Part shown: one piece after another, positions 1 to 64,000 of the stretch | Layout of the letters: each line of letters opens with the position of its first letter | Numbering within the stretch: position 1 is the stretch's first letter | NCBI GenBank assembly: GCA_904063045.1 | Contig: CAJFCJ010000006.1 | Span: forward strand, 3,860,408-3,924,407 | Source: Dimorphilus gyrociliatus | Lineage: Eukaryota; Animalia; Annelida | Length of the DNA: 64,000 bases | Direction of reading: 5' to 3' | Made by a program: the position numbers and the translations under genes | The notes under the pieces: generated by a model | The model's input: only the letters and a program-made list of their open reading frames with translations | Databases searched by the model: none | Told to the model about the DNA's origin: nothing

Positions 1-901
1 GAATACTCAGAAAAATGTTGGATTAGGTGGAAAAGATCTGAAAACTATTTCTAATATTCAAACGCCTAAGAATCCTTTGGCGGAAAACATTCCAGAACAA
101 ATTAGAAGATCTATTGAAGATTTCAAGTAACTTTCATTGATTTATTGATTTTAACAACAACAATATATTCTTTTTTCCAATAGAGAATTTATTCGTAAAG
201 AGAAGAAAGCAAAAATGGAAATTTCTCAGAATTATTCAAAATTTTCAGGAAAGTTTGTGTCTGATATCGTTTCCGTAAGAACTAAGTTAACTACAATGAC
301 CTCTAAATTGAATCATAACAAAAGAAATACTGAAATTCTTAAACAAGAAGCTATAGAAGAATTTTCAAATATAAAACAATTGAAATATACTGTTAGCTTA
401 CCAAAGGATTATCCATATTTTTGTACAATTACAAACGCGTAAGAAATCTTTAATAACGAAAATAATTACAATTATTTTAATCATTTAATACTTTCTTTCT
501 TAGATATTTTGAAAACTTTTTAGACAAATGTGATAAAACTTTAATTGTTTACCAAAATCAAATAGATGAAATATGTCACCGGTTGCTTAATAAACCACTA
601 GATGTATCCTTAACGGCTAACGGTAGTTAACTTCTTTTATCGCCTTTTTAATTAAATTATTGCATTTTTTTAATCATTTCCTTCTACTAGATCTTATGGA
701 AATTATGTTGCGGGTTCATCAGAGTTTTGTTTTTGTTGCATCAGAACTGCAAATATCTCATGCCAATGTTGAAGTTAGTTGTTCTCATTAAAGCTTATCG
801 TTTCAGTTAATCTTGAAAAATTACTTTTTTTTTTACTTTATTAGTCAATCAAACACCAATTTTCGGAATATTTCGATGAAAACTCAAACAAGCATATCTA
901 A
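1..901 (+). CDS. NUP58: Nucleoporin p58/p45-like, 3' portion (multi-exon, 5' end outside window)
   Basis: Manual splicing gives GLGGKD...ENIPEQIRRSIEDFKEFIRKEK...YFENFLDKCDKTLIVYQNQIDEI...DLMEIMLRVHQSFVFVASELQISHANVE-SIKHQFSEYF. As recalled, this follows the NUP58 coiled-coil segments (GLGG.D, ENLP..I, YF..L...QYRQQIEEL, DL..AM....QTFV.LA..LQ..H.NV). GT-AG introns; TAA ends at 901. Confidence 0.55.
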
Positions 902-1743
902 AATTATTGCTTGTAATAATCCGGATAGATACCGTACAAGGGAGAACAAAGTTAGCATTGTACTGAGCGGGCATATTTTATTAGGCAGCTGTTTCACTAT
1001 TTACCCCATGTATTCTTTATATATTCGGTAACGATAAAAAATCGCTATTACCATAATAGACTCGTTTTTTTTTTTCATGTTCAGCAGTTGAAACATTGTG
1101 TTCAAATGATTTTTTACATGCAATGACATAAAAAAAAACGCCGAAAAAATGAATATTGTTAAGGTCAGATAGTTATTATCCCGTTTTTTGTGAAAGTTTT
1201 TGAGTATTAAAAATATTTTCCGCCCCCGTAACATTAAAAATATTTTTTTCCACGTATTCCTGCTTATTAAAGTATTAAATATGAACTAATCAATTCTTAT
1301 TAATTCGGGTAAATAAGTGTCAAGCACGTTTTGTTTTCTTATTTAAATGTTTAGCTTGTCTATAAAATGTTAATTAATCGATTATGCAGTTTTCTCTCTT
1401 TAGTATTGTTAATTAAGGATTTATATCAATAGAATTTTGCTTTTTATAAATTTTCAAGTGTTCAATTCAATTAAAATGGCTCCCTTTTAGAGTATTGAAC
1501 GTTTCAGATGGCGCGCTTGCATACAAAATAATCAATTAAAATTTTCATCTAAAAAAAAACTCTAATAGGCAATGCTGGCATTGTAATAATTTCTCGAAGC
1601 ATTTGTCTTAATTTCAGGTAAATTTAATATTTTTTGGGGAATTTTACAAATTTCTAGAATTTTTGCTTTGGGCCTACCGAAAAAACGTGATATTTAGCTG
1701 GTAATAAAGCTTGTTAAAAAAAAGATGAGAATATAGATAAAAC

Positions 1744-2639
1744 ATGTCAGTTTATGATTTCAACATGTCACAGAACAAGCTATCAAAATTGGCGGCCTCC
1801 GTTATTTATGTAAAAGAAGAAAATCATCTAATGGAAGTTGATGACCAAGTTGAATTATTTGTAAAAGCCGGAGACGATGGAGAAAGTTACGGAGGATGTC
1901 CCAAAAGTCAACAAATCTTTATGGTTCTTCTAATCAAAGCTGAACAGAGTAGCCTCAATGTACGAGTAACAACTGTAAATGTTAATAAGCAAAGAGCTCA
2001 TTTTGGTAGATTGCCTGCTCTGGTTCACAAGGATCAGGTTAATGCACTATTATTAAAATAACAATGATCGAAACAATTTAATTGTTTAAACTATTGTTGT
2101 CTTTGGGAGCGGATACATTTTATTTTAAAAAACAGGTTATAACGGATCCCGATGAAATGTTAGATTACATAGATCGAAACTGGGAACTACCTGATTTGGA
2201 TATTGAACAAACTAGAGCTCGTCATGTCACCTTAGAAATCTTTTCCAAGTTTTCCTTTTTCATAAAGCAAGTTTCGCACGGCCCGGACAAAATGATTGCT
2301 GAGTTGTACAGATTAAACGAATATCTCTTAGAAAATGAACACAAATACTTATGCTCGGATAATCTAAGCCATCTCGATTGTTTGGTTCTACCTAAACTTC
2401 AGCATATACGAGTGGCATCAAAAGCTTTCAAAAGCTTCGAAATCCCAGATAAAATGAAAGGAGTTTGGTGCTATTTAAGAGCGGCTTATGATAATACAAT
2501 ATTTAGGCAGACTTGCCCATCCGACCAGCAAATAATCGCTCATTGGGCTTCCAAACCTGAATTACCACCTTTGCAGGATAACGTCAAATTACATTATGCT
2601 TGTATGCCACCAAAATATTCTTTCGATGTTCCTTTGTAA
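1744..2639 (+). CDS. CLIC: Chloride intracellular channel (CLIC / GST-fold) protein, 2 exons
   Basis: VELFVKAG..GESYGGCPKSQ N-terminal motif; YLCSDNLSHLDCLVLPKLQHIRVA and FRQTCPSDQQII C-terminal motifs. The intron joins HKDQ|VITDPDEM. Confidence 0.9.
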
Positions 2640-3263
2640 CCAAAGATTATTTCAAAAATTATGGAATAATTCTTTTCCAAATACTTTACACAAATAGTAT
2701 GTTTTACTAAAACAATCTTTAATTATATTTTGTTTTTTCAAAATAACTAAGTGCAAAGTTTTATAGAATCTCTATAATTAAACTTATGATATTTTCATAG
2801 CTCAAATCAATTATTGCTAAAAAATTCCAAATATTTGATAAAAAGTTTAACTTTGTACTACTTAGTTTATGTTAAAATATACCAAAAATTAAGTATTTGG
2901 TTGCGGGAACACTGCTTAAACTATTCTTAAAGTGAAAAGATTCTGTGTGAAAGTGTATAATATTTAGGCAGGAGGTAGAACATTCTCTCCGATAGAACTT
3001 GTTCTCTCTCTTTTTGCTGTTTTCTATCTAAATATTTAACACAAAGAGAATTTACAGTTACTTTTTCGCCTGTTTTATTTGATTTTCTTGCTTATGCCTG
3101 TTGATAACAACCATGGTTATATATCTTTAAGTACAGAAATAATGTAAATTTGTGTTAATATCGTATTTATGCGCTTTTGCATGGTGCAATAAGTTAAACG
3201 TAAAATGTGTTTATTGATAGTTTTCGTTGATTTATTCTGATATAATTTTGAAAATTGGCAAAA

Positions 3264-5634
3264 TTAACTTTCATTTTCAATTTTCAATCCCTTCATACGT
3301 AGGAACGGTTCAGTTTGTGGCTCTCTGCCAAGGAAATTTTTCAACATCAAATCAGCATCCTAAAAATAGAAAAAAATAGTTTATAGACTTTGCTATCAGT
3401 GACTTATATGTCTAATTTTTTATTTCAATACTTACAATACTACCACCAGGTTTTAGTATGCAGTCTCTGTAAGACTTTCCAACTTTTTCAGAAAGAATTC
3501 CTTCTTTCAGAAATCTTGAATAGAACATATCGGAGCTGAAGACTTCACTCCACATATAGCCGTAATATTGAGCATCGTAACCGCCTGATAAATGTTCAAA
3601 CGTGGCCGGCATATTAGTATTTTCTGATGGCTCTACGCATACAAGTTCCTTTGATAATTTACTAAAGATCTCAGCTGTGTCAACTTTGCTTAGGGAGTGG
3701 ATGGTTTGATCAAATGTACCAAGAAGGATTTGTCTCATATTAAAATAACCAGCATTTGCCAGACGAGAGGCAATCAATTTTTCAATTACTTCCTTAGGAA
3801 TTGGTTCCTTCGTTTTATAATGTTCAGACATAAGTCTGAGAGGGTCCTCGTGCCAACACCAGTTTTCCAACATTTGAGAAGGAGCTTCAACAAAATCCCT
3901 TTCAACAGAAGTTCCAGAGAAAAGAGCGTATTTTGCTCTAGCACAAATGACATGCATTACGTGACCAAATTCGTGGAAAAATGTTTCAACTTCATCATGA
4001 GTTAGTAAAGCCGGTTTTTCAGGTGTTGGCTTAGTAAAATTGGCCACCATTGCAGCAACGGCAAGTTGTCTTTTTCCATTTTCGAGATCACAGCCCTTCT
4101 GTAGAGTAAAGCATGCGGCATGACCATATTTTCCTGTTCTTGGATAAAGATCCAAGTAGAAATAACCCAACAATTCACCGGTTTCTTTATCTTTCGTTGC
4201 AAAAAGAGTGACATCATTGTTCCAAATAGGTGGATTTGGAATTTCCTCAAAAACTAAACCTAACAGGTTTTGGTAAATTTCTAGCAACCCTTTAGTCACT
4301 TTTTCCATTGGAAAATACTCTTTGAGAATATTTTGATCTACAGCATATTTTTTTTCTTCAACTCTTGTCATGTAATATCTTGTATCCCATCCATCGATTT
4401 TCCCATTAAATTCGTAGCCATACTTTTCGCATTCTTCTTTCTTATACTCCAAAAATATTTTCATTTCATCATCCCTGAGTTTCGTTAACTTGCTTGCTAA
4501 ATCTTCTAAAAATTCTTTAACTCTTTCTGGATTCTTAGCCATACGCATTTCTAGGACGAAATGTGCATGTGTCTTGAATCCGAGCAATTTCGCTCTTTTA
4601 TCGCGAAGTTCTACCAACTCTTCCATAATCTTTGTATTTGGTTCCATGCAACGGCTATTAAAAGCGTTTTCCAACTTCTTTCTTGTTTCGGGAACTCTTA
4701 CAAATTTCATACAAGGGAAGTAGTGCGGATACTTCAAGGTAACTTTGTATTTTCCATCATCACTTTTATCCAATGATTCTAAGAAATCATCAGCAGCTCC
4801 AGCCATCTCTTCTTTTGTGAACAGTAAAACGGTGTCCTCTTCACCTAAATTTTTACTAAAATCAATGCTAATTGCGCTCATTCTTTGCTTGATCTCTTTA
4901 ATTTGTTTTTGTACATCCTCGGCGAGATGTAGACCGTTCCTCTTACCAAATTTTATCAATTTGGACAAGTACCTCTCGTCTTCCCCCGTTAGAGGTTGTT
5001 TCAAATTCTTTTCAACAGCAACCAACGAGTCGAAGACATCTTGTCTCATGGAGATCTCAACATCAAAATCTGATAACTTTTTATCAGCTGCACAACTAGC
5101 ATCTCTTATTTCTTTATCTGGTGAAACGTGCTGAAAAAAATCCAACTGACTTCTTTGGGTGTCGTAAATAGAGTCAAGTTTCGCTAGACGCTACAAATAA
5201 AACAAACGAATAATATAAATTTTGCTTTATTTATATGATCAATAGCTCAAGCTTACAGTGCAGACGTTGTCAATGGTAACTTCGGCGTCGCTTAATTTCC
5301 CCACTTCATCGTAAACTTGTTTTGCCATTTCTATCAGTTCGTCCGCTTTTTTTTCTATTTCACTTGCAGATAAATCCCACCGAAGTTGTACATTATCGAT
5401 TGGATATTTCATCTTGTTGGAGGTATGGAATTGCTTATACATGGGTAGCGAAAAAGGCTGACAAATATTAGAAGGTATTGAAAAGTAACCGGAAGATATG
5501 GGCAACGTCGCTGGCAGACGATTTGTGTGGTTTCCTGGTAGATTCGATTGCCTCACACGTGAGAAGTTTCTCGAAAGAATTTTCTGGGCTAAGCGTCTTG
5601 TCGAATTGAAATTCAATCTTACCAAGTTGAGCAT
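3264..5634 (-). CDS. THOP1/NLN: Thimet oligopeptidase / neurolysin (peptidase M3A)
   Basis: HEFGH zinc motif, RDFVEAPSQMLENWCW and GYDAQYYGYMWSEVFS. The last exon reads DADLMLKNFLGREPQTEPFL...ENES* with the stop at 3264-3266. First ATG is at 5634 and opens an Arg-rich presequence. Confidence 0.93.
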
Positions 5635-5932
5635 TATATACTCATCCAAATAACCCAATTAATTTGAACGTCACGAAAGTAAAACGTTTTATTTTATCAA
5701 ATTTGAAGCGAGCACCGCTGACTAATACTGATGGTGCCCTCTTGTTTTTAAAAAGAACTTACATTTCTTCTTGATCAATGATATAAGGATTTTAAACCGG
5801 TAAGTCAGAGAGCGGGAAATATGAAAGTCTTAAAACTTAAAGAGTTATCTCCATATTTTGTCTTAGATGTCTAACAATACAATTAGTTTTGTATATATAT
5901 TTTAAAAGGAAAAATATAATGTTAAGTTCATT

Positions 5933-6872
5933 CTATAATTTTGATTCTTTCAAATCGAAATTTCCCTTACGACCTTCACCACTGACGAAATTTTGAGCTC
6001 CTTTAACAGATTCCTCAAGTACTACACCAACGGAATGATCCCATTCGTATGTTACGGCATCTCTAAAGTCGCGAGCGGCATATGTAGTGTAATAAGCGCT
6101 GGTTCTATCGGCTTTCATACACTTTGAAGGGAATTTGCTGATTTGTTGAGCGATTTTTACTGCTTCACCAACTGCAGTACCTACAGGTACCACTCTATTG
6201 GCAAGACCAAAACTTAAAGCTTCTTTAGCATCTATCGGCCGTCCAGTTAATATCATATCCATAGCTCTTGATAATCCAATTAGCTTTGGCAATCGTACAG
6301 TTCCTCCGTCAATTAGGGGAACACCAAATCGCCGACAGAAAACTCCAAAAATAGCCGTTTCATCCGCGATTCTCATATCGCACATTAAACTTAGTTCCAA
6401 TCCTCCAGCTACTGCATAACCAGAGACAGCAGCAATTACAGGCTTTTTAAAGAGCATCCTTGTTGGTCCCTTTTTTTTTTATAAACAACCTAAACTTAAA
6501 TTATAGTAAAACTACTTTACTTACCAGTGGCCCATAGCCACTTTCATGGTCTGGCAACTGAAATGATTCGTCAACTTTAGATAAAGATTTTAGATCATAG
6601 CCAGCGCAAAAGTTGCCACCCTTTCCATACAGCACTGCGACGGATAATGTATCGTCTTTTTCAAATTGTCGGAAAGCTGTTGACAATTCATCAGCCGCTT
6701 CTGGATTAACGCAGTTTCTTTTATCGGGACGGTTGATTGATACAAGAAAAACGCTTCCCATACGTTCAGTAATAATGTTTTTCATTGTTCCTTCTGAACT
6801 TATAAAGCGTTTTCCAACGTTGTATGAAGTTTGAAAATGTTTAAGACAAAGTCTACGGCTGATAGCAGACAT
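5933..6872 (-). CDS. Enoyl-CoA hydratase/isomerase (crotonase) family protein, 2 exons
   Basis: GGNFCAGYDL and KPVIAAVSGYAVAGGLELSLMCD crotonase motifs. Intron 6524-6470 joins YGPL|GPTRM. C-terminus ends in SKL. Confidence 0.92.
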
Positions 6873-7356
6873 CTTTGAAATTACTTTCGTACTTTGTGAT
6901 ATGGTGCCACATATCGTCCCATATTATGATTTATGTTACATAGTCAACATAACAACAGCCAACTTTGTCTTATACAAACCCCATAGCTTGTATAATTTGT
7001 AGGTTTCTTCTCACTCAATAAACACATGATTAAGAATAAAAATTTAGACTTTTTTATTGTTTTGAGAAAATAACAGCTATAGATTTCTTAAGTTAATATC
7101 CTTTTGTTTTATTTCGAAACTTTTCCGTCTTATATAACATAAATAAACAAAAACAACGACGGCAGAACTAATTTTTCGTTATTATTTCTTTTAAGAAAAT
7201 GGCGGGAAAAGTGATTATCACTCAGTTGTTTTGTTTTTGTTGAATTATCACTCACACCTTGTCTGCATTGTAAGGGTAGAGTAAAAATGGTGAATATTGT
7301 GCATTGAAATCAGGATATTTGCAAGTAGCTATTAATGATACATAGAAACTATAAAG

Positions 7357-9300
7357 ATGTTTATTTATTGGATATGCGTTGCTATTGTACGAATTTACTT
7401 AACAATAAAGACTCAGTATGGATATATACACCCAGACGAATTCTTTCAAACGTCTGAAGTTATTGCTGGTTTGTTGAAATATTAAAGATATGCTCAAAAA
7501 GATTATACATGCAGGTATATCATTAATTTTTCAGGATCGATTTTCAATATTGACGTATTTACTGCATGGGAATTTAATTCAACTTTCCCACTAAGAACAA
7601 TAACTGTGCCTTATGCAGTTTGCGGACCAGGTTTACTATTTTTTTAAATAATATATACATACAATACATCTGTATTCACTTATGTAGGTTTTCACTTGTT
7701 AAAGTTAATGGGATTTGATAATCCATCAACCTATCTCTTAATTCTGATACCACGCTTAACGTTATTAATATACAGTTTCCTTGGTGATGCTATAATTTAT
7801 TATGTTGGAAAAAAGTTTAGCTTAAATGCCTCAGCTTGCGTTATAACTTATGCAACTTCTTATGTAACAATTGTATTTTACACAAGAACGTTTACTAATA
7901 CTTTTGAAGCTCTTTTGTACTTGTCGTTTTGTTGTGTTCTTTCAAGGTAAGTTCTTTAATATTTAATATATCAGGGATTATCTTTCTACAAGCTATCTCT
8001 TTCTCACTTAGAGAGTTTGTTTCAATTCTACCAAGATCTGTCTCAAAAAAGAATATATCAAACTTTAAAAATGGAAGAAAAACTCCATCATCAATCAGTA
8101 ATACTGGATTGTTACTTGGTGTAATTATAGCTTTAGGATTTTATAATAGAGCGACCTTTGTTATTTTTTCCCTCATGCCTTTTGTTATATGGCTTTCTTC
8201 TAGCGATTTCCATAATACGAAAGAACTTTTTGAAAAGAGTGCACCAAAGCTAATATCAACCGCTTTCTCTGGGGTTTTAACAAGTTTTTGTTTATCATTA
8301 TTAGACACTTATTACTATAAGGGATTAACTCCTATGGATTTGTTTAATAGATTGACTTATAAAGGATTTTATCAAGTACTAATTAGAGATATGGTTAATG
8401 TTCCTTTAAACTTTATTGCTTATAATGTTCAACCAACGAATCTAGCAAAACATGGAATTCATCCTCGTTTAACTCACTTTTTTGGCAATACTACCTTACT
8501 ATATAATATATTAGCTTTTTATCCACTTGTACACTCTTTTAGAATATTTATGCAAAGACTAAATGCATCTAAAAGATATAGAATGCCAACAATTGGAGAA
8601 AAGCTATTACTAATATATTTCATACCAATCTTACTGTTATCAGTCTTTCCTCACCAAGAAGCAAGATTTCTTATACCTCTCCTTCCCCTCTTATGCTTCC
8701 TTTATGGTAAAATATTATTAATTACCTATAATGGTATATCATGCCTACTATAATACAACATTGTATATTTCATTTATCTTAGGTCACAAGCTATTTGGAG
8801 AAAAAAATTCATCCTCTCGTTACATATGGATTATATTCAACCTCTTAGGGACCATCTTCTTTAGTCAGTGTCATCAGGGAGGTGTTGTACAAGCCTTAGA
8901 GTATGCAAAGATATCAAATTCATCTGGAACAATATTTTTCTGGAAAACTTATATGCCACCAAGACATTTACTGTTCCAGAATGCCCAAAATCCTCAATTA
9001 AAGGTTATTGATCTAATGGGATCAAATCAACAGTTTGCACACGAACAAATAAATAAACTAATTTCACAAGACTCCCATCTCAGATTAGTAGCTCCATCTG
9101 CAATTAATATAAAATCTTTCTCAAAAGAGTTTAATTGTCTAGTTGAAGAAAAATTCTTTCCACATTTCACTATGGAAAATTTTCCGAATTTATATCATTT
9201 ATTAAATTTTTGTACAAACAGAGAACTTTCGTATAATATTATTAAATGCCTTAAAAATGAATTTTCATTAACTGTTTATCGTTTAGCAAGACTTGAATAG
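7357..9300 (+). CDS. PIGZ: GPI mannosyltransferase 4 (Glyco_transf_22), multi-exon
   Basis: GYIHPDEFFQTSEV N-terminal signature, TRTFTNTFE, HGIHPRLTH, LLSVFPHQEARFLIP and FWKTYMPPRHL; many hydrophobic segments. Confidence 0.9.
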
Positions 9301-9944
9301 TTTTTCCGTTTCCTTCATTGATTACCTACTCTTGGTATATGTATAGTTTATCTTTGGAAGTTTGTAATTTATCTGCAATATTACATTAGTTTTTACGGGC
9401 AATGTGAAAGAATATGTCAATATTTCAAAGTATATTCATACCTTTATATATTGAACACACATGCGTAAAATAGTAAAAAACAGATTTGTTTGTAAATGTT
9501 AAAAACAGTAAAGTCAAAAGCCTGTATCAGCTTCATATTTTATTGTACTAAAATTATCTCTTTTCAGTGGGGATAATCTTAAATCAGGTATCAAAAATTA
9601 TCAGTTAAACTGGCACGTGAATGTAGCGATTAGACAAAATACTAAAAATATTTTCATGCTGCAACAAAAAGCTAAATATAGATTGGTAACCAATTTTATT
9701 TATTGTTTAGAAAAAAGTAGATACACCTTTTGAATTGAATCGGAATTTTAGTAACTAGATTCGATCATAAGATCAATGGATAATTTACATTTAGCTTTAA
9801 AAAAAACACCAAAAGCCTCTATTTTTTATGTAGAATTATATTTATAGCTAATACAGTATGAGAAGATAACAAAATATAACTATTATCCTTAAACTGGATA
9901 TTGTCCTGATTTTTTTCAAATAGAAATATTTGCATGTACAACAA

Positions 9945-11892
9945 TTACTGTTTTTTACGACCTCTTTCTCCAGGAGCAGCAACAAATTCCTCTTCTTCTT
10001 TAACTTCGGTTATAGGTACAATTTTCGGACCTCTTTGAATACCTAGTTTAATTTTCTCTAATTGTTCAAAATAAGATAACTTTTCTTCTCTATTTTGCAA
10101 TTGAATTAGTTTCTCAGCTATTTCTTTCTTCTCCTGATCTACTTTCATTGCTTCTATTTCTTTTTTAAGAGATTCCTCTCTTATCTCATTCCAATTTTTA
10201 TATAGCTTTTCCTGTTTTTCAATGTCGTATGCCTCAGTTTGGGCTATTGTATTTTCCATCAATTTTTTAACTTCCTTCTCCAAATCCAGATCTTCTAGTT
10301 TACCTTCTAATTTGAGGTTATTATATATTTTCTAAAGGTACAGAGAAAAAATGTTTTATGACTTTTCAATGCAATTTACGATTACCATACATACATTAAA
10401 TTCTTGAATATATATTTCTTTTTCTTCAGGCCGGACGTAAGGTATAACGTCTTCTAATTTAACAACTCCCAAATCTTTTTTTGGAGGATCCTCTTTAGTC
10501 GGGCAATTCTCAAGTAGGATTTTAAAAGCTTCCATCTTAGTAAAATTATGAAAAAATATTAAAAGCGAAGAATTAAAAGGATGGGAATTTTAACATATAA
10601 CTTACCGCTTCTATAGCAACAACTTTTTCACTATTATCTGCCTTTAATAATTCTAAACCTTGATCAAATTTTTCAAATAAGCCATGTCCTATTAGTTGAT
10701 AACTTCTACCAAGTATGCTTTCGATTTCTCTTCCTAAATATGTGAAGGTTTTTCCTAATAGCCACCTAAAGCATAAATATAATTTATAATCTTATGCCAA
10801 TACAATCAAGTTTACATGCAACTTACTGTTCATTTTTTATGTCAAAATGACCGTCAAACCATGGAGGCGTTATAAACCCTACTCTGATCCATTCTTCCTC
10901 TTCTTCATCATCGTTCTTATCTTCAACGTCATTTTCATTTGTAGCTGAAAAGTCGTGTTTTCTCCAGTGTTGATCACAGCCATGCAGAGACAAAATTCGA
11001 CTAATAGGATGAGAAAATTCTTCTTGGAGCATTAATTGATAAGCAACCTGAGCAGCGCCTAAAAATATTTTTCATTAGTCTATTAAAATTTGAGCGAATG
11101 AAAGGTAATTACTATGAAAATCTTCATTGACAATAAAATGATCTAAGAGTTGACTGCTTGTAAAATCATCAAGAAAGATTCCATAATTGATCTAGAATTA
11201 CATTTAAAAAAGTCATTTGATTTATAAAAAAATCATAAGAAACATACTGGATCTTGTAAGATTTTGAATAATCTTTCAAATTCCCCAAATTTAATAAGTG
11301 CTCTAATAAAGGCATGATTAGTTGATTCTTTTACATGAACTGCTTCAGCTGTATGACGAAATTTATAGAATAATGTTTCCATATAATCCAATTGCATAGT
11401 ATCGATTAGCTCCAATTTGTTAGCCAACTGTTTAAAAGGAAATAAGATAGAGTATAATCTTTAAATTAAATACTATTATTACTATATCCATATCGACAGA
11501 TGCAATTCGAATTCCCTTGTCTAGTTTTGATTGAATCTTGAGGGCGAAATCCTCTAAAAAGTTGTATAAAGTTCATAAAATTTCTTAATTTAACAATTTG
11601 AACATTTAAACTAACCAGTGCTGATATCTTTTAATATAGGGGTTTCCAATCGTTTGGCCCATGAATTCGTGCACGTATAACTTGGTGATAGATATGTTCG
11701 GTACTGATTGCCTAAAATGTAATATCGATCACTGTATCTACTATGTATACTTTTGTGCAAAATCGTTAGCATTTTGAACTTTTAGAATATAATTATTGAA
11801 AAGGTATAACCCTAATAATGCTTACTAATCGAAACTTTTTTCGTTAATTTAGACAATGTAATAACATTAGTTAATCCTCTCCGGCAAGCCAT
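9945..11892 (-). CDS. MRPS27: Mitochondrial ribosomal protein S27 (PPR-type), multi-exon
   Basis: Basic presequence MACRRGLT..., then YLSPSYTCTNSWAKRL, LFYKFRHTAEAVHVKESTNHAFIR, YGIFLDDF and QLMLQE, matching the recalled MRPS27 motif order; charged coiled C-terminus. Confidence 0.8.
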
Positions 11893-12215
11893 GACCTCCG
11901 TAGCTGTGTGTTTCACCGTAGCATGGTACCATGACCGATTTATAACCATACAAATCCGCTCACTTTTTTTCTATTAAGATCTTTTCAATTGTATACAGAA
12001 ACTTTTTCATTTGTAATATTGTGTTCACAACATACGTGGTAAATGTTCTATTTATAAGATACGCACACTGTTTTGTAAATTCATAAAAACTTACGAAAGG
12101 CTTTTTAATAGCTTGACCCTCATGTCCTGAAAGAACCACGTGATCAAGAAAATAATAAGTTTTCCGAAAGGTATAAATTACAAATCTGCACTACATTCGT
12201 TAACACATACCAAGA

Positions 12216-13022
12216 ATGAAAGTGGCAAAATGGACTTATGTACGGCACTTTCCGCTTGTCATCTTGACTCTGCTGAAAGCGATTGTCATAAACAGTCTTC
12301 TACGTGTTGTTATTCTGCTTCTCCGTGGGAGTCTGAGAGAAAAAGCTTTTAAATATATTCATAATCACACAAATATGAATAAAACAAAGATGAGTATTGA
12401 TGAATACAAAGATACTCTTGGTTCGTGGGAAATGTTTAAAGTAACATTTCACTACTTTTTGGCTGATAAAATTTTCGCTCCAAAATGTAAAGTTGGCAAT
12501 ACGGCACCAGACACAGATATTATCCATCTCATTAATGGAGTAAGTGAAAAGAAGTCACTTTTGTCACTTGCTAAGCCAGGAAGATTGCTAATTCTTAACT
12601 TTGGCAGCTGTACCTGACCCCCTTTTATGGCACAGCTTAATCATTTCATTCAAATAGTTAAAAAGCATCATAAAACAGTAGATTTTGTATTTATATATGT
12701 TGAAGAAGCACATCCGGAAGAAGGATGGATTTTCCCTGCTAATACCTATCAATTTAAAAGTCCTACTACCTTAAATGATAGAATTGAAGCGTCCTGTCAT
12801 CTATTAAAAGATATGCGGAATTTTGGATGTGAAGAGGGCACATTTCACTTTTGTGTGGATACGATGGATGATAAGACAAATATTACATACGCGGCAGAAC
12901 CAGATAGAATCTATGCCCTACTAGATGGTAAAATAGTCTATAGAACAGGACAAGGTCCTTTTATGTATGATGTGGGAAAATTTGAAAAATGGTTGGAAGG
13001 GTTCCTAAAGAGAAACAATTAA
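12216..13022 (+). CDS. DIO: Iodothyronine deiodinase, selenoprotein; single exon with in-frame UGA (Sec) at 12615-12617
   Basis: ORFs 12216-12617 and 12627-13022 are in the same frame, separated only by TGA in the context LNFGSCT-TGA-PPF. IYVEEAHPEEGW motif, N-terminal hydrophobic anchor, and a SECIS in the 3' UTR. Confidence 0.95.
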
Positions 13023-13126
13023 GTTTTTGAATAAATGGACCATAACTATATCCATAACACAAACAGTTGTAGTTCACATCATAAAGTTTACTAAATAATC
13101 TCATTTGAATATGAAAAAAGCATTGT

Positions 13127-13208
13127 GAATTCTCTTTGAAAGTATGACTATTATTACTAAAACGTTTTGAAACGAAGTAACAATATGATGATTGTTTTAA
13201 AGAAATTC
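13127..13208 (+). promoter_or_regulatory. SECIS element (form 2) of the deiodinase mRNA
   Basis: ATGA at 13144-13147; helix II TATTATTACT pairs with AGTAACAATA (one mismatch); AA at 13159-13160, 11 nt after ATGA; apical mini-stem CGTT-TTGA-AACG; 3' TGAT at 13186-13189; helix I GAATTCTCTTTGAA pairs with TTTAAAGAAATTC. Confidence 0.9.
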
Positions 13209-13557
13209 TTTTACTATTTCCATATTATATTTACTATCTACTTTTTGTATTAATTTCAATATAATTCAATAATTTGCAGTGCGATTGACAAACAATTTTG
13301 TAAATTTCATCTTGATTGTTTCATTGTTGAATAGAAATTCTTTCAGCATTTCTAAACGTCTGTAATATCGATTCTGTTTTCATAATTTAACTATTATATT
13401 TACTCCAGCTGATGTTTATTGTAAAATTCACGCTCCACAGGATAAAGATAGGCGTTTTAATAGATTAATGTTATAAAAATAAGGCGAACTAAAAACTACT
13501 TCAATTCCAAAGCTCACTTTTGTATTTTTGATGATGATAATCAGAGCGACATGTTCA

Positions 13558-14551
13558 ATGAAAAAACTGTGTACTATCATCATAATAAGTAGTATAACAA
13601 TACTTTCTTTATATATAGCTGAGAAAATTCATAATATTAGTATAACGGTAAGAACGATCCATTGTTATATGTATTTCGTAAAAAACAATGATTTATCTTT
13701 TACACTTTTGTTAGGATCTTCGGAATAGACCTGAAGATATTTTAAAAAAAAGACAAGTGGATTTATCTATGAAATGCGCGGGTTCTTTATCGTACGATCG
13801 TTTGAATACGTTATCACTTCAACCTAATATTCGAGTTATACCTAAATTGGAAACAATTTTTTGTCATGTACCAAAAGTTGCCAGTACAAGTTTGAAAAGG
13901 ATGTTTTATTTTATTCAAAGTGGTAATAAGAGCATTATTCCGGCACATATTGATCGAAATTTGGTTCATTTAAGACGGTCTCCTGTCCTCCGATCTCTGA
14001 ATTCGTATAATATAAGCCAAGCCAGGAATATTTTAAAGACTTATAAGAAAATCATATTTGTAAGGAACCCTTACACTCGCCTCTATTCAGCCTATACAGA
14101 TAAATTTTTCGCTACGTACAGCAACTTTTTCAGAGATTTGTTTGGTTTAAAAATAGTACAAGCTGTAAGAAAATCAAATATATCAAGTATTCCTACTTTT
14201 ACAGAATTTCTTATATATTTGATCGATCATTCGGAAAATAAAAGATTTCAAGCTGAAATGCATTGGATGCCAGTTGATGAACTTTGTAGGCCTTGCGATA
14301 TAAAATATGATTATATTGGTAAATTTGAAACACTTAAGAGGGATTACGAAATCATATTTGAGAAATTGAATGTTGGTAAAGACATAGCAAAATTTTTGCC
14401 AACAAACGTCGAAATGAAATCTATTATCAGAAAAGTGAATTGGAAAACCGTTTTCAAAGAATTTCAGTCAGATTATTCTGAAATCTTTCAAAAAATAAAG
14501 AAACGATATCATAGAGATTTTCATCTTTTTAATTATGATTCGAATATGTAA
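13558..14551 (+). CDS. Golgi carbohydrate sulfotransferase (Sulfotransfer_2, CHST8-14 family), 2 exons
   Basis: Type II membrane anchor in exon 1; 5'-PSB FCHVPKVASTSLKR; 3'-PB FVRNPYTRLYSAYTDKF; HWMP...CRPC...YDYIGKFETL; YHRDFHLFNY. Confidence 0.9.
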
Positions 14552-14627
14552 TAGAGTAATATTCATAATAAAGAAAGCTTGTATAATGTAATTTACTCTT
14601 AATTATGTACAATACGCCAAATAATAA

Positions 14628-16543
14628 TTAAAATATTGCTCCTTCAAAGGCAGCGATTACTAGAAACATATAATCATCGATATTAAATTCTTCGTCAGTG
14701 ATGGGAGACTCATCATCCTTAATTAAGCGATATATTTCATTATTCCAGAATTTCATGTTTTTCTTCTTAAAAACAGCCTCCTTGGGCATTCTATCATCAT
14801 CGCTTTTTAAGATTTTGATAGATTTATTATCCAAATTGAAGGGTTTCCAATCAGTAAGTTCACTAAAGAAAAAAAATTGAGATAATCTTGATTCTTTTTT
14901 TTTAAAAATAATACAAACCCAGTTTTTATGAATTCTCCCCATCTTTCCATTAAATTTCGGCTAAATTGCTTATCAGAATCGGTCCATTTATTTAAGTATC
15001 TACTTAGAAAAGGGTCGCCGAAAACGTACGACAGATCGTTGGCGTGTGGCATACCTATCCATTCAGGTCCCGTATAATACGAAGGCCTGTAATGTATTTC
15101 ATACGCATAGGTAGTGCAATCCTTAAGAACCTGAAGTTGTTTATACATTGGTGCTACAATTGCCATATCTCCGTTCACCTTGCTACAGCTTTTCATAAAG
15201 TTCTCGCTTAGTTTTGCTTTGGGTTGATAGATTTTCATTATCATATCGCACATCTCACTTCCAGTTTCATCCGAGCAATATTTATACCCAAGCATTCTCG
15301 AGATTTTAACTACTAAATCTTTAAAATGATATTCATTTTTTATTTTATTCCCGGCCTTTTTTAGCAGCAATGCTAAAAAGGCGAATCCTTCGTCGCTGGT
15401 TACACCACCCAGTACAGGTACTTTTGAATATAGCTCTTTCTCATAGATCAAATCAGGCTCTTCTTCGATAACGTAACCATCTATAACTGGTGTTAACATG
15501 GTATTTGGATGCAAAATATGGGTAAGTTCATGAATCGGCAAAGCTTGCAAAAAAGACTTTAGTTCTTCTCCATTCGCAGAACCATTGTATCCTTTATGCT
15601 TGGCGGCCGACAGAATAAGATCAGCCATAAATTTTCTAGTACAAGGTGTTGTACAAGGGCCAAGTATTGATCCGCTTTGAAGAATCATTTTATGGAAAAG
15701 ACCCTTAGATTTTTGAGAAATTAAATGAACTGATGCTAAAATTGATGCTGCAAATCATTTTGTCTTATATTTAAAGGTACAGTTTGAGTTGGGTTATAGA
15801 AAATCTTACATGAGCTAACTCCATGAAGGGTAACATTATCCTTGTCACCCCCAAATCCTTCAATATACTTTTGAATCCATTTAAGGGCCAAAATATGATC
15901 GAGAAGCATATAATTTCCCTCCAATACTCCATCATGTGAACACGCAAATCCTATTTTTGCGTTTATTTTGTTATCATAAAAAAAACAACAAATTTTAATT
16001 ATATTTACAAAAGAAACAATAGAAAAGTCAATTAACCTAAAACTCCGAGTCTGTAGTTAATAGATACAACAATTGCTCTATTAATTGAACTAAATACTTC
16101 ACCAGAATAAGTATTTGCTGATCCTGTCTTGAAATGGGCTGAACATAACCAAACGAGGACAGGCAATTTTTCACCCTCTTTCACATCGGATGGTCTCCAT
16201 ATATTAAGCGATAGACAATCTTCGCTCATATCTGTCTCTTCGTCGGGAATAGGAAGGGGGAGAAAGTTGTGCTTGTACATTTGAAAATCTTGTGGACATA
16301 TCTTTCCTTGAGGGATAATTGAAATAAATTTCAATTTTCATTCGAATATTTAAGACCGATACCTTTAGTCGTTGCCAACCTTATTCCAGCCCATAATTTG
16401 GCGAAGGTAGGTCTCTCAAACCTAACTGCTTCTCCATAAGGTATACCAAGAAAATAGTCGACATCTCGAGATAATTGCTCATTTTGAATTCTTCCTCCTT
16501 CTACTAAACAATTCGGAGTAATATGAACTATGGGGCGTTCCAT
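14628..16543 (-). CDS. Type-B carboxylesterase/cholinesterase-family protein with degenerate oxyanion hole, multi-exon
   Basis: [63 protein letters not shown] and [13 protein letters not shown] motifs are recovered across five exons. Confidence 0.88.
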
Positions 16544-17095
16544 CGTCAATCAAAATATGTAAAATGAAACGATATGGGATCAGAGGCCAATGAATCTCTT
16601 GAATGAAATGAAAAAGAAACGAAGCCATCCATATGTTAATAGAGAGACAGGACAACGTGTTACCGAATGAACAAAAGGCTGAAGTATTCAATGTAAAACA
16701 AAGAATTATATTGAACTGAATCAGATATCAGATTAGATTTTGTCAAACCGTTTAAAGTATCAAACAGCTGACGTATTGGTTTCTCCAATGATATATGATT
16801 GAGACTAAAAATATCATGATACATTTTATCTTTGGTATTTTGAAAATTCTATTTTGCCGCTGCAATAATAAACTTTTTACATAGAAGGTACATGTATTAA
16901 AAAGAATAGATTATTAAGGATTTTTAATTTTTTATTCTTAATTTAGCATCCTAATTTAACTTTTATTCTGAACAATCTAAATTTTTTTTAAAAAATAAAC
17001 CATGAAGTGACCGTTCAAAATGTCTGGTTTCGTCTGCTAAAAAACGCATTCGTCTCTCGTCGTACTCCTTACCATATTTATAGGATTTTCTGAAA

Positions 17096-19575
17096 ATGAC
17101 GGATTTTTTTTTATCTCCTTTTGCCAATGAAGTAAATTTATACGAGTTTCAGTTATCACAATTGTATTTAATTATAATCCGTATGAAATATATATGACAT
17201 ATAATTTAAATTATATCTAATGTAATATCGCTCAAACAGCTGTTTTTTTGCTTAAATAGAGGCTTATTGAAAGTTATCGGGACCAGCAGAAATGTCTGGC
17301 TTATCTAGTTGGATATGAGGTTTCGAAAGGCGAAACCCATATCCTTGGAAGTATCAAAGTATTCGAATATTATTTAAATAATCTGTTTGCTACATGGCGA
17401 AAAAACGAGGAAGTTCTTCCGGCAAGTAAGTCGAATAAGTTGACAAATTATTTTACTTGAACTTATTTCAATAATGAAATTGTAGATTTGAAATTCTGCG
17501 GAGTTTGTGTTACTCAGAATCAATCAGAGGATGTCGATGAGTTTATAGAGAAAATTAACAAGTTAGCAATACCTCCAGATTTCCAGGTCTGTTCATGTTT
17601 CTTTGATTTTTCCATCATATAAAACAACTTTTTACTCTTTGTCTTATAGTCACAAGAACAAATAAACAAAATGGTTGTTTTACTGCATAATGAAAATTCT
17701 AAAGCTTCAGAACTTCCAAAGTCATTCTTGTACAATTATCAAACGAAAAACTATTCAGAAATTCCATTAGAATTTTCCAAATCAAATATATTGGACGATT
17801 GCATTCGATTTTCAATTAAACAGACAATTAATGTAGCTTACGACTCAAGTAAATAATTAATTAGTTAATTAATTAACCTATATTTTTGAAAACTATCTAT
17901 TATTCATGCAGAAAACTTAAAAGAAACTTTTGCTTCCCAAATTGATAATTTAATGAAACGAATGGATAATCCAAAAATTGTTTATGATATACTACAAAGC
18001 GATATAATGTTACGAAACAATGGTAAAACTATATCTGTTGAAGCTGAAAATTCTGCAATAACTATATTGGATAAAATTCAAGAAGAATCTGATGGATTTG
18101 AAATAGTTGACAAAAAGAAAAAGAATAAAAGTCGTATAATTAAAAAGGTATTAATTATTTTAATTAAATAATTAAATAATTATATATTGTATATAAATAT
18201 TATATTTTAGGTACCCTACGCTGTGGAAATTTTGGAATCAAATATCTCACAAGATGTTTCAGTTGCTGTTATATCTCCAATAAAAAAATGTAAATTTTAT
18301 ATAGAATATTTTATAATAATATTCTATTTGTATTTTGTTTTCTTTAGCTGTCGACACTTATACATTAGATTTAAATGTTATATGCTTTGTTCATCGTGAT
18401 GAAAAATTGAAAAATATTTGTGAAATATTCAGGAATGGTTTAAAACGCCAAATTTCATCTTTTTATAGAAGAGCTATTGATTCTATTAATAACGTAAGTA
18501 AAATTTAATTTAATAAAAAGTATTTATTTTCAATTGTTCTAGAACGAGAAATTAGTGAAATATGAAGTTGTTCATTTCTGGCCTGATCAACTTATTTATC
18601 CAATTTTTTCGCTTTATCCAGAGAATTCTAACGATGAAGAATTAAGTATATTGATTAATATTTAAAAGATTATAAGATATTAATTTATATAAAATGTATT
18701 AATTAGAAAAGTATCGCGAGAGTTTACACGACATTTTTCTACTTCCGAAAACTATGCCTTTGTTCAGATGGAAAAACAAATTTGACTTTAAGCATTCTAC
18801 TAAAGATGTTAAAGGGTTTTTAATCTGTCCTCACAAACTTATTAAAAAGACTATAGGTAAAATATGAATTATATTGTTATGCAATATATTGAATAATAGT
18901 TTGTTTCTCTAGATCCAAGTCACAATGTTTCACTTGTTAAAGGCCGATACACTTATCATCATTATATGCAAGATAATTTTAATGATAGTGGTTGGGGTTG
19001 TGCTTATCGATCCTTGCAGACTTTAATTTCTTGGTTTAAGCTACAATCTTACACTGAAAAAGATATTCCAAGTATAACTGATATTCAAAAGACGCTTGTA
19101 AAAATTGGAGATAAGCCTGAGAACTTTGTGAATTCTAGACAGTGGATTGGTTCTTTTGAGGTTTCTTTTGTTATAGAAGATTTGTTAGGTAATATTATTT
19201 AATAATGGTTAATTAGATCTGCAATTTTTTACTCAAACTTTTGAACTTGTTTAAAAAGGTGTGTCTTCCAAGTTTATATCAAGCGTTTATGGTTCTGAAA
19301 TAGCATCTCGGGCAAGAGAATTAGCCAGCCACTTTAATAAAATAGGGTCTCCGGTCATGATTGGAGGAAATAATCTTGCTCATACAATCTTGGGAATAGA
19401 CTTCAACGAGCAAACAGGACAAGTTAAATTTCTAATATTAGATCCCCACTTTACTGGAGGTGAAGATATTGATATCATTCTAAATAAAGGATGGTGTGGC
19501 TGGAAGGAAGAATCATTCTGGAATCAGAATGTTACATATAACATGTGTCTACCTCAGGCACCTAGTACTGTTTAA
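17096..19575 (+). CDS. UFSP2: UFM1-specific protease 2, multi-exon
   Basis: [23 protein letters not shown] (catalytic Cys), PVMIGG..LAHTILG and [10 protein letters not shown] (Asp/His); long N-terminal domain as in UFSP2. The start exon was assigned manually. Confidence 0.9.
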
Positions 19576-19998
19576 CATATTGTTGAGAAAGACAAATAAA
19601 CCAAAAATATGCATTTTATATTGACTTTATTTTAATTTTAGCTGCAAATAGAGATTAGTGGAGTTTATTGAATGTTTTGTTTTAAACTCCTTATTCAATG
19701 AAGTTATTAGTTGTAAAAGATGGCCTTGACCTGTTTTCTCTTAAATTGATCATAATTGATCATATATAATGAGGCAAAATATTAAGTTGAATTTTTCTTA
19801 TAGCTAAAGAAACCGTTATGTTTATTTACGATTATATGCTGTTGCACATAAGCAAAATTTTGTTATTGATATTTCAACATTTAAAGTCTGAGTAGTAACT
19901 TTCAACTGAAATGTTTGAATTTGTTGTGATGTTAGTAACTTAATATATTGAAAATAAATTTGGAAAGTAGCAAAGAGTTTGTACAATTAAAAAAAGTT

Positions 19999-22900
19999 TT
20001 AAATCAAATGAACTGCCTTAGATGATCCTCTTAAGCTGTAGTATATTGAGTTCGAACCGACTAGTATTATCTCACTACCACCTTGAGTAAATCTAAAAAA
20101 GTAAATAACTATTAATTACAGAATTTGAGCTATAAATTAATGTTTAACCTTAGTGTATTCTCATGTAAACCAGGACAGTTGTAACCTGCTACAGAAAATA
20201 ATCCAAAGCACCTGCATAGTTGATTCAGAATCCAATGTGAGTGTTTCGAAGTTTGTTCAAAGTATATAGTATATATTCCGCCTTTGGCGGGAATGTAGAA
20301 ACCGAGACCTTTGCCAGTCAAACAATCTTCAGAGTTTGCTATGTCTAGCACTGTAGCCGATTTGATTCGAGACTTCATGTAAGCTATATAAGCATTTCTT
20401 TGTAATATCTCGGTATTTTTTAAAGTAACTTTTGATTCTCTGTATAAAAAAATAATTGGATTAGGAGTAAAGATAACAAATAAATTATCTTATAAACATA
20501 CATATTCGTTACACGATCGCGATTTAGAAATTCGCTCAGCATATTTGCCTGCTGGCTTAGGCCATCGAAAGGTCGACGAAAGACACGCGATACATCAGGA
20601 ACCAGTACTTCATATCCTGCTTGAATATCCCACGTATTCCACGATCTCTTGGAGCAGCACTCTTCAAAGTTTTTCTGCATAAAGGCTTCGTAGTACGATC
20701 GTTTAAGTAAAAATCCATAACCGGGAAAAAAATTGCTTCTCGTAACCAAACTATTAGCGATAGAATGACCTTTAAATCCTGATAAATATTGAAGTAATGT
20801 GTATTTCATTGGCTTTTATTCTTATAATTAACTAACCGTTCGGATTCCAAGAGTTTGTACCGACAAGAGTATGATCTTTTTCCAAAATTGGTAGTAATTG
20901 AGAATGAAAGAGGAGAAAGTCTGGTGAAACAATAACTTCTTCTTCCAATATGATTACATGTTTCTAAGAAAAGAATCAAAAAAGATTTTATCAACTTTAA
21001 ATATCATTCATTTAACTTAAGCTTACGGCAGATGAATATAAAATCCATATATTCTCCAGAGCCTTTTGTATTTGAACTAGAATTGAGATAGACATTATAG
21101 ATCTACTAAAGTAATTTACATTATTAAATTTATATACAAACCGGAATATTTAGTGCTACTGGTCAATTTATAAGTTTTGAAGGAGAATAATTCGGCTAAT
21201 TCGCCTGCTTCGGGGAATTTCTCATCATACATAACTGTTACTTTGTTAGATCTTAATCCAGGTTGCATTAATAGCGTTTCCAGCTGCATTCGTAGAGTAT
21301 TCTGATTTAATCCAGGAACAACAACTATTGGAATATCAAATATTGGATTATTTCCCATTGTTCCATCGGTCAATGGAGAAGGCGTCAATGGTTCATCGAT
21401 TCGTCCTGGAAGTGATATTTATAAAGCAAATATTAACTTATTTACAAATAAAATAAGCATTATATATCACATAAGAACAAGATTATTAAACGACATATAA
21501 ACTGGATTCTATCCAAAAGAGTAAAATTTATAAAATAAATGAAAGAAACAGTGAAGAGTAAAGATTGCAAGTATAAGGAACTCGTAAATATACAGTATTA
21601 CCACAGTATATACTGTACACATATACATAGTTTTCTATTTTCTTACCTTCGCAGAAATCTTCGTAGCCATCGTATTTACTACAAAATTTTCGTCTTTTCT
21701 CATTTTTCCTCGACATTGGATCGGGTCGAATCTTTGTTCCCTTAACTAATTATAAATAAGAAAGAGATGTAAAAATTCAATTTATTAATAGGAAATTTAA
21801 ATAAAGAGATGAAAAGGATTAAAAAACTCCTAGATTGTTTTGACGCTTACGTTTTGTAGAAACGCATAGCCTTTTATCAATCACTCTTGGCCATTTTCCA
21901 TTAGGACCAGCGAATTCCAGCTGTATTTCAGAAATATAATAAATTAATCAAATAAATTGAAAATTCTATAATCAAAATGAAAAAAATAAATAAATAAAAG
22001 TATAAAAAAAAAAAGAGAAAGCCTATTTTTTTATATAAAAAGTTTATATATATCGACATATATACAGTTGTTAATTTTTAGGAACAAAATAAAAGTATAA
22101 AAAATTCTTAACAATCGTAAAACGTATTTAAAAAGAAGTAAAGTATATATAAAAGTTAATAACGTAAGCCTATATTTAAACTATAAAACTTACATATACG
22201 AATACTTTTTCTAAACAAAACTAAAAGGAAAGAATCAACGGAATTGTGAGACTTAAATGATACTATTACTGAAAAACACCTGCTCTGTTTCACCGAAACC
22301 GTCCAAACCCTTTTGCCCTATGTATATCCAAGAATCTCTGAATTTTAAATTTTGAATCATTGCACTTCCAAGGTCTGAGAAGAGACGCCGAGCAGTTTCC
22401 GTTAATCTGATAAAAGGGTTAATAAAAAAAAAAGATACACCTATAGATATCAATTGATGGTTTAGGAGAAGAGATAACTGTTCAAAAGGGTGACACAACA
22501 ATCGTTTCTACGTAAAAGCGTCTAGTTCAAAACAGTAGCAATATTTGTTTAAGTAGTAAAAAAATAAATAACTTTCACATCTTCCGGCTAAGAATTTTAA
22601 TATTTAATCTTCTTATCTTCTTAATCAATGTAATTAGAACAATTGATTGGATAAGGTAGATTAGAACATTTTGGGTTTCTTTGTAGAGAAAGAAACCAGA
22701 GAACAATAAAAACATATCCTAACTTAAACACAAAGCTATGTATGCCTACTAAAAAAAAAACTATAATGTGAAATACAACAAAAATCGATAAAGTAAATAT
22801 TAAGTTTAAATAAAAAAAAATAAGATGTTAGAAACGTGCCTCTTCTATAGAAGTATATCCACTAATGCCTTTCTGTCCAACGAAAGCCATTGAATCTCTG

Positions 22901-24714
22901 AATGTTAAATTTTTAATCATGGAACTTCCAAGCGATTCGAGTAGATGTATAGCGTGTTGTCCTAAGCTGTGTTGTATATAATCATGCATGGAGGATCAGC
23001 ATGCTAATTAACGAATATTTTAAATATGCTATTTGTATATTAATAGGTTAATTTTATTTTTTATTTATTCGATTTCATTAAATCCTTAAACATGATAATT
23101 AAATCAATAAAATCGAAATAAATAGTATACTGTGAATTCAACACTTACGTTTATAAAAAAGTAGTAGAGCATATGTAAAATATCGAATAAAAAACTTTAT
23201 CTAAAGCTCCTACATTGATATACGCAGTATATGTAAATATATGCATATATATATATATATATGTATATACATATAAATAAAGACATCTCTATATACCAGT
23301 AAACTGTTATAGATAATGTAAATACATATACTGCATATTTTTAACAACATAAAAGCTTTTCTTATCGTGAAGTTATTAAAAGAATACAAAACTTTGATGT
23401 TGCTTTTATTGAGTTTGAGTACTTACTTCCTAGAGGCATCATCATTAACAACTGCTAGAATTATATCTCCTTCATTTAACATTTCTAGGAATATTTCTAA
23501 ATTACTGCTATCTTGTAAATAGGTATCAAATCTTCCAATTCGAGAATAAGATTTTGTTTTTGGATTTACTATAGCAATGTTAAATCCTCTGCCAGCATCA
23601 TTTAAATCCTTTGCAAATACATATTTTCCATTAATACAAATTTTAGGTGACTCTTCGTTTCCTTTTCCAGAGTACAGATGAACTGCAAAAGCCGATTTAC
23701 CACAGTCTTTTGGGACGCCACAGTTACTCATTGTTTCACCAATTTGACTTCCTGGTAAAGCAGGTTTCGCTGTGTATAGTTTTTGTAGATCTAACAATTG
23801 TCCCATTGGTACAGAAATACATCCGAACAATGTGACAATATTTCCATATGTTCCTACTTCAGAATTTCCCTTCTCTACCTGAATATTCGTATATATATTT
23901 CGTATTAAACATTATGTACATTAATCACCCATAAAACGTTACCTGTTCTATTGCAGTACCATGACTTAAGCCTCTTTGTCCTATCATTGCAAAGTTGTCC
24001 CTAAAGTCTAATTTGTCTAAAACAGTACTACCCAACATACTCCAATTCTCCCTAGCATCTTTAGTTAAAGATTTCGATGCCTCATCAAAGCTGGTTGCTA
24101 AAACTATTGCATTACCAGATATTCCTCCAATTTGGAAAAATCTTATTAGTTCTACATCACTTTCATAAGTATCAAAAGTTCTAGCAAAAGTAAGACGTAA
24201 CGTCTTTTCATCAAAAACTGCAACGTTAATTCCCCTTGCCGGCTCTCGCCCGAGTTTTTTCGCTTCTTCGTTGTTATACACTTCGATTCCATTGAAGCAT
24301 ATTCTGGGAGCTATATCTTTACCTGATTTGGGAATATCATTCTTATAAAAATTCACTTGGGCGGCGGAGAGATAGCATCGCAATATGAGAACACAAACGT
24401 TGTCACAAGTCAAATTTGAACTCACCTTGACCTGATTTAATAAAATATCGATATTTCCCCGCTGGACACGTTTCTTTTATCCCACACAAACCAGGTTCAC
24501 TCTTTGCTAGATGGTTGATATTATTATTATTATAAATAGTATGTTCTGGTCCAAAACGATTATGATCTGCAGGTTTTTTGCTATTTTCTTCCCTTAACAA
24601 TGAGTTTAGTCTATCTTTCGTTAAAATAAAGTGGTCGATAAAGTAAAGTGCAGCCAGAACAGAAAATATCCATAGCAAGAAATTTTTTGTACCTGTTCGA
24701 AATGATAAAAGCAT
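19999..24714 (-). CDS. POMGNT1-like type II membrane protein: two tandem ILEI/PANDER (FAM3-type) stem domains plus a GNT-I-like GT-A domain
   Basis: N-terminal TM; two repeats of CG...C...SG.G...P.IC.NG...RG.N.A...FDTY...DEAS/DDAS...FRD...GQ.G; then IPIVVVPG, VIILEEE, SWNPNG, FFPGYGFLLKRS and VLVPDVSRV, matching the POMGNT1 catalytic fold. Confidence 0.85.
22280..22406 (-). other. Mutually exclusive exon B of POMGNT1-like gene (127 nt)
   Basis: TCAG acceptor; encodes (K)LTETARRLFSDLGSAMIQNLKFRDSWIYIGQKGLDGFGETEQ; donor CAG|GTGTTT; phase 2 to phase 0. Confidence 0.85.
22840..22966 (-). other. Mutually exclusive exon A of POMGNT1-like gene (127 nt, GC donor)
   Basis: ACAG acceptor; encodes (N)LGQHAIHLLESLGSSMIKNLTFRDSMAFVGQKGISGYTSIEE; donor GAG|GCACGT; phase 2 to phase 0. 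Confidence 0.8.
23246..23262. repeat. (TA)n microsatellite in intron
   Basis: Direct read of an ATATAT... run; boundaries approximate. Confidence 0.75.
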
Positions 24715-25590
24715 AAGGTAAGTTTAGTTGTATTTTTAGTCTAATCTCTTTCGTGTCAAAATAGAGATACTTAATTAACTAATCAATTAAATAGTAACAT
24801 ACAATGCAGGCTATTAAATTAAAAATTCCAGTACGTTTGTATAAAATAATAAAAATTGCATCAATATTAAATTCACTCGTGTTTGCATATAAATCTAGAA
24901 AATATTCAATGATAGCTCAAAATATTTTAATATTGATCTACGAATTGTCGCTCAAAGTGAACTAAGTCTTTTGTGCTATCTTTTCAACACGTTTCAAACC
25001 GTAGTACATAATTTTCTTGAATGATTAAATTTAAGATTCAAACTAGTAAATTGATATAGTAAAACAATTTTAAGGTGTACTCAAACAATTAGACGATGCT
25101 CTATATTACAGATTTATCTTATCTTTTCGGTATATATCCTTGCTAAATTTTAATATTGTGTATCGTCTATCATGTTTCTTTTTTGGAATACATATTCAAA
25201 ATTGAAAATGGCAATGCTTAACTATCTATCAACTAGTGGATTTCATAATAAATTTATGCAACTTACTTCCAAAGTATCGTAATACCCATCTCTTCCACGA
25301 TGAGACCATTGTGAAACAAGCGATAAAATAACAATGGTGATTAACTATTTCAGATGTCAGATAGACATACAAATAACGCTAAATATCGTTTTGATTTAAT
25401 CTCTCATATCATTATAACAAAGTGACACGAAAAGTCAAATTTATCGCGAGAGAAGTGGATTTGTTTCCTCGTATGATAAAATGCAGCTCTCAATGATTGG
25501 TTATAACCGGTTGGCGGCCAGTCAATTTCGTGAAGTGTGTAAACCGGTTTTCAACGGTTAGGCAAGAACCGGACCAAGTATGCTCTTAAA

Positions 25591-25610
25591 CTATATATAT
25601 ATATATATAT
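25591..25610. repeat. (TA)n microsatellite, intergenic
   Basis: Direct read of a TATATA... run; boundaries approximate. Confidence 0.75.
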
Positions 25611-26043
25611 AGATAATATTTTCATTTTGAATTGTTAAACGCAATCTCTTGATATTAGCACTTTACATAAGTGAACAGAGATTAAATTTGTAGTATAAGC
25701 CATTAGGTGTATTATTAAAAGATGGCAATAACAATTTTCAATAAAAAGTAAAATCTAAATATATATTCAAGATATAGTTGTTTAGTAATTACTTTCAAAG
25801 ATCTCAACGGTAAAAGGGAGCCTTAAATATAATTCCATTATTTAATAGTAACATTAAAAGTGTTATAAAGTAACTTTTAAAGGATTTATCATAAATTGTA
25901 CTAGACGATACCAGATGGCATTGTAATCGAAATGGACTATGTGAAATAAAAACTATTCATAGTTTTTTCTTACTATTCAAGTTAAAACGTTGTTCTATAT
26001 ATTATTACTTAATCCTGGGACGGGAACTTGTAAAAACACAACA

Positions 26044-27368
26044 ATGTCCTCTAGCTTAACAGATTACAATCTCAAAGAGAATTTAAAACAATTGCGTGCT
26101 CTTCTAATTTCAGGTAGTTCTTGGTACAAGTATTAAAATTAAAAACATATGAGCGATATTATAACAGATATAGTGGAAGCCTCTGGAAAAAATATATTCT
26201 TTTCCATCAGTAAACAAACAGCAGCAATGTAAGAATTTATTTGTCTATATTATAATATTTATAAAAATTCTGAAATTTGTTTATTAAAAACAGCGTTGAA
26301 AATATATTTATTGTTGCACTTGAATTTTCGGCTGATTTTTATAGAAGCTTTATAGAATTTCAAAAGTTTGTATTTTTATATAAATTCAATCATTTCCTTT
26401 GAGTATAATTTATGAAATATTTAAGTGCAGAAATTTTGGATTTACATTCAAATGTTGAACTTTGGGTAGAAGGGGAAAATGTAATTCGAAAGAATATTAT
26501 ATCATTCATTCAAGATATTGCATCAGTAAAGTTTCAAGCAAATACCTTAATTATTATCGATTGCTTCGATCCCATGTCAAATTGTTCAACAGTCTTGAAC
26601 CAAGTGTTGAATAAGTATATACTGAGACAGAAAGGTATAGAGAAAGTTAATTGAATATTAAATTACATTCCCTATTATTTATTCTAATTTACTTTTCATA
26701 TAATTAAAGAAAAAATTCGACCCTACATTATCGGATTATGCCATAGAGACGTAATAGAAATTAACGATATACAGACAATATTTCCTTTTCACATAAAATT
26801 ACGACCACCTAAATGTAAAACTAACCAATACGAATGTGATATCATAAAAAGGAAAAGCTCTGGTAAAATAGAATATACTGTGAGTAAATAGAAATCTTGA
26901 TTAATCACCATAACTTTTAAACTTTAAATTTTATTTAATAGCGAGAAGGTTTCAATTTTACTGATAAAAAAATAACTGGTAGTAATATATTATCGAATAA
27001 CCTGATAGAAAGTATTAAACAAGACAATACTGAGGTACCTGTTTTAATAAAGTCTTTTATGAAGTTATGTTTACATAATTGTTCATTAAGGCTGCTGATC
27101 CGACTAAAAATTTAAGTTTTAATCTCAATCTTACCGAAAAAGAAGAGGAAGCTCGAAGAAAATTACAACTGCCTTATGTACGAACGAACAAAAGGTATTT
27201 CAAATTAAATACTTTATTTATTAATTTATTGTTTACGTGAGAATGTCTTCCAGTACCCCAAAAGATGAAGGACCTAAAAGTGACTCGGGTAAGGGGAATA
27301 TCTATTACGAACCGGACGAAGCGGATGATTTTGATGAAGAAGATCCCGACGATGATTTAGACGTTTAA
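26044..27368 (+). CDS. ELP5: Elongator complex protein 5, multi-exon
   Basis: Diagnostic C-terminus ADPTKNLSFNLNLTEKEEEARRKLQLPY...GNIYYEPDEADDFDEEDPDDDLDV*. Confidence 0.85.
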
Positions 27369-27626
27369 ACTTTTTCCTTTCGTTAGAAGTTTTACATGAA
27401 TATGCTTTAAAGTCGCTACGAACATTATTGAATATGGAAAAATTGTCTGTTTATATTAAAAAATATATGAAAATACAGTATAACCTGTATATTTTGTTAA
27501 CAAAAGCTTTAATAGTCTTTGTTTAAAATATGTCTATAAGTAAATGAAATTATTGTAATAATATTATTTGAATTTACATTAATTTGAAATCAAATCGAGA
27601 GAAAAGAACATAGAATTGCCTTCAGA

Positions 27627-28060
27627 ATGAATGAAAACTTCCTATATAGAATACGAGAAGAGAGTTTAACATGCCGTGTTTGTCTTGAAACTTGGATTAA
27701 TAAATCTCCAATTTTGTTTCCATGTCAACACATCACCTGCGAATCATGTACTACTGGAGTAATGAAAAATTCAAAAAGCATTCACTCGTTTAAATGTCCA
27801 GTTTGTAGAAAAGTTGTAACAAAACTTGATGTAAAGAAATTTAGATTTTTTAGAACATTAGAACACGTCGGTTCAAAAGTGACGATAGGTAAACTCTTCC
27901 AGTCTATGAAATATGAATAGAATAATAGTTTTCTTTCTTAAAAGATCAAGCTTCTCAAACGGAATGGGAAAATAATGAAAGCGAGAAAACTGTTGATATT
28001 AACGAAATTCGAGATTACTTAATCAAGCAAAAGAAAAGAAAGTTGAATAATCTGATTTAG
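27627..28060 (+). CDS. Small C3HC4 RING-finger protein (about 125 aa), 2 exons
   Basis: CRVC...CQHITCESC...CPVC RING-HC. GT-AG intron after KVTI; exon 2 ends KQKKRKLNNLI*. Confidence 0.7.
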
Positions 28061-28354
28061 TAAATTTCTAGTTTACCCGGGAAATCAATACTTGACAATC
28101 CACTCCCCAAAACGTTATTGTAATGACATATAAGGACTTACTTATCAGACTTTGTAGAAACATTACTATTTTTGCACATAATTTTATTTAAACTCTACAA
28201 CGCTAAAAGCGCCACCTGTGTCTAGAGTGTGGCCTTTAATTGAGTGCGTAGCTTAGACTAATGTAAAGTGTTCCCTATAGCAGACGACAAAAAAAATTAA
28301 ATGCAACGCGAGAAAACTTTATATGTGCCACTTTTGCCAAATAAATAAATAATT

Positions 28355-30788
28355 ATGAAAATACTAAATGTTATAGGAATATTTTGTTGTTTTATATTCT
28401 TTATCAGTCTTGGTGACCTTCATTCGGTTCGTCGGAAAGTCATTTTTATCAGCTTGGATGGATTTAGATATGATTATTTGGAAAAAGTAAAAGATAAGAG
28501 AGGATATGCTTCTACACCTAACTTCAATCGAATAATAGAAGAAGGTGTTTACGTCAAGGACGGTATAACAAACGCTTTTATTACTAAAACATTTCCCAAT
28601 CATTGGAGTTTAGTTACTGGGAGATATGAAGAAAGTCATGGTCTTATTGGAAATGAAATGTTTGATCCAAGGAGAAACCAGGTATATATAATACCAAATT
28701 ATCAAGATATCAGAATTTAAAGATAAACTTCCTACTTACTTTTTTACTTATAAATCATTAGACTATGAATAATTTTATACACAGCGTAGACCTTTTTAGA
28801 AAGATATTTTTTTTTATGCTAGACAAACAGATGGTATAAGCAGCTAATGCAAGGTGTTTAACACTATATCTGGCAAACATATTTCATAATTTTTTTAACC
28901 CTATACTAAAACCTATAAATTCGTTATTCCATATGAATGATTAATTAGTTTAGTACTACTAAAAATTCGTTAAAATTACAATATTAAATAACTTATCACA
29001 TAATAAGATGTCGAGAAGGAAAATAATAAAAAATGCTTTGTTAAATATTACTAATATAGATAAAATCACAAATAATTAAGAAATATGTAATCATTAATAA
29101 ATCCTTTGTAAATGTTAAATATAGAACAAAGGCAGATAATTTATAATTGTTATAAAAAAATTATATCAATAGATTAATTCTAATGGTATGTTTGTCAGTG
29201 AGAAATGTTTTTACAATGTATAAATATCATGTGAGGCATAATATTGAAATACTATACACACTCTATTTATTATTATTGCTATTACTTGTATTATGAGCGT
29301 TTTAAACTTTATTTCCTTAGACTTTCAACTTAACTGCTGACGTTACCGATTCTTTTTGGTATAATAATGGGGATGGGAGTGGTGGTGAACCAATTTGGGT
29401 AACCAATCAACGGGCTGGAGGTGCTAGTGGAGTTTTATATTGGGTTGGAGATGGTGTTGTAATAAATGACCATAGGCCAACGAGATTTGAATTTTTTAAC
29501 TTTAAATATGCAAATGGTGACAAAGTACCAATAGATAAACTAATTAGGTGGTTCGATACAGAAGATTGTCCAATTAATCTTGGATTATTGTACTTTAGAC
29601 AGCCTGATGCTGCGGGGCATAAATTTGGGCCAGATTCAAATGAGGTTTTAGATGAAATTATAAAATTAGACGGATATATTGGATATTTAATAAAGAGATT
29701 GGAAGAAGTAGACATGTATGATGAGATGAACATAATTATCACGAGTGATCATGGAATGGCCGAATCGGATTCTGAAAAAGTAATCGTCTTGGATGACTAT
29801 CTTAAAGTAGACTATACATCTTATATGGACAGTCCAATTTATTCAATAGATCCTATTGACGGTAATTTAATACTTGTAAAATTTAGGTACTTTACTATAT
29901 CTCTCCATTCTTTGTTAGGTGTTTCAACGGTAGATGAAATTGTCAAAAGTTTATCCAAAGTTCAAAATATGAAAGTATATAGAAAGCAAGATATACCAGA
30001 ACATTTTCATTATAGGAACAACATACGAGTAAGATCGATAGTCCTCGTTGCGGATGTAGGTTGGAATATTGTAAAAACAAAGGAAGAGAAACAAAAATGG
30101 AGTAAGTTATAACTATAGTAAATTTTGTACAAATATTTAAACGCTCTACATCACATAAGACATATGAAAAACTGCATTTTAACAGCTGAAACGTGTTTGT
30201 TGTTTCTATGAATACGCTGTAAAAATTTATGCATTTATACAATATATAAGTTTATTTTTTGTATATAAATCCATATAAACTGTAGACACAGTATATACTT
30301 TATATACAGTGGCAAATATTATACTAATTCTCGTTTTTTTCTCTTTTTTTTTATTAGAAAGAAGGGGTTCTCACGGATACAATAACAGTATTAAAATTAT
30401 GCATCCATTTTTCGTTGCAAGGGGTCCTATTTTTAAGAAAAACTATACAGCCTCATCTTTTGAAAATGTTGATATATATCCCTTAATTTGTGAAATTGTT
30501 GATGCTAAACCCTACCCTAACAACGGTTCTCTTTCGAGAATCAGTCATATTATTATGAAAGAAAAGCTTTTTCACGTAACGACGACGTTCATCACATATG
30601 TGGCATCAATTGCTTTTGCGGCATTATTCTCCTCAATATTTTCCTTGGTTGCTTGTAGAGTGTATAGAATTCAACGACGCCACAAATATAATTCCAGCTA
30701 TCATGTTTCAATTAATGGCCTTCCGATGAACGAGACAGACAAGCAAGTTTTGCTTGACGATCCCGAATTGGAAAGCGAATTACCTTAG
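28355..30788 (+). CDS. Ectonucleotide pyrophosphatase/phosphodiesterase (ENPP4/5-like), type I membrane protein
   Basis: Signal peptide; ISLDGFR; catalytic TKTFPNHWSLVTG; YFRQPDAAGH; ITSDHGM; GSHGYNN; C-terminal TM helix. Confidence 0.9.
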
Positions 30789-31047
30789 AGACTTTTTTGT
30801 TAATTTTTTATGATTAAATTGAAAAAATAACATTCCAAAAATGCCTTAAGTTTTTAAAAATGATGATTGATTATTTACCCTTCAAATCCCTCTTTATTTG
30901 TTTTTATATTGATAAAATACATTTTTATAATGAAGAAAAAAAACAGTTTAGTCCAAGATTAGTTTTATTGTTTCGTTGATTGGTGCTGCCATCTATCGAT
31001 CGTGAGAAGAAATTGTTCGATAAAAAGAACTTTTATTACATAATATT

Positions 31048-32455
31048 CTATTTGTCAAATTTGGGCACGTATTCCAATCGATGGCCCGACAAAAGCGTAA
31101 CAGCATTTGCTTTAGTAACAGCTTTAGAAAATTTTTCTAGAGCCGAAGATATATTACTTTTAGGTAATGCGTCTTGTATATTGTGTTTTATAGGATTTTT
31201 TGGTGGACTAGATAAAGGTTGAATATAATCTTTGGGGAAAAGCCTTGAAGGCTTTCGACCATTTGATACTTTCTTAGTATGAACCGCCTTCTTAGAGGCT
31301 GATGGAGTCATAAAATCAGCAGGAGGATTTGTAGTGAGCTTTGAGAGATTCGATGAATCTTTAGTCTCTACGGACTTGTATATAGATTCAACTTTTTCTT
31401 CTGAGCTATTATCTGACGTTAGATCATCCAAATCCTTAGTTTGTCCATTATCCATACTTGAATCGTTTTCTTCGCCTTCATCATTGTCATTATTATCTTC
31501 TATTTCCCCTTCTACATCCCTTTGAATGATAGAGTTTTGTATACTACTTAATTTATTCTTTAAACGTTGTGCTTCAATACAACAGCAACATTTTTTACAT
31601 TCTTCAGATTCAATACAATTATCTGGGCTATAAATTCTATTCCAGCATTTTATTTGTGATCTAACAGAATTTCTACTTTCTTTTTTGCGTTCTTTATCAT
31701 TTAAACTTGTATTAATAGTCTCTACCCTACTCTTCCTTCGAGACGATTCAACACTAGTTTCTCTAGCTTCTCTAAACCGGTTAATCTGTTTTTTTTTTCA
31801 AAAGTAAATTGTTGCATTTTATATCATTTATAAGTCAATGAAAAAAGATACAATTTTCTACCTTAGAACTGGTTTCACCTCTTTCGAAACTTTTATTCCT
31901 ATTCTTTTTCGACTGTCTAACCTATTTATAATTAGAATATATAATTTATAAACACCACATATCTGATATTCATGTAGTAATTATCTATTACATTATTAAT
32001 TTCATCTTCTTTAGAATAAGGTTTTGTTTGTGTAGTTTGATTATGTACTTCCCCTTTATTCTAATTAAAGATAGGTTTATCAAAACGTTTATTAGTCTAA
32101 TGATATGAATAAATTATACTTTTGATAGATATGTTAAATGTTTGCCTTCATTAGTTGATCCTCTTTTTTTTAATTTTTCAACAGGCTCTTTAAGATTTCT
32201 CTCTTTTCTTTTTTCTTTATCATGTTTTAATGTCTTCTCGCTCTCCTTATTACATTGCTGTTGGACTGCAGAATAGCAAGGTGGTATAGATTGTAAAATT
32301 ATAATTGGCTGATTCGAAGAAGGATTTAAATAATAACACGGTGTAGCAGATTGACAAACTGGCTCTAATCGATTTTGCAAATCCTCCCCTTCTTGTTTAT
32401 CAATAAAATTAGGGTCATTTTTTGATATGAACTTTTTTTCTATCTTATGTGTCAT
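31048..32455 (-). CDS. Uncharacterised charged/low-complexity protein (orphan; 5' end uncertain)
   Basis: At least four open exon-like blocks joined by GT-AG introns. They include a Cys cluster (CWNRIYSPDNCIESEECKKCCCIE) and an acidic DVEGEIEDNNDNDEGEE stretch. No recognisable family. Confidence 0.45.
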
Positions 32456-33182
32456 TAACAGATAAGCAATAATCTACTTAAAAAAGTCTTATAATAGCAT
32501 AAAATTGATATACTTAAATCTCTTTGTTCAATAATAGATTTTTTTTTATTCTTTATCTTTTAAACTTGTTTTTCATATTATTTCAAATAATTTGTATGAC
32601 TAAAATGATTTAACATTGTTTTGAAGGGGTTTTTTCATTGATAAAGAAGTGTTTGCTTTAGTATTAAAAATCCTCTTGTATTGGAATAGACTTATAGATT
32701 TTGTTCAGTTTGATGAACTAATCAATAACGAAGCTCATTTAAAAATTATATCTATAAACTGTTTTAAGTTTAGAACAAAATGATATTATTTAAAGAAGAT
32801 TGTAACTTTTTTTGATAAAGATAGTGTGATGCAATTTCATTATAATTGCTATTAATAAAGGTGTTTCAAGGATTATATTAAACATACTACATGCTAAAGT
32901 AATCCACTCGCTGCTATAACTCTAAGATCAATATATTTTCAAGGTAATATTTATCAAGATAAGATTATTTCTGTATATGAAAAAACTGCTTTATTTCTCA
33001 ATTCTACTTTTATCAATACACTACTTAAAGTTAGAAAAGAGTAAATTTATTAAGTAAAAATTAATTAAAATATCAGCATCATTTATAGGATAACAGTAAA
33101 TGTGTAATAGGATCAATGTAAACATCTATGTTAAAAACAATGAAAATCGTGCTTTTTAAAAAATTTAGGACTTTCTTTTTTT

Positions 33183-36125
33183 TCATTGAAGTTCTTCAAG
33201 AGTTTCTTCAAGAGAGTTTAGGAGAATGTCGGCATGACCTTTTCCAAAGACCAAAGTTGGTCTAACGCGTACAGACGAAACACCGTTACCACCCAATAGA
33301 ACTCCTTTGGATTTCAGTGTCGATATAAGTTTATCCCTTGTCTCTACTGTTGGACAATCGAAGCATAAAAAGAGTCCAGCACCTCTAAGGTTCGTCATTA
33401 TTTTATTATATTTTTTCTGTGACGTAATGGAAATATTTATGATATTAAAAAAATAGTTTCACCATAACTTATCTAAATTTACCTGTAGCTCATTTAAATT
33501 ACTTCTCAAATATTCCCCTGTCACCTTGACCTGTGACAATAAATTTTCATCCTTGATAACCTTCACCATTTCTTCTAGCAACAGCACTTTTGTAGGATCG
33601 CCTGTAATAAAGAAAATAAAAATCTATTATGAACGGAAGTAGATAAATAAATCACACAAACCCATCCAAGTATTGAAAATACGGTAGGCTTCCCTGGGCA
33701 ATAGTTCATCTGTAGCATAAAAGCCTCCTGTCAGCATTTTTTTGCTAAATGTAACAACGTCTGGAGGATGTGGTAAATTCCATTGTTCGTGTTGCCAAAT
33801 AGTTCCAGTGGATCCTCCCCCCGTTTGTACTTCATCAACGTGAAAAAACACTCCTTTCTAAAAATATATTTAAGCGAAGAGAGATTTGTCAAGAATCTTT
33901 ATTTTACTACGAGAGTTACTAACTTCCTTGCAAATTGCTTGCACTTGACAAAAGAAATCAGCAGAAGCAGAATTATCTCCTCCTTCGCCTTGAATTGGTT
34001 CTACAATTAAGCCGGCAACAAATTTACCCCTTGCGTTGTATTCGTCAATTTTCCTTCTAACCTAAAAAACATTTACAGCAAAGAATTAAGGGTAATCTAC
34101 TCTTTATCCTTGAAAGAAAATTAAATATACATCTTCCAGGCAACGCGCTTCTTCCTGTTTATTTTCTTCAACGTTCTCTTCCAAAGGATATTTCAATTTT
34201 GGAAATGCTGCACAGGGCCAATCCATATGAGGATAATCCATTTTATGAATCCATTTCGTATGAGTTACGTTTAAACAACCTTCCAATTGTTTTACAGTAA
34301 ATAATACGATGTTATTGCATTACCATATGAACTAAATTACCCATTGATCTGCCGTGAAAGGCTCCGTCGAATCCTAGAATTACTAAATCTGGACATCCAG
34401 GCTCTTTGTTATAAACGCAGCTTTCTTTTTCTTCTTCTGTTGGCTCACCACGTTTTCTTCTCTATTTTATTTAGAAAGTACATTTAGAAAATAGTTTTCT
34501 CTCTTATTTAATATGTATTATACTAACTTGATAAGCGGTAAACATAAGTTTAAATGCTTGTTCATTAGAACAAGCACCGCAAGCCATAGTTGTAACATGT
34601 TTTAAGCCTTTGGGAGCAATCTAGAACAAAAAAGAATTTTGATCTATCTCACAATAAAGAAATTATTTTAAAAGAATTTACCGACAAAAGCGCCCTCTCT
34701 AGTTTATCAGGCCAATCAGCTGATGGAAAAATTCCCAAGGCAGGTCTATTGATGAAATGTGACTGCAAAAAAAGTGTTGTTTATAGAAGCAATTTAAGAG
34801 GCCTGCAAAAAAAAAATCAATATATTTCTCACCAAGTTTTGTGAATTTTTCATTACATCATGAAATCTCGGATGATTGTAGCCTAAAGAAAACAAAAATA
34901 GATTCAAAATTCTATAATATATTTACGTAAACGTATTTATATAAAATAGATACTCTAATAAAAGTAAAATTAACCAAGTGGTATTGATGAAATTTGAGTG
35001 AAAACATCCAAAAGTACGTTGTCATCAACATCAACAATATAATTTCCAATGGATTTTTCATAATTAACAAAAAAATTTATGGCCCCAGTATTCTGTAAAT
35101 TAAAAAAGAGAACGCAATTTCAATTGAAGATGATAACTGCAAATCAATTTTTAATTTAAATAATAAAAGAGGAAGAGAAATTGAAGAGAGAGAGAGAGAG
35201 AGGAGAGAAAGACAAATTTAACACTTGTTTTTCTATAAGAAAGAAAACAAATTTAATTTCAAAAATGAAAATGTCAGCTCTTATTCATTGTTTTTTAACC
35301 CAGTTTGATAAAATAATAATAAAATTCAAGGTTGTTTATCGAAAGTGCTAAAATTTTAAGTAGAGTTGCACAATTAAGGTATAACTTACAAATACGCATT
35401 ACAAGTTATTATAGTTTTATCATAATCTAATTCTACTTGATTTATCATCTACTTGTGATCGTCTACTCTCCAGATCTAGCGTTGATTATCAAGTCCTAAA
35501 GTCACAAAGTTAAAAATAAACTCTCTAGTGCACTTCTTCTTTCCTCTTACGTAAAGTAAAAAGAATAACAAACAATCTTTAAATTTAGGACAAAATTCCA
35601 TTTGTCAATCGACAGGGGGGGGCTTTTACTTTTCTTGTTATACATTAATGGGTTATGACTGTTTCTCAAAGAATTACATTTTACAGCTGTCTATTTAACA
35701 ACATTATCACGTGACTAATGCGGCCTTGGTCGTTAAACAGGGTAAAACATTGTAAAATAATTTTTAGACTATCTACAAATTAGAGACCTGTGGCCGTGCT
35801 AAATACCTACAATGATGTATGCATGACCTACTTTCCAGTAATTGAAGAGAGCCTAAAAGGAAGGAGAAAAAAAGAAATTATGCATAGGCCTACTTGGATT
35901 TTTCCTAATTTCTCCGTTAGAGCCAGAGTCTTCGGGCCTGGAATTGCTGTTTTAACATCTGGTTTTTTCGGTTCATTTTTCAGATAATTCACAGATGCAT
36001 ACTTGCGGACATGACCTGAAAAAAGTTGTCTATTTAGTATGGGGTAGGGTTAATATTAGATTGAACAAAATCAAAAGAAATAAAATACTTTTAAAGGATT
36101 TTTGTAAAAGTCGTCTTCCGAGCAT
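33183..36125 (-). CDS. ABAT: 4-aminobutyrate aminotransferase, mitochondrial (GABA-T), multi-exon
   Basis: Presequence [12 protein letters not shown]; TAIPGPKT; [12 protein letters not shown]...[12 protein letters not shown]; MACGACSNE; VDEVQTGGG; PLP lysine in [12 protein letters not shown]; [10 protein letters not shown]. Confidence 0.93.
35186..35207. repeat. (GA)n/(CT)n microsatellite in the long ABAT intron
   Basis: Direct read GAGAGAGAGAGAGAGAGGAGAG; boundaries approximate. Confidence 0.7.
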
Positions 36126-36493
36126 TGTGTATTCTGTTCAAGGAAATTGCGCGAGAATATATCTTGATTAGTTGCTGTTGGAAAAGGTACTGCAATCTGA
36201 AAATGTGTGTTGGACGGGGAGCAGACAAAAAGACAAGAACCATACTTTCTAGGACAAATCGCATGATTCAACCTTTTCTTCAAAATTTCAATGCTAAAAT
36301 TTTAAGAAAAGACTTTATATTTAATAGTAAAAAAAATATTTTATATGCTTTAAAATATTTAATATTAGCTTAAAATTATTTTTTAAAGTTCTTCAACTGT
36401 AGATGGCATTATTACTTACCGGAACTTGACAGTTTCATTCTGAATGTCATATAAGCTATATTTTTCTCAAAATACACGTATTACTTAAGAGAC

Positions 36494-37671
36494 ATGAGTG
36501 AAAAAAAGGAAATACCTAAAGCTGTAAAATTTTTATTTGGAGGATCAGCAGGGTAAGCAACAAAATTACTTAGCAACAACCTTTACAATGACTTTCAATT
36601 TCTATCTTATCGAGACACGTATGTGAATCCCTTGTACTTTGATAAAATGAAGTATAAAGTTACCAAAGAATATTTTAAGAAATTCTGCTGGAAAAGCGTA
36701 CAAAATTTCTGAAAATTATGCATTAAGAACGTCATTTTTAATCTAGAATGGGAGCCACTCTATTTGTCCAACCGTTGGATCTTATTAAAAATCGTATGCA
36801 GCTGAGCGGTGTTGGAGGAGAACTTCGAGCTCATAAAACAAGCTTTCATGCATTCACGAGTATTCTCAGAAATGAAGGAATTCTGGCTCTCTATGCTGGA
36901 TTATCGGCCGGTCTGTTAAGACAAGCGACGTACACAACGACCAGACTTGGTGTTTATACAATCTTGTTCGAAAAATTTTCACCCGAAGGCAAACCACCGA
37001 ATTTTTTAACAAAAGCTGCAATTGGTATGGCTGCAGGAGCAATCGGATCTTTTGTTGGCACTCCTGCCGATTTGTCGCTTATTCGTATGACAGCGGATGG
37101 GAGACTTCCAGTAGAAGACAGAAGAGGCTATAAAAATGTATTCAATGCATTGTTCAGAATATCAAAGGAAGAAGGAGTGTTGACTTTATGGAGAGGATGT
37201 GGTCCAACCATTGGTAGAGCTATGGTCGTTAATGCTGTGCAGTTGGCAACTTATTCACAAGCTAAACAGATTCTTCTGAGCACGAGATATTTCAAGGATG
37301 ATCTTTTCTGTCACTTTGTTGGAAGTATGATAAGTGGATTGGCCACAACCATAGCATCAATGCCGGTGGATATTGCCAAGACAAGAATTCAGAGTATGAA
37401 GGTAATAGATGGAAAACCTGAATATAGTGGAGCATTCGTAAGTTAAAGACATATTTCAACAGATGTTAATAATTCATTCTAAAAATTTTTCCAGAATGTC
37501 CTTTCAACTGTAATAAGGAAAGAGGGATTCTTTTCCTTGTGGAAAGGATTTACTCCTTACTATGCTCGTTTAGGACCTCATACAGTTATAACTTTCATCT
37601 TCCTGGAGCAGATGAATAAACTGTATAAGAAGTATGTCCTTAAGGATGAATCTTCTTCAGGCGGCTTATAA
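36494..37671 (+). CDS. SLC25A11: Mitochondrial 2-oxoglutarate/malate carrier, 3 exons
   Basis: KFLFGGSAGMGATLFVQPLDLIKNRMQ, LSAGLLRQATYTTTRLG, GTPADLSLIRM, SMPVDIAKTRIQ and YYARLGPHTV; three Px[D/E]xx[K/R] carrier motifs. Confidence 0.95.
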
Positions 37672-38024
37672 TTGTTTTGTTTGAATTATCTGCTTGAGTG
37701 TTAAGTGTTAAATTAAATCGAAAAAACAGAATATTAGAAAAGTTTATTTTTCTTTAGGGCATTATGCCAGTTTGAAAAAAATTACAAAACTTCCATGGGT
37801 TTACAGGCAATTTAATTTTGACTTTCCATGTCGTCTATGAATTCTTTGTCTCTTCTATAGCTGATCCTTAATTGTGAATGGCTGAATAGCAATCCAACAA
37901 TCTATAACTTAAAATAAATCATCCTTTAATTAATATCTACCAGTATAAGACATACTGTATACTTAAATAAGTCTAGTTTTATTAATCGGCTGAAAAATTT
38001 CATAAACACAACAGAAAAGAAATG

Positions 38025-41000
38025 TCAATATTTTGGGCTTGACGAAAAACACAGTTTAAATGTGTAAGGAGCCTTTCCCTGTGGATTGTCGATAGCAGCA
38101 TGATTACCGAGAGCAAGAGCTTCTAAAGCGTCCTCTACAGATTTAAATTCTAACACGCCCGAACTACTACGGTCACTTTTCGGTGGAAATTGTTTTACAG
38201 AGACTGGTGGAGATATCTGTAGATTATTGAACAGTCTGATTATTTCCTGTTCCCCAACTGACGGTGGTGCGTTATAATAATGTAACACAGGACAAGGGGC
38301 TTGAATGCGGTTTTTCTGAGCTGCTTCACGAGTTGAAAAACGATTGTTGCGATGCGAAGAATAGTCTACATATGAAGGTGATCCATCATGTAACTCATAA
38401 TTACTATGGACCTCTAGCAGATACGGTTGTTTTGATTTGGCTATTTGTAATTCTTGACCAAAAAGGGACGCCTTATTCAAATTTTTTGCCGCACGATCAC
38501 AACTAGAAGGATCGTTCATTTGAATCATAGCTGTTCCTTCCTTTGATTTCAAAAACTTCACCCTTATAACATTACCATAAAGGCAAAAAATATTGAAGAC
38601 TCGCTGGCAAGTCATGACTTCTGGATTTAAGCCATAAACCATCAGAACACAACCTTGGACTCCTGGTGGCCCATCATAACCTCCGTACTCAGGTCCATAT
38701 CCTGCACCCATACCTCGATTATCACCCATAGGCATGCTACCACCCATTCCTGACTGAGGACCATAGTCGTAACCACCACCACCACCACCGCCGCCGCCTC
38801 CACCTCCTCCTCCTCCTGCCCCACCGCCTCCACCGCCATATTCTATAGGGCCATTTGGTCCTCGAGGTCCCATTCCATATCCTCCACCTGGCGGAGGTCT
38901 ACTATCATTTTCTAACGGCGGTCCATATCCAGGTCCTCCTGGACCAGGAGGTATGTTTGGAGGACCTGCTAGGCCTTGAGATGAACCTTGATTTCCTAAA
39001 GGAGAAAATTTAATTTTTGATATACGATATCCCTTGTTATAAGTAATAAGACACGATTAACAAAGACTGCTGCGTTACAATTTTAGTCAGGTTAAAAGAT
39101 TTACAGAAAAACTTACGTCCACCATAAGGAGTTGGTCCAGATCCATACCGAGGTTCCTGAAGAAGGGGTGCATTTCCGCGATGTTCATTTTGACCTAAGA
39201 TGATGTGATATTTATTAATTTCCTTTAATATATTAGTTAATTAATTGATACATATGTGTACTTAAAGGAAGAGCAAGAAGCACAAACACTTCTCTTTAAT
39301 GATACATCTGAAAATACAGTACAAACTAAGGGTTCCCCGACTCAACCGTAAAAAAAAAATAAATAAAAAATAAAAAGCAAAAACATTCCAAGCTACAAAA
39401 CATTTCTGAATTTTGTGGGCTTAATTTTAAACATTCCCCTTACAGAACCTCCAGTAAAACTTTTAGTTTGCACTGTAAGAAGAGTCCACCCTCACAGATA
39501 AATCTAGTTTGCTTTCCGAAGAACAATGAGAATAGAATGTGTTACAACATCGTTAATTCACATTATATTATTAATTCGAAGAGACTTAATTATCGATTTG
39601 TGCCTAACCAAGGGTATTTCGTTAACTCTTGGTGTAGGTGAGTGGTGCAATGCGTCAAAAACACATTACCATCCATCTCCAATAGAATAGAATTTTTAAC
39701 AGTTTATTTTTCAGCAGCTCCAGCAATTTTTCATTCTTCCAAAGTTCCTGTAAAAGTTCCGGCAAAAATGAGAAATTGTTTGAAAGCAGTTTATAGCCTG
39801 TTTGTGACTGCATGTTGTTTCTTGAATGCACTGTATACTTTTGTAATTATGAGTATACATGTTGTTACTGTGAATAGTTTTCTTTCTTTGTTTCTAACTA
39901 TTATATCTTCTTATGTCTCTTCTTGATTTTGGAGAATGTACTACATCAAAAGTGAATAATGTTCTAGTGAAGCAAGGTATTAGTAGAACACGCCTAAAAC
40001 TAGACTTGACAATGCAGAAATTTACACATGTTTACATTATATGAAATATACATGAACGTCATGTTGTGCAACATGTGAACGCTGTATGTTGTTGTTTTCG
40101 AAAAAAATGCATCTTATAAATAATAAAATACAAGTTATAGCTTACCTAGATTAGGATTTGTATAATCATAGGATTCGCTGTCATTCTTATAGACGTTTAA
40201 TTTTGTTGGCTGTAATTAAAAAGAATTAAGTAATATCGTCAATTTTTAATGAAAATTTACCTTGGCGAACTCGATTTTTAAAGTGCAGCAACCAGAATAA
40301 ATGTCTGCACCATTCAAAGTTTTTTTTGCTCGTCGAGCAGATTCAACAGAATCAAACGTAAAGATAGAATTAAGGTTTAAATGTACGGAAAAATTTAAAT
40401 TTTTTTAAACTAAGTGGTCTTTTTTTTGCAAAAAGGATATTCTACCATAGATTGCACTCCATTTTTTTTGAACACCACGATTCTCAGTACTTTTCCGTTT
40501 GCATTGCAAATTGTATGCATAACATCCTAAAAATGAAAAAATGGCCAATTGACATTTCATATATTTCAAAAATGATATTTATCTATTACCGTTGTTATTG
40601 GATACTGAGGATTTAAAATAGTAAACAACAACACTTTATTAGCGTTCCCTTCTGCATCAGTTTCGTTAGGTGGTCTCTGAATTCTTTTACTCGTAGAGTA
40701 ATTAAAAAAGGCTGGTTGATTGGCTACATATATTTGATTTTGCTGAGCATAGTCAACACAACTGATGGCTTCTTTGATATCCTTTAAAAGAATATTGTTA
40801 TAAACTACGTTATTACTAGAAGATATAACACACGTTAAATTCGACCAAAGCTTGACGTCTATTAGGCATCATTATAATATATTGTATTTCACCGAATCGT
40901 TGAACAGCTTCGATCAAATCATTTTCAACGACCATATCACTTAATCCCCGAACGTGAACGACTTTTGATGGATTTGTGTTGTGCCGCTCTTGTCGGACTT

Positions 41001-41264
41001 CCTGAAAATTATTTTAAAAAAATACATTTTTTTGTTAAATTTAAATACGGCAGATGGAAGAGACGTGAGGGAACAACGGAAAAAGCAGCGTCATTAGAAT
41101 AATACTGGTTTCTAGTGACCAGAACTACTTTTTCAGATCTCAGTTGGGCTTAAAAAGTCTATGTTTTAAAAAATAAATAGTATACATACATATTCCCCTT
41201 CAGTGCGCTGTCGTTTCGGCACATGACCGTCGCAATCATCATACGACTCATAGCTGGAAGCCAT
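38025..41264 (-). CDS. HNRNPL: Heterogeneous nuclear ribonucleoprotein L (4 RRMs, Gly/Pro-rich linker), multi-exon
   Basis: PSKVVHVRGL, RQALVEF, NKVLLFTILNPQYPIT, TLKIEFAKPTKLNV...YDYTNPNL, VLMVYGL...VFNIFCLYGNV.RVKFLKSK and NRIQAPCPVLHYYNAP. Confidence 0.93.
39670..39747 (-). other. Candidate poison (PTC) cassette exon of hnRNP L, 78 nt
   Basis: CTTTTACAG acceptor, ATG|GTAATG donor, in-frame TGA at 39733-39731; downstream of CA-rich intron tracts. Confidence 0.7.
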
Positions 41265-42066
41265 TTGTTTAAAGTTACAGGAAACGGAAGTAAATTATAT
41301 CTGAAGTATAAATTTCCGAAAATTACAAAATTTAAAACTTAAATGCTCAAGTCGAGATAGTTGTGCATTAATAAATTAAAGTAAAAATTTTTTGTACTAG
41401 ATTTATATAATGTTGGTACCACTGACTATTTTCGTATCATTTTGATTTTCGTACTAACGAACGAACGCGCCGATAATCTCGAAAACCATTGTCCAAATCT
41501 CTAAAAATTCGTATTAATTAACATATAAATAGCTGTTCAACAGAAAGTTTTGAATCTCATGAAAAATTTGAGGTACTTGTAAACTTTAAAAAGTCGTTTT
41601 ATAAGTAGTATTTATCATTTTTGTTGTCACGAATTAAACGAAGCTATACCTATTATCGCCCAAACAATTTTAGGTTCGAATTTATTTGCTATTCAACATG
41701 TAACTAAGTGTAAGTTTGGTATTGTATATATATTTAGTCTAAAATTTTGTATTTCTATACTTAATTTACCTTGACAACTCATACAATAAACACTAAACTT
41801 ATTTTATTTTATCCAAAAATTATTATACAGCAAGTGATTTAAAAACTACCTTTTTGATGTCTGTGAAATTTTGTGAGTACGTATATAGAGCTTTTAGCAC
41901 ATCTTCTACAGGAAATTAAGTTACCAAAAAATAAAAGAGTAATCTAATACTTCTATCAAAATGTAAAGAAGTGCTTTCCGTGTAGCTTAAGACAATAACT
42001 ACTGCTTTTTAAGCAAATATTTCAATTTATTATAAATTGCTTTTGCTCTTTAGGTAGTTTAGAAAG

Positions 42067-43763
42067 ATGTTGCCGACAAAAGGAGCGAAACATATTATAT
42101 CAATTCTTCCCCGTCGAAGCGTATTTAACGAACGAGTGAAATTAACGACAGGCCCGGAAGAATGCACGACAAATGTGGACAAAGTACAATCTTTTGTTGT
42201 TCAAATGGAATCTCCTACAGAAGAAAATCAAATATCAGAATCACCAATAAGTGTCCAGCAAACGACCATTGAAACGACAGCAGTTGAAGAATCACCTCAA
42301 CAATTCAATCGTCTTATTCGAATTGAAAAGTTTCCCAGGAAGCTATTTGCATTAGTTAATTTGGGAGGCTGCTCAGGTATTCAATGGACTCATGACGGGA
42401 AAAGTATCGTTATAGATCCTTATCTCTTTAAGAGCCAATACTTGGATACTACGAAAAATGTTTTCAAAACAACAAATATTAAATCTTTTATCAGGCAATT
42501 AAACCTCTATGGTTTCAAAAAGCAAAAATCTCATCCAAGTAAATATAAAGCTCATGTTCTAGAGTTTTTCAATGAGTATTTTGTAAAAGGAAGGCCAGAT
42601 CTTTTATTAGCTGTTCAACGACGACGAAATGTTAAAGTGATAAAAAATGAGCTCTGCTCCGATTCTGCACCGTCTGGTTCTAACAACCAAAGAAAGCCAA
42701 CTTATATCTTAAGTAATGACAAGAAAATAAATAATAATAATGACGATACTTTCAATGTGAATGCTTTCTTTGAGGATATTAGTCATCTTCCCGCCAATCA
42801 AAAACAATTGAAATTAGCGAAGTTAGCACAAGATCGAATTAAATTAAACAAAAAAGTCTCATCAAAAACTAATAATTTGACCTTATTACCGGCAAAAAGA
42901 AGATATTCTTTAAAATCTCGACATAAGCCATTAACCCCTGTGAAGAGTAACCTGGCAAATTCTCGAAAGTTTTCTTCTGAAGCCGATAATAAAATTCGCC
43001 GATCTAAAATTAGTTCATTTAAACAACGCTTAGATAGTTTGTTAAAACAGAAAAAAGAGCAAAAGTTACCATCGACTAGACATAAACATGCAAGAAATAT
43101 TCTTGAAAAGAAAACTATCGAAGAAAGCTCTGTGACTGATGATCAATCAGAACTAGTGGAAGAAAATAGGGACGAGCCTCCTGAGAATAGAATTACTTAT
43201 ACGTTAGAGAAATTTACAGCCTTGAAATTAAAAGCTGCTTCATATCCTACAGAAGATCGATGGACTCATGAGTCAGAACCAAAATTACAATGCTCTTTTT
43301 ATCTAAATGCTGAATTAGAAACTGAAACTGTAGAGTTAGAAAGTGGTACAAGACACGATATATTAGTTACTTGCGCCAGAGATAGATTTCTGTCATGTCT
43401 TTTGTACACGAATGTTTCGGGAAAGCTTCCATATTTTACACCGGGACCATTACTCAAAGTTGCGGGATGCGGGAGCATACCTTTACTCTTGACTTACATT
43501 ACTAACTGCAGCCTTTGTTGGGGTGTTGCATGCTTGGACCGCAAACAATCTTTAATATATATACTCTGTGCTAGTTCCTTCGATACTGCTCTGCCCGAAC
43601 TTCCCGATGGACGTCAAAAAGATAATTTACCTGTTGGTAAGTGAAGTGAAAGAGTTTAATATTGTTTTTATCAATAATAACCTCTACATTTTCAGTTATT
43701 CAAGATGCTGATACTACAAGCGTTCTACTTTTGGCCCATTTATTACTGCCGAAACATAATTGA
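42067..43763 (+). CDS. HSF-type DNA-binding domain protein, HSF5/HSFY-like
   Basis: KFPRKLF...IQWTHDGKSIVID...FKTTNIKSFIRQLNLYGFKK...FFNEYFVKGRPDLL. No obvious HR-A/B heptad repeat after the DBD. Probable short last exon 43697-43763 via G|GTAAGT...TTTCAG; the unspliced ORF stops at 43644. Confidence 0.8.
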
Positions 43764-44250
43764 AAATTTAATTAAAATAATTGTGCTATCATAACTTAAT
43801 AATATTTCTATTTGCTTATTTTCATTTTTCGCAATTGTCTACATTTAAAAGAGAAATATTGAGCAATTTACTCGGAAAAATGAAAATAATTCGTTATAAA
43901 AGATATCGAAAATTTACTATAACATGTAAAATATCTAATACTTGTACATAGAATGATATATATTTTTCAAAATTCATCTTTGAATTATTATTGTGATTGC
44001 ATAAAGAGTAATTTTCAGTTTTCGATGCTTTGTTTACATATTTAGAGGTCACATTCCGAGTTACATTTTCATATATAATTGTTTCTATAACTATATTTAA
44101 CTGCATGCTAATTAACTGCTGATCATCTAATGAATGAATATATTATATTAACACTACAGCCTATTTGAATTTCAAATTGTTCGAAACCCCAGTCGAAACC
44201 CGCGAAATTTAAAACTCTCAACCAATCAGCGTTTGTTACTATTTTTTCAC

Positions 44251-44276
44251 ATTCAGGAATATTCCAATCACGTGAC
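44251..44276. promoter_or_regulatory. Perfect 3-unit heat shock element followed by CCAAT and TCACGTGAC (E-box/CLEAR-like) upstream of ZFAND2
   Basis: aTTCagGAAtaTTCc at 44251-44265, overlapping CCAATCACGTGAC; about 200 bp upstream of the ATG at 44463. Confidence 0.65.
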
Positions 44277-44462
44277 TATCCGAAGTCTTTAAATGACGTA
44301 GATAGGAATTGCCTTACTCATTCAAACAAACTGCTGCATCATATTGATGTACAATTTTTAACATTATCTCATCATAACTGAGACGTAATTAATTAGATTT
44401 TCAATCTTAAGCTCTTCATAGTCTTATTTAACTAACTATATATCGGAAAATCGACTTCAATT

Positions 44463-45374
44463 ATGGAATTTCCAGAATTAGGAGAAAATTGCAGTGAAGC
44501 AACTTGTAAACAATTAGGTAATAAACATTTTTGATTTTAGAATCTTTATAACAACGATTACATTATAATTTTATTTATTTAGATTTTTTACCTATGAAAT
44601 GTGACGCTTGTAGTCGGATGTTTTGGTGAGAATGATATATAATTTTATAAAAATACACTTCAACCTCCCTTTTTAAATTTAGTAAAGATCACTTGACCTA
44701 TGCGACTCACAATTGTCCAGAATCTTATAAAAGAAATCGACAAGTTCCCATTTGTCCGTTATGTAATTCGGCAATAACGGTTTCTGGAAACGCATCTGTT
44801 GATATGATCGTGAATCAGCACATTGACAATGACTGTAAGTCTCATCTGGCGAGTAGACGGAAAAAAGTATTTCAGAATAAATGCTCTAAAAAAGGCTGCA
44901 AAATAAAAGAACTTATGTCTCTAACCTGCTCAAAGTGCCGACTTAATTTTTGTTTGAAACATCGTCATGAAGCCGATCACGATTGCCAAGGACCTCAAAT
45001 ACCCACAAGAACCAACAAGTAAAGCTAAATATTAATAAATTTACAGTTTTAACTGAGTGAAAAACTTGTAATACAGATCGGTTTTTAAGAACCAAAATGT
45101 TCAATTGACCAACGGAGTCGAATCTAGAAGACCTATGGCTGTTTCTTTACAACCTCAGAATATTAGTGAAGATGAAGCCATGGCAAGAGCGTTACAGGCT
45201 AGTATGGCAGAAAGTAATGCTCCAGGCAGGACACTATCCGATAAAGAATTACAGGAACAACGCGATTTCGAATTAGCAAAGGCCTTACAGATGGAAGCTG
45301 ATGCTGGAAATCGTCCGCAGCAAACAAATACCCGACAAAGGGAAACTAGAAATTCTAACTGTCAAATTTCTTAA
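44463..45374 (+). CDS. ZFAND2: AN1-type zinc finger protein 2 (AIRAP/AIRAPL) with UIMs and CaaX box, multi-exon
   Basis: MEFPELGENCSEATCKQLDFLPMKCDAC...FCKDHLTYATHNC, VPICPLC and a second AN1 finger CLKHRHEADHDC; UIMs SEDEAMARALQASM and DFELAKALQ; ends CQIS*. Confidence 0.92.
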
Positions 45375-45483
45375 CAGTATAATCTATTGCTCTTAAAATG
45401 ATAAATAATATTGTTAAATAACTTGAATATACAATTAACTATCTACGGTCTCATTTGCAGTCCTTTTCGATATGATAACTAAA

Positions 45484-48400
45484 CTATACAGAATGCTGTA
45501 CATTTTCCTTATTATCAGGGAAGTTTTGAGAAACGGGTGTTTTTGAACCTGGGGACCTTGATTTATCTCCAGGAGCAACTATACCATGTCTTCTTAATTC
45601 TTGAGCAGCCCTTTCACGTTCAAATTTCTCATTTGTGACCTGCCTCTTGAGCTTATCAATTTCGCCTTCCAATTCGATATTTTTAGAGCGTAGAGACACG
45701 ACTTCCTTATTTTGACTTTCACTAGAAATATTAAATCAATTACTTAATTAGGTTTTAAATGATATTAATTTTCAAACATACTATTTGCTCTCGCACAACG
45801 CCAAGCGGTCCTTTAACATAAGAATTTCTGCTTCAGCTTCGTGATGGAACAGTTGCGTTTGATACTCTTTTTCTCTATTTGTACTCAATAAACTCTCTAA
45901 TCTAGTAACGGACTCATGTTCACATCTTATTTGTTCTCGGAGAGCATCGTTTTCACGTTGAACGTCATCAATATTATGACCAAATACATCTCTTTGACTT
46001 TCTAAGCCTGCTAACTGTCTCTGAAATAGAAAACAAAATATTATTAAACAGCCTTTATTTTTTTCATATGAAACTAACTTGTAGTTGATCTTTTGATAGC
46101 TCAAGTTTAGCACAAAGTTCTCTCACTGCAGCTAAATCGCTAGACATTGCTCTTTTATCATTCTCGGCTTGTCTTACACATTCTTCTAAATGGCCAACAG
46201 ATTTTGATAAGTGTGATACCTGAGCCTCGTATGAAGCTTCCACATGTGTTAACTCTTGCAGTTGGTGGTCTTGAACATCGCAACGCTCTTTAAGTCGCCT
46301 TAATTCTGCATCTCTGGTCATGATCTCAAGACGAAGGGACGAATTATAACTCTCTAATTCATGCTTAGCAGTTTCATTTCCTTCTGCGTTAGCAGAGAGC
46401 GCTTTGTATTGTTCTAAAAGGTCTGATCTTTGTCTTTCTTTTACCATAAGCAGCTCTTCGGCCTTTTTCAATTGAGTCATATTATTTTTTATTTCATCCT
46501 TTAAATGTTCTTTGTCAACTTGGAATTGGTCTAATTGATTTTGAATATATTGATGCTCTTTAGTCATTGTTGCTAAGTCACTATGCAAAGCCCGATTCTC
46601 TTTAATGGTAATATCTCTACCCCTTTCTACTTCGCTCAATTCTACCAAAGCATCATCTAATTGTTTTTTTAGAGACCTTATTTCGTGATCCTTAGACATG
46701 AAATCTTCTCTGGTGCGAGACAGTTGACCTTCCAATTCACTAATAGTTAGTTGTATGTCTCCCAAAGCCCTATCTTTAATCATTACTTCTTCTTTTAACG
46801 ATAAAATTAGCTCAGTTTTGTGATCAGCATCTGACTGAATGGTATCCTTATCTCGATCTAGAGCAGCGACGGTATTGCGAAGCTCTTGATATTTTTCCCT
46901 CTCACTGTTTAACTGGGTGTGTAAAGCAGTGGATTCACGTTCTAATTGTTTTGATCGTTCTCTTTCGCTTTTCAATTCTTCTTCTATTCGTGTTAATTGT
47001 CTTTCAGCATCGTTAGCGGCTCTCTCAGCATTTTCAGCCAACAAACGCATTTGGGTTGCTCTAGTTTTATGTGAGTTTAAAGATTCTCCCTCTTCACGTA
47101 ACTGAAAAAAATAAATTTTTGTTAAACCCGCTTCGTACAAATAAAAGCTAACTTTATTTTCTAAGGAATCAATTAGGCTTTGAACTCCGCTGGAAGCGCT
47201 AACAGCTTCATTTGCTTTCAATTCAGCAATACTCAAACTGGATTGAAGATCATTAATTTTCTGTTCCAGTCTTGCTTTCTCTGCAATTTGAGTTTCTGTT
47301 GCAATTTGGAGTCGCTCTTTTAAAGACTCGCATTCTGCGGTAATCTTTCTTAATTCTTCAAGAGATTCGTCTGTAGAAATAAAATAAGCCGTGAAGCTTA
47401 GGATCATATGACAAGTATTTCAAACCTCTCTCCAATTCAACACGTTTAAAAACAGCTTGAGTAGCTAATGTAGCCTTGGGGCTTCTAGCTGAAGTACTGT
47501 TATCTTTCATAGTATCTAAAGTTTTAAAAGATTTTTATATCTAGTATTATAAAAATATGAGTGCTTGATATTATTACCGATTTCTGCTTTAGTTTGGTTG
47601 TATAGTTCCAAAAATTTGTTTCTTTCGGTTGTAAGAACTTTAACATTTGATTGAATTTCCGCCATATGCTCCTCAAAAGTATTTAGAACTTTTTGTAACT
47701 TATCTCGTTCTTCCTTCACTTTTTCTAATTCCTTTTCTTGTTCAATATACTGCTAAAACAATTAATGGAGCTGTTAGGTTTTAAATGTTATGATATTTAA
47801 ACTCTAAAATAGACTTTATTTGAGAGAAAAATAGAAACAGGGTTTAGAAAGTATAAAAGAAAAAAATGAAGGAAATGTTTTATTTATGGAAAAAACTGAG
47901 TGTCTTTAGAAGCTTGACGTTTTATCGGTGAAATAATGGGTTCGAATAAATCTTTTTCATCTAGAGTATCAGGAAATGAGGATCCATTTTCAGAATTCTT
48001 ACTTTGAGCTGACTTCTTTTGATTCTTATCTTTAGAGCTAAAACTCTCTCTAAATTTTCGACTTCTGGCACTAATAGGAATACTATTCTTTCTAATTAGT
48101 GAACAAGTTCCACTTAAACGTCTGCTACCTATTCGACCCAGTTGACTACTAAGTAATGCCTCTTTATTTGAATTTCCATAATTTTCCAAGATTTTAAAAT
48201 CAACTAATTTTGCAGGTAAGTCTAAGAAACTTTCATTTATCAACATTTGACTATTAAATTCAGTAATGTTACTATTTTGTGTTGACTTATTTTTATCGGG
48301 ACAATCGCTATACATGCTGACATACCAATTATTGTTTGCAACTTCAATAGAATCAGACAGAGAACAGTCAGTTTTAATTTTATCATCGTTTACACTATCC

Positions 48401-50263
48401 AAACGAACCTGTGTTGTTGAAGATGTATTTGTCCTCACTGGTGATGGCGAATTTGCTTTCGTTGATCGTAATAATTCGTATTCACTTTTGTAAAAATTTC
48501 GCTCATCTTCTATTTGTTTCATTTCCTATTGACAAATCGATTGGATAATTAGATATACATCACAACATAAATGAAAATGTGAATTTTTATAGACCTCTTC
48601 CGTGTTTTTATTAGATAAAGAGTGGGAAGTATCAATTGGTGCATAGGAAACATTCTTCATAATATCTTGTAATGTTTCAACTTCAGCTTTCCAATAATCC
48701 CTCTCTTCTTCAGTACTTTTAATAATTTTTTCATAATTCTTATTACTATTTCTGTCATTTTTTGGTATTATTCTTTGTTTTTTCAATCGTTCGATTTCCA
48801 TGATAAGATCTTTTTCTGTTCAACACATTTCATTTAGATACAAATAATCTGACATTTTCAGAGCTCTAATACAAACCACTTTTTGTTAGTTTTGTAATTT
48901 TACTGCTAAGATTTTTTTTGTCCTCTTGAACCTATAAAATAACAATTATTTGTGAGAGAGCATAAAGAATCTTTCACAAAACCAAACCTTTTCTAACAGA
49001 TCAGTCATGCGAATAATTTCTACGTTACATTTTGTTGTTGATTCGTTCATTTCAGCGAGCAAAGCATCTTTTTCCTAGAGAGATTGAAAGAGTTTAACGA
49101 TCTCAGGCATTAAAGATGAGGCTATACTCACAGCTTTTAAATGTTCGATCTCTATATTTAATATCTCAAACTCTTTCTTTGTTCTATCCAGTTCACTAAC
49201 AAGAGTGCATGAATCTCTAGTAGGAACTTCATTGTCTAATAGTTCTCTTTGTTGCGTACCATTTTGTCCCTATTGATTATTTTTTATAAAGAAAATCGTA
49301 ACAGATACTTCAAGTTGAACTGCAAGGCAAACCTGATTCAGTAGTTCATCATTTTTCTGTTGTAAATAATCCAATTGAATATTCAAATGAGCTATGTGTC
49401 TTTCGTGAGATCTATTCCTGGCCTCGAGAGCGACAACATCATAGGGTCTTCCACCTTGCAACTGATTGTATAAGCGATCAATTTCTTTTTCCCTTTCTTC
49501 AATCTTGAATTTACCCAAAATAATAAACTTTTTTAGCAAAAAAAAAAATGTAACCACTTACCTGATTTCGATAGAGGTCGATCTTATCTTTCAAACCTTG
49601 TTTTTCATCTTGAACTGTTTTTACTTGGGAAGTTAGTGAGGAAATTTGTCTATCGGCCAACTCTAAAAGATCAATGGTCTTTTGGGACGTTTCAGACGCT
49701 TTAACAGGTGCTTCTGGAACAAGACAATCTATTTCCATTCTTTGTCTTCTAAAAGGTATATTCTTTTTCCGACCACCTGGAGTCTGGACCACAGCATGCA
49801 TATTTTTTTCTTGAAGACTTAAAATCTTATCGCTCTTCTGTTTTGATTCTCTTTCTAAATTTCCAACTTTTATTACATACTGATTATTTAGTAATAAAAG
49901 ATCTTTTCTATCAGCTTCGGATTTCCTAAATTTTGCTTTTAGCTCTTTGATTGCTTTATCACTTTGATCTTTGACTGTTATTAACTCTTTGTGAAGTTCG
50001 TTAGTCTCTCGTACTAACTTTGCATTATCACTCTTATAAGGTTGTAAAATTTCTGAAACTTCTCCTGAAGTGTTGCTATCTTTAAAAGAGTTTGATTTCG
50101 ATTGCCTCTCTTGTTTCAGGGAGTCAGTGGTATGTAAAAGATCCGCGAAAAGTCGTTCTACCAAAGGCAATGACTCAATTCCTAGAGGTTGTCTATAACC
50201 TAATTGATCAAGTCTTTTTCTCAAGCTAGAAAACTTTTGTTGAGTAGCGGCGTTAGAAAGCAT
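45484..50263 (-). CDS. CEP135: Centrosomal protein of 135 kDa (Bld10), multi-exon
   Basis: N-terminus LRKRLDQLGYRQPLGIESLPLVERLFADLLHTT, VVQTPGGRKKNIPFRRQRMEID, long coiled coils and C-terminal TNEKFERERAAQELRRHG. Confidence 0.92.
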
Positions 50264-51575
50264 TCTGAAATTGTTCGATCACTTATTATCGATCACTCAA
50301 ACCGAGTGAAAATTTTGCAGCTGCGGCTGTTGAATTTTTGGTGAGATATGTGTTAAGTTCAAGTTATAAGAAAAGTAATATTACCTTATTATCGAAAAGC
50401 AAAAAAACTAAATTTTCCACTCTTTAAGAATTAAGCGAATCGAAACAAAGCACCCGCCTAAACTTGTTTACGGTATTTGAGTATAAAATATTTCCGTTTC
50501 CGGAGTTTTTTCGAACACCAGATGGCGTTCGAAAGAATTGTTTCTCTCTCGTTTTAAAACGTAACTTTTAACTTAACAGACGCTTTGACAAGTAAAACAA
50601 CACAGAAAAGTAAGTTTAATAGTTGAAATAAATATGTACCTAGAAATGCTTTTTTTCAATTACCCTAGTAAGCTTGAGATGTATTTTAGATTCTTATTAA
50701 AAACGATTTAAATGAAGTTTTCTATTAAAAGACTTTTACTAATGTTTTTTCTAGGTCATTTAATGGTTTTTAGCAGTCGTTAAATTAGCACTTGGAGATT
50801 TTTTATTTGTTTCCCCGAGTCGACTTTTTTCAGTATAATATATAGATCTTGCTTATGGATTTTGTAAGAAATATTTATGCACAAAAAAAAGTACAAGTCC
50901 AAAAAAAATCATATGATAAGCTCCAATAGTATTTTAATCAGATTTAAAAGATTTTATTTATCCCTTAAGACTGGTCTGATATACCTTGTTTATCACTCAG
51001 AAAGAAAATTTATTGTTTGTGGGTAAGTGTATGAGGGTAGGAAAAAGAAAAAGTTTCGTTTGGTCAATACGAAAAGTAATCAATAGCAAGGTCAATTGTT
51101 CTATTCTTAACTATCAAACTATCTAAAAACAGTGAATTGCTCTAAATTTACCTATGTTAAACATTTTCTATGAATTATAAATCTGTAATTCTATAAATTT
51201 GCATACCTTATCGATTATCACTAGAACATGAATTTTCTTTCATATAATTTCCAAGTATTTAGAATTTGGTCCCCAAATCAATGAACGACTGCTAGCTAAA
51301 CTATGTTATTATATTTAAGAATTATATAACATTTGTATTCCTTGTAGTTTATGTAAGCTTTTTCTGCTAAATCTAAAACTAAGACGCAGTTAAAGAAAGA
51401 AACTGATAAATTTCTTGTATTAGCTAAAAAAATTATAAAATAAATTTTACGAAAAAAATCCATTTATCTTAATGGACATACTATATTAAAAATTAAGGAC
51501 GAAATCTACCGAGTCCAATTTATTATGGTTCTCGATCATTAAAAATTTACTAAAAATAAATCCAAGAAGCGCTTC

Positions 51576-53261
51576 TTATTCATTAACAGATAATTGATCT
51601 AATTGTGTTTGTAAACCTCTTTCACTGAGCCATAATTGAAAACTTTGCTGTACAAAATCTTGGTATTCCCTTCTCTCGGCATTTTCCAATCCCATATCTC
51701 TCACTTTTCGCTTCCATGATGTGATCGATGATTGCATTTCTTCATAAGCTTTTGCGTATTCTGTTGGAAGGGGACACGGCAATGCACTAGTGATTGGCTC
51801 TTGCACATTTTCAAAGATAAAAGGAATTTTGAAATGGTTTAAATCTCTGGGAATTAAAACATTCCAAACAGGTTGTCTTTCGGGATCATGATCAGGACCA
51901 ACACATAGCGGCTGATTCCACATTTTTTGGTTGGGGTGGAGTCCTGTTTGAAGCAAATGACGTTCTAGTGTGGCATAATAAGTATGATAAGGTGCCAAGC
52001 AGATGTTCTCATTTGAGCTTAGAATTAACGGTCTTGTAGTTGTCATTAGATGAATAGTACAGTTTGAGGATGAAGACACCATAATGTTGCGACAGGCTAC
52101 TATCAGTTTTATTCTTTCGCATTTATCAACATGAACTACTGTATCTACCACTCCCAAAACAATGGTTGAATTTCGACATTTTACAATAGTTGATGATCTC
52201 AAGGGGCTCAATAAATAAAACTGAGATTGATTACATCTATGAATTTTTACAGTTGAATGTTCTAAAGTTGTGCTAGACCTTGCTATTGTTTTTCCATTGA
52301 CGTGAGTAATCAGAATCGCTTTGTTTCCTTCCATTTGATTATCTGGCACAATATTGGCATTTGTCATTATGCGACCTTTAAGTTTATCATTTTTTTCAGT
52401 CTGCTTTGGTATTATCCAATTGAGTAAACGTCCATTGTTTAACAATGAACTAATGGAATATGGTCCAATAGCTAGAGATTTTGATATCCAAAATTGTAAA
52501 TTTCGTAAAGAGAAAGACTGAGTTAATTTTGAATAACCGCTAATCCCTTGTATTTGGGGATACAGAGCAATAGTATGAAACGGAGACGATATGTTATCCC
52601 TTTTTAAAGATCCCATAAAAATATAGGAGAGGGATTTTACCGCTTCTACGCTAAGTCTTTTATCATTAATATTTGCTCCAACGCTATCAGGTTCGACTAG
52701 TAATTCTAGTATATCATTCAAATGTTGTTGAACAAAGAGAAAATGTGATTGTTCATCTAAAGCTTTTGAAGATTGTGACGAACTTCTTGTTGAGTCAGGT
52801 GGGGATCGTGGTCGAGTTGGCCATGCCTCCGTACTAGCATTAAACGAATTTCGTAACGATATTTTATGCATTTGTTGAATGTAAAGAAACAAGACAAATG
52901 TATAAGTATGAACGAAAAACATCTCTTTTTGGCTAGTTCTCTCAGAGACAGCTCTACAGTTAGTCAATAGTTTATCTATACTTAATTTTTCCTCCGAAGT
53001 CCTTTGCATAAATAAATCATATATTTTAAAATACATCCAAGCCAAATCCTCTGTCAACTGCATTTTATTTACTGCTATATGTCGCCAAACTGTGTACGAT
53101 AAACTGGGAAATCCTTCCGGTCCTTTAGTTTTAGCATACGTCAATATTCTCTTGATGTTCGATGAGCTTAATCGTGGATGAGGAGCAACAGGAATAGAAG
53201 CGTAGGTGAAAGGTTCGGCTTTTACCCACAAGGTAACATCGGGAGCGGTGTTCATAGCCAT
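51576..53261 (-). CDS. TBCCD1: TBCC domain-containing protein 1, single exon
   Basis: LWVKAEPF N-terminal signature; C-CAP/TBCC beta-helix (VKIHRCNQSQFYLLSPLRS...IVKCRNSTIVLG...NICLAPYHTYY). Confidence 0.9.
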   Translation of the reverse strand: MAMNTAPDVTLWVKAEPFTYASIPVAPHPRLSSSNIKRILTYAKTKGPEGFPSLSYTVWRHIAVNKMQLTEDLAWMYFKIYDLFMQRTSEEKLSIDKLLTNCRAVSERTSQKEMFFVHTYTFVLFLYIQQMHKISLRNSFNASTEAWPTRPRSPPDSTRSSSQSSKALDEQSHFLFVQQHLNDILELLVEPDSVGANINDKRLSVEAVKSLSYIFMGSLKRDNISSPFHTIALYPQIQGISGYSKLTQSFSLRNLQFWISKSLAIGPYSISSLLNNGRLLNWIIPKQTEKNDKLKGRIMTNANIVPDNQMEGNKAILITHVNGKTIARSSTTLEHSTVKIHRCNQSQFYLLSPLRSSTIVKCRNSTIVLGVVDTVVHVDKCERIKLIVACRNIMVSSSSNCTIHLMTTTRPLILSSNENICLAPYHTYYATLERHLLQTGLHPNQKMWNQPLCVGPDHDPERQPVWNVLIPRDLNHFKIPFIFENVQEPITSALPCPLPTEYAKAYEEMQSSITSWKRKVRDMGLENAERREYQDFVQQSFQLWLSERGLQTQLDQLSVNE

Positions 53262-53611
53262 ATTTTATGACAAAAATGGCTATTTATTTAAAACTTTGCA
53301 AGACCGGACCTACACTACCGCCCTGACGTTATTGCAAACGTGTTTTTTTATCAAAAATATTTTAAATATTTTGTTTACTATAAATAAAATAGCACTTATC
53401 AAATAATTATATATATCTAAAAGACTAGCAGTCTTTTTTATACATAAAATTGCTATTTCATTTCAGCCCTCAAATTTTAGACTCGAAAACGTTTCGCAGA
53501 ACAGCTGAAAACGATAAGATGGCGTCAAAATCAGAAAAGTGATTTTGAAGAACAGTCAATTTTATCCCGTAATTCATATTCTATTATTCTATCTATCTTC
53601 TCCAAAGAACT

Positions 53612-56600
53612 ATGGACGTTAATGAGAAGATTCTCTCCTTCCATTTGATAGCCCAGCCTCTCCCTGGAACGGATGAGCAAATAAACGACAGGTAATATAA
53701 TTCTCGGTTGAAATTTTAGGCGACATGTTGTCATTTTAATATACGATACAACTTCGAAGACTTTTAAAAATCATTATTTAGTGATCTAACAGTTGGATTA
53801 GCTAGATGGAAATGTAATGTCTTAATCTACTAGGAGTAATACTTAGTTTTTTATCGTGTAAAATTTTTAAAATAACGTATATAAACAGGACGTTATCTGA
53901 CCCTTAAACTTTTTGTTCTTGTGCAATAATTACTCAATATTGTAATTTTATGACAGAATTAAGGAAGTAGCTGATAAGCTTAACAAATTTGGTTTTGTTT
54001 GTCCAAACGAATTAAAGGAATTAAAAAACAATGCCCCTTGCCAAGTTGTTATTGGTCCGTCACATGTTGCCTTTCTGCTCACTGATGGAACAGTTGCCCG
54101 CATCCCGTTGAATATTCACTATGAAAAGTTGGATTTGAGCACAAGAAATAGTTTCACAGTTGATAATAAAAAGTATGTGTTTACGACCTTTTTAGACGGT
54201 AGTTATGTAATGATATCAAATTACTTGTAACAGAAAGCCCATTGTTAGCACCCAAAGTAGTTTGACCTCTACTAGCTCAGCTACGCCAACTACAGCATCA
54301 TCTGCAAGGGTGTCCGGATTTAACAATAATGTTCCAACAACATCAAACAATAATAACAGTGGTACCACAAACAGCAATGGAGGTAATGTTTGATTTTTTA
54401 AATATTAGTTTGAAAAAAAAAATTATTTCAACCTCTACAGTATCTATTGTAAGATTACCAAATTCTGGAGCAGTCGTTGTCACTGCAGGTTCTTCAGGTG
54501 CTCCGCGAGCCTCTATCTCACGTAGATTTCCTCGTATCGGCACGGCAGGATCAAGATCGAGAGGATCGGGTGTAATCGTTGGTAGAGCTGTCGTCCCAGC
54601 TTCCCAAGTTCCAGAAGATCTGATTAACCAGGTAAATTTTGTACTGTTTTTGTAATTTTTTGAATATATCTATAGCTTGATTTCTTTCAGTGTCAAGTGG
54701 TGCTGCAAAATAGGAGTAGAGGTCAAATTATACGAGAATTACAGAAAACCAATTTAGATGTAAATTTAGCAGTCAATAATCTTTTAAGTCGTGACGATGG
54801 CGGCGACGATGAAATGGCTGACGAAGATTATATGCAAGGTAAGCTTAAGAATATAAGTGACAAATCTATTATTCGATAACTGTTCAACTTTTTACAGATG
54901 ATCTGATATCTTTACTGGATGCTGGGATGGAATCAGCTGGAGTTATGTTTGATTCAGATGTTATGCTTGAAGATGTTCTAGCGTAGTGAGAATTTAATTT
55001 TTTCAGCTTTACAACAATGCTGAATGTTTCTTTTTTTTTCAGTCAACGTCCCCGTTCAATTTCTCAGCGTGAAGCACTTTTAAGAGCAGCTAGAGACCAC
55101 CCTCATAGATGGCATTCAGATATACTATCAAGAAACGTTGATTCACATCTACGTGGCACTGTCGATAAGGAACGTACAGGAAGCAATGAATCAGAATCAA
55201 CCAAGAGACCTGCAGCTAAGAATCCTTCTTCCAATGCTATATCTTATGGTGAAGAGCTTCAATATTGGATTGATAAAGACGGAAAAAAACCCACTTTCAC
55301 ACATATTGCGTCTTTGTATTCTGAGCTACTTGCTGTGAATACACAAGGTCAACTATGTCAATGGAGATGGTCTGATCCAGAGCCTTTTTACTCTGCTGCT
55401 GCACCATCATTACTACATCCTAAAACTGCAGCTTTAGGGTTAGCCTCAGATGTGATTACCCATCTCTCGGCATCTATTGTGCGGGCCTCTTTAGCAACTG
55501 CTTCGGGTAAGGTTGTTACTCTCGTTGATGACAGTATTGCAAGCGCAACCGCAAGTGCAAGGGTAGAGCATACTGCTATTGCATGGCCAGAATTTGAACC
55601 AGGAATAGCGGAAATACATACTTCCACTCTTTACACGCTGGTTAGGTTAAACAATGATGCTCTTTATTGGTGGGGTGTGATGCCATTCGAATTGCGAAAG
55701 AAAATAGCGCAGAAGACAAGAGTCAAGTCAACAAAAAAACAAAGTAAAGGGTGTGGAGCTGAAATAACTTGCGGTGCAACTGTGTGCTTGCGCACCGCGC
55801 CCTTTCATAATCAAGGAGCTATTGGTTTTACCATTCACAATGGAGTTCCTAAAGTTGGCTCATTATTAGAATGCGCTTGGTCTTTGACCGAATCCTGCCG
55901 ATTTAAAGTTCTTCGAGCAGGTACACCGACAGCTGACGGAAGTAGTGAGAAAAAGAAAACTTCTGGTAATAATCAAGATAAAACAGATATGCCCCCTCCT
56001 CCATCGCCTGCTTCTTCAACCTGCAGCGACCACTCTGGACCTGCTATAATGTCTCCAGCTTTTAAAAGAAAGCGTCTGGGAGGATCTGTCACACCAGTAA
56101 GAGAAGTTGTTACTGGAGCTGCTCTGGGAGCCAGCGCAGGAGAAGAAGAAGATTGGCCTATGAGTGAAGTGGTGATGGTAGAAGACGCTAGAAACATGCC
56201 GGTAGGTCGAGTCCTTAAAGTTGATGGAAATTATGCGGCTGTCAGATTCCCGAAAGACGGTGAAAGTGTAGCTGCACCTTTAAGAACATCAGAAGATGCT
56301 TCAGCACTGCTTTCAGATTGTAGATTACTAAAAAAAGAAGATTTGATTGTTGTCAGAGGTCCTGCTCCGCCAAGAACTCCCGAATTAGTTCAAAGAACCC
56401 CTCGAAAAGTATCTTTATCAGATGGCCAACTTATGGGTGTCTGCATTGATGATACTGATATCTCGGCCATCTTAAAGTCTAATGGAAAATTACAAATGGT
56501 AATATATAACATGAGTTCGGGTAGTATTGAACAACGTAGTAATCTACCTTCACATACTCCTGCTCTTCTGGAATCTCAGTATTCAGTCAGACTATGGGCA

Positions 56601-59600
56601 GCTTGCTCTTCACAAGCTACTTGGTGTTTAATGACGGATGGTAATAATACCATTTATCCCTTATCCCCTGATTGCTTAGATAGTGTTCGAGAACCTAACT
56701 GGCCAGGATTACCCCCTATACGATGTCTTTCCGCTCCTACACCTGCTCCAGGAACTCCTGCTGTTGCTCTTTTGGCTATTGTTTGTGAGCAGCAGATGTT
56801 GATGCCTCATATACTGAGATGTGATACTGAAAAAGTTGAAAAATTCCTTAAATACGCATCACCCGAAGATGCTGATGCGGCCATGAAAGAAATGTGTGAT
56901 GGAGGTCGAAATATACTTCACGCTGCCGTTTCTCAGTCGGCTCCAACTTCAGCCAAAGAAAATGATGCAGAAGCACCACCGTCTGCAGCAAGCGAAAGCA
57001 TGCGATTAAATGTTGACTCATTTACGGGCCCTCCATTACGTGCAGTTGATTCTCTCACTACTAGAAGAGCGGTCCGGGACCAAATGCATGGTATACGAGA
57101 AATGATGAGACAAGCCTCTTTCACAAGATCAGGATCTTCTTTCGAGTCATATAGGGATCATCTTGATCCAGCTAATAGACATACACCTCCGGAAGACAAT
57201 GCTCTACAACCTCCATTGCCATCTATGCCAGGACCACCGGAAGAATTTTACGAGTTACCAATTCGTTACGAAACGAATGCCCAAAAAGCCATTTCCTCAA
57301 GTTCGTGTGCAATTCAAGAAGAAGCTTATACTCTACCCCCAGTTAAGTTAGAAGATAAGGAACGGCATAAACAAGCAGTAGCCGTATTAAAGGCAATCTT
57401 AAATAGCTCAGCGTTTTGTCGACAAGCCGTTAATTTACTGAAAGCAAGAGATGCTGATGGTCTAACACCACTAATGCGTTCTGTATGGATGCGAGCCTAT
57501 AAAGCTAGTCAGCTATTGTTAGATATTGCTTTAAATCTTTGTGCTCGTGATGAAGAAATTCTCATGTCAATGGTGTTTCCTCCAGGTTCACCCCCTGATT
57601 TATCCCCACTTCACATGCTAGTCGCTAACGATACCTGCTCCTTTACTTGGACAGGTGCTTACCACATTCAACAAGATATTTTCGAATGTCGTACCTGTGG
57701 TCTAACAGGAACACTCTGTTGTTGCACAGAATGTGCAAGAGTTTGTCACAGAGGACACGACTGTCAAATGAAACAGACAGCTCCAACAGCCTATTGTGAT
57801 TGTTGGGAAAAATGTGCATGTAAAACTCTTGTCGCTGGTAGTCTTAACGATAGAATGACACTTTTAACATCTCTACTTCGATTAGGCGGTCAGATGGTCA
57901 CTCAACCTAATTCAAATGGAGAACATATATTATACTTCTTGGCAGCAACGGCATCTCGCCAACAACACGAATTTAGACAATATCAAAGAGTTATTGAACG
58001 ATCAGGCACATCGTCGTCTCAACGCCAAGCTATCAAGGAAGCTGCAGAACATGCACACGTTGATATTGGTCAGGAGCCTCCTAAATTTGCCAGAAGAGCC
58101 TTGGAAAAAGTTTTAGGCGAGTGGCTAGCAGTCAAAAGTCTTCTGATTGCTGATAAAACGGAAACTGATGAGGAACGATTTGTCCAAGAGCAATGGGGAA
58201 GTACTAGGCTCGATCGGTTTACTCACCTACTGTTAACAAAGTGCGGCAATGATGCTCTTACTATACTTTTAGATACATTAACAAGGAACGTTCAAAATCC
58301 AACGACACAAGAAGAAGCTAAATTAGCCGCTCGTCGATTTATTAGATCTGTTGCTAGAATTTTCGTTGTAATAAGTATGGAAACATCTCCTTCGACGTCA
58401 TCACGAAAAGGTATTGGAAGTCGGGCAGCTTTGGCGAATAGTATGCTCTCAGGTTCCATTAATAAAGCACGAAGTGTCTTCAAGCACCTGCTCCCATTAG
58501 CAGTAGAGGAGCTGTGTGAAATATCTGACGCTTTAATAACGCCAGTTAGACTAGGTGTTGCTAAACCCACAGCTCCATTCTCTTTATTGACAACATCTCT
58601 GGAGGCAGTACACGCAGCAGATGACTTGTTTTCGGTAGACCCTTTACCGGCCAGAAGAAGAACAACTACAGTTGACTCCAGTTCAGCTCCTCCTGCTCCC
58701 CCATCCTCAGTAGCAGCGTCCGTTCCTCCTACTGCTCCAGTTACGGATCGAGACAGTGACGGGGAGGGTCAAGATAGTGGAAATGTCAACGAAGCTTCTC
58801 ATCCACCAACTGATTCAGATGTTATGGATGTCGAGTTACAACTTGTTGAATCAGATAGTGAAAGTGAATGTGCCCCATCAGGCGACGAAGCAAGTGTCCA
58901 ACAATCGGCCATTACTGGAGCGACAGCTGGTTCAGAGGCCCTAGCTTTCTTCTCAGATGAAGATGATGAAGAAGAAGACACAGTTGTTGGTGGAGAGGAT
59001 GATGATCAGAGTGTCCCGGATGACGATCAATCTCAGAGAGACAATGAGGAGCATGACGAAGACAGTGACACAGGTAGCTTCAGCAATGATCGACCATTGT
59101 TACAATCTAGTGCTTCAAACCGTCACGCGTCTGCCCCTGCCTCTATGCAATGGGCTGTCTCTACCAGCCCTAGGCCAGTTTCAAGGCGTTCCGGATTTAT
59201 TGAATCATCAAATTCTGCCTCAATGGCCACTACAATTTCACAACTTAGTCGAGCATTTGGAATAGTAATTAGAATGATTAGTGATTTATTATCGGATGTC
59301 GTGCCTAGAAAAGAAGCTGACGGCTTTCCAGGGCTTCACTTAAATACTGACGAAGACATTCGACGTTTGAAACAGCATGTTGAAAATCAAATTCAACCAA
59401 CCTGGCTGTGGATGAAATCTATTCTTGATTCTACTGAAGCCCAGCTAAGGTATGGCTGTGGATTGAACAGTCGAATAGACGTTCCGCAAGGAAACAAATC
59501 AAACAGACGAACTGCCAATACTGCTTTGGGAGAAGCTAGAATACACGCCTTACAAGTTTTAGAAAGGTCTACGAATAATAGAAGGAGTGGTAACTCAGCA

Positions 59601-61910
59601 AGATTTGTACTCGCACCCAGCTCTTCTACATCTGATACACAGTTTGCGAGAAGAGACTTTTTCACATACGCCTTATCATTGATGAGGTCACATAATAATG
59701 AACACGCTGACTCACTACCGTCGTTAGATGTAGCGGCTCTTAAACATGTTGCTTATGTACTCGATGCTACTGTATATTATATTCGAAATGTCGGAGGTGT
59801 TACTGGGGAACACAGTTACTCAGAGGATGTAGAAGATAGTGACATGGATGAGACGGAGGTCACTTGTAGAAAACACCGGTTCTTCCAGCGATCACCATCT
59901 GTTATGCAAATTGGTTGCACTCCTCCAGATCCATTTAAAGAGCCAATGACATCAGCCCTACCATTGGCTGACCAACCACACCTTTTGCACCCTCACGCTC
60001 GAAGAGATGAATTATTTGGGTCAGGCACATCGACAACAACCAGCTCAAATCTAATTCCGACGCCAATGTCTCTATCTCAGCAAAGTGAAGTATACGATGC
60101 AAGCGAGGCAATTATTCCCCAAAGTCACGAGGCTTTGGTAGGAAGATGGCGTCATACACTACATTTATTCGGCCGAGTTTTCAGTGATGACGTTGGAGCT
60201 GAAGCGGGATCAATTATATCTGAGTTGGGAGGCTTTCCCGTTAAAGAAGTAAAATTTCGACGCGAAACAGAAAGATTAAGAACAAATCAACAAAGAGATT
60301 TAATAATTGAAGTCTCTAGAAACCCATCATCTGAATTTTTAGTAGCAGCCATCAGACAAATTAACATAGCCTACTCTCGAAGAGTTTCGTCTATTTCGTC
60401 TGGCTCGGCTCCCCCTTTGGCTGTTCATAAAGTTAAAGTAACTTTTAAAGATGAACCAGGCGAGGGAAGTGGAGTTGCCAGATCATTTTATACAGCATTT
60501 GCAAACGCTGTTTTATCATTAGATCCATTACCCGCTTTAGAACCTCCTCCCAATTCGGGAACTTCTAGTAACTATCCAGATATTGTTACAAAAATCCGCC
60601 AACAGAGAAGAATAAGTGCTCCTAGACCAAGACGACAAAGATCTTTATTAACCAGCGCTGATATTGCTAATATCGCTCAATCTTCTCCCAGCACTCATGA
60701 TCATGAATATGAAGATAGACGACAACAACTATTTAGAAGAGTATCTTTAATACATCCAAGTCTGGCAAGCAAGATCACTGGTATACTGATGGATTTACCA
60801 ACAAATTGTCAAGTAGCTCTGCTTTCAAATGAGGAAGCTCTGAGACAAAGAGTAGAACATGCTGTTGAGGTTTTAGTCACTCAAGAGTCATCGAGGTCTC
60901 TTACGCTACCTCCGTCTATGCATTCAGATATTATAGATCTGGATATGTTCAATTTTACACCATCTAGTTCAACATCATCTCAAAAGGAAGAGGAGATTAA
61001 CGATAGAGCCCCCTTGTTCTGGCAACCTGGTAAACGAGGTTACTATTCACCTCGTCCAGGAAATGGTTCGAGCGAACGCTTAAATGCTATGCGTTGCATT
61101 GGTAGAGTTGCTGGTCTATGTTTGCTGCAAAATGAGCTTTTCCCATTGCACTTTTGCCGACACGTTCTAAAGTACATGCTATGTCGTAAAGTAGCCTGGC
61201 ATGACTTAGCTTTTTTCGACCCACCACTCTATGATAATCTCCGACAGCTAGTTAATGCTGCCGAATCGGAAGATGGAGACAAGATTTTAACGGAAATGCA
61301 CGTCAGCATGACAGCGCCAGCTGATGATAGCAACAATCCAACTAGAGAGATTGAGCTATATAGGGGATCTCAAGATGTTATCGTAACCCCGGCAAATGTT
61401 TATCATTATGTTAGATTTTACGCTCAGAGACGTCTCGTAGATAATGTTAGAGCAGAGTTGGATAATTTAGCCGATGGATTGCACGATGTATTACCTGGAT
61501 CCTCTCTGGAAGGACTAACAGCAGAGGATCTCAGGCTTTTATTGAACGGCCAAGGGGACATATGCGTGCAAACACTTCAATCATACACTTCTTTCACAGA
61601 TGAGAGTGGTGAAAATAATTCTGAAAAAGTCGCAAAGTTTAAAAAATGGTTTTGGGCAGTCGTAGAAAAGATGACAACACCGCAAAAACAGGACTTGGTC
61701 TACTTTTGGACTTCTAGTCCAGCTCTACCCGCCTCCGAAGAAGGATTCCAGCCAATGCCATCCATTACTATTCGACCACCAGACGATGCTCATTTACCCA
61801 CAGCTAATACCTGTATTTCTCGTCTATATATCCCACTGTATTCGTCTAGGGCTATACTTAGATCGAAATTGTTATCAGCTATTCTTACGAGAACTTTTGG
61901 GTATGTTTAG
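53612..61910 (+). CDS. UBR5: E3 ubiquitin ligase UBR5/hyperplastic discs (UBA, UBR-box, MLLE, HECT)
   Basis: [14 protein letters not shown]-terminus; [17 protein letters not shown]...[15 protein letters not shown]; UBR box CSFTWTG...IFECRTCGL; [12 protein letters not shown]; HECT end [12 protein letters not shown]...FGYV*. Confidence 0.96.
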
Positions 61911-62044
61911 TTTTTATATTTAACTGCGTATATATTGTAAAAACTATAGGAAAGGTGTGAGTTTTTTGTATAAAAAAAATTTAAAAAAGTACATCCGTTG
62001 TTATTAAACAATTGTATTGAACACTAAAATTGTGAAATCGAGTG

Positions 62045-64000
62045 CTACGTAGGAGTTGAGGTCGAAGTAGACGACGTAATTGTTGAAGTCGATCTCACCG
62101 AAACAACGGCGGTTGATAATTGATGAGGCAGCATTTCAGCCAATTTCTCCAATGCAATTTGGGCTGCCGTTTCCCTGGCCTCGGCTTTGGTTTCGGCTGA
62201 TCCATGTGTTACCTATTTGAAAGAAAAGAAATTTAAATTCTTGTAAGTGCTTAATATTAAAAGTAATTACTTGAGGTGGACATGTATTCACTTTCAAAAG
62301 AGTAATCACTGCGGTCTTGTCACCTCCTCTGGGAAAATCTGTGTAGGTCATTTCTATATCGAATCTGTCGCATAAGGTTTTTAAGTTCTCTTCAGCTGTT
62401 GCTTTTCGTGAGACATCTGCTAAGCCATCCGATTCTCCATTATCTACTAATTGTTTAGCAATAAGAAACATCGTATTAGAATCTCTATTTCCTTTCGTTT
62501 TCTTTGTTCCATTATTCATATATAGTAAGCCAGGAGCTAGTTGACAACCTTTTTTATCATCGCTAAAGGATACGTTTTTCTTATCATGCTGTCCTTCACT
62601 AGAGTTTCTAATTGCCGGTTTTGATGGTTGCGCCATTTGACGATGATAACCTAAATTTTCAAGCATTTCTTCAGCAGCTGCCCTCTTTGCTAATTTTTTA
62701 TTCGGACCCTTTCCAATTGCTATATTTTGGCCAATTTTTACTTGAATTGTAAACTCTTTTTTACGACCCTGTCCTTCTTCACTAATTAAATTATATTCAG
62801 GTTCGGTGTCTTTCTTCGCTTGTTGAATGTGAATAAGTCTTGAAATCGGATTTACTTCTTGTCCATATTCAGGGCATGCTTTCTGCTGTTTGATTTTATT
62901 TTTACCATTATTTGTATTACGCTTTGGTCTAACGACTATAGAGCTCTCCGGTACCGGAAGACTGCTTAGTTGCGTTAACATCATTTTAGCAGCCTCTTTC
63001 TTTGCTAATTTCTTGGAATTACCACAACCAGATACTTCTTCATTAATTTTCTCGTTACCAGTTTGACCGACAGCAGTGCATAATATCGTAAAAGACTTCA
63101 TATGAGCCGGTCCACTTTCGTTGGCAACTTTAAAATTTAAGTCTAGATGTAGTTTTAAAGCAAGCTCATGCAACTGAGAAATGTTTGATTTTATCGAGGA
63201 TGAAGAATCTCCATTAACAGTATTACTATTAGTCTTATCTGGCGTTTGAGAAGGAAGTGGAAGGGACTTGAGAAGACGCAGAGCTTTAGACGCTGCATCA
63301 TGCTTTGCAGCTTGTCTCGTTGATCCTTCTCCTAGAAATTCACGGGGCCCTACACATACTGACATACAAAAGGTATGTGACAGTCGCGGAGCAGACATTC
63401 CTCGTCCATTTACAAAAGGAGCATTTGGACTTGGCTGCTGGTGGCATTGGACTTGTTTATAAGATACTTTTTCTCCTCGTTTCATGGCGAGAGCATTTAG
63501 TTCAACTGTTGGCGTTATTGCAGGATTTGACCCACTATTGTTCGTATTGGTGGAATTTCTATTCGAGTGTGGTCGGGATTTGAATGTGGGTCGGAGATAC
63601 TTAGTTGACTTTAAAGCTGTATCGGCAGCCTTATGTTGAGCCTTTTTTATACTAGGACCGGAGGCTTGGTAAACTTCTTCACCTAGTTGAAGATTGAAAT
63701 AAAAGACTTTTTCATGGGGTGGACCTTTCTCATCAACCAAAGTATAACAATGGTCTATTTTATTATATCTTGCTAATTCATTAACTAAGCTCATAGGTGT
63801 TTTTTCTTTTGGATTTGATAAACTTGTTGTCGATTGTTGCGATAATGCAGCTGTGTTGGTAAGGGGAACTTCTCCGAGATTCGACGCTATTTGCATTGTT
63901 TGTACAGCAGAATTAGGCATTACTACTGGTCCGGCTGTAAAATTTAATGACAAAAGTAACAAAAAACCCTACTTAGGCCATATCTTACCTGCCGCAAACC
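62045..64000 (-). CDS. STAU: Staufen double-stranded RNA-binding protein, 3' portion (5' end outside window)
   Basis: dsRBD1 KTPMSLVNELAR, split dsRBD2 TPTVELNALAMKRG, dsRBD3 KSNISQLHE, dsRBD4 NPISRLIHIQQAKK, SSM-like MFLIAKQL and dsRBD5. The spliced last exon ends in a Ser/Thr-rich tail, TAG at 62045-62047. Confidence 0.93.

Follow-up and report, generated by a model that had tools for sequence, protein, structure and literature searches.

Mutually exclusive exons are exemplified by FGFR2 IIIb/IIIc and by many arthropod cases. Where such pairs arose by tandem duplication and are kept apart by the reading frame and NMD, the exons are adjacent and homologous, of equal length and phase, and not a multiple of three in length; both copies are under selection, and the introns around them show conservation and enlargement. 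Pairs controlled by Rbfox have GCAUG motifs close to the exon that is regulated. The literature yielded no report of an exon pair located in a glycosyltransferase's lectin (stem-like) domain, and no description of exon choice in human POMGNT1. The stem domain of mammalian POMGNT1 recognizes the O-mannose glycan as it grows and has a part in bringing fukutin to dystroglycan. That of the human enzyme (PDB 5GGF/5GGJ series), which binds GlcNAc via Arg129, Asp179, and Arg207 (PMC9802357), has the ILEI/FAM3 fold signature in common with FAM3A/B/C and with the gene described here. C. elegans FAMP-1 (M70.4) consists of two tandem FAM3-like domains plus one further, C-terminal domain, and the second FAM3-like domain (Fam3L2) is carbohydrate-binding and functionally critical; an alternative exon pair is not described for famp-1 in that study (PMC9802357).

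The minus strand of the window (the whole 64-kb stretch of DNA that was analyzed) carries a POMGNT1-like gene of Dimorphilus gyrociliatus which contains two 127-nt exons, A and B. The encoded protein is best explained as a transmembrane N-terminus followed by a pair of lectin domains of the ILEI/FAM3 type and by a catalytic part that is GT13-like. The region around both exons is composed as follows:

23427 to 23878, minus strand: exon 3, which ends in phase 2 (AGGAA/GTAAGT at 23427) and codes for two thirds of the second ILEI (FAM3-like) domain, from its N-terminal side.
23386 to 23415, minus strand: conserved intronic block, AACTCAATAAAAGCAACATCAAAGTTTTGT, which directly follows the donor of exon 3 and has 87% identity in the related species L001.
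22967 to 23012, minus strand: conserved block 5′ of exon A with two GCATG motifs (at 23004 and 22987), both retained in L001.
22840 to 22966, minus strand: exon A, 127 nt, alternative C-terminal part of the second ILEI domain (ILEI-2), FRDSMAFVGQKG, with the borders acag/CTTAGG...GAAGAG/GCACGT.
22822 to 22839, minus strand: GC donor of exon A and the bases following it, GCACGTTTCTAACATCTT, identical at 18/18 positions in L001 and including CTAAC.
22775 to 22805, minus strand: second conserved intronic block, ACTTAATATTTACTTTATCGATTTTTGTTGT, located 3′ of exon A and with 87% identity in L001.
22280 to 22406, minus strand: exon B, 127 nt, canonical C-terminal part of ILEI-2, FRDSWIYIGQKG, with the borders tcag/ATTAAC...GAGCAG/GTGTTT.
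22254 to 22279, minus strand: conserved intronic block 3′ of the exon B donor.
21851 to 21920, minus strand: exon 5, LEFAGPNGKWPRVIDKRLCVSTK, whose acceptor is common to A and B and which is similar to the tail of FAM3 proteins around W-P...C, as judged against the FAM3C tail sequence.

The locus shares with the known pairs the adjacency, homology, and matching length and phase of its exons, selection on both copies, conserved and enlarged flanking introns, and GCAUG motifs near the putatively regulated exon. It differs in its location, a glycosyltransferase's lectin (stem-like) domain, and in the conserved GC donor of one copy. Whereas human POMGNT1 has one stem domain, two ILEI domains are present here, the second with an alternative last third. 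FAMP-1 also has two such domains, and the counterpart of its Fam3L2 is the domain affected; however, FAMP-1 shows minimal catalytic similarity to POMGNT1, whereas full-length relatives of the present gene carry the Pfam domain GNT-I (PF03071). When the exons of the gene were scanned one by one, a single exon matched PF03071, with an E-value of 0.004 that is below the curated cut-off.

The translations of A and B (LGQHAIHLLESLGSSMIKNLTFRDSMAFVGQKGISGYTSIEE and LTETARRLFSDLGSAMIQNLKFRDSWIYIGQKGLDGFGETEQ) align without gaps, with 20/42 identical residues (BLASTP E-value of 9e-15), and both exons have the same splice phases (2 to 0). An earlier note on this DNA had called them tandem duplicates of 127 nt with these phases, which the reading of the exons bears out. 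In the Pfam ILEI profile (PF15711), A and B each match positions 57/58 to 89 of 90, and exon 3 corresponds to positions 1 to 55; exon 3 together with A and B covers the profile a second time, in addition to exon 2 (E-value of 5.6e-19). Within the window, only three copies of the ILEI end segment are present: A, B, and the one closing the first ILEI domain. All family motifs (LGS, FRDS, and GQKG) are retained in A. The splice sites of the two exons are of different quality in that B combines a GT donor with a strong acceptor rich in T, whereas A has a weak polypyrimidine tract and acceptor and a GC donor; the latter (AG/GCACGT), pointed out before, was found again upon reading the minus strand. 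Read-through at this weak donor runs for three codons (ARF) and then meets a stop in both species, an in-frame TAA in the window. The introns around A and B comprise 460, 433, and 359 nt, as had been claimed, and the value of about 55 nt given for introns elsewhere is roughly right, since the remaining ones measured in the gene are 70, 64, 105, 241, 65, 63, 58, 62, and 56 nt long (most of them 56–105 nt).

Because each exon comprises 127 nt, inclusion of both or of neither would lead to a premature stop and probably to NMD. The frame shift predicted by the earlier note is indeed found: in the order exon 3-A-B, B is read in the frame left by A and a stop occurs inside B, and when exon 3 is joined straight to exon 5, its phase leads to a stop in exon 5, in the window as well as in L001. 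Steric hindrance between A and B is unlikely because the intron between them is 433 nt long. Both donors (GC and GT) are of the U2 type, without an ATATCC-like U12 consensus. When all conserved blocks were searched for docking/selector pairing with RNAduplex and compared with shuffled sequences, no duplex stood out in both species. A dedicated exclusion mechanism (steric, U2/U12 incompatibility, or RNA pairing) was not found, and the frame/NMD route alone is supported. Around the GC donor, RNAalifold returned only a weak hairpin of 6 bp, whose stem showed no covariation, and the only Rfam match (mir-297) was of low complexity and far below the threshold.

Both exons and their surroundings were compared with L001, the one related species on which the selection test rests and whose exon 3 is 84% identical at the amino acid level. 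The A orthologue also comprises 127 nt, has neither indel nor stop, and retains the AG acceptor; the sequence at the donor (gcacgtttctaa) is the same. At the nucleotide level, A is 81% and B 93% identical, versus 40–44%, with many gaps, for the intron interiors, and amino acid identity of A and B is 76% and 98% (41/42), respectively. With this single species as reference, dN/dS is 0.21 for A (pN 0.13, pS 0.43; Fisher p 0.0005–0.004) and 0.03 for B, and synonymous sites of the neighboring exons are saturated (dS 1.3–2.4). Third codon positions account for 13/24 nucleotide changes in A, and its core, MIKNLTFRDSMAF.GQKGI, is unchanged. The intron blocks flanking A and B are conserved. GCATG occurs twice in each species within the 1.6-kb region, and only just upstream of A. 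The earlier note had named a pseudo-exonic A as a finding that would refute its reading; the purifying selection acting on this exon and the conservation of its splice sites in L001 contradict such a status.

The same exon pair, which the earlier note had suggested looking for in orthologues, was found not only in L001 but also in Lingula and in several metagenome animal contigs, some of them rotifer-like. In Lingula anatina, both copies have AG/GT sites, the first comprises 130 nt and the second 127 nt, and the RefSeq model takes the first copy. Tandem pairs of 127 nt with AG/GT sites are present on the metagenome contigs L028, L034, L053/56, L059, and L076 and on nine rotifer-like contigs. 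In all these other lineages, the first copy bears a GT donor. Two full-length, intronless rotifer-like mRNA contigs contain one copy each, the first only or the second only (L011 and L012, respectively), the first copy in L011 being spliced to exon 5. Their alignment breaks across exactly 127 nt; as they are 77% identical at the nucleotide level, they are different genes or species and hence no proof of switching within one gene. A word search with exon A alone gave no candidates, and that with exon 3 gave one related species only; in the protein libraries, no transcript-derived protein of the species or of a close relative was present (best matches of the whole-library search 38–42% identical), and in the clusters of P0004, P0008, and Octopus P0009, no isoform pairs were seen.

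Taken together, the POMGNT1-like gene probably uses A and B as alternative coding exons, both of them functional, with one present per mRNA. Each mRNA would take either A or B to finish the second lectin domain, with exclusivity held at least by the reading frame. B is likely the default form because of its strong acceptor, its GT donor, and its near-invariant sequence; A is likely a regulated, minor form, with its weak acceptor, its GC donor, and conserved flanking intron elements including the two GCAUG. Another fate of A can be envisaged, as its weak donor and the early stop upon read-through would permit a terminal exon: if the GC donor were left unspliced, a short membrane-bound protein with two lectin domains, ending after ARF and lacking the catalytic part, would result. 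Compared with GT donors, GC donors are weaker, and the stop three codons past A is conserved in both species, within the invariant stretch of 18 nt. However, conservation runs on past this stop, neither AATAAA nor ATTAAA is present within about 200 nt downstream of A (and none is conserved), and first copies elsewhere have GT donors, the one in L011 being joined to exon 5. Moreover, the W-P...C tail, for which exon 5 codes and which, presumably as in FAM3C, completes the FAM3 fold, would be absent from the truncated protein. A role as alternative last exon is thus improbable.

Even less probable is that A acts as a poison exon which, by being included together with B, shifts the frame and triggers NMD, thereby tuning the amount of enzyme instead of specifying a second protein. 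The stop inside B that results from joint inclusion in both species, as well as the conserved flanking introns, which are also seen around many regulated unproductive exons, would agree with this notion. Yet, A is under protein-type constraint in the ILEI frame, as apparent from its dN/dS, its third-position bias, and its intact motifs, and a purely poison role would need no such constraint. Constraint of this kind also makes it the least probable of these readings that A is an unused relic of the duplication and that the gene produces the B form only. The weak acceptor and non-canonical donor of A, its lower conservation compared with B, the stop in the first copy of the rotifer-like contig L030, and the loss of one copy in some lineages would be expected of a pseudo-exon; but, despite saturated synonymous sites nearby and strongly diverged intron interiors, A has kept its splice sites and an intact frame, and its dN/dS is well below 1.

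If A and B are indeed alternative coding exons, the exchange concerns the part of the lectin domain with the third sugar-binding residue. From alignment offsets to 5GGJ/5GGF, and with residue numbering that assumes constructs beginning at residue 92, the ILEI-2 equivalents of Arg129, Asp179, and Arg207 of the human stem lie in GRG and NDDAS of exon 3 and in FRDS of both A and B, respectively. The earlier note had proposed that an isoform switch changes residues next to the glycan-binding site. The Arg equivalent to Arg207 is kept in both exons, and the four residues following RDS do differ (MAFV in A versus WIYI in B), as do the preceding helix and the tail. As judged from the residues differing around the conserved Arg, the isoforms may differ in ligand or partner recognition. 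Should this be true, substrate selection by a glycosyltransferase would be tunable by splicing.

It is conceivable, but rather doubtful, that the pair is one ancient switch which arose before annelids, brachiopods, and rotifers separated and gives rise to two lectin specificities or partner preferences, the choice being made in the lineage of D. gyrociliatus through the two conserved GCAUG and the weak GC donor of A, on which Rbfox-type factors would act. A tree of 42 columns grouped all first copies (90/89), but this grouping was lost after small changes of the rows, and in AU tests, neither a single old duplication nor separate duplications could be rejected (p 0.05–0.48). The exon is found in duplicate in several spiralian phyla, and among the lineages with only one copy left, Helobdella retains the first type and Pomacea the second; together, these form a natural series in which the role of each version could be explored.

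The POMGNT1-like gene runs on the minus strand, with the following parts:

24714-24426, minus: exon 1, holding the start codon (ATG); the N-terminus is hydrophobic
24355-23943, minus: exon 2, an entire ILEI domain (Pfam E 5.6e-19)
23878-23427, minus: exon 3, the initial two thirds of a second ILEI domain; phase 2 at its end
22966-22840, minus: exon A, 127 nt
22406-22280, minus: exon B, 127 nt
21920-21851, minus: exon 5, the next exon for either A or B
to about 20050, minus: seven more exons downstream of exon 5

Exon 3 covers positions 1-55 of the Pfam ILEI profile, and A and B both cover positions 57/58-89; the only other homologous segment in the window is the end of the first ILEI domain (ILEI-1). 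One exon 3′ of exon 5 matches GNT-I weakly in Pfam, and PF03071 is present in full-length relatives. As in C. elegans FAMP-1 (PMC9802357), two FAM3-like domains precede a C-terminal part. As the earlier note had it, A and B are equally long, and A ends in a GC donor (GAAGAG/GCACGT, the slash marking the exon end; B instead has GAGCAG/GTGTTT). Both are preceded by AG. Its count of 20 identical residues was right, but over 42 full, ungapped codons rather than 43 (22 of 42 positions differ); the flanking introns are indeed 460, 433 and 359 nt long, whereas the remaining ones measure 56-105 nt apart from a single intron of 241 nt, so that the note's figure of about 55 nt is roughly right.

One related species was found by a word search with exon 3 (protein P0001, 85% identity; genomic contig L001; the other four contigs are from the same species). 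Both A and B are present in L001 in unchanged order. The A counterpart there spans 127 nt, with tacag before it and gcacgtttctaa after it, the latter identical to the window; B is identical at 41/42 amino acids. In a global alignment, A (81% identity) and B (93%) were free of gaps, whereas intron interiors were 40-44% identical with many gaps. Nei-Gojobori dN/dS came to 0.21 in A and 0.03 in B; exons 2, 3 and 5 gave 0.04-0.11. Of the 24 nucleotide differences in A, 13 fall at third codon positions, non-synonymous sites being depleted (Fisher p 0.0005-0.004), and the ten amino acid changes are mostly conservative and leave the core MIKNLTFRDSMAF.GQKGI invariant. That A is a neutral relic is at odds with this dN/dS and with its gap-free alignment while synonymous sites of neighboring regions are saturated (dS 1.3-2.4). 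The possibility of a pseudo-exon, raised in the earlier note, is likewise argued against at the sequence level by purifying selection and by the identical donor context and AG acceptor in L001. A and B are judged a genuine pair of alternative exons under selection. The POMGNT1-like gene has a tail-to-tail neighbor, a Peptidase_C78 (UFSP-like) gene, in both species (window 18966-19575, plus; L001 10300-10892, minus), so local synteny is conserved.

The two exons are very probably mutually exclusive. Including both leads to a stop inside B, read in the frame left by A (in the window and in L001), and skipping both leads to a stop in exon 5, which bears out the frame argument of the earlier note. 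Exclusivity would be enforced via frame and NMD, A plus B or neither being unproductive. Steric hindrance is unlikely, the A-B intron being too long for it, and the splice sites are not U12-type, which speaks against U2/U12 incompatibility. Among complementary pairs of the conserved intron blocks, none stood out from shuffles. TAGAAG and TTTCTA (22822-22850) could form a 6-bp stem with the GC donor of A in the loop; this hairpin is weak and its stem is without covariation, both arms being invariant in L001. The intron blocks conserved between the window and L001 are:

just after the exon 3 donor
the 45 nt preceding A
the first 18 nt past the A donor, then 35-65 nt downstream
before B
after B

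The pyrimidine tract of A is poor and its donor is GC, whereas in B a T-rich tract of some length is combined with a GT donor; judged from these weak versus strong signals, B is probably used by default and A under regulation. Rbfox proteins recognize GCAUG. In each species, the 1.6-kb region holds exactly two GCATG, both ≤50 nt upstream of A (density across the window, 0.58 per kb), and Rbfox may act through them. Two metagenome animals unrelated to each other, L028 (1805, 2615) and L034 (6123, 7438, 7476), also have GCATG near their exon pair. It was not found close to the pairs in rotifer-like contigs or in L053/L076, so the association is not universal.

In the human stem domain, Arg129, Asp179 and Arg207 bind GlcNAc directly, and in FAMP-1 the second FAM3-like domain binds sugars (PMC9802357). 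By alignment offsets to 5GGJ/5GGF, assuming that these constructs start at residue 92, the equivalents in exon 3 are the Arg of GRG and the leading Asp of NDDAS, while A and B each supply the third, the Arg of FRDS. The FRDS arginine, assigned to the sugar-binding site in the earlier note, is thus a predicted sugar-binding residue in both exons, and the triad would be retained in both isoforms. Among the positions that differ is the one after RDS, where most relatives have Trp but A has Met in both species; it is plausible that the choice between A and B alters ligand or partner preference.

A whole-library search with exon 3 returned ∼800-aa proteins bearing two ILEI domains (named sources: Lingula, Octopus, Pomacea, Sinanodonta, Helobdella, Rotaria, Branchiostoma, Glandiceps, sea urchins and nematodes). 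All matches were ≤54% identical, and no transcript-derived D. gyrociliatus protein was among them. A metagenome scan yielded 66 distant loci. Tandem pairs with AG and GT sites and 127 nt per copy occur in contigs L028, L034, L053/L056, L059 and L076. In nine rotifer-like contigs, a divergent first (upstream) copy (...FRDSWAFIHHFKT...EE) precedes a canonical second copy that is almost the same as the one in Rotaria sp. Silwood2. The first copy has an in-frame stop in rotifer-like L030 (2120-2245; GS*KIG) and is absent from Rotaria locus L008 and from L025-L027, which indicates that it is being lost in some rotifer lineages. Only a single copy was seen in Helobdella, L008, L010 and Pomacea. In Lingula anatina, the RefSeq protein (XP_013395204.1) uses a 130-nt first copy; an intact second copy, LSDHAKSLFNEVGSGHIQNLKLRDLWVFVGQKGIVGYSEFEQ (L077:15002-15127, LFEI02000242.1; AG/GT, 127 nt), lies ∼1.6 kb downstream, unannotated and outside that protein, and is likely an unannotated isoform. 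One sample contained two spliced mRNAs as full-length contigs without introns: in L011 exon 3 is joined to the first copy and in L012 to the second, and in each the copy is followed by exon 5. Aligned as nucleotides, the two part over exactly 127 nt, and the L011 segment corresponds over its whole length to genomic first-copy exons. Being 77% identical, they stem from different genes or species; they show each copy spliced in alone, but not a switch within a single gene. The A/B pair is a known kind of mechanism at a new location, the same exon being doubled in several spiralian phyla; no paper on such a pair in POMGNT1-like genes was found in the literature.

A 42-column tree at first grouped A with other first copies (90/89); this grouping was gone after the second Lingula copy had been added and two rows relabelled. 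Neither of two scenarios was rejected by AU tests: that A and B arose within their own lineage (p 0.42), or that every first copy falls into one clade (p 0.33). The central 41 nt of A (22924-22884) and B (22364-22324; codons LGS..MI.NL.FRDS) have just four base differences, all non-synonymous and none synonymous; the matching codons have six synonymous differences in L001. This near-identity could stem from gene conversion, from ancestral codons having been kept or from constraint on splicing enhancers.

ILEI-1, encoded by a single exon, terminates at the position homologous to the A/B ends (...AIEQ/gtaacg), so this intron position is older than the domain duplication. The linker behind ILEI-1 (VEKGNSEVGTYGNIVTLFGC) resembles exon 5 (LEFAGPNGKWPRVIDKRLC); together with the shared end codon position (...IEQ/gt), this indicates an earlier tandem duplication of the whole domain plus linker.

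Follow-up and report, generated by a model that had tools for sequence, protein, structure and literature searches.

A position-conserved CA-dense cluster and a candidate poison exon in intron 6 of the hnRNP L gene of Dimorphilus gyrociliatus

Intron 6 of the hnRNP L gene of the annelid Dimorphilus gyrociliatus carries, on its sense strand, a dense cluster of CA dinucleotides, the cis feature that drives the mammalian hnRNP L loop, and this feature recurs in the same intron of other annelids, an oyster, amphioxus and a bird. A CA cluster whose position within hnRNP L intron 6 is conserved is well supported by these loci, and the most likely function of the cluster, to judge from the sequence, is that of a platform for the gene's own product. 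The interpretation preferred here, at just short of an even chance, is that the intron is the counterpart of the vertebrate one, and that its old CA cluster would direct, through hnRNP L, the inclusion of a poison exon, nonsense-mediated decay (NMD) of the message and negative feedback. Poison-exon feedback is a major route by which splicing factors hold their own levels constant, and it has mostly been studied in vertebrates. An autoregulatory loop of hnRNP L that is ancestral to bilaterians becomes a concrete and directly testable hypothesis.

The gene lies within a window of 64,000 nucleotides (64 kb), the whole stretch of DNA that was analysed (Table 1). Judged by its Pfam matches, its best protein matches and its genomic copy number, it is the single hnRNP L orthologue of Dimorphilus: RRM_5, RRM_10 and RRM_8 each match single exons, the closest relatives of the protein in a protein search are the hnRNP L of Lingula and of molluscs, and a search of the animal's own genome finds one copy only. 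Exon 7 encodes the motif PLL..P.Y, which is common to all orthologues. The search for a related worm gave no match exceeding 59% identity. Word-index searches for the Dimorphilus protein took as queries exon 8 by itself, the 343-aa open frame that contains it, and the N-terminal half of a snail orthologue, which lets a 232-aa truncated product pass the length filter; no Dimorphilus protein was among the matches listed (for the snail query, the best 120 of 894).

The intron that follows the YDYTNPNL exon was originally predicted to be 951 nt long (40145-39195) and the longest of the gene, and this is indeed the case. The remaining introns measure 188, 52, 63, 83, 51 and 121 nt, and intron 6 is 14 times as long as the genome median, which in D. 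gyrociliatus is 66 bp (PMC7854359). An Rfam family, a repeat and a credible nested ORF were all looked for in the intron and none was found. Single-copy in the genome and free of any Rfam match, intron 6 is by these measures neither a transposon nor a known RNA gene.

Table 1. Coordinates of the hnRNP L gene and of the features in and around intron 6 (positions within the window; a slash marks an exon boundary)
Feature	Position	Strand	Description
hnRNP L gene, coding part	38025..41264	-	8 exons; 1728-nt coding sequence, 576 codons
Exon 6	40146..40209	-	PTKLNVYKNDSESYDYTNPNL plus first base of Gly codon, phase 1; ends ..YDYTNPNL
Intron 6	39195..40145	-	951 nt, GTAAGC..TTAG; orthologue of vertebrate HNRNPL intron 6
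CA-dense cluster, proposed hnRNP L binding platform	39799..40098	-	37 CA in 300 nt
ACAACAT, four copies	40092-40086, 40067-40061, 39865-39859, 39818-39812 (span 39812..40092)	-	Three read ACAACATG
Acceptor region of candidate exon	39748..39767	-	TTTTGCCGGAACTTTTACAG/, 12/18 pyrimidines, CAG/GA
Candidate poison exon	39670..39747	-	78 nt; in-frame TGA 39733-39731 and TAA 39706-39704
AATAAA in candidate exon, possible intronic poly(A) signal	39703..39708	-	22 nt past TGA
Donor of candidate exon	39664..39669	-	ATG/GTAATG, 3/6 consensus positions
Exon 7	39117..39194	-	(G)QNEHRGNAPLLQEPRYGSGPTPYGG, 78 nt, phase 1 to phase 1

The CA-dense cluster takes in both of the CA-rich tracts from which the prediction started, and the dinucleotide counts made there by hand prove to be exact (12 CA in 40100-40021 and 14 in 39880-39801). 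Mononucleotide shuffles of the cluster contain 21.5 +/- 3.2 CA, compared with 37 in the real sequence (z = 4.8); A follows 70% of its C residues, and the ratio of CA to TG is 37:16. At a window size of 300 nt the cluster is the top CA window on either strand of the 64 kb, by a small margin (37 vs 34), and at 150 nt it ranks below the top. The tetramers CACA and ACAC, which are given as high-score hnRNP L SELEX motifs (PMC3384337), are not enriched in the cluster (4-5 vs 6-8 elsewhere). In successive 100-nt steps along intron 6 the CA counts are 11, 7, 10, 14, 2, 6, 6, 3, 5 and 3, with the value of 2 marking the candidate exon. A fall in CA density at the exon-like segment is also present in Paralvinella and in the bird, and in the bird, as in Dimorphilus, the cluster ends about 50 nt ahead of the acceptor.

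All seven animals in which the site of the intron was compared have a sense-strand CA-dense cluster there, among them the other protostomes Paralvinella, Owenia and Saccostrea. Six full loci were compared, belonging to three annelids (Dimorphilus, Paralvinella and Owenia), the oyster Saccostrea, the amphioxus Branchiostoma and a bird. In 6/6, the 300-nt window with the most CA, when both strands of the full locus are considered, falls inside intron 6. The peak in the intron relative to the best count elsewhere is 37/34 in Dimorphilus, 44/42 in Paralvinella, 43/38 in Owenia, 39/36 in Saccostrea, 45/40 in Branchiostoma and 45/34 in the bird. The chance fractions multiply to 1.5e-8, and a hand estimate confined to the genes' own sense-strand introns still gives about 5e-4. 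At a seventh locus the intron-6 peak is surpassed solely by a (CA)n microsatellite located 2 kb outside the gene. The peaks at all these loci are strand-asymmetric and stand above what mononucleotide composition predicts (z = 2.3 to 6.3). Comparison of intron 6 across phyla revealed no nucleotide similarity, the shared 11-17-mers being chance-like and not collinear. A 13-mer common to the Dimorphilus and oyster introns, CATGCAGTCACAA, was rejected given that the other shared 12-17-mers are not collinear. Since the CA feature recurs in the same intron without sequence similarity, long-term selection would seem to have acted on composition and position alone.

The intron is equivalent in all of the animals in which its site was compared, namely Dimorphilus, Paralvinella, Owenia, the species of an annelid-like contig, Saccostrea, Branchiostoma and the bird, which together represent three phyla and one vertebrate. 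A phase-1 intron interrupts a Gly codon 1-6 codons past NPxL in 7/7, in agreement with the claim that the position matches that of vertebrate intron 6; in the alignment with Dimorphilus, the vertebrate site is offset 3 codons further along a variable linker. Mammalian HNRNPL is described, in papers that cite Rossbach et al. 2009, as autoregulating by means of exon 6A (alias exon 7), an upstream intronic CA cluster and NMD-coupled splicing (PMC7547044, PMC6885243). The mammalian precedent invoked by the original prediction stands to the extent of these citing accounts and of our own reading of the bird locus, where CA density drops at a stop-rich exon of 132 nt (3417-3548). The end of this bird exon is matched by two poison-exon ORFs from fish, P0177 and P0085.

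The candidate poison exon of Dimorphilus is an AG..GT segment that reads, as had been proposed, G-T-L-E-E-stop (g/GA ACT TTG GAA GAA TGA), with the TGA 61 nt ahead of the exon 3' end. It contains a purine run, GAAGAA, and 0 CA dinucleotides. Its splice sites had been called strong, which overstates the donor: it equals the donors of introns 2 and 3, the weakest real ones in the gene (3/6). The acceptor, CTTTTACAG/GA, is comparable to those of the gene's actual exons, which have 10-14 pyrimidines. Exon candidates were scanned with a consensus count, for which the six GT-AG introns of the gene served as calibration and the weakest real sites as thresholds; splice-site matrices trained on the 64 kb drifted into noise in three tries and were dropped for this count. 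Random 951-nt pieces of the window hold a mean of 11.9 such candidates, with at least one in 98% of them, and most random 78-mers of AT-rich DNA would be expected to contain a stop in frame. In favour of the segment, the sense strand of intron 6 holds 3 candidates, compared with that mean, and 3/3 use the acceptor at 39747, the sole one in the intron that is followed by a usable donor at a distance of 30-250 nt. Inclusion of the exon would split intron 6 into introns of 398 nt and 475 nt, in an animal whose splicing favours short introns (PMC7854359). In the predicted inclusion isoform the stop would be followed by the next junction after 61 nt and by the final one after 139 nt, a spacing that fits the vertebrate position rule. 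That the segment serves as a poison exon is plausible.

In the proposed loop, abundant hnRNP L would bind the CA cluster of its own intron 6 (40098-39799), and the bound protein would promote use of the acceptor that lies some 50 nt beyond the cluster, at 39747. Use of this acceptor would include the 78-nt exon (39747-39670). Because its TGA would stand 61 nt ahead of the next junction, with more than 1 kb of sequence left downstream, the resulting message is expected to be unproductive. It would probably be removed by NMD, and the negative feedback would then be closed. Binding, inclusion, decay and feedback at the Dimorphilus intron are the steps that we infer.

The 78-nt segment might instead be a chance AG..GT pair that is never used, situated in a long intron that is kept as an enhancer or alternative promoter and whose CA-richness lies outside hnRNP L feedback. 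This explanation is unlikely, if of some weight. It can draw on the frequency of equal candidates in random pieces and of stops in random frames, as given above, and on the absence of CACA/ACAC enrichment in Dimorphilus. In this genome, moreover, 944 ATAC-seq peaks are intronic, and the introns that carry them exceed non-regulatory ones in size (PMC7854359), and a Paralvinella gene model is annotated as starting inside the counterpart of intron 6. A DNA enhancer, however, does not predict a strand-asymmetric excess of 37 CA over 16 TG, nor does it predict a CA bias that recurs in the same intron of three phyla and a vertebrate without sequence conservation, and in vertebrates this bias is a known platform bound by the gene's own product. 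Quite unlikely is a different output from what would still be a real, conserved hnRNP L-responsive element: not a cassette exon, but slower removal of intron 6 under bound hnRNP L, with retention or detention of the intron, or a terminal exon favoured by the protein and ended by the AATAAA, in which case a short mRNA would encode RRM1-2 plus GTLEE. Conservation of the CA cluster speaks for this reading, as do the gene models of Paralvinella and Tegillarca that break at intron 6, but vertebrates, which set the precedent, use a cassette exon.

Retention would agree with the observation that longer introns are more often retained in D. gyrociliatus (PMC7854359) and with an annelid-like metatranscriptome contig (L010) that keeps about 1 kb of the intron, CA-rich part included, while its downstream exons are fully spliced; a lone retained-intron contig is, however, weak evidence. 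The terminal-exon version has in its favour the AATAAA (39708-39703), which comes 22 nt past the TGA, and a TGTGTTTTT run just beyond the donor of the candidate exon. An AATAAA is nevertheless not improbable by chance in AT-rich DNA, and this version still requires the acceptor at 39747. It is very improbable that the CA-dense region is bound by another RNA-binding protein, one recognising ACAACAU(G), and so mediates cross-regulation rather than autoregulation. The clustering of ACAACAT, with 4 copies inside 281 nt of the sense strand and 16 matches in 128 kb (both strands), would be accounted for, as would the lack of enrichment of the canonical hnRNP L tetramers. The motif was, however, chosen post hoc, from looking at the sequence. 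It consists of two CA three bases apart and so is compatible with hnRNP L itself, and the exact matches across species are only short k-mers that are not collinear.

A poison exon driven by hnRNP L, the preferred reading, also bears on the age of the circuit. The pattern of CA peaks in three phyla and a vertebrate suggests that the self-limiting loop of hnRNP L may be very old, and it is possible, as a tentative proposal, that the circuit, in which one phase-1 intron would combine a CA cluster with an unproductive splicing output, was ancestral to bilaterians. The proposed module is not universal, because the lineage of one metagenome locus (L090) has only about 70 nt between the counterparts of exons 6 and 7. 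In a scan of 80 metagenome loci, every cDNA-like contig across the junction represents the constitutive join and 0 of these contigs hold a poison exon. The contigs L005, L007, L011/L030 and L035 were set aside as constitutive, or as frameshifted in Gly-rich low-complexity parts away from intron 6. The result for intron 6 also explains why the automatic annotation of hnRNP L breaks at this site in at least two other species, Paralvinella and Tegillarca. If the circuit is indeed ancestral, it has persisted for over half a billion years, through a complete turnover of the sequence around it, and has done so even in a compact 74-Mb genome with introns of about 66 bp. Among autoregulatory splicing modules of hnRNPs that are conserved in position, it would then be one of the oldest known. 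With 951 nt in total, the Dimorphilus module is very small, a size convenient for minigenes.

The Dimorphilus arrangement is like the mammalian HNRNPL exon 6A module in several respects. The genes are orthologous, the phase-1 intron just past the DYTNPNL exon is equivalent, a sense-strand CA-dense cluster ends shortly ahead of an exon-like segment, and the length of this segment is divisible by three, with in-frame stops (78 nt in Dimorphilus and 132 nt in the bird). Unlike its vertebrate counterparts, the Dimorphilus cluster spans only about 300 nt (that of the bird, about 700 nt) and shows neither CACA/ACAC enrichment nor sequence similarity; the intron lies 3 codons earlier in the alignment, and Dimorphilus lacks an hnRNP LL paralogue for cross-regulation. 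PTBP1 exon 11 offers a parallel in that a four-RRM hnRNP acts on its own pre-mRNA to yield an unproductive isoform, such binding being proposed in Dimorphilus. The PTB event differs in consisting of NMD-coupled skipping with a frameshift, in depending on a pyrimidine-rich motif and in residing in a different intron. The poison exons of SR proteins, such as SRSF3 exon 4, are likewise stop-containing cassettes that are promoted by the gene's own protein and are homeostatic, as is proposed for Dimorphilus, but they involve another protein family and exonic enhancers. Lareau and Brenner, in 2015, are said to have regarded the SR-protein poison exons as having multiple origins. In contrast to such repeated origins, the hnRNP L gene presents the same cis feature in the same intron across phyla.

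The hnRNP L gene of Dimorphilus gyrociliatus comprises eight exons on the minus strand (41264-38025), whose boundaries were placed by eye on the window sequence. Homology searches used single exons, one at a time. Individual exons matched Pfam RRM_5, RRM_10, and RRM_8, and the exon 8 query retrieved proteins named hnRNP L from Lingula, molluscs, and other animals, with identities of at most 59%. No Dimorphilus protein was among the matches listed in the protein-collection searches. A search of the animal's own genome indicates one copy, the runner-up matches having 35% and 29% identity; the assembly size of 77.9 Mb agrees with the 73.8-Mb genome as published (PMC7854359).

Exons of the Dimorphilus hnRNP L gene (window positions)
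Feature	Position	Strand	Basis
Exon 1	41264-41190	minus	mapped by eye
Exon 2	41001-40834	minus	mapped by eye
Exon 3	40781-40590	minus	mapped by eye
Exon 4	40526-40441	minus	mapped by eye
Exon 5	40357-40261	minus	mapped by eye
Exon 6	40209-40146	minus	mapped by eye
Exon 7	39194-39117	minus	mapped by eye
Exon 8	38995-38025	minus	mapped by eye

Intron 4 (40358-40440, minus strand) is a U12-type AT-AC intron with the 5' end ATATCCTTTT and a branch-site-like CCTTAAT 11 nt upstream of its 3' TAC/G. Its phase is 2, following ..MV-GA. At this position Saccostrea, Branchiostoma, and the bird have ATATCCTT, and Paralvinella has GTATCCTTT; Owenia and the annelid-like metagenome contig L053 are without the intron. 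Several database proteins, a 'low quality' bird model among them, contain 'MVEYP..' stretches, which are explained by unspliced read-through of intron 4.

As stated originally, intron 6 is 951 nt long (40145-39195), the remaining introns measuring 188, 52, 63, 83, 51, and 121 nt; the median intron of the genome is 66 bp (PMC7854359). Intron 6 is single-copy in its own genome, gives no match to any Rfam family (E up to 1), and holds no credible ORF on either strand. The further claim that it is the same intron as in vertebrates agrees with both the phase and the NPxL/PLL..P.Y context in loci of six other animals: the bird Sarcoramphus (L008), the annelids Paralvinella palmiformis (L009) and Owenia (L012), the oyster Saccostrea (L006), the amphioxus Branchiostoma (L013), and L053. 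In all six, the terminal exon of the second RRM ends 1-6 codons past NPxL, after the first base of a codon that is Gly except in L053, and the following exon in the compared loci carries the PLL..P.Y motif. In vertebrates the site lies three codons further on (NPNLSGQ-G versus NPNL-G) within a linker of variable length; despite this offset, the two positions are treated as equivalent.

There is good support for a CA-rich element in the same intron as in vertebrates, and its extension to six further animals is the most valuable outcome of the analysis. The earlier hand counts of 12 CA (40100-40021) and 14 CA (39880-39801) are exact. The 300-nt cluster at 40098-39799 contains 37 CA, compared with 21.5 +/- 3.2 in mononucleotide shuffles (z = 4.8), and 70% of its C residues have A next. 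It contains only 16 TG versus 37 CA, and thus the bias is strand-specific. For CA density per 300 nt, the cluster ranks first across both strands of the 64-kb window (37 versus 34); on the sense strand it takes or shares first place with windows of 100 and 200 nt, and a 150-nt window puts it lower. In every full locus tested, the densest 300-nt CA window across both strands of the whole locus lies in intron 6, with maxima there and elsewhere of 44 and 42 in Paralvinella, 43 and 38 in Owenia, 39 and 36 in Saccostrea, 45 and 40 in Branchiostoma, and 45 and 34 in the bird. Under a random-peak null, the product of (intron length / twice locus length) is 1.5e-8; a hand estimate under a stricter null, confined in each locus to the sense-strand introns of the gene itself, is about 5e-4. 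Because windows of four sizes and three sets of motifs were tried, these figures call for some correction for choice, which the result withstands. The one feature that outdoes the intron peak of L053 (42) is a (CA)n microsatellite lying 2 kb past the gene, and the peak of Paralvinella is outdone at small window sizes by a partial microsatellite elsewhere.

CACA and ACAC are high-score hnRNP L motifs as quoted in PMC3384337; a tetramer count finds neither enriched in the Dimorphilus cluster. ACAACAT occurs four times within 281 nt (39812-40092, minus strand), three of these as ACAACATG, out of 16 occurrences in 128 kb (both strands), and may represent the element that is really bound in the cluster. 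Intron 6 has no nucleotide conservation between phyla, and its common 11-17-mers are not collinear.

The candidate poison exon directly follows the cluster. As described originally, the segment 39747-39670 is 78 nt, is flanked by CTTTTACAG and GTAATG, and reads G-T-L-E-E-TGA in phase from exon 6, the TGA lying 61 nt upstream of the segment's 3' end; a second in-frame stop, TAA, is at 39706-39704. It has zero CA and a GAAGAA purine run; both features, like its place right behind the cluster, speak for the candidate. Its splice sites are present, but 'strong' is too generous a word for the donor. With donors scored as matches to AG/GTAAGT, acceptors by pyrimidine count, and thresholds set by the weakest of the six genuine GT-AG introns in the gene, the acceptor is ordinary (12/18 pyrimidines) and the donor is at the weak end (3/6 matches), level with introns 2 and 3. 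Judged from its sequence, the segment is a plausible working poison exon. The complete feedback, in which bound hnRNP L would favor inclusion of the candidate exon and the early stop would lead to NMD, is a tentative reading whose chances fall slightly short of even.

It is somewhat unlikely that the segment is a pseudo-exon that arose by chance, with the intron maintained for some other reason. Most AT-rich sequences of 78 nt would be expected to have a stop in frame, and equally good candidate exons average 11.9 per random 951-nt piece of the window, 98% of the pieces having at least one. In favor of the segment, the sense strand of intron 6 contains only three, all starting at 39747. Introns with ATAC-seq peaks are larger than others in this genome (PMC7854359), and therefore an enhancer is another reason for a long intron 6. 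However, a strand-specific CA bias common to several phyla would be left unexplained by an enhancer. Control of intron 6 by a protein other than hnRNP L is improbable.

It is unlikely, too, that the same cluster drives an unproductive output different from a cassette exon. An AATAAA (39708-39703, minus strand) lies inside the candidate exon, 22 nt past the TGA and overlapping the second stop codon, and a TGTGTTTTT run is found just downstream of the candidate donor. Together they are a possible intronic poly(A) site, making terminal-exon use a live alternative to the poison cassette. Among the 80 metagenome-scan loci, all junction-spanning cDNA-like contigs have the constitutive join, and none includes a poison exon. 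An annelid-like JGI metatranscriptome contig (L010, 1-1001) retains the equivalent intron over about 1 kb, a CA-rich part included, and its downstream exons are fully spliced. In the genomic contig L090 (1175-1374; related cDNA-like contigs L019, L020), about 70 nt separate the DYTNPNLG and PLLQEPRF exons, too short a gap to accommodate either a CA cluster or a further exon; if it goes back to a common ancestor, the module has disappeared from this lineage.

The deposited annotation of Paralvinella (L009 6394-13280; proteins P0255, P0257, P0127) has two models split at intron 6 in both gene copies, and a Tegillarca granosa model (P0184) likewise ends at this position. CA density in Paralvinella drops just upstream of a 22-nt exon (10883-10904) that the annotation joins to the next constitutive exon. 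The second model includes this exon and has its start ATG inside the CA cluster.

The mammalian hnRNP L loop is described in passages of PMC7547044 and PMC6885243, citing Rossbach et al. 2009. Among the full texts searched, no paper on an intron 6 module outside vertebrates was found, which is not proof of novelty; an apparent match in a Drosophila NMD paper came down to the word 'smoothed' plus an entry in the list of references. In the bird, the vertebrate poison exon is taken to be a stop-rich 132-nt exon (3417-3548), on the grounds that two fish open frames, P0177 and P0085, start with the sequence of its end (..CDAGSQ); these frames begin within the poison exon and continue into the next. 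The frames and fish-like metatranscriptome contigs (L017, L018) have 36 nt in frame (DADGDGNWNNSQ) between the two exons that flank this intron, and this stretch is the 3' end of the poison exon of vertebrates. In fish, an inner acceptor seems to make part of the poison exon coding. The CA-rich run of the bird, about 700 nt, ends at its poison exon, and Dimorphilus intron 6 has the same shape, with CA counts per 100 nt of 11, 7, 10, 14, 2 (at the candidate exon), 6, 6, 3, 5, and 3.
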